A stretch of DNA of 62,813 bases, the filler included, from Reclinomonas americana ATCC 50394 (lineage: Eukaryota), in NCBI GenBank assembly GCA_048213135.1. It is 5 parts of 2 records of this genome, joined end to end, with 100 filler letters (N's around TTAATTAATTAA, not from the genome) between each part and the next. Parts side by side here need not be neighbours in the genome. Positions count along the whole stretch, not along the records: positions 44,335 to 55,881 come from PS015365.1; 4 more parts are not named here. The stretch is one strand, 5' to 3'. Each line of letters starts with the position of its first letter. Within the stretch, counting starts at the first letter, position 1. The notes beneath the pieces were generated by a model that saw only the letters and a program-made list of their open reading frames with translations, had not been told where the DNA came from and did no database searches. A program made the translations under genes and the position numbers. Shown here piece by piece: positions 1 to 62,813 of this stretch.

Positions 1-10512: not shown

Positions 10513-12210
10513 ATGGCGCACGAGGTGAGTGGTCGCTCACTCACGCACTCTCGCACTCACTCGCCTCACTGCACTGCCGCCACCGCAAAGGGCGTGGACG
10601 ACTATCGCGCAGAGTTGCGCTGATCTCTCACACTTGGCGCTGATCTTGCCACTCACGAACCACACGCAGAGATCTTGTGCGCATGTTTCCGTTGGAGGAG
10701 AGGGCCAACCTTGGCGTGGGTGCCTATGCCGAAGTGGGCTTGTACATGCACGTGCCGAGGGAGAAGCCGGTCGCTGTCAAGGTTGGTCAGCCTATGTGCA
10801 CCACGCTGCTGCCTTCTTCTCCCCATGTGCGCTGTTGTTGTCCGCAGACCGAGCCTCACGACGCACACATCACGGAGCGCACTCTCCAATCGCAGCCAAT
10901 CATGGTTCGCAGACTGCAGCTGCTCACACGTCTCGCTTTGTTTTGTGCTGACGACTTGTCGTCAGGAGAACATTGAGAGCGTGATTCAGTGCTTCGGCTA
11001 CTTTATCGACAGTGGGTGTGTGTTGTGCCCTCTCGCTGCATGCCATGTGCCACCACTCACACTACATTCCCGCCAGCAGATATATCAACTACGTTCTCGA
11101 GTACATGGATGGTTTGTTGTGCTTCTCGTGACGCCTTGTTTCACGCGTTCACCTGCGACAACGACGACGACTGCAGGTCTGTCGCTTGAGTATCACCTCG
11201 AGAACTTGCCGGGGGGTTTCGCTGGACTGCCGCTCGACGTCGTCAAGGCCATCGTGTGGCAGGTGCGCTCCTTTCCGTCGCCAAGCTTTCTCTCTCATCA
11301 TCACTTCTCTTTCGCTTGCACTGCTTTTTATTCAGTGTCCCCCCCCCCTCCTCTCTCTCTGTCTCTCTTCGATCTCTTGCTCGCAGTTCATTCTGTTTGC
11401 CTTCTCCGTGTCTCTGTTCTCTTTCTTCTCTGAATCCTTCTGCCGTCCTATCGCATTGCTTGCGCTTCACTCTTCCACTTTCGCTCACCCTTCTGCTTTC
11501 GCTGCAGGTCACGCGCGGTCTGCGCAACATTCACGCTCGCAGAGTGGTGCACCGTGACATTCGCCCGGCCAACATCCTCCTCGACACGCAGGGGCAAGTG
11601 AAAGTCACCGACTTTAACACTTCGCGCCCACTGCGAGAGGGTTCATGGGGCTCAACATGTCTGGGGCAGTACTGCTACATGCCGGTTGCGTGCACAAGTA
11701 CACTCGCACTCTCACACTGTGCGCTATAGTTTCACCCGCATCTCGAACCCAATTGCAGCCAGAGGTTTTGAAATATCCACACAGGCACGGACTGAATGCC
11801 GATGTGTGGAGTCTTGGCATGACCACGTACTTTCTGGCGTGTGGAGTGAATCCGTTCGTGGCGCCATGTGTAACGCAACCTGTGCGTCGCCTTTGCTAAC
11901 TGCTCCTTCACGCACGTGCAGGATACCCCGCAACGCCGCGGGAGCCGAGATGGCACACGAGGATGGCGTTCCAGTTCTCGACCCATTGCTGTATGATCCA
12001 GATCTCTGCGACTTTGTGCGCGTGTGCCTCATCGCGGATCCCGCACTCCGGCCAGAATCGTCTGCGTTGCTGGAGCACCCAGTCTTTCACGGCATGGACC
12101 AAGTTAGAGCGATGGGGATCGTCAGTGACTGGCTGGTCAACCAGGTGGCATACCAACCGCGGCAGCTGCCGTCTGTGGCCGAGCTGCTCAGTGCACCCCA
12201 TGGTACATAA
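10513..12210 (+). CDS. Divergent Ser/Thr protein kinase, STE7/MAP2K-like, about 10 exons
   Basis: Spliced motifs LGVGAYAEV, VAVK, VLEYMDG, VHRDIRPANILL, VKVTDFN, YMP|PE, ADVWSLGMT, LCDFVRVCL, RPESSALLEHP. Confidence 0.9.
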
Positions 12211-12302
12211 AATTACAATAAGCCATCGCATCATTTCATTACGTCGTCTCAAGACATTGTCGGCGTCGCCCGCGTTCAGCCTGCACACGAGTGAGTTGAC
12301 TC

Positions 12303-12459
<157 letters not shown>

Positions 12460-12533
12460 CGACGACGACGTACGTACGTACGTACGACGNNNNNNNNNNN
12501 NNNNNNNNNNNNNNNNNNNNNNNNNNNNNNNNN

Positions 12534-12545
12534 TTAATTAATTAA
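12534..12545. other. Artificial contig spacer TTAATTAATTAA flanked by Ns; also at 22521-22532, 44279-44290 and 55926-55937
   Basis: Identical 12-mer with stops in all six frames, embedded in N runs four times. Confidence 0.97.
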
Positions 12546-12816
12546 NNNNNNNNNNNNNNNNNNNNNNNNNNNNNNNNNNNNNNNNNNNNAAAGCCGACCC
12601 TATGCTGCTCATCAGTGACGCAGAGGCGGTGATGGTGATGCGCCTGTTCTTCGACAGTGGCGCAGTTCATGTGTGTGGTGGCCTGCGGTGAGCCAAATGA
12701 GCAACTGTTCGTGAAAAGAAAACATGCATGAGCGACTCGAACGCACCTTGTGCTTGTGGTTGATGTTGCCCGCGGTCCATTTGCCAGTGATAGATGGTGT
12801 CTCAGGGCTAAACTCG

Positions 12817-13530
12817 TGATGGTAAAACCTCTCGCCTAAGGCGACATCTCCTCCGTGTGAACAAACGACTGCTGGTGAATCTCTCGCCTGTGGCGACATC
12901 TCCTCCGTGCACATAACAACTGCTGGTGAACTTGTGGCCTTGCTCCTCCATGCACAACCACCTGATGGTGAACTTGTGGTCTTGCTCCTCCGTGAATAAA
13001 CGACTGATGGTGATCCTCTCGCCTATGGCGACTCCTCGGTGCACAACCGACTGATGGTGAACTTGTGGCCTTGCTCCTCGTGAACAATCAACTGATGGTG
13101 ATCCTCCCGCCAGTGGCGACTCCTCCTCCGTGCACATAACAACTGCTGATGCACCTCTCGCCTGTGGCGACTCATCTCCTCCGTGAACAATCAACTGATG
13201 GTGACCCTCTCGCCAGTGGCGACTCCGCCTCCGTGAGCAAACGACAGATGATGCACCTCTCGCCTGTGGCGACTCCTCCTCCGTGAACAAACAACTGATC
13301 GTGACCCTCTCGCCTGTGGCGACTCATCTCCTCCGTGCACAACCGACTGATGGTGACCCTTCGCCTGTGGCGACTCCTCTCCGCGCACACAAAAACTGAT
13401 GCTGAACTCATGAACTTGACTCCTCCGTGCACAACCGACTGCCGATGAACCTCTCGCCTGTGGCGACTCCTCCTCCGTGCACAAACAACAACTGACGGTG
13501 ATCTCGACCGTGGCTAATCGCCTCCTCAAA
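12817..13530. repeat. Compound minisatellite, about 14-15 units of ~41-53 bp
   Basis: Unit ACTGATGGTGA-[cctctcgcctgtggcgact or acttgtggccttg]-CTCCTCCGTG(C/A)ACAA. Confidence 0.92.
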
Positions 13531-14093
13531 CGGTGGTGATGAACGCAGTCGCTCTTCGTGAAGACTGACTGGTGACGCCTCTCGGCGTACCCTCCCGCTG
13601 ACCGACTAGACCACGGAAAGAAACTGAAACTGAAGTGCCGCTCCTCCTCCTCCTGCTCCTCTTGAATCCGTACAACAATGCGCCCGTGCTCTATCGTAAG
13701 CAATCGCGTGGCGTGGCGTGGCGTGGCATGACAAAACCCTGGCGTAGTGGGAGAAAAAAGCGGTGGTGGTGACGATGGCTGCTGACCAAAAAGACACGAT
13801 GCTGCTGCTGCTGCTGATGCTGAGGCTCCTGAAACTCCTGACGAATAAAAACTGCTGCTGCTTCTGCTCCTCCTCCTCCTGACTACTACGGCTGTGGCTG
13901 TTGCTGCTGATCCTTCTCCTCGTCTACGGCAATGGATACGGAAAGAACGAACAAGGGTGTGCGGGGGGAAAATAGAAGTGGTGACGCTGCTGCTGCTGCT
14001 GCTGACGCTCCTGAAGCTGATCCCAAGAACCCGAAGAAGACGAACAACGACCAGACGAGTGCAGACCGACGGCGGCCAGAGTGGACACATACA

Positions 14094-14146
<53 letters not shown>

Positions 14147-14859
14147 ACACACATACAGACAACACAACATACAAACACACACAAAGGGGGAAACGGCGGC
14201 TCTGGTGGCGGTGGTGGTGCTTTCGCGCGGACGGTGTTTGCGCAGTGGGGCCCGCACGCGCGCAGCGACCGACTCGCAAGGACACGCGTTGCCGCGCATC
14301 TCGCTTGCAGTCGAATCGCCGCGCGCGCACGTCCGCCAGCCGAGGGGCCGGCAGAAGTGGTGGCGTGCAAGACGTACGTGCAGGGAAGCAGAAGTAGGGG
14401 GGAAGGCAGGACGACGACGACGACGACGATGGCGGCGCCAGGGGGCGCCAAGAACAGACGACGAGACGGAACCGAGCGGAAGAAGAAGACACACGAAGCG
14501 GCAAACGACAGGGCGGAAGGTGGAAGGTGGAAAGCGGAGATGACGAGGTGTGCGTGGGCGGGTGATGGTGAAAATGACGAAACAGTAGAGAGCACGATAG
14601 CCGGGGGGCAGTTGGAAGCGGAAGGGAAGGTGGAAATGTGCAAGTGGACACAACATGTGGTTGGGCGCGGCAAAATCGAAATCGACGATGGTGACAGGGC
14701 GTAGCGGAATCAACAACAATAACAACACAGAAGCACAGGGAACGAAAGCGGCATCCGGAGACCGACGGACACGAAAAGCGCAAGTGCTGACGTCACATCA
14801 CACACACAGAACTGACGTGGAGCAACAGCAAGAAGATGGGAAGGGAGCGGTCAGGGATG

Positions 14860-14962
<103 letters not shown>

Positions 14963-15408
14963 NNNNNNNNNNNNNNNNNNNNNNNNNNNNNNNNNNNNNN
15001 NNNNNNNNNNNNNNNNNNNNNNNNNNNNNNNNNNNNNNNNNNNNNNNNNNNNNNNNNNNNNNNNNNNNNNNNNNNNNNNNNNNNNNNNNNNNNNNNNNNN
15101 NNNNNNNNNNNNNNNNNNNNNNNNNNNNNNNNNNNNNNNNNNNNNNNNNNNNNNNNNNNNNNNNNNNNNNNNNNNNNNNNNNNNNNNNNNNNNNNNNNNN
15201 NNNNNNNNNNNNNNNNNNNNNNNNNNNNNNNNNNNNNNNNNNNNNNNNNNNNNNNNNNNNNNNNNNNNNNNNNNNNNNNNNNNNNNNNNNNNNNNNNNNN
15301 NNNNNNNNNNNNNNNNNNNNNNNNNNNNNNNNNNNNNNNNNNNNNNNNNNNNNNNNNNNNNNNNNNNNNNNNNNNNNNNNNNNNNNNNNNNNNNNNNNNN
15401 NNNNNNNN

Positions 15409-15543
<135 letters not shown>

Positions 15544-16203
15544 CACAGGTGCAAACACTCACATCCATCAAGAGGACACAAGGAGAGGGGAAAACTCCTC
15601 ACATAAAAGGTGGGGTGGTGGTCTGTGCGCACTGGAGGGGAGAAGAAAAGAGAATGTACAAATTAAAAACAGTGAGCACACACGTGGACAGTCGCGTTGA
15701 AAGTGGATGCGAGGAATGGGAGAGGTCGGGAAGGGAAAAGTGGAGATGGCCGGCAAAAAAATCAAAGTCGAGGAAAAAAGCTCAAACGAGGAGAAACGTG
15801 GCACTGAAGAGCAGGAGAGGGAGAGGAGGGAGTATAGAGAAGGGGAGACGCACAAAAGTGAGAACAGTGGGAGGCGCTAAAAAAAGACTTAACGTCAAAT
15901 AACCGAGAAGAAAGGATGAGAAGAGAGAAGAGAGCACAGCGAGGGGAGATACAGGGAGAGGAGAGAACAAAAAGGAGTAGAGGCAAGAATGGAGCGGGAA
16001 AACACACAAGGAGGAGTTGTGAATTCTCACCAGACACAACGCAAAAAAGAAACTGACAGATCCTGTCCTCGGATGGACCGGATTCGCCGGGATTGTCGGG
16101 TCTGACTTATGGTGTGGGATTTTGTGATCGAAGCCTCAACCAGATTATCTTTGGTATTCGTTCTGTGTTTTACTGCCAGGCTTTCACCATTGCTTCCTCT
16201 CCT

Positions 16204-18022
16204 TCAACGAGAGGCAGCCACGGCAGCCACCTGTCCGCGCTTCCCGCCAGCGACTGTGGCTGTGGCGGCGGCCTTTTCGGCGCGGAGAGCCTTACTGCAC
16301 ACGTACACACTCCACTCAGCAACAAGTGGCGACACAGACACATGGAGAGAAAACGCACGTTCTGACAGTCTTGTACTGCCCCTCGACAATCTCCAGCTTG
16401 CGCTCCCAGTTCTTCAGTTCCTTGTCCAACTCGTACATTTCCGCCTTTTGTTGCACATAGTCGAGCACCTGAGAGAGAAAGAGAGAGAGAGAGTGTGTGA
16501 GCACAGCAAACCACCATCGCCTCCATCACAGTCGACGAAACCTCGGGTACTCGAATCTCCTCCTGCTGATTGCGCAGTCGCTCATTGGCTTGCTGTGCAA
16601 TCTCCCGCGCCGCCGTGACCTCGTCAATCTCCGCCCGCAATCTCTCCAGCTGGTGTTCCCGTTGTGCAATCTCGCGCTGCAACCACGCATTCTCGGCCAC
16701 CAAGTGTCCCAGCTCCTCCTTCAATCCGTTCAGCGCCGCCACCGTGTTGGCGGTGGTGAGCTTGAGGGTGAGCAGGTCGGCGTTCTTCTCCTCAATCTTC
16801 TCCAGGTACTGTGCATGCTCGATCTTCAGCTGCTCAAAGTCGACCTTGTCAAACGTCTGCACGGAAGTGGAGAAAAGGGTTAGTGAGTCGCTGCCGCCAA
16901 TCATCATGGACCATGGGCACGCCACGTACTTCGCCGCCATCGTCACGCTGCTTCACTTGCTGCTCGAGCTTCTTCTGTGTGCCCTTCAGCGACTGGTTCT
17001 TGAGTCGCAGCTTCTCGCACAGCGCGTCCTGCACACACAACACAATCAGCACGAAAGATTTCACTCCCCCCTTCACCACCATCGACGCACCTTGTGCTTC
17101 AGCTTCTCCTCAAAGAAGCGAATGACTTTCTCCGCCGTGTGCTTCTGCTGCTGGTCGGCCTCGGTTTGCAGGAGAATCTCGCGGCGGAACTCCAGTGCCT
17201 CCTTGCGCAGATCCGACACGTGAATGTCGCTCTCCACCATGCGCGCCTACCCCACACCACGATCAGCACGCTCCACAAGAAAAAACCAACAAGGAAGAAG
17301 AGAGGAGTAGTGCCACACCTTCACATCCTCAATCTCCAAGTCCAACCGCTTCTTGTCCTTGGCCAGCTCCTTCATGCGCTCCTCGGTCTCCTCACGCGCA
17401 ATCTCAATCTTCACGTCCACCGGCAGCAAGTACTTTTCCGCATCCCGTTTCCTTCGTTGCCGCATTTGCCGTTTCTGACAGCGCGAAGAGTACGTGCGTG
17501 AGAGAGAGGGAGAGGACGGAATGGAGTGGAGTAAAGAGGAGAGTGGAGAACCTTGCGATCGGCCGCAGTGCCCGGCTGCATGTTGGAGGTGGAGCTGGAC
17601 TCGGAGAACTCTGACATGGTCTCCGAGTCGATTCCCACACTGGTGCCAGCCGATGGGCGACCCAGCACCTCTCCAGCCTCACGTAGCGCCACTGTGGTGT
17701 CCTTGTCCTTGCGCTGAGGCCCAGAGAGATGAGTGATGATCACATATCAGGCCTGAGTGTGTGTATGAGAGAGAAGAGGTACCTTCAAGTAGCGGCTAAA
17801 CATCTCATTCTCCAGCGCCAACAGCTCATTCTTGGAGCGATACAGCTGTGCGCACACACACACAAATGAGCGCTCTTCTTCTCCTCACTGTTGACAAGCT
17901 GTGACACGACTTGCCTCCAGTCTCTCAGCAATCACTTCCAGGTCGAGCAAGTCATCGGCCTCTCCCTCTCCACCCCGCTCGTCATCGTCGACCGGGCTGT
18001 TGGATCGCGCAGAGAGTGACAT
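16204..18022 (-). CDS. CCDC113: Cilia- and flagella-associated coiled-coil protein CCDC113 (CFAP263)
   Basis: Spliced motifs LALENEMFSRY, LRKEALEFRREI, DALCEKLRLKN, VDFEQLKIEHAQYLEKIEEKN, RVPE|VLDYVQQKA and WERKLEIVE match the recalled family. Confidence 0.88.
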
Positions 18023-18102
18023 TGTGTGTTTGCAACGCTCACTCCATCCGTCGACCCGCTCGGACGGTGGAAATACATCACGTCATTGTGCTGGTGTGTG
18101 CG

Positions 18103-19299
18103 ATGAGTTTGGTCGCGAAGGATGTCGTGCTGCCGTTGCAGCTGCGGCCGAGCGAGCTGCGCGATGTCAACCAGAGCATCCGCGAGCGATTGCGAGCCAT
18201 GCAGGGCAAGTTGCGTTTCCCACCTTTGGAGATGAGAGAGCGCGCGCGTGTGTGTGTGCATGTCTGTGTGTGTACGTGTGACCACGTGCCACTGGTGGGA
18301 GCACGCAAGAGTGCAAGCGAACAGGGGCGAAGAGAGGGAAAGCGTGTGTGAATGTGCACATACATGGCTCACACTCCTTTCCGCCCCCTCCCGCGCATGC
18401 ACAGACACAGCACGGCACTTGGTGGCGTACTAGTGCGCTACTCGAGTGTCCGACTCGTGCCTGGCGGTCGCCTCGGACGCATTGTGGCCGACGCACCATT
18501 CGTGCTCACGGCACTGCAGCTGCGCGCGACTCTGTTCTCGCCCGAGGTCGGCGCGCGTCTGGCCAACGTGCCAGTGACGCACGTGGGCCACGATCAGATC
18601 GGTCTGTTGGTGCACGGCCGCTTCAATGCGTCGGTCAGCTTCCATCCGTCGCTCAGCGAGGCCGGCTATGTCGAGGCCAGCGATGGAGTGTTTGAGCGCG
18701 AGGGTGGCGAGTGTGAGGAGCTGGGCTTGCCGGCGACGCTGCAGGTCGGCTCGCGTGTCACGCTAGTGGTCAAGGCCGTGCGCAGCGATAAGGGCATGAT
18801 GGCGTTGGAGTGTGAAGTTCCGAGACTGGCGTCGGAGGTGACGGACATGGAGGTGGAGAGCGAGGGCGAAGAACAACAGCAGCATAAGCACAAGAAGAAG
18901 GAGGACGATGCGCTGTCAGCAGAGGAGCGCAGGGAGAAGAAGAGACAGCGGCGATTGGCGCGTATGCAGGAGGCTGGTCGGAAGCGCGCACGTGACGATG
19001 ATGACGACGGCGAGGAGGCTGTGGAAGTGGCGACTGTGGAGGAGGAGGCGGAACCGCCACTGAAGAAGAAGAAGAAGAGCAAGACTCCCAAGAAGAAGGT
19101 GGAGGTGGAGGTGGAGGCTGAGGTGGTGGAGGAGGAGCCGGTGCGGACGACACCGAAGCGTGTTCATTTTGACGAGTCGGCGAACACTGCCAATGGAGTG
19201 GCGGTGGCGGCCGCAGTGTCCGAGTCGAAGAAGGACAAGAAGGACAAGAAGAAGAAGAAGAAGAGGAAGCAGGAGGCTGAGGATGAGGACGAGGAGTGA
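18103..19299 (+). CDS. RPA43: RNA polymerase I subunit RPA43 (RPB7-like) with an acidic/Lys-rich tail
   Basis: LQLRPSEL...LGGVLVRY...GRIVADAPFV...LFSPEVG...HIGLLV-like (DQIGLLVHGRFNASV). One intron 18210-18404. KKKK-rich tail typical of nucleolar proteins. Confidence 0.88.
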
Positions 19300-20012
19300 A
19301 AACAAAGTAGTTTGATTTACGAACGCAGCTGTCCCACTCGTTTTCCGNNNNNNNNNNNNNNNNNNNNNNNNNNNNNNNNNNNNNNNNNNNNNNNNNNNNN
19401 NNNNNNNNNNNNNNNNNNNNNNNNNNNNNNNNNNNNNNNNNNNNNNNNNNNNNNNNNNNNNNNNNNNNNNNNNNNNNNNNNNNNNNNNNNNNNNNNNNNN
19501 NNNNNNNNNNNNNNNNNNNNNNNNNNNNNNNNNNNNNNNNNNNNNNNNNNNNNNNNNNNNNNNNNNNNNNNNNNNNNNNNNNNNNNNNNNNNNNNNNNNN
19601 NNNNNNNNNNNNNNNNNNNNNNNNNNNNNNNNNNNNNNNNNNNNNNNNNNNNNNNNNNNNNNNNNNNNNNNNNNNNNNNNNNNNNNNNNNNNNNNNNNNN
19701 NNNNNNNNNNNNNNNNNNNNNNNNNNNNNNNNNNNNNNNNNNNNNNNNNNNNNNNNNNNNNNNNNNNNNNNNNNNNNNNNNNNNNNNNNNNNNNNNNNNN
19801 NNNNNNNNNNNNNNNNNNNNNNNNNNNNNNNNNNNNNNNNNNNNNNNNNNNNNNNNNNNNNNNNNNNNNNNNNNNNNNNNNNNNNNNNNNNNNNNNNNNN
19901 NNNNNNNNNNNNNNNNNNNNNNNNNNNNNNNNNNNNNNNNNNNNNNNNNNNNNNNNNNNNNNNNNNNNNNNNNNNNNNNNNNNNNNNNNNNNNTTCTCTC
20001 GTTGTCGCGCGC

Positions 20013-20203
20013 ATGAGCGAGTTGTCTCTGCTGTCGTGGGTGCTGCTGGTGGCCGGTGGTGCGCTGGTGGCGTTGACACTGGTGCATGCGGTTCGGAGAC
20101 TGTTCCCGGCCGCGCTGTGGTTGTGGCGCATGCGCAACTCCTGTGTGGTGGTTCCGCCGCAGAACCCCATTCTCGGGCATGGTATGGCATACATTTTGCG
20201 GGT

Positions 20204-20238
<35 letters not shown>

Positions 20239-22476
20239 CGCTCGCTCATGACTGTGTCTGTGCGTCATCGTGCAGCACTCAAATTCCAGGGCGCATGGAA
20301 CGAGTACATTGCCTCGTGTCATCGTCAGGTGCAGTGCTGCTGCTCTCTCTTCACATACACTCACACATGCACACGCAACATTCGCAGCGGACGCAGTGTG
20401 TTGTATGTGGAATGAGATTTGTTGTGATTTTGAAGCACTTAACACGATACAACTCTTCACTCCTGTGCAGTACGGCAAGTGCATCTTCCACCGCATTCTG
20501 CTGCACACGTTTGTCACGGTGCAGGATGTGAACATGTCGAAGCAGATCCTGCAGCATTACCAGGTGCTGTTTGTCCGAGTCGTGCTCGTGCTTGTCTCTC
20601 GCTAACACGCTGTGCTGTGCAGAAATGGTCGCACACGTCCTTCTGGGGACCCGTCAAGGAGTGCATGAGTTCCGGTGAGTACATTGCCTCCTCGATTCAT
20701 TTGCAGCTTGTTTCCGACCCTTCCGCACCTGCAGCTGTTCTCTTCCTGGATGGCTCCGAGTGGTATCGTGTGCGGTGCGTCATGCTGCTGCCGCATGCTT
20801 GCATCCACACTGCGCGCAGATACGTAAACTCTCCGTTTCTCCTTCCCCACAGCAAAACACTGAATGCCGGCTTTGCTGACGTGCGCCTGGAGAAGCTCAT
20901 CGACAAGATGGACAGTTGCGTGTGCTTGTTATTGCCATGGCCATGCACGGTGATGCTCACGCTCTGCCATCTCTCCAGCCGTGATTGAGAACTTCATGAC
21001 CTTGATTGAGAAGAAGGGCGAGGGAACCGAGTTTGATGTCTCGCGCGGTCTGCCCTCCTCCGTCACGCTGTTGTCGCGAATAGTTGACTCACCTCCGTCG
21101 CACAGTGCTCATGACGCTGGCATTCGAGGTGACCTGCCGTACCGTGTTCTCGCAATCGTTTGTGACCGACTTGGAGCAGAGCCAGTTGCGCAGCAGCTTT
21201 CAAGAGCCATACGGTACATTTCTAACACTGTCGTCGCTTGTCAGTGCACTGTCCAAGGCACTGGACGACATTGTGGTGGAGCTGGAGTGCCGCTTCCAGG
21301 AGGTGTTGCCGTGGTACCTCCTGCGCTTGTCGCGCCACCGGGAGAACGGAAGCACTGCGCGTCGCATTGGTGTGGTTCTGTGGACGGTCGGACCATTTCT
21401 CGACTCACCACTCATTTTTTCTGTGCATGCACACACAGTGAACGAGTTGATCGAAGAGAGACTGCGTGAGACGCAGGAGGCACGACTGGCCCGCGGTCAG
21501 GCCGATCTGTTGGACAGCATCCTGCTGGCTTCGGAGGAGGCTGAACGATCTGACAAGCTGGATATTCGCAATGGTGTGTCTTGTTGTCTCTACAACGTCC
21601 CTCTTGCACCTTTCTCATCTTCCCCCCCTCTCTCTCTTTCATCGCAGTCGGAGACAATGTTCTTGGATTCATCATTGGTTGCGTCTTCTCTCCGTCGTGC
21701 TGACATTTTTTTGAAGAAGGTCTCACTCATCACATGTGTTGCACGCAGCTGGACAGGTGTGCATGCAGGCGCGCAGTGCGTCTCTCTCATTTAACTCACT
21801 CTTCTTTCGATAGGATACAACAAGCACCACTCTGTGCTTTGCGCTCTACAATCTGGCGACGGTGAGCTCGCGATCGAGGATATACTGCGAATGCACTGTT
21901 GGTGTTTTACTCATCATGTGCCTTTTGCTGCAGCGCCCGGAGCTGATGAAGGAGGTGCGTGGCCATGCACAAATCTTGACTCTTTTCTGGTTCTCTTACC
22001 TACTGTCTTCCGCAGTTGCAACGAGAGATCGACCGGGTGGTGGCCTCTGCCAACGGAAACATCACGATGGAGGCGCTGGAGCAACTGGAAGTGCTGGACG
22101 CCTTCCTGCACGAGAATCTGCGCCTCTTCCCACCTGGAGTACGTAGTCGCAAGGGGGGAAGTGGGACTGCTCGTCGTTGTCGCCCTCCCTCATCCCTGTG
22201 CACGACAGGTGGCTGTCTCGCGCACCGCGTTGGAGGACATTACGCTCACCAGCGAGAAAGGCGACTTGTTCGTCCAGAAGGGAGTTGCGCACGATCCGCA
22301 CTCGCGCTTGGCGCTCGCCGCTTGTTCTCATTCCCGTCACGCACATACAGAGCGAGGTGCTGATGGACATCTGGGGACTGCAGGCATGTGTGGCGCACTG
22401 CAGACCATTGTGGCAGAGAACCACTCACCCGCCTTTCGCGCAGCGCAACAAGGACGTGTGGGGCGCCGATGCTGAG
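20013..22476 (+). CDS. Cytochrome P450, many small exons; C-terminal heme-Cys region lost in the gap
   Basis: N-terminal TM, PPQNPILGH, EWYRVRK, DLLDSILLA, I-helix FIIAGQDTT, K-helix ENLR (ExxR), VQKG|SEVLMDIWGLQ|RNKDVWG. Confidence 0.92.
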
Positions 22477-22599
22477 NNNNNNNNNNNNNNNNNNNNNNNN
22501 NNNNNNNNNNNNNNNNNNNNTTAATTAATTAANNNNNNNNNNNNNNNNNNNNNNNNNNNNNNNNNNNNNNNNNNNNAACCGTACCACGACGACGACGAC

Positions 22600-22676
<77 letters not shown>

Positions 22677-22678
<2 letters not shown>

Positions 22679-23036
22679 CTGTGTGCAGTCAGTGTCACAG
22701 CAACAGTTCACATCGCACACGGCGGCCGTCAGATCGCAGATGCAGCTGCCGAGAGCTGTCCATCACAGACAATGTGAGTGTGATGACAACACACTCTGTC
22801 AGGCACACACACACTCTCTCTCTCCTCTGCCACACGAGCACGCAACAGATGGTCTGTGTGTTGAGTGCGCCTGTCTTGAGATTGGCAAAGTCCACCGGGT
22901 ACGTGCTCGTGATGCCGGTGGCGGCTTGTGCGCGCACCTCCGACACACAGCACAAGAGGGCCACTATGGTGACTACCAGCACCACCAGCAAGGGCAGAGG
23001 GAGGGAAACAGGCGACACGATTAATCTCCTTCTCAT
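22677..23036 (-). CDS. TCTN: Tectonic-family ciliary transition-zone protein, N-terminal part only
   Basis: Signal peptide followed by GSCICDLTAAVCDVNCCCDTDC, the tectonic Cys signature. Truncated at the contig end. Confidence 0.88.
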
Positions 23037-23183
23037 CGTGATTGTCGATGATCGAGTCGATAATGGGCAGTTTGTGTCCCGCACGTTCTTGTTTTTTTGT
23101 TTTTTTCATTGGCCTCTCCTCTTGACCGCCTCACAGTCGACCACCACAGCGTATCGCACACATCTCGCCTCCGTCGCCACCGC

Positions 23184-25546
<2,363 letters not shown>

Positions 25547-25883
25547 TGCGTGTTGGTTGGTGTGATGGTGAGAGGACATTTTGGCGGGACATGAAAGAAC
25601 GGCATGCGAACGTCGAAGCAACCTTCCTCGTCGAATGGAGCATCAAGGACTCTGTGAGTGAGTGCAAATGACCTGGCAAGTCGCGCCGTTAACAAATTTT
25701 CCTGATCGTCGCCAATGGACGTCGACGCCAAGGTTCCACGTAAACATGCGAAAGCGTTAATTATTGGTGATTCGCTCTCCTCTCTCCCTGCCTCTAAACA
25801 GTGTCATCCGTGCCGAGAAGTGTCACCTTGTCTCGGTTTTCTCCTTGCCCTGTGTGCGCACGCACACAGCATGAGCAACGTCG

Positions 25884-28323
25884 TCACCTCATCGGCTGCC
25901 CACTCTCCTCACGTACCATCTCCTCCATTTCCACGTCCAGTTCCGACTGCGACGACGTGGGCGTCGATCCGATCAGTCGTGCACCGATCTCGGCATCGCT
26001 GCCGATCTCGCGGAGAGTGGAATGGCGACCAGCGACGACATCGTCGTCCTCGTCGTCGACGCCATCCAGGGCACTTCCGCCGTGAGGCCCCAGCGTCGGC
26101 AGCTCCACGCCCTTGGTCTCCGGCAACACCCAGATCCACAGTGCAGTACCTGACATGCACCACATGTCAGACCACCATGCATTGCATGGCGTCAATTGCT
26201 AAAAACACGAACCAATGGCCAAGCCGGTGGGGATCATGAGACCGCCGGTGAGTCCACCCGATTCCGCAGCCGCAGACACCACCACTGGTGCCAGCAGCTG
26301 GATGGCGCGGGCCACGTTGTAGGCCAGGCCCATCATGGTGCCGCGCACCTCCTGTTTGCCGCAGTGAGGTGAGTCAACCGGAATATACGTGGTGCTGCAC
26401 ATGAAAACAAAGAGACCACAGCACCAGTGGGAACAACTCGGCCAGCAGCGCTCCAAAACCTGCAGCACAATCAGCAAGCGCAGAAATACACAGGGAAAGC
26501 ACACAGAATGCGACGCAACCCGCAGTGACTCCATGTCCAAAGCCGAGCATGATCATGACGATCCAAAACACGGCGGGCGTCACTGCACGGCGGCGATCAG
26601 AAACACAGGAAGCACACGCAGCAGCGAGTGCTGCATCCAACCCCCACCTGCCAGGTAGCTCCATCCAAAGGCCAGTGCGCCCGTCGCACCGGCAATGATG
26701 AGTGCGAAGAAGCAGAAGGCGGGCCGACGACCGATGTGATCGGCGAACCAGCCGAAGGTGACCATTCCCAACAGTTGGCCGAGCTGCATGGAACCACGGC
26801 TCAGTGCACGCGAGTACATAGAAGTAAAGAACAACCTGCGAATGTGCACCTGTGCGGAAAAGACCCACAGGAAACTCTTGCCGACGCCCTGCATGAGATT
26901 GTCGCGCAAGTACGTCGGCAACCACGTGTACGCCGCTGCGCGCGCATGAGTAAGCAAAGCGAGCAATGACATAGAGAAAGAAGGGAAGAGACGCACCCCA
27001 ATAGCTGCCCAAGTACTCCACCAGACAGAGAAAACACGATTAGTTCGCAGGAAAGGAAAAGGATAACGAGCACGACATGAATGGAGTATCTTCAACACGC
27101 CCAGCATCCACGCAGCAAAGAGGCGCCACAACAGACGATCTCCACGCTTCACGTCACGCCAAAACCCACTGCAACCACCGTGAGAGCTCTTCTCGTTGGA
27201 GATGGCGACGGAGCGGCGAATCCAGAACACGAGCACTGCGGCAGCGTGAGCGTGACAACACATAGCACTGTTCTTCACCGTACTCCACGACGCAACAGGC
27301 CGAGGCGCTGCAACCGATCAGCACTGCGCGCCAGCCAATGGCCGGCGCCAGAATGTAGCCGAAAAAGGCCGCCAGCGCCACACCAAGCTGCAGGTGGAGA
27401 TTGAGTGGCGGCGGGCAGACGCGCGCGAGAGGAACGTACACACACCGGTTGACCAGATTGCAGTGCAGCCGAGGCACGCCCACGCACGGCGGGTTCCACA
27501 GCCTCGGCTAACAGGCTGTGTCCCACGGCCCACTCGCCACCAACACCCAAGCTGCATGCCGCACACAGTGAGAAAAGGCAAGGTTGGAGCACTCGTCAAG
27601 CGCATTCACGCAACCCCACAACTGCTCTGCCGAGCAGAAAGATGATGGTGTTGGGTGCCAGTCCGCAGATAAGCGAGCCCGCCGAGTACATCAGGATCGT
27701 GGCTGACAGCCTGCACGCTCCTTCAGTCAACACGAGCAGAACACATTCCTGTGGAGAGGCCGACGCAACATGGTTCTCTTGCCCACATGATCACTCAAGA
27801 AGCCAGCCACGACACCTCCGACTCCCGACGTCGACAGTGCAATGCCTGCACCCCAAACACATGAGCAACACTCCACAGGCACACACACACAGTGAGAGTC
27901 TCTCACCAAGTGACCACGCCTCGACATTCGGAGCAAACTGCAGATCCTTGGCCACTGTTGTGTTGATGAAACTAAACAGAGTCAACTGTGGTGCACAAAG
28001 AGCGAGAGAGAACGAGTGAGCTGACTGGTGCACGAGGTGAGAGACAAGTGACAAGAGCGCGCGCAACATCCATGAAATCGAACGTCTGCAATGCATCATC
28101 ATCATCCGTGTCAGTCAGTGAGTGAGAGCTCTCTCTGCTGCTGGTGTGCGCACAGTGTAGCACGCACCCATCCAAACAGCACAAACAGATACAATCGCCA
28201 CGGGAATGGTCGCTTGGCGGTCGATGCTTCAGGAGCACGCACATTGTCATCGCCTTCCTCTTCTTCTTCTACTACTTGTGTGCCACTGATCGTCGCCACT
28301 CGATGTCGCTGTTGTGATGACAT
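25884..28323 (-). CDS. MFS transporter, resembling the aromatic-acid/carboxylate:H+ symporter families; exact 3' end uncertain
   Basis: Spliced GWTFDFMD, GFLSDHVGKR, GRAVVGLGVGGEW, GWFADHIGRRP, LAELFP..VRGTMMGLAYNVAR, LPETKG. Confidence 0.9.
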
Positions 28324-28394
28324 GGGTGACTGATACAGCTCTCTCTTTCGTTGCCTGATCGTGACAGAGGACGACGGAAAGGACAGCTTGCAGT

Positions 28395-31300
28395 TCACTT
28401 GTCGACCACCACTGCAGACGGTGCTGGCATGGTTATCTCCAGTGTCATTCCTGCAGCGCCTGCATCGCTGGAATGCCTCCTCATCTCCGCACTCGGCATC
28501 GACTGGTCGTCCAGGGACTCGAGCGATCCGACAGACGCCACCACCGGTCGTGTTGCAGGCAGCAGCAGTCGCTGCGACGACGATGAGTGCGCCGGCAGCC
28601 ATGCTTCCGACAGGTGGCTGTCGGTGGAGGCGGGTGCCGGCAGGTTCGCGTGCATTGCGGGCGGCCGGCGGTGATGCAGTCCTCCTGAGCCGGATCCTGC
28701 GGCGCTTCCGCGGCCAACCATCTCGGTGAGGGAGGGCACGCGGTTCCACGGTTGCAGCTCGTCGACCATGCAGTGCACGTCGTACAGACTGGTGTACGAG
28801 TGTGACGAACGAAGCCGCGGAGACGCCGGCGGAGACGGTTGATCCTGTTGGTGCTGCTGCTGCAGTTGTCGCTTGGCGTCCTGGATGAGGATGTTGTGAT
28901 CCTGCGTGTCGTCGGGAAGGCGACGATCGAGCTCGTTGTTGAATGGCAGCGGAGTGATGCGCACGGCACGGAATCCGTCGCAGTTGTTGGCGTGCTCGTT
29001 CTCCAGCCGGAACACGTTCCAGATGACGCGCCGCACGATCTCGCACACGGAGAGGCCGAGTTGCTCGATGGGTTTCAGCAGGCCGCTGTCGATGATGAGG
29101 GTGACCTGGTGGTGGGAGGGAGAGAGATGGAGTCAGGAAGGACAAGGAGGACTGAGCTGAGCGACGACGAGCGACGTACCTGCACAATCCAAGCAAGGCG
29201 CATGGCGGTGTTGAGAACGATGGCCACGTAATAGCTCCAGGTCGGGAACATGAGTTGCTGGGAGGGGAGAAGAAGCCACGCAATGAGGACTTCTCGTCTC
29301 CTTTCACACTCCTCGCCCAATCCACTCACCTTGCGCAGCATCCAGTGCCTCCTCCCTCTCGTCGCCACCAAACCCCAATCCATCTGCCGACACACAAGAC
29401 TCAACAAATGCCTCCTTCCCCTGTCTTTCTCCGTGCTAACTCTCACCTTCACATCCCACGCAATCCTGTACAGCGTCGCTGCGACACTCATAATGACATA
29501 CGCGACAAGCCACCCGGTCTGCTGCGGGTACGTCGCCTTCAGACTGGCAAACAACACCGAGGGGACCGACAGAAGGTATTTGACTGCGTTGCCCAAGTGC
29601 GGCCAGGCCTTGCGTGGCTTCGGCGTGTCCCAGTATCGCCGGAAGCACTGGAGTAGGCGCCAGAGTGCCGGCAGCGTCTGGAACAGAGACGCCACGATGA
29701 GCGTGTTGGTCCGACTCAGCGTCGGAGAACCAGTGGCCTCTGAAACCAGCGCCAGCGTAATATCGGTCATGGCTCCCGTGCAGCTGGTCATCTGATCGCC
29801 AAGCCAAAAGTCCTGGAACAGAACGGGGTAGAAGGGCGCGGCCATGATGCGCCAGCACGTGCGGAGAAAGTAGAAGCGGCCAGTGTAGTGCAGTATGCGG
29901 AACGGACAACAGAGAATCGCCATGACTGCGGTGTGTAATGCAGGTCAGTACATGGCGCAGCAAGGGCGGTACTTCCATAAGAGCACGCAACGAGTGGCAA
30001 AGAGGCCCCACGGATACACCTTGCGTGGAATGACGGAAATGTCGATCGCGGTGGTCACGTTGTTGAGCCACAGCACAAAGCACACACTCACACAGCCGAG
30101 CACCGCCGTCGCAATGGCCATGAGCCGGTGCGCCGACAGCGTGGTGCGCGGATCAAAGTCGAAGATGAAGATCCAGTTGATGCGACGCGCGCGCCAGATT
30201 TCCGTGTTGACTGCGAAGCCGAACAGGAAGAGCGCCAGGAGGGCCATGGCGCGGAAAACGGCCAGCTCAGCCGAAGCCTCGGCGGCCAGCAGGAAGCGCG
30301 ACACCGCGTCATTGTCGAAAAAGTAGGCAATCGTGCACATGAGAACCACGGTGATCCCTGCGAGAACATCAGCAGTTAGTGACAGTTCCTCCTTCCCCCT
30401 TGTGTCTGGAAGAAAGCAACGCAACCAGCGCAGAGGCCAATGATAAACACATCAAAGTGGTGCGGCTGCGTGACCTGCTCTTCGGCGTTGACCAGCTTGA
30501 GAGAAGACAGCGTTGTCTTGCGCGAGCTCTCCTTGAACAGCTTGCTGTACAGCTCCTCGAGTTCGTCGAGCCACCTCTTGACCTGATCAATGCCAGAGTA
30601 CAGTCGAGTCTGGTGCAGATCGTGGAGCAGTTGGTCGGCGGCCTCCGTATCCTTGGACATCTTGCGCATCTTCTTCACAATCTTGATCACGGCGGTGTAG
30701 TTGAGAATGCTGAACGGAATGAGTAAGCAGAGAGAGCAAAGATCGAGTGCATCTACCTCTCTCGCCCACTCACCAAAAGTTGTTCAGATGGTAGCACAAC
30801 GTGTACTGCTCCTGGAACGCCTTTTGCAGCGTGCGATACGTCACCGCAAACTGCGAGCGCGTCATCGACGTCTCCGGCGCCTGCCGCTCATTCGCCGCCT
30901 TGGCCTCCTCCAAGAACCGCGGCGCATACTTGTGCAGCTTCACCCATCGATCGCCCGCCACCGCAGCCTTCTCCTCGAAGAACACCGCCGCCTTGGTCAT
31001 CTGCTGCCGCAGCGCTTGCACGAAAATGTCCACGGCCCGGTGATGATCCATCACGGGCGAGCTCAGCACGTCTGCCGGTGTCTCCTGGGCACCACCGCCA
31101 TCGCCCTGCATCACTACTGTCCGATCCAGCTCCAGATTGAACTCCTCGTCCACATGCCGCAGCTGTCGCACCATCTCCATCGACTCGTGCTGTGTGAGCG
31201 TCGTGTGGTTCCCAGTCTCCGCCGCTGCTGCTGACTCCCCGTCCTCCTCCTCTGCTGCTGCTGCTGCTGGTGTCGTCGGGGTGAGGAACAGTCCAGGCAC

Positions 31301-31630
31301 CATCACACCCGGGGTGCAGACAGGCAGAGCGCCCTCATCATCATCGTTCTCCTCGTCAACATATCGATGATGCACGTGATTTCGAACATCATGATGATCA
31401 TCGTCGTCGTGGACACCAGCAGAGCCACGCCTGTCCTCTACATCTCCTACGCGTGCTTGCACAGTGTGCGGTGCAGAGAGTTGTTGTGGGGGAGGTGGTT
31501 CATGCTCCTGCGGTTCCAACTGCAGGGCGGACTTGGAGGCCTTGAGAATGCGTTTCAGCGCTGCGTAGGCGACGTACTTGGCCTGCCACTCGGGCGTCGC
31601 GTGGTCCTTCAGGTGTCGCCCGAAGCGCAT
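28395..31630 (-). CDS. XPR1: SPX-EXS phosphate exporter (XPR1/SYG1/PHO1 family)
   Basis: [30 protein letters not shown] (SPX), [63 protein letters not shown] (EXS). Confidence 0.95.
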
Positions 31631-31821
31631 GTGTATGTGCGCTCTCTTTGTGAAGGAAGCTTCAAAACAACCAAATGACTGTTTCACGAAGTTCCAATTG
31701 GCGACGGAGAGGTGGTGGTGCACAAAGGTGAGGCGATTCCTTCCCTGCAACAACATGTGCGGCTACGTGCGAGCGTGCGTCCAGCAGAATCGTTGTTCTT
31801 TTCTTCGATCACTGTATTTCC

Positions 31822-33682
31822 TCACTGCTCAGCAGCCACGGTCGACGAGGCAGCCGGCAGCGGATCGTCGAGCACCGGCACCAGCTCGAGTGCCACGGTG
31901 CGGTTGCAGGTGGCGAGGATGCGACGCCGGCCAATGTCAAAGTGCTCGCCGGAGGGGTCGATGACGGTCTGCGAGGTGGGGCGATCAGAATACGGGAAGA
32001 AACGCAGGATGACGACGACAGGGAGAGAGAGACGAAACTCCGCCGGCTTCGCGAATGAGCACGACTCCGGCGCACATATCCCACGACTTGACGCCGTTCT
32101 CGTAGTACACTACTGACCGGAAAAGAGGGTGGATTAGCAGCAGAAGTGGCACGAGAATACTTTTCTCTCATCACAGACCGTCGCCACGACCGCACGCCAC
32201 CCAGGCCATGCTGATGGCGCAGCTGCCGAGCATGCGAATGGCTGTGGGGGGTGAGAGGGAGAAAGGAGGGTGAGACAAAGGCGGGAAGGGGTGAGGGGCG
32301 AGAGAAGAGAAGGATGAAGAGAAGGACGAGACAAGGAACGAAGAGGGACGAGAGACATCAAGAAGAGGGACGAGCGACGAGACAGGAGGTAAAACAGGAG
32401 AACCGAGTGACGAGAACAGTGAAAAGACTCAAGGGATGAGACACGAGGGATGAGACAAGGGGGAAGGGTGAGGGGGAAGGGGAAGGGCGAGAGAAGAGAA
32501 AAGACAATGAAAGAAGAGGGACGAGGGATAAGAATGAAGGGATGAGACAACACGGAAGACATGGCACAAAGGTGAGACAATAGTAGAGAGGCAAGCGTTG
32601 TGGCATGCGAGTGAGGCGAGGCAGCACGAGGGATGAGACAAGAGAGGTGAGCGACAACAAGGATACATTACACGAGATGAGAGAGGAGATGAGGAACGAA
32701 TGAGAGACGAGACAAGGAATGCTGCACGAAAAAGGAGTCGACGAGACAAGGGAAGAATACAAGAACAAAGTAAACAGAGACGAGGGAAAGAGTCAAGGGT
32801 TGTGGCACGAGGGATAAGACAAGAGACATGACGAGGGTGAGGTGAGACAAGAGAAGAGAGTCAAGAGATGTGAGCGACAACACGGTTGATGACATAAGTG
32901 TGCGGCGAGACAAGAGATTCAAAGAACAGAGCTCACCGCGCACAGGCTTGGAGGCCACACGATCGAGACGCGCCATGTACTCGGCCTTGTAGGCCACGTC
33001 ACGACTGGCGGGAATGTTGGTGATGATCATGGCATCCTCGGCGCGCGCCGTGGCCGTCGACGTCGAGATGCGCTCACCGTTGCAAAACGCACCTTCGCCC
33101 ACAATCGCCGTAAACACCTCATCGCGATACGGATCATAGATCACTGTGGCCACCTCGCACGTGAATGCAACAAAAGACGAGCGCGCGCGAGTGTGTGGGT
33201 GGCACAAGTCGCACCTCCAACAACGGGTTCGCGATTGATGGTGAGGCCAATGGAGACCACCGACATGGGCAGAGTGTGGCAAAAGTTGGTGGTGCCATCC
33301 AACGGGTCGACGATCCAGCACGGGCCGACCTCGGGGATGCCATTCTGGCCCTCGTCGCCCGTGCACTCCTCGCCAATGAAGGGAATGTCGGGGAACTCGA
33401 GGACAAGTCGCGATCGCACCTGCGCACGCAGTCAGGGAGAGAGTACAGAGCGAGTGTGTGGGGAGTGCGTACCAAATCCTCCACGGCCTTGTCGGTCTCT
33501 GTGACAAAGTCGTTGGCGCTCTTCAGTGTGAGGTGCTTCTCTCGACGCACATCGCCGGCAATCAGTGCGCCGGCCTCCTGTGCAATGTGTAAGCGTGTTG
33601 GGGAAAGAGCGCAATGCACATATGCACACGCAACGCGAGCTACTTCAGCGGCAATGCGCAGACAACGCCCGAGATCAGTCAT
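31822..33682 (-). CDS. IMPA: Inositol monophosphatase family protein
   Basis: DFVTETDKAVE, FIGEE, WIVDPLDGTTNF, GEGAFCNG, IRMLGSCAISMAWVACG, WDMCAGVVLIREAGG. Confidence 0.95.
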
Positions 33683-33749
33683 TTTCTCTCACACCTTCCA
33701 CCCAAATTTACAAACGAAATTTCGTGTGTGTGCGCATTGGGACCGCGAG

Positions 33750-33963
33750 ATGGAGCCAGGCGTTGTCCCCATTGCGCCTGCGCCACCGTGCCACGTGGCG
33801 CGCGTGTGCTTCTCCAACGGCCTGTGCCTGTACAACCCACGTTGCGTGACAAGAAGCAACCAAAAAAAAACACAAAAAAAGAGTTTTTGCGCGAAATCTC
33901 ACACCTCTGACTCCTTTTGCCCCTCCCTTCTCTCTCTTTCTTNNNNNNNNNNNNNNNNNNNNC

Positions 33964-34005
<42 letters not shown>

Positions 34006-35827
34006 TGTGTGTGTGGCGTGGCGTGTGCGTGTGTGCGAGAGAGCAGATAATCTCATGGCGTGTGTGTTGCGTACGCTTTTGCCTTTTTTGCTGTTATCAC
34101 ATCACAGTGATGCTGTTGTTCATAAGTGTGTTGTGAGAGAGAGTGAGTGACTGTGTGTGTATGTGTGTGTGTTTTGCCGGAGTGGTGATGCATTGTGGTG
34201 TTTATTTTTTCATCAAAAAAGAATCACTGTATCTGATTTTGTGGGTTGTTGTTGCAGCCTTTGTCAACATGATGATGAATGCGCAAGGCGGCAAGGCCTG
34301 GTTCTCGCCCGCTGTCTCCTTCATCATTGGCGTGGTCGATGTGTCGCTCACCTCGTGTATCGCCATGAGGTACAGTCGCTCTCTCTCTCTCTCTCTCTCT
34401 TCTCTCTTCTCCCTCTCTCTCTTCTCCGCTCTCTCTCCCTCCCTTCCTCGCCTCTCCTTCCCCTTCTCTTTCTCTTCTCTAGCCGTCTCTGATCTCCATC
34501 CCTTCTCCTTCTCTCTTTCTCTTCCCCTCTATCCCTCCTTTCCTCACTCTTCTCGCTTCACCTTCTCCCTCCCTCCCTCCCTCCATTCTCCTCTCACTCC
34601 CCGCCTTCCTCGTCTCCCCACCTTGTCTCACTCTCTCTTCCCTCCCTTCCTCCCTTCCTCGCCTCTCCTTCCCCTTCTCTTTTCCTTCCCCAGCCGTCTC
34701 TGATCACTTCTCCTTCTTCTTTCCCTTCTCCTTCCCCTTCCCTTGCCCTCTCTTCATCCCTTCTCCCTCCCTCCCTCCCTCCCNNNNNNNNNNNNNNNNN
34801 NNNNNNNNNNNNNNNNNNNNNNNNNNNNNNNNNNNNNNNNNNNNNNNNNNNNNNNNNNNNNNNNNNNNNNNNNNNNNNNNNNNNNNNNNNNNNNNNNNNN
34901 NNNNNNNNNNNNNNNNNNNNNNNNNNNNNNNNNNNNNNNNNNNNNNNNNNNNNNNNNNNNNNNNNNNNNNNNNNNNNNNNNNNNNNNNNNNNNNNNNNNN
35001 NNNNNNNNNNNNNNNNNNNNNNNNNNNNNNNNNNNNNNNNNNNNNNNNNNNNNNNNNNNNNNNNNNNNNNNNNNNNNNNNNNNNNNNNNNNNNNNNNNNN
35101 NNNNNNNNNNNNNNNNNNNNNNNNNNNNNNNNNNNNNNNNNNNNNNNNNNNNNNNNNNNNNNNNNNNNNNNNNNNNNNNNNNNNNNNNNNNNNNNNNNNN
35201 NNNNNNNNNNNNNNNNNNNNNNNNNNNNNNNNNNNNNNNNNNNNNNNNNNNNNNNNNNNNNNNNNNNNNNNNNNNNNNNNNNNNNNNNNNNNNNNNNNNN
35301 NNNNNNNNNNNNNNNNNNNNNNNNNNNNNNNNTCTGCCAAGTGCTGTGGCTGCTCAAGTACGAGACAACGGCGGGCCTCGGTTTGTCGCACTCATCTGCC
35401 TCAGAACATACCTCTCTCTCTCACACATGCTACCTCGACAGGTTGGCTGGCTGCCGGCACTCTGTCTGGCGGCCTCGGTCTGGCGGCGATTGTGTTCTTC
35501 ACACCCGCCCTCTGCAACGTGCTGCACGACTTTGTGTCGTCGGATGTGGTGTGGTTCTACCTCTCCGACGTCTCCATGGTTCGTGCATCGATGCGTCACA
35601 CACTTCACCCGTCTCTCCTCCACTCCTCACATTGTTCGCTCGCGCAGATTTGCCTCGCCAAGTACGTGATGGTGTCGCGAGAAGCCGTGGCCAACAAGAC
35701 CATGGACATTGACGACATTGAGGCGCAGCAGCCGCTCGTGGTGCACCCGTCAATCAACACCACCAGCAGCAGTGGCACTACGACCATCAGCCGCATCTCA
35801 CCATACGGCAACATGGTGCGGCTGTGA
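33750..35827 (+). CDS. Hypothetical multi-pass membrane protein; middle exons in an N gap
   Basis: Phase-consistent exons with several hydrophobic helices (LYLILWVVVAAFV, VSFIIGVVDVSL, LGLAAIVFF) and a hydrophilic tail ending GNMVRL*. Confidence 0.6.
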
Positions 35828-35943
35828 GCACACTCCAGGCCATTTTCTCTCTCTCTCTTTGCCAATTACCCCGCTTTCCCCTGTCGTGTTTTTTTCTTTT
35901 CCGCTCCTTGTAATTCAGTCGTCTTTTCTCACATGCCATACGT

Positions 35944-36625
35944 CTATGATGCCGGTCGCTTCTGCTCTTGCTTGGTGTCTGCACCGTCGCTCTTGAACTG
36001 CGACAATCGCGCGTGAGGGAGAACAAGAAGCAAAGAAAAGACACCACCAGCGACGCAACAAAGCCCAGCACTCGTCGCCGCCTCTCCGGTGCATTCTCCT
36101 GCACCTTGTCGACGAGCTCCCGCGGCTGCGCAGTCACCAAACAATCGTCAGTCCATTGATCAACAAGCACGCACTAAGCAAGCAAAACGCAACAGTCTTG
36201 ACGCCCATGGCGACACCAACCGCCACCGCCCCCGCCGCAAACACCGCTGCACACAAGGCCGTCGCCCGCCACAGCGTCTGCCACGCGAGTTGTCGCGCCT
36301 CCTTGCGCCTCCGCTCCATCTCCTCCACACCGCCGAAATCGTGATCATACCCGCCTCCTCCGCCACCACCACTGCTGTCATCGTCGGCATTGCCGCGGAG
36401 GAGACCACCGGCCCATGCGCGATTGGCGGCAGAATCGGGTGCGCTCGACTGTCGCAGAGCGTGGGCCAGGGTGCTGCGTGCAAAGTCGTCGTTCACAGGT
36501 TGACCGCTGGACAAGTGCAGGTCGACCTCCTTCTGCTGCTGCTGCTGCTGCTGTTGCGTGGTGAATGCTCGGTGCAGCAGTGCTGGTCTGGGGGCACGAA
36601 GCAGTTGGCGCGCGATGAGCAACAT
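35944..36625 (-). CDS. Mitochondrial inner-membrane protein, TMEM242/AIM11-like
   Basis: Presequence MLLIARQLLRAPRPALLHRAFTT. LAWQTLWRATALCAAVFAAGAVAVGVAMGVKT|PRELVDKVQ resembles the recalled TMEM242 C-terminal helix pattern. Confidence 0.6.
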
Positions 36626-36819
36626 GATGGTGAATTTCCGATGACGAGGACGAGATGTCCTTGTTCTTCTCCTCTCAACGACACATCGCATAGTGCGTAC
36701 ACTTCCTCGTAGAGAGAGAGAGAGAGAAAGAGAAACGGCGATCTCTTTTTGATTGCAGAATCGCGTGGCCAGACGCTGTCGACGTCGAGGGCCAGCGCGC
36801 GTTCGCTGGGCATTTGGTG

Positions 36820-39800
36820 CTATCTCATGGGGAATGCGATGTCTGTCACGCGTCGCGACTCGAGTTGCAGTGGATATCGCTGCTGCTGCTGTAGTTGCAG
36901 TTGTTGTTGTTGCTGCTGCTGCTGCAATTGCTGCTGTTGCGCAAAGAACGGATGTTGACGGCGCAGCAGAACAAAGCCGCCATTGGGTGGCGGTGAGAAG
37001 AGCACGGGCGGCAGTACCTGCGGTTCGCCATTGACAAAGGCTGTGCACACGGTGGTGAGTAAGCTGGCGGCGCAAGAAAACATGATAAAAGCAAAACTTG
37101 CGCAACTGCTCGGCACCACATCCAGCGGCACTACAGAGCCGGGCGAGCTGGGGACGAGTTCCGCACTCAGCTTGTTCCTGTTTGTGGCACGCTGGCAGCG
37201 CGCACAGCAGCACCAGCCCAGGAGGATCGCGGTGGCAACGAGTGCGGTGCCGCCGGCGGCCACCAACAGCCACACCCACCACGGCAGGCCGGAGGACGAG
37301 GTGCGACTTGCGCTGTCGGGCGCATCGCCCGTGGTAGACACGCGCAGATTGGCCGAGGGAATCGACTGGCCAAACGAGTTGACGGCGCGCACATTGACAA
37401 TATACGGCGTGCCCGGCTGCAGGCCGCTCTGCGTGTACGTGTAGGCGGAGCGTGCGGCAGAGGAGACGTCGGAGGCGTTCTTGAAGCCAACAATCGGCCG
37501 GCCGCCATTCTCCGGAAACACCTGGATCTGGTAGCTGGTGATGGCCGCCAGTCCGCCATACGCCGGCGTCGAAAAGTTAATGGTCAACGAGGTGTCGGTG
37601 ACGGTGCTGCGTGTGGGCGCCGTCGGTGCTGCCGCCTGACCCGTCTGCGTCGTGCTGCCCTGCGTCGGCGTGCCCACATTGCTGTTGGCGGTGCCTTGCG
37701 AGCCCTGCCCGAGACCGACGGCGTTGCTGGCTACCAGGACGAGGCGGTAGCGCGACGTGGGCTTGATGGTGAACATTAGCTGCGTGCACAGGCCGTACAC
37801 GGTCGGCACGGTGCCTGTGGTGCTCGTGCTGCCGACCACGGCCGTGTTGAGTCGCAGGCCGTCGGCCGCGCTCGGGTTGCCTGTCGACGGCAAGAATCGC
37901 GTGGTCCACTGCCAGTAGACCACGTAAAATACCGTGGCGGTGCGTGAGCCGACACCTAGCGCAGGCCACGACAAGCGGTACTCGTTGGCCGCGTAAAAGT
38001 CGATGGACGGCGGTGCTGCGGGTGGAACCAGGTCGGCGAGCAGCAGCGGCGACGCCTGCACATAGACGGACCGCGAAATGGCGCTCGTGCCAATCGAGTT
38101 GGTGGCCGTCAGGTAGAAGCGATAAAAGTTGCCGCTGAGCACCGTGACCGTCGTCGTCGAGTCGGAGACCTTTAATGTCGCCGCCGGCTGTGTCGGGGAG
38201 ATGGCGGACTCGCCGACAAGCACCTGCTCCACAACGGGTGTCGAGCCGCCAGTGGCCGTCGACCACGAAAGAGTAATGGCGCTGCCGGTGTTGCTCACCA
38301 CGAACAAGTTGGTGGGATCGTTGGGCACTTGGCCCGTCAACACGTTGTTGTTGCTGAGGCCGTTGTTGGCGCTGCCGTCCACGAACGACGCCTGCACCGT
38401 CGACTGCCCCACATCGTTGATGCCGCGCACGTCAACAAAGTAGGTGTTGGCGTCGGCGAGGCCTCGAATCACCGCCTGTTGCACCGAGGTGATGTTCTGC
38501 GCCAGCGTGCTGGCAGCCAGAGGCCGCCATACCACCAGCCACTGCGTGACGAATCCCTGCCCGCCCGTCTCCAGCGGCTGGCCCCACGTGAGCCAGATGG
38601 AGGTCGATCGTTTCAGCAGCAAGTTGGACGACAGCGATGTGATGCCGCCGGGCCGCACGGCCGCCGACGCCGTGGTGATGGTGATCACGCTTGCCGACAG
38701 GGCAGTCTGGTAGCCGTTGAACGAGGCCACGCCGACGCGATACTTGGTGTTGGCGTTCAGGCCGTTGACGGAGAGCGTCGAGGTGGAGGAACCGAGCGAG
38801 CCCTTGAACTGCGTGACGAATGTGTCGGGCACAAATGTCGTCGAAGTGGAGGTGGCATTGGTCAGGCCTTGCACCAGCAGCTGCACGCCAACAAACTGCA
38901 GGTCGCCATCGGAGGTGGCCAGCGACGCTTGCGTGCCAATGGCCGTCGAGGGCGTGGAGAGTGTGAAAGTCGCGTAGCCGGCTCCCACTGTGCCTGCGGC
39001 GCCTCCGGTGGAGATGGCCGGCAGCGGGTACGGCCGCACCACTGCATTGACAATCTGCAGCGTGGTACTTGATCCGGGACCACTCTGCGTCGACAGCACA
39101 TCCTGGTCCGTGCGCACATTCGTCGCCTGCACGGCGTACGTGTACGACTTGCCGGGGACCGTGGAAAACGTGTAATTCGTCACCACCGAGGTCCACGTGA
39201 ACAGGCGACTGCAGCTGTTGGTGGTCTGGCTGACGATGTAGCCCGAGATGGCAGAGCCGCCGACTCCGACCGGCGCCGCCCACGACACATTGGTCACCAC
39301 GTCCTGGTAGAAATTGCCGGCAAACCCGACGCCGCCACCATTCGGCACACCACCCTGCGAGTTCCGCACACCACCCACCACCGTCGGCGCAGCCGGAGCA
39401 GTTGGTACATCGTCTGTGCACGGAGGACGGGGTAAGTACACAAACACGCTCAAATGCTTTGATCTCCTGCCCCCTTGCACGTAACTCGTGGTGTGTGTGG
39501 TGAGGCTGAGGTTGGCGGACGCCACAGAGTTGCCGGAGCTGCTGGTGGCAAACACGCTGTACGCGTAAAACGTGCTGGGCGTGAGGTTGGTGTCCTGAAA
39601 CGACACCGCGTCGCCACTCGTCGGTATTGGAACGGTGGTGTACAGCGTACGAAGAGCGGTACCGATCCCGCGGAACACAGAGAAGCCAGTCACAGGATTC
39701 GAGCCGAAGCTCTGCGCAATCGTCCACGTGAAACTGATGGTGGTGGTCGTGTACTGCGTCAGCGTGATGACTGGCGGCGTGGCCGGAATAACTCCAGCCA

Positions 39801-42800
39801 TCACAGGCGTTGTGATCCCCACGGCGACACTGAACTGACACGTTACCGGACTAGAGGCAGTACCGGCCGGGTTGAAGGGCGACGAAGAAGGAAAGGCGAT
39901 CGAAAACTGGTTGCTGGCGCACACTTGCAGCGAGACAAACGTGTTGACCGGCAGCCCGCTGACATCGACAAAGTACGAGGTCAAATTGCCGTTCCACCCA
40001 ACGGCGCCACTGCCGCCATTGACGGGCGGGATAAAGGTAGAATCCAACGCCACGGCGGCCGTGGTGGTGACCGTCGACACAAACGTGGCTCGGTTGATGG
40101 AGTAGACGACGCGGAAGGGCGATAAGCTGGGATGCGCCGTCGTGACATTGCTCTGGGAGGCGTTCGAGGTGGCCAGGTTGTCGCCGCCCACATTCACCGG
40201 CGTGCTGAAAGTGAGCCGCAGGCCCGAGGAGAACAGACGCGACACGGTCACGTTGGTCGGGGCGGCCGGCACATCGCCATTCTTCTCCGTGTTGACAAAG
40301 GCCGTCGCCGAGCTCGTGGACACCAGCGAATTGAAGGTCGCCTTGACGCGCACCGAGTATGCCGTGTCGGCCGTGAGGCTCACACTGCTGGTGGTGCTGC
40401 CACTTGTGGTCGTGTAACCAGTGATTTGCTGATAAAAGCCGGTGGCCAGCGGAAACAGACCGTAGAACGAGGTGAAGACGGAGCCGTTGTTGACTGTGGA
40501 GCCAAGCACGGCCGGCTGCTCTGTACCACTGCCAATGGCGACCGTGAAGGCAAAGGAGAAGCTCGAGGTGCCACCACCGGCAGTTCCGCCCCACACGTTG
40601 GGGAGGGTGAAGGCCACCACAAACGACGTGGAGGTGATCTGGTCCACCATGGGTAGTGTGGCGGCCGACGGCACCGTCTTGTTGGCGACGGCCATGGTGA
40701 CCACCACGGTCGACGAGTAGGCGAGGAAGCCGCCGAGAAATCCCGCATTGCCCGTGCCGTTGTTGTAGGCGACCTTGACGACGCACGAGCTGCCGGTGAC
40801 GCCCATGATCTTGGCCAGTACACGGTTGCGGGTGACGCTGGCACTGGCGGTGGCCGTCGATACGCCCAGGTCGTTGAGGTCGCTCACCGTTGGCACCGTC
40901 GCCGTGCCTCCATCACAAGTGCTCAGCACAAACCACGACGGATTGACGGCGACACCCACGTTGCCGGCGGGCGCCTCCCATTCCAGCACAAACGCCGAGT
41001 TGGTAATGTAGCGCACAGTGCTCGACAGCGTTGGCGCCGTCGGCGACACAATGGCGGTGGCCGGCGCGTCGCTGGTGGTGAACGAGCCGGTCCACGCACT
41101 CTGCGACCGATTCACTTGCGTGTTCGTGTACACCGACACGGTGTACGGGGTGAGAGAGTTGAGGGCGCCGAGAGTAATGGAGCGCCACGACCCCATAAAA
41201 GTCTCCGAGAGCGTCACTGTGGTGCCGTTGTTGGGTGTGCCGACGGCGAAAGCTCGCTGCGAGTTGCCTTGCGTCGTCAGCACCAGAAAGGCGGCAAATG
41301 TCGAGCTCGTCGCCCCCACATCTTGCGTGCTCAGGTTGCCCTGACCGACCACACTCGTCGGCAGCTGCACCCAGATGACCGCCGACAAGTTGGTTACGTA
41401 ATAAATCGCATTGGTCGACTGTGTGACCACATCCGGTCGATTGGTGGCGGTGTAGGCACTCAGTGACGACACAGTGGTGACCGTAGTGGGAGAGTTCTGT
41501 CCGTTCGGCAACGTCACAGTGGCACCCATGGTGTAAAAGCGACCGGGAGAGAGCGCAGACAGCGTGCACAGAAACGCATCGTTGTGCAGACCGGCGGGCT
41601 GGAACAGCACGTTGCAGGAGACGGAGGGTGTCACCGCCGTGCCACGCAGCGTCAGCGTAAATGTCGGCGAGGGCGTAACCGCGGCGGCTGTTAGCGATGC
41701 ACCCGACGACACAATCGCAATATTGTTGGCGCTGTACGTCGCTTGCGCCACTGTCAGCGTCAGCGCAATGGTCGCCGTGGTATCGGTCAGATCCACCAGC
41801 GCAACCGACGCAAGTGCGCCACCGGCAGCTGCCGGTGCCGCAATGACATCGGCACCGGTGTTCGGCGCCGTTCCGTTCCGACTGCAACAGTAGATCACCA
41901 GCGGTGGCTGACCACTGAGACTGGTGATGCTGACGCCGACAGTGTCGAGCGTGCCGAGGGTAATGGCGCCGATGGTCGGCAACCGCGTGCACGTGTTTGT
42001 CGCCCACGTCAGCGTGAGACCGACGGCACTGGTGTAGCCCTGGCCGGCCGACACGACCGTGACCGCCGTCCCGTTTGCCACATTGCCGGCGCCATCGGCC
42101 AGCACCGTGGCCGCGGCACCTGCGCCGCCATTGCCGTAGATGCTGAAGGAGAGTAGTGTGTTGGCGCCGCAGCCGGCACCCGTGGCGCCCGCCGTGACAC
42201 CAATCGCCGTCACAGATGTGGTGGTGGCCAGTGAGCCGAGTCGCACGGCCACCGTAAATGTCAGGGAAGTGGGAACGGCGGCCTGCATGAACGGGAAGAG
42301 AAAGAGAGTTGAGGGCAATGCTCCATGAATCAGTGATGCGCAGCGGTGTGACGAAGCAACGAACCGATGATGTGGGGTTGAGATAAATCGCGTCGGCCGT
42401 GGGCACAGCAAACTTGGTGGCCAGCGCCGACGAGCCCGACACCATACTGATCGCCGCAAACGACGGAAACCCGGCCGTGACAGAGGCGGCAACTTTGCCA
42501 TTGTTGACTGGTCGACCGGGACAGAAGACGACAAAGTCGACGCCGACAGTGAGGAGGCCATTCGCTGATGTGCCGCCAATCACACTTTTGCCGTCGCGAC
42601 CGTAAAACACCGGCAGAGTTGGCGTGTTGATGACATTGTTGTCGGCGACCTGCGCCGCCAGTGCCGTGGCCGTGAGGCCGGCCGCATTGGAGACCAGCAC
42701 ACCGGGACGCGTAGAGACAAGGAAGGAGAGAATGCCGGCGACCACCAGCGACCCGCTCACATCGGTGGCAGCCATGTTCAGCGACCCCGTTCCGCCACTG

Positions 42801-44164
42801 CCATTGGCGGCAAACGAGTACGGCGTCACCGCAAACCCGTCGGTGCCAATGTCCGTCGGCGCACCGTTGATACTGTAGGAGCATGAGGTGGAGGTGACGG
42901 CCACGGAGGCCCAACACGACAGAACGGTGATGCTCGGCGCCCACTGTGGCGTGGAGCCAGTGGACAGAGTGAGGAGCAGCTGCCCGCCGACCGTGGTCGC
43001 CGGAGAGCCGGCGGTCGCCAGCTGTCGCCACGATTGCACACCTTCACCCACGGCACTCACGGCCTGCACGCGCACCAAGTACGATGGCGCGGTAAGTCCC
43101 TTCAGTAGCGACCGCCCTCCGCTCACTCGCCCGACACTGGTGACCACCACCGTCACTGCAGAGGGCGCCGAAAACACCGTCGACACCGTCGTTCCAGTAT
43201 TGTCGGTGGCAGGGGCGGCCTCCACACGAAACTCAGACAGCGCAGCACCCGTGCGTTGCGGTGCATCCCACGAGATGAGACCGCCATTGGTGGCCACAGT
43301 GACCACCGTTAGATTCGCATTCTGAATCGCGTCGGGCGTCTGCTTCCCATTTGTCGTCGTCACACTCAGCGCGGCGGACCACAGACCGAATCCCCATTCA
43401 CCGACGGCGCGCACGCGAACCGAGTACGCGGTATTCGGCTGCAGCAGACTTGTGGCGGAGTCGGCGCCCGTCCCATTGACGACGCACGAGACGGTGGAGA
43501 ACGGCAGGGGTGGCGAGGTGAACGGCGCCGCGACCTGGCCCGCGTCGTCAAAAAAGGTCACCGCAGTCCACCCGCCGGCTTGCGTCTTGACTAGGGAGGG
43601 AAACGGAGAGGAAGTGAGAAGCGAGAGAAGGAGAGGGAGAAGGAGAGGGAGAAAGAGGTGAAGGAGAGGGAGAAGGAGGTGAAGGAGAAGGAGGAGGGAG
43701 AGGCAGAGAAAGAAGGGAGAGAGAGAAGTACAAAGAGAGAGGGAGAGAGAGAGAGAGCAACAGCGAGAAATGATTGTAGTTCATCGCAACTCTGCACTTG
43801 AAAGTACGGCGACTGCAGCTGCACGCGATGGATATCGGTGCCGGTCTGGCCGAGTTGCGTCGGCGGCGTAAACGACAGCACAAATGAGGTGGCGGCCATG
43901 TACCTCGCCGCCAGGCTAGTTGGCTGCCGAGGAGTGCCTGACACCGGCACCGACACCACCAGCGGCTGCGAGCGCACACCTTCCCCGTACGCATTGACAG
44001 AGAACACCTGGACGAAACACATACGTTGATGTGAGAGGCAACAATGAGGATCGAATGCCATTTTTTTGGTCGCGTGCGCACCGTGATCGAGTACTGCACG
44101 CCCTGCTGTATGTTCTGATCGAATGAGCGTAGCACCAGGCCGTAGCACAAGCTGGAGCCTGTCA
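36820..44164 (-). CDS. Giant (>2000 aa visible) type I membrane protein with many fibronectin type III-like repeats; N-terminus missing
   Basis: Repeated FN3 motifs (e.g. LQPNTAYSVRVRAVGEWGFG, LTPSTFYAYSVFA, LQPGTPYIVNVRAVNSFG), TM WWVWLLVAAGGTALVATAILLGWCCC near 37200-37285 and a Gln-rich tail. Intron 42364-42283 joins the two long ORFs. Confidence 0.9.
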
Positions 44165-45297
44165 CTGAGGTGCACTGTCGAGGGGAGGGCGAGGAGCAAT
44201 GAGCAGGGAGGGGGAAGAGAGGGAGAAGAAAGGGNNNNNNNNNNNNNNNNNNNNNNNNNNNNNNNNNNNNNNNNNNNNTTAATTAATTAANNNNNNNNNN
44301 NNNNNNNNNNNNNNNNNNNNNNNNNNNNNNNNNNCCCACCGCCATACACCCCAGTGCCCTCCATCTCGCTCAGCTCGCACGCACTGCCACGCACCGCGAC
44401 ACCCGTCACCACCGGGTCGGCTGCCAACATCGCCCCCAGCACATGAGTTTCCACAGCAGAAGCAGAGCATCCAAGAAGCAACACACGACACAACTCGCTT
44501 CGACAACACCCGTCAATTCCGATCGCACCCACGCGCCCGAGCCGACAGGTGGCGGAATCGAAACCTTTTTCCCAATCAAGAAGAGAAACCACCTTGAGAG
44601 TCATCCTCCCAGCCTCTCCACAGAGTCACTGCACACGTCGTACCTCAAAGCACACGCGACAGCCGACATCCACCGCCCGTAGAGTGTACTGATACACTGC
44701 CGACAACTGCACCACCACTTCCCCGCCGGCTTCTCCCACTCGAATCCAGCGACACCGCGGTGCCGGAGCTCGTTCGCCTCCCCCGCGCACCTCAAACGTC
44801 GCACTCAGCACGTGTCCCTCTCGCGCCCGTTCCTCCAGTGCAAGATGCAGATTCTGCGGATNNNNNNNNNNNNNNNNNNNNNNNNNNNNNNNNNNNNNNN
44901 NNNNNNNNNNNNNNNNNNNNNNNNNNNNNNNNNNNNNNNNNNNNNNNNNNNNNNNNNNNNNNNNNNNNNNNNNNNNNNNNNNNNNNNNNNNNNNNNNNNN
45001 NNNNNNNNNNNNNNNNNNNNNNNNNNNNNNNNNNNNNNNNNNNNNNNNNNNNNNNNNNNNNNNNNNNNNNNNNNNNNNNNNNNNNNNNNNNNNNNNNNNN
45101 NNNNNNNNNNNNNNNNNNNNNNNNNNNNNNNNNNNNNNNNNNNNNNNNNNNNNNNNNNNNNNNNNNNNNNNNNNNNNNNNNNNNNNNNNNNNNNNNNNNN
45201 NNNNNNCGAGAGGGCGCGTCTGAGTTTCGGTGCGTCAGTGGGCGAAGAATTGCACTCCCCCGTTCCTGTGCCTCTCTCCGTGACACGCCTGTCGCAG

Positions 45298-47261
45298 ATG
45301 GTTTCGTGTTCCGCTGGGTGAGCCGGCCGATTCGCCACTGGCCGAGGAGATTGTGGCGGCGCGCGGATCGCGGGTGTACAGTGCGCGAACGGGCGATGTG
45401 GGCATGCAGCTGGCGTTTGAGTACACGCCGGTGCGAGACGTGGATGGTCTGCGGGGCGCGCCGCAGCGTGCCTTGTCGGCCGTCGTCAAGAGTTACGTGT
45501 GTTGGTGAGTGGGTGGTTTCCTGTGCTGTTTTAAGTGAACTCACACACGCAGAGTGTGCGTTGCAGGCGGTCAGTGCATCGGCGAGATCGTGCTGCACAC
45601 GGCGCCGTTTGAGGGTCCGGCAGTGCCAGTCGGTCACACGGTGCGCGGCATGACGTGCTTGCGATGCGTGCCTCTGGCGGCGAATGGTGGTGGCGGCGAT
45701 CTGGATCGTGATCGAGTGGTGGTGGAGTGGAGCTGGGAGCGCTCCATGAACGGCAATGCGTACACGCCGTGTCGACCAGTGTGCACGAGTGCGGAGCGCG
45801 ACTACACCACCAACGCCGACGACGTCAACTGCCATGTGCGTCTGGTTGGCCGGCGGTGGAGGGTGCACGATCGGCGTCTGCTGGAGGTTGTCGCGTCGTC
45901 GGCTGTCACGGTGGAGATGAGTTGCGTGTGACGGGGGAAGGGGAAGGGGAAGGGGGGAAGGGAGAAGGGAAGAGACTGGCAAGCCTCTCAACGCACGTTC
46001 AGAAGGCGAGAGTGAAAGACAGACGGAGAGGGAGTGAAAGGAAGAGAGCGAGAGAGATGGAGAGAAAGAAGGAGAACTGTCAGTCAGTGACTTACGCGAG
46101 AAAGGGGAGCCTAAAGCGAGACGTCGTGGATTGCCAGTTGCACTCGCGAAGAATACCAGAGAGCAAGGAAGGGAGAGAGGGAGAAAGAGAATTGGCAGTC
46201 GTCTGACCAATGAGAGGGAACGACAAGCCTGACGGTGCGACGTCGTTGACTAAATACATTATGGTGAAGAGAATCGGTAGTTGTCTGACCACACGTGGGA
46301 AAGAAGAGCCTGGACAAGAGATACTGTGAACAGACAAGTGCGCTTTCTGGAAGTGACTGAGAAGGGGCAAGGAATGCTGGAATCATCGTTTCAGAAGAAT
46401 GCACTTAGTGAAAGGGAGAGCGCGCATAGTTCTCACAACAACTGCCCGCAGGTGCCAAGCTTCGAATTGCGACGCTGCGCAGCCTGCAGCAACGCGAGAC
46501 AGTGCATCCAGTGGTCGACACCGTCACCGGCACGGAGCTGATGCTGGTGTTTTCTCGCGAGAAATTCCGTGTCGCCAGCAAGTCGCGTTCCGGCGGCAAT
46601 GGTGCCACGCTGATGAAACGCTCGTGGAACAGTCACGAAATGGTCGGCAAGCGTGGATTGTAATAGCATTGTACTGTGCGGATTGCTGACTGCTGCTTGC
46701 CGCAGGATATGCGAGTGGCGGCCGATTCGGAAGACTCGTGTCAGCTGGAGATTCAGATGGTGAGTCGGCTTTCATTTCATCGTTTATGCTGGTCGCTGAC
46801 ATGCTCTCCTGCCCCAGTCGCCAGCCGACATTCTGCGGGTCACCGTCGACGGCAAGGAGGCAGCGGATTCACTAATTGTGCTCTTCCGCTTGCTTGCTGC
46901 CATGGCGACGGTGCGTCTTTGTCTTTGTTGGCTGATGTGTTTTCTCTCTCCTCAAGAATTCGTCGCACAGAGCATTCTCGATGAGATCTGCGGCGATGCG
47001 GGGGCCTCAGAGCGATGGAAGACGCAGCCGCGTGATCCTGGCGCGCACTGTCCGTACCGTGCGCGATTGCAGCCGCGCTCGGTACCCTCTGGCCGCCGCC
47101 GCCCACCATCTCGTATTGTTGCGTCGTGTGGCGCTGCTTCTCCGTGGCTGTTGATTAGCTCACCGCCATGCGCACAGTTGTACTCGGGCCGCCAGTCGCT
47201 TGCCTGGAATCACGCTTACAAAATGGTCTCCAGCTTCTCCTTCCCTCCCATGGACGAGTAA
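45298..47261 (+). CDS. AIR9/SCAB-like cytoskeletal protein (A9 Ig-like repeats plus a PH-like domain), 5' partial
   Basis: WFR...EIVAARG..Y...DVGMQLAFEYTPVR..DG..G.P and WSWER...Y...DDVNCHVR are A9-type repeats. The C-terminal beta-rich region ends in helix ADSLIVLFRLLA. Confidence 0.65.
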
Positions 47262-47306
47262 ATATGTGTACAACAATCTAGGTTTTATGCATTATATTCA
47301 CACGCG

Positions 47307-49329
47307 TTACTCTTCTGGCGTTGATGGTGGTGGTGGTGACGAAGATGGTGAGGGCGATGCGGACGGTTGAGAGACACTCTTGCCGGGTGCCGTGGTTCTG
47401 CCGGCGCTCTTTGGTCTGCGAGTTGGCGCGGCCAGCGGCTGCGAGGAAGGGAGAGAGCAAGTGAGCAACTGCGGAGTCTCGTTATTCCCCTCTCTCAATC
47501 CACACTCCACCATATCAATGTCACGATCGGCGCCACTGTCGCCCACCGGCGCCTCCACAATCGGCTCCGTGAATTGCACCGGCGGTCCACCCTCCGGCAC
47601 TCCCTCGAATGGCGTTACTCGCAGCTGCGCCGCCGCGGTCTTGGTTGGTGTTTGGTACGACACGCCAAAGAGGAACCAGCGCTGCGCCAACTCGTCGCCA
47701 CCGACACCCATGTGTTTCGCCAGCTCTGCGTCCTCTTTCCAGCGCCCACTTTGCGCCGTCGCCACATCCTGCCCGACGTGATGAGGAGGAGCAGTGTCAC
47801 ACCACAACCGGCGAGGCGAGCGAAGCATTTACCTGCTCCGACATGCCCTGCTCTTCGTACCACACACGCAGGGGGTCCTCGCGACGCGACACAATCACCG
47901 TCACGGTCGTCTGCGGTGGCTTGGCCATGACGGAGCGCGCCAGTGGGTGGTGCAGGCCCAGCAGACCCGCCTCTGGCAAGTGCTCGTGCTCGCCAACAAT
48001 CTGCGGTGACGGATCAGCTGATGGACGGGGAGGCGGTGGTAGTGGAGAGAGAGAGAGAGACCTGGAAAATGTGCGCAGTGCGACTCGCCAGGTGGACCAT
48101 GTTGACGACGGAGCCGATCTTGACGTGATCGTCGGCTTGCATGCCACCGTAGAGCACGTCTGTGGGGCAGGGAGTGAGGAGGAGGAGGAGAAGGAGGAGG
48201 AGGGGAATAGGAGAGGAGAGATGAAAGAGGAGGAGGAGAAGAAGGAGAAGGAGGAGATTGAGGAGGAGGAGGAGGGGGAGGAGGAGAAGGGGAGAATAGA
48301 GAATGAGAGTGAAGGGCTAGCGACGAGAAAAAGAGGAAATGGCAAACAGGAGGAAGGGCTTGTAAACGAGAAAAGGAAGAGGTGTAGAAGACAGACGAAG
48401 CTAACGAACAGCTAAGAGAAGACGACGAAGCAGTGGTACAAGGAGATGCGACAATGAAATGAATGCAGAGAGAGATGATCCCGCCGTACCCACAACATCA
48501 GCACGACTCGTCAAGCTCTGCAGGGCCTTGAAGTGCGCCCGCGCCTCGGTGAGCTCCAGCGCCATGCGCTCCGCCTCGATCGGAGCATGCGCCGAGTCCA
48601 CATCGTGTCGCGCCCGCTGCTTCGCTCCATTCGATCGCTCCAGCACCGGAAGGACGTTGTCGCGAATGGACTCCATTTCGTCTACATAGAGAGAAAGAGA
48701 GAAGAGTGAGGAAGGGAGGAGAGAAGGCAATTGAAGTGACTTTGATNNNNNNNNNNNNNNNNNNNNNNNNNNNNNNNNNNNNNNNNNNNNNNNNNNNNNN
48801 NNNNNNNNNNNNNNNNNNNNNNNNNNNNNNNNNNNNNNNNNNNNNNNNNNNNNNNNNNNNNNNNNNNNNNNNNNNNNNNNNNNNNNNNNNNNNNNNNNNN
48901 NNNNNNNNNNNNNNNNNNNNNNNNNNNNNNNNNNNNNNNNNNNNNNNNNNNNNNNNNNNNNNNNNNNNNNNNNNNNNNNNNNNNNNNNNNNNNNNNNNNN
49001 NNNNNNNNNNNNNNNNNNNNNNNNNNNNNNNNNNNNNNNNNNNNNNNNNNNNNNNNNNNNNNNNNNNNNNNNNNNNNNNNNNNNNNNNNNNNNNNNNNNN
49101 NNNNNNNNNNNNNNNNNNNNNNNNNNNNNNNNNNNNNNNNNNNNNNNNNNNNNNNNNNNNNNNNNNNNNNNNNNNNNNNNNNNNNNNNNNNNNNNNNNNN
49201 NNNNNNNNNNNNNNNNNNNNNNNNNNNNNNNNNNNNNNNNNNNNNNNNNNNNNNNNNNNNNNNNNNNNNNNNNNNNNNNNNNNNNNNNNNNNNNNNNNNN
49301 NNNNNNNNNNNNNNNNNNNNNNNNNNNNN

Positions 49330-49380
<51 letters not shown>

Positions 49381-49810
49381 AAGAGGAGAGAGAAGGAAGA
49401 GGGAAGAATGCAATTGAAGTGACTTTGATTGTGAATGCAATGTGGATTACATAAGAGTGGGCGATGTGGAGAGAGATAGAGAGAGGCAGGAAAGCGCAGA
49501 AGGAGAGGAGAGAGAAGAGAGAAAGCAATTGAAGTGACTTTGATCACAAGCTCACTCCCTCTCTCTCCTTTTGTCTCCCTTCCTCTCTCTTCCCTCTCTC
49601 CTCTCTGCTCTCTTCTCCCTCTCTCTCACACACACCCAACACCAGCGCAAAGTACGCCGAAGTCATCGGAAGTCGCGCATCGTCCTCTGAGCTCACAGGC
49701 AACACATGATGCCGTTGCTGCAACGTCGACGACGTTGACGTTGAGAACAACGCACACGCGCGAGAAGCGCACGACAGCGAGAGCAGCAGTGGCCTTCGCG
49801 CGAGGAGCAT
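47307..49810 (-). CDS. greA: Bacterial GreA/GreB-like transcription elongation factor with a predicted mitochondrial presequence
   Basis: Exons 49810-49636, 48681-48490, 48159-48062, 48000-47833 and 47768 onward give MLLARRPLLLSLSCASRACALFST...RLPMTSAYFALVLDEMESIRDNVLP...LQSLTSRADVVD...VKIGSVV...FQIVGEHE...GLLGLHHPLARSVMAK...TVTV. An upstream in-frame ATG exists at 49828. Confidence 0.8.
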
Positions 49811-49895
49811 TTCTTCGTTGGAGGACATGGACGTGCGGGACAGGGCGCGAGCACGCACTGGCCGTTGTGTGACTGGTTTACTCATTGATACACGC

Positions 49896-50503
49896 ATGGC
49901 GTACCCGCCCGAGCTGCGACTCAAGTTACGCGCACGTGTGTGTGTGAGAGAGAGAGAGAGAGGGAGAGAGGACGTGCAGATGTGTGGTGTTGTGTCAGTC
50001 AGTGTTTTTTTCTTGTTGAAAGTGTGTGCGTGGTGAGAGTGTCGCCCAGTTGAAGACGCACGCTCAGAACGCAGATGAACCAATGAGCTCGCTTGCATGG
50101 TGAAAGTGTCACCCAGTTGAAGACACACGCTCAGATCGTTGATGAACCAGTGAGCGTTTCTCTCTGTCACTCTGCATCGTGAAAGTCACCCAGTTGAAGA
50201 CAGACGCTCAGAACGCAGATGAGCTAGTGAGCGCTTCTCTTTTGCATCATGAAAGTGTCGCTCAGTTGAAGACGCACGCTTAGAACGTTGATGAACCAAT
50301 GAGCTTTCTCTCTGCTATCTCGCATCATGAAAGTGTCGCCCGGTTGAAGACAGACGCTCAGAACTTTGATGAACCAATGAGCTTCTCTTCTGTGTCACTT
50401 GCATCGTAAAAGTCACCCAGTTGAAGACAGACGCTCAGAACGCAGATGAAACCAGTGAGCGTTTCTCTCTCCCTCCCTCTCTTTCTCCTCCCTCTCTCTC
50501 TCT

Positions 50504-50575
<72 letters not shown>

Positions 50576-62813: not shown

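What the first reader, a model, noticed from the sequence alone, without database searches (positions are those of the whole stretch)
47307..49810. Intron-containing, mitochondrion-targeted GreA/GreB homologue implies a bacterial-type organellar RNA polymerase
Seen: after splicing, PMTSAYFALVLDEMESIRDNVLP aligns without gaps to my recollection of the GreA N-terminus (PMT..G.EKLREELDFLK...RP). LQSLTSRADVVD, VKIGSVV, FQIVGEHE, GLLGLHHPLARSVMAK and WFLFGVSY follow the Gre C-domain in order. A presequence-like N-terminus precedes it. The coiled-coil tip is divergent (ARHDVDSAHAPIEAE rather than GDLxENxEY), and there is a ~40-aa insertion and a Pro/Ser tail. Established: Gre factors act in the secondary channel of multisubunit bacterial RNA polymerase; most mitochondria use a phage-type polymerase, and jakobids are the known exception. 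Inference: a jakobid-like host with a retained ancestral transcription factor, possibly with altered cleavage activity. I recall a similar factor being noted in a jakobid, so novelty needs checking.
Basis: partly seen in the sequence, partly recalled or inferred. Interest (0 to 1): 0.8.

Follow-up and report, generated by a model that had tools for sequence, protein, structure and literature searches.

The report
Nuclear intron-split GreA-like transcription factor
A eukaryotic nuclear gene split by four introns encodes a very divergent copy of the bacterial RNA-polymerase helper GreA with an organelle-import-like leader; a protein of this kind was already reported in the jakobid Andalucia godoyi, so this is a further example, not a new kind.

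Summary
On the minus strand, five exons (49636-49810, 48490-48681, 48062-48159, 47833-48000, 47307-47768) joined at four GT-AG introns give one 364-aa frame. No single exon passes a family threshold: exon 4 reaches Pfam GreA_GreB at E 0.051. The spliced product scores 35.7 bits on a Gre profile I built from 117 bacterial Gre ORFs, and 39.7 bits on a 33-row alphaproteobacterial GreA profile. The best of 4001 shuffled or reversed controls scores 10.5 and 9.9 bits. Wrong exon orders score 12.6 bits or less.

The C-domain match is strong. The N-terminal coiled-coil match is moderate: hhalign E 2.2e-5, and 1 of 5000 shuffles does as well. At the tip, the E44 equivalent is Ala; an Asp sits at or beside D41. 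Placement weight is 0.96 among alphaproteobacterial GreA, but AU tests are not decisive.

The leader has 4 Arg and no acidic residue in 41 aa. Splicing, targeting, host identity and the polymerase partner could not be tested. A divergent mitochondrial GreA/GreB homologue is already published for Andalucia godoyi. Verdict: new member of a known kind.

The parts
49636..49810 (-). Exon 1: start codon, presequence-like leader (residues 1-47, 49670-49810), and the PMT start of the Gre N-domain (residues 48-58). The last base is the first base of codon 59.
   Evidence: In-frame upstream ATGs at 49828, 49885 and 49897 are possible alternative starts.
48682..49635 (-). Intron 1, 954 nt, GT...AG, phase 1. 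It holds the 583-N assembly gap (48747-49329), an (AG)n run and three copies of a 19-nt motif (48728, 49411, 49526).
48490..48681 (-). Exon 2: rest of helix 1, the tip (H84-P92, 48581-48607) and helix 2 of the Gre-like N-domain, up to ...RADVV.
   Evidence: AlphaFold on the exon alone gives a helix over 5-62, pLDDT 89.6.
48160..48489 (-). Intron 2, 330 nt, GT...AG, phase 1. It contains a (GGA)n array at 48171-48294.
48062..48159 (-). Exon 3: first half of the Gre C-terminal domain (VKIGSVV...IFQ).
48001..48061 (-). Intron 3, 61 nt, GT...AG, phase 0.
47833..48000 (-). Exon 4: second half of the Gre C-domain (IVGEHE...HPLARSVMAK...TVTV, 47890-48000), then the start of the lineage-specific insertion.
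   Evidence: Pfam GreA_GreB E 0.051; three NCBIfam GreA models, E 0.045-0.1; Atlas: top three clusters are GreA/GreB C-term, score 0.85
47769..47832 (-). Intron 4, 64 nt, GTAAAT...CAG, phase 0.
47307..47768 (-). Exon 5: rest of the insertion (to about 47679), WFLFGVSY (47655-47678, possible last strand), a Pro/Ser-rich tail (47310-47651) and the stop codon (47307-47309).

Best explanation
Shown. This is a nuclear, spliceosomal-intron-containing gene for a 364-aa protein. Its core (residues 45-192) is homologous to bacterial GreA over both domains, and is most like alphaproteobacterial GreA.

Inferred:
- It descends from the GreA of the mitochondrial ancestor and is the counterpart of the divergent GreA/GreB homologue reported in Andalucia godoyi.
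- The leader (about 47 aa, Arg/Ser/Thr/Leu-rich) imports it into the mitochondrion.
- There the well-kept C-terminal globular domain docks on the rim of the secondary channel of a bacterial-type multisubunit RNA polymerase, and the coiled coil reaches into the channel.
- Because the E44 equivalent is Ala and the ENAEY motif is gone, classical stimulation of transcript cleavage is doubtful. It may act mainly by occupying the channel (anti-arrest or regulatory action), or use the nearby Asp85/Asp87 pair instead.
- The roughly 49-residue insertion in the C-domain and the Pro/Ser tail are lineage-specific additions of unknown role.
For: Gene model. CDS GC 0.63 and GC3 0.72, against 0.47-0.62 in the introns; GC3 of the insertion is 0.76, like the core at 0.79.

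Homology:
- 35.7 bits on the 117-row Gre profile and 39.7 bits on the 33-row alphaproteobacterial profile, the latter aligning candidate 45-190 to profile 5-143.
- Controls reach at most 10.5 and 9.9 bits.
- hhalign of the core: Prob 96.4-97.5, E 1.1e-9 to 7e-12.
- N region alone: hhalign Prob 76.3, E 2.2e-5; HMM 9.4 bits, matched or beaten by 1 of 5000 shuffles.
- Exon order test.
- Exon 4 alone points to GreA/GreB in Pfam, NCBIfam and the Atlas.
- GreA type rather than GreB or Rnk.

Alphaproteobacterial affinity:
- The careful tree puts it with Rhizobium and Mesorhizobium GreA. The split candidate + 7 alpha rows has support 100/99 (names).
- Grafting the candidate on all 111 edges of a backbone of 33 alpha and 24 other rows gives summed likelihood weight 0.962 inside the alpha rows, 0.035 inside the others and 0.002 on the stem (labels).

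Leader: 4 R, 2 H, 0 D/E, 9 S, 3 T and 9 L in the first 41 aa.

[quoted passage not shown] By eye, its published sequence shares with this one the MT..AY start, LP..ER, QIV, an LFS+Ser/Thr leader motif, and W...V.Y..PT after an insertion in the same place.
Against: - No RNA evidence for the joins.
- Intron 1 spans an assembly gap.
- No official family threshold could be applied to the spliced protein. The tools take only unspliced window translations, and single exons stay below the cut-offs (14 against 26.9 bits).
- The N-domain gets no score from the mostly gammaproteobacterial profile (-1.0 bits), from Pfam on exons 1 and 2, or from the Atlas.
- AlphaFold on exon 2 alone gives one long helix, not a hairpin.
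- E44 aligns with Ala in all three alignments. D41 aligns with Asp in one and with Val in two.
- The candidate's branch is 10 changes per column and its composition deviates at p<0.001.
- AU tests do not reject the alpha rows held together without it (p 0.215), nor the candidate held with 31 gamma/beta rows (p 0.378). The best non-alpha edge has p-AU 0.141.
- Only Pseudomonadota were sampled.
- The leader's hydrophobic moment is modest (0.39) and no targeting predictor was run.
- The host and its mtDNA are unknown.
- The comparison with the A. godoyi protein is by eye only.
Confidence: 0.6

Rival explanations
1. It is a true Gre-family descendant that no longer works as a transcript-cleavage factor on a bacterial-type polymerase. 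Either the host is not a jakobid and the protein was repurposed to another partner through the FKBP-like C-domain, or it is a pure channel-blocking regulator.
For: E44 aligns with Ala and the ENAEY motif is lost. There is a roughly 49-residue insertion in the C-domain and a long disordered-looking tail. The branch is extremely long. The host is unknown. The closest homologues of a neighbouring EXS gene are only about 29% identical, so the lineage is poorly sampled.
Against: The domain order, the coiled-coil length (the spacing from PMT to the conserved Pro is the same as in E. coli GreA) and the C-domain core are kept. That is what one expects if the polymerase contact is still under selection. 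The only published eukaryotic counterpart sits beside a bacterial-type mitochondrial polymerase.
Confidence: 0.2
2. It is a plastid-targeted Gre factor of an alga, acting on the plastid-encoded bacterial-type polymerase. The N-terminus would be a signal-peptide-like stretch followed by a Ser/Thr-rich transit part.
For: The leader begins with a hydrophobic stretch (LLLSLS) followed by a Ser/Thr run, and its helical hydrophobic moment is modest. The host is unidentified.
Against: Cyanobacteria lack Gre factors, and the authors expect chloroplasts to share that state (PMC7026648, passages read). The affinity is alphaproteobacterial. No plastid-related gene turned up among the 99 ORFs scanned against Pfam. 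The non-photosynthetic A. godoyi protein has a similar leader. An Arg interrupts the hydrophobic stretch.
Confidence: 0.07
3. It is a decaying or unexpressed gene, or the gene model is partly wrong: a missing exon in the gap, a different first exon or start, or part of the 'insertion' being intronic.
For: There is no transcript evidence. A 583-N gap lies in intron 1. Three upstream in-frame ATGs exist. The divergence is extreme.
Against: The frame is clean across five exons with four canonical introns. GC3 is high in all coding parts, the insertion included. Profile scores add up only in the proposed exon order. The PMT-to-Pro spacing across the exon 1/2 join equals that of bacterial GreA.
Confidence: 0.08
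4. The resemblance to Gre factors is a chance match.
For: Single exons stay below every curated cut-off. phmmer of exons against PDB chains finds no Gre.
Against: 35.7-39.7 bits against at most 10.5 for 4001 controls. hhalign gives E down to 7e-12. All 118 bacterial Gre ORFs score against it, the best at 35.3 bits.
Confidence: 0.02

Closest known systems
Andalucia godoyi mitochondrion-targeted GreA/GreB homologue (_04888.mRNA.1; Gray et al. 2020, PMC7050145)
   Same: It is nucleus-encoded and very divergent, with an N-terminal basic Ser/Thr-rich leader before an (N/P)MT start. It has a degenerate coiled-coil tip, a QIV core, extra residues before the last strand, and a C-terminal extension. 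By eye it shares the motifs LP..ER and W...V.Y..PT.
   Different: The A. godoyi protein is longer (the tool gives the cell as 518 characters). Its tail is charged and helical-looking rather than Pro/Ser-rich, and its pre-strand insertion is much shorter (about 13 against about 49 residues). Its genome is described as largely intron-free, whereas this gene has four introns.
Alphaproteobacterial GreA (e.g. Rhizobium, Mesorhizobium; loci L096, L119)
   Same: Two-domain order, domain lengths, the PMT start, and the QIVG...PLAR...K C-domain core. These are the best pairwise scores (35.3 and 35.1 bits) and the highest identity (29% over 141 columns).
   Different: About 157 aa with no leader, no introns, no insertion and no tail. 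They keep GDLSENAEY at the tip, where the candidate has HDVDSAHAP.
E. coli GreA, GreB and Rnk (L001-L004)
   Same: They belong to the same family. GreA scores 21.8 bits against the candidate.
   Different: GreB scores 6.4 bits and Rnk -1.2 bits. The region before the candidate's C-domain is GreA/B-length (75 aa), not the shorter region I recall for Rnk.
Gfh1-type Gre homologues that bind the secondary channel without stimulating cleavage (recalled, not examined here)
   Same: This is a possible functional analogue if the degenerate tip abolishes cleavage stimulation.
   Different: No sequence comparison was made. This is an analogy of mechanism only.

Membership tests
GreA/GreB transcription elongation factors | C-terminal globular domain (Pfam PF01272 GreA_GreB) | tested here: met
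   C-domain profiles built here give 28.0 and 24.9 bits, aligning candidate 129/133-190; shuffles reach at most 9.1 and 7.9 bits. Pfam itself could be run only on exon 4: 14 bits, E 0.051, profile positions 27-65 of 77, below the 26.9 cut-off.
GreA/GreB transcription elongation factors | N-terminal antiparallel coiled-coil domain (Pfam PF03449 GreA_GreB_N) directly before the C-domain | tested here: inconclusive
   For: against the alphaproteobacterial profile, hhalign gives Prob 76.3, E 2.2e-5 over 75 columns; the HMM gives 9.4 bits, with 1 of 5000 shuffles as good. The full-length alignment runs from PMT onward. The exon-2 stretch is helical. Against: -1.0 bits on the mostly gamma profile; no Pfam hit on exons 1 or 2; no Atlas hit; the fragment model shows no hairpin.
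GreA/GreB transcription elongation factors | Two acidic residues at the coiled-coil tip (E. coli GreA D41 and E44; their role in catalysis is recalled). Both were invariant in my 5-row alignment. | tested here: not met
   E44 aligns with Ala89 in all three alignments. D41 aligns with Asp85 or Val86. Asp85 and Asp87 lie in the predicted tip.
GreA/GreB transcription elongation factors | Binds the secondary channel of a multisubunit RNA polymerase and stimulates transcript cleavage | not testable with these tools
   There is no partner sequence because no genome is held. This needs biochemistry.
Mitochondrial GreA/GreB homologue of jakobids (A. godoyi type) | Nucleus-encoded, with a mitochondrial presequence | tested here: inconclusive
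   Introns and eukaryotic neighbours show that it is nuclear. The leader's composition fits a presequence. No predictor or localisation data were available.
Mitochondrial GreA/GreB homologue of jakobids (A. godoyi type) | Orthology with the A. godoyi protein | tested here: inconclusive
   The two share motifs by eye only. The published sequence could not be given to an aligner here.
Mitochondrial GreA/GreB homologue of jakobids (A. godoyi type) | Host mtDNA encodes rpoA-D and the host lacks a phage-type polymerase | not testable with these tools
   No whole genome is held for this window, and no sequencing run was listed.
Rnk / short Gre-like factors | Gre C-domain with a short N-terminal part | tested here: not met
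   E. coli Rnk scores -1.2 bits against the candidate, against 21.8 for GreA. The region before the candidate's C-domain is 75 aa.

The most novel reading that the evidence does not exclude
The window comes from a eukaryote outside the jakobids. Then one of two things holds. Either a second lineage has kept a bacterial-type mitochondrial RNA polymerase together with its Gre factor, or a Gre descendant has outlived the loss of that polymerase and now serves another partner. The loss of the E44 acidic residue would fit the second case.
Probability: 0.15. Interest if true: 0.8.

Novelty: new member of a known kind. Interest (0 to 1): 0.4.

Why it matters
Jakobid mitochondria are the only ones known to transcribe with an ancestral bacterial-type polymerase (PMC7050145, section 18). 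Accessory factors that survived with that polymerase show how much of the bacterial transcription cycle was kept.

In the open literature searched here, only the A. godoyi case appears (searches: two papers, both about that protein). A second, independently annotated Gre homologue adds three things:
- Measured support for an alphaproteobacterial affinity.
- A first indication that the canonical catalytic tip is degenerate. The A. godoyi tip also looks non-canonical by eye.
- A marker gene that could be used to screen other protists for retained bacterial-type transcription.

Tried and rejected
Searches and tests that gave nothing:
- Whole-genome search: no genome is held for this window.
- Sequencing runs: none was listed for 47200-48740.
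- Word-index search with exon 2, lengths 'longer': 74 candidates, none at E <= 10.
- phmmer of exons 4 and 2 against PDB chains: only polyketide-synthase noise (E 0.3) and nothing, respectively.
- Metagenome scans with exons 4 and 2: 595 and 588 pattern matches, none confirmed.
- Exhaustive search of 1.84 billion representatives with exon 4: one hit, a tandem-repeat ORF (P0131), which is spurious.
- Atlas search with exon 2: no usable hit.
- AlphaFold on exon 2 alone: a single helix, which says nothing about a hairpin.
- Deletion-grid test for WFLFGVSY as the last strand: no better than shuffled tails.
- Rfam and tRNA scans of the window: nothing.
- Earlier findings of this scan: none.

Searches that were poorly aimed or uninformative:
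- A search with E. coli GreA returned only close enterobacterial GreA (120 listed, 87-100% identical), useless for a broad profile. Diversity came instead.
- Host placement by a neighbouring EXS exon: 4 hits, 27-30% identical, a plant and an amoeba among them.
- AU tests on the 53-row tree were not decisive.
It was redone with FastTree.

Full report
WHAT IS THERE

The finding lies in a GC-rich eukaryotic nuclear window. It has many assembly gaps: 6829 N in 24 runs. It also has microsatellites and intron-split genes that include flagellar ones (CCDC113/CCDC96, Cfap43), an SPX-EXS transporter and a giant FN3 surface protein.

On the minus strand, an ATG at 49810 opens a frame that can be carried through five exons: 49636-49810, 48490-48681, 48062-48159, 47833-48000 and 47307-47768. 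Each exon was translated on its own. My first coordinates for exon 3 were off by ten bases and were corrected. Joined by script, the exons give 1095 nt and 364 aa with no internal stop. The four introns all begin with GT, end with AG and have pyrimidine-rich 3' ends. Their lengths are 954, 330, 61 and 64 nt, in phases 1, 1, 0, 0.

Coding GC3 is 0.72, and intron GC is 0.47-0.62. Intron 1 holds the 583-N gap. A 19-nt motif occurs three times in this intron, and one copy abuts the gap. The gap therefore probably sits in an intronic repeat array. The opposite strand holds only low-complexity ORFs without family matches.

IS IT A GRE FACTOR

No single exon passes a curated threshold.
- Exon 4 gives Pfam GreA_GreB at E 0.051, 14 bits against a cut-off of 26.9.
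- Exon 4 also gives three NCBIfam GreA models at E 0.045-0.1.
- The three nearest Atlas clusters for exon 4 are GreA/GreB C-terminal clusters at 0.85, which the tool rates as a lead only.

The tools do not accept a spliced sequence, so I built profiles in the script box from bacterial Gre genes fetched here. These came from E. coli greA, greB and rnk, 80 named loci and 35 loci from unnamed Pseudomonadota genomes.

Results on the 117-row profile:
- The spliced protein scores 35.7 bits (E 3.7e-13 for one target), with profile 41-144 aligned to residues 83-190 across exons 2, 3 and 4.
- I gave 4001 shuffled or reversed controls. 2511 got a score, and the best was 10.5 bits.
- Among 1065 six-frame ORF pieces of the window, the best was the exon-4 ORF at 9.5 bits and the next 7.0.
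- Scores build up only in the proposed order: e3 5.2, e4 10.2, e3+e4 29.6, e2+e3+e4 37.7 bits. Skipped or permuted exons score 3.0-12.6 bits. This supports both the homology and the exon model.
- hhalign of residues 40-262 against the same alignment gives Prob 96.4, E 1.1e-9 over 142 columns, anchored at PMT = PMT.

THE TWO DOMAINS SEPARATELY

The C-domain is solid: 28.0 bits against a shuffle maximum of 9.1.

The N-domain scores nothing on the mostly gammaproteobacterial profile (-1.0 bits). hhalign gives it only E 0.0085-0.029 there. The best pairwise matches turned out to be alphaproteobacterial, so I fetched 30 more GreA loci from the class of the Rhizobium genome. I left out L122, which is from an unpublished genome, and two short ORFs.

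Results on the 33-row alphaproteobacterial profile:
- The candidate scores 39.7 bits, aligned from residue 45 to 190 against profile 5-143. Shuffles reach at most 9.9 bits.
- The N region alone gives 9.4 bits, matched or beaten by 1 of 5000 shuffles (4853 scored).
- hhalign of the N region gives Prob 76.3, E 2.2e-5.

I read the N-domain as homologous with moderate confidence. Its length agrees with GreA: PMT to the conserved Pro has the same spacing as in E. coli, and four extra residues are spread over helix 1, the tip and helix 2. AlphaFold on exon 2 alone gives a confident helix (pLDDT 89.6) but no hairpin, so it offers no independent support for the coiled-coil fold.

DETAILS THAT DIFFER FROM BACTERIAL GREA

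- Tip. The tip reads HDVDSAHAP where alphaproteobacteria have GDLSENAEY. The E44 equivalent is Ala in all three alignments. The D41 equivalent is Asp85 in one alignment and Val86 in two. That these two residues are the catalytic pair is my recollection; they were invariant in my 5-row alignment.
- Insertion. After the TVTV strand, about 49 residues precede WFLFGVSY.
- Last strand. WFLFGVSY resembles the last Gre strand by eye, for example the Rhizobium C-terminus seen. My deletion-grid test gave it no support: 39.2 bits against a shuffled-tail mean of 37.5 and maximum of 41.1.
- Tail. A 114-aa tail follows, with 21 Pro and 25 Ser+Thr.

WHICH GRE, AND FROM WHERE

Pairwise phmmer scores all 118 bacterial Gre ORFs against the candidate:
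- Best: L096 at 35.3 and L119 at 35.1 bits.
- E. coli GreA 21.8, GreB 6.4, Rnk -1.2 bits.

Exact-sequence look-ups name L096 as Rhizobium, L119 as Mesorhizobium, L103 and L106 as Hyphomicrobiales, and L097 and L107 as Brevundimonas.

A careful tree was built with 53 rows, after leaving out GreB/Rnk-type paralogues and sampling 20 of the 80 named loci. It puts the candidate next to Rhizobium and Mesorhizobium. The splits holding it with 4 Hyphomicrobiales rows and with 7 alpha rows both have support 100/99. However, its branch is 10 changes per column and its composition deviates at p<0.001.

The AU tests are not decisive:
- Alpha rows held together without the candidate: delta lnL 6.25, p 0.215.
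- Candidate held with 31 gamma/beta rows: delta lnL 6.10, p 0.378.

I then grafted the candidate on each of the 111 edges of a FastTree backbone (33 alpha rows plus 24 of the 45 other rows, under LG+G4). Summed expected likelihood weights are in the table.

| Placement | Edges | Summed weight | Edges rejected at p-AU 0.05 |
|---|---|---|---|
| Inside the alpha rows | 64 | 0.962 | 8 |
| Stem between the groups | 1 | 0.002 | 1 |
| Inside the other rows | 46 | 0.035 | 23 |

The best non-alpha edge keeps p-AU 0.141. Ten further rows from the class of G070 were looked up, and all six that carry a name are Alphaproteobacteria.

So an alphaproteobacterial affinity is favoured but not proven. GC-driven composition could contribute, and only Pseudomonadota were sampled.

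TARGETING

The first 41 residues hold 4 Arg, 2 His, 9 Ser, 3 Thr and 9 Leu, with no acidic residue. The maximal helical hydrophobic moment is 0.39. This fits a mitochondrial presequence, but no predictor was available. Three in-frame ATGs lie upstream at 49828, 49885 and 49897. Using one of them would add a further basic stretch.

WHAT IS KNOWN

Gray et al. 2020 (PMC7050145) is the key paper. I read passages and section 18 and saw supplement file 1, row 518.
- Its mtDNA encodes rpoA-D, and they found no phage-type polymerase there.
- They list the Gre homologue among the ancestral bacterial traits of that mitochondrion.

A 2025 diplonemid paper (PMC12699882, one passage read) repeats this and says that no euglenozoan mitoproteome has such a factor. 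Three full-text searches found no other eukaryotic case.

By eye, the A. godoyi sequence and this one share several features:
- a basic Ser/Thr-rich leader with an LFS+Ser/Thr motif;
- (N/P)MT..AY;
- LP..ER;
- QIV;
- a non-canonical tip;
- extra residues before a W...V.Y..PT ending.

I could not compute this alignment here.

The window is not A. godoyi. The proteins differ throughout, and that genome is described as largely intron-free.

For the plastid rival, PMC7026648 (passages read) states that cyanobacteria lack Gre factors and suggests that chloroplasts share that state.

VERDICT

The sequence observation is real and far beyond chance. The protein is a GreA-type homologue encoded by an intron-split nuclear gene, probably organelle-targeted and probably of alphaproteobacterial descent.

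Three parts of the interpretation are inference from the one published precedent:
- that it works in a mitochondrion;
- that it works with a bacterial-type polymerase;
- that the host is a jakobid.

None of these could be tested, because neither the genome nor RNA data are available here. The kind is already in print, so this is a new member of a known kind. The degenerate tip and the C-domain insertion are its own points of interest.

Noticed in passing
window 50092-50575: Just upstream of the gene there is a 77-nt tandem repeat (4.9 copies, 77% matches). A (TC)n run at 50464-50575 follows, and then an N gap. Its function is unknown.
   Followed up: partly
window 48728-49544: Intron 1 carries three exact copies of a 19-nt motif (48728, 49411, 49526) and an (AG)n run (49330-49393). 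One motif copy abuts the 583-N gap, which suggests the gap is a collapsed intronic repeat array.
   Followed up: yes
window 48171-48294: A (GGA)n array in intron 2 creates long Glu-rich and Ser/Pro-rich ORFs on both strands (e.g. 47573-48415 +, 280 aa). These are not genes: they have no family match.
   Followed up: yes
window 36820-43780 (-): There is a very long ORF of 1919 aa with repeated FN3 domains (E 3.9e-33), a C-terminal membrane-span-like stretch and a poly-Gln tail. It is preceded by a 955-aa FN3 ORF in another frame. This is probably one giant surface protein gene.
   Followed up: partly
window 28398-31762 (-): An SPX-EXS (XPR1/PHO1-type) gene is split over at least four ORF pieces. 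Its best homologues among 5.8 billion proteins are only 27-30% identical, which suggests a poorly sampled host lineage.
   Followed up: partly
window 16173-16952 (-) and 54104-55258 (+): CCDC113/CCDC96 (E 6.5e-23) and Cfap43 (E 5.6e-16) coiled-coil matches are present. The host therefore builds motile flagella.
   Followed up: no
window 12490-12589, 22477-22576, 44235-44334, 55882-55981: Four places have two 44-N runs separated by exactly 12 bases. This looks like an assembly or scaffolding artefact pattern.
   Followed up: no
protein cluster seen (cluster 9): The 158-aa Pseudomonas GreA sits in a 90% cluster whose representative and many members are the 1073-aa carbamoyl-phosphate synthase large subunit. 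This is probably a clustering artefact of the collection.
   Followed up: no
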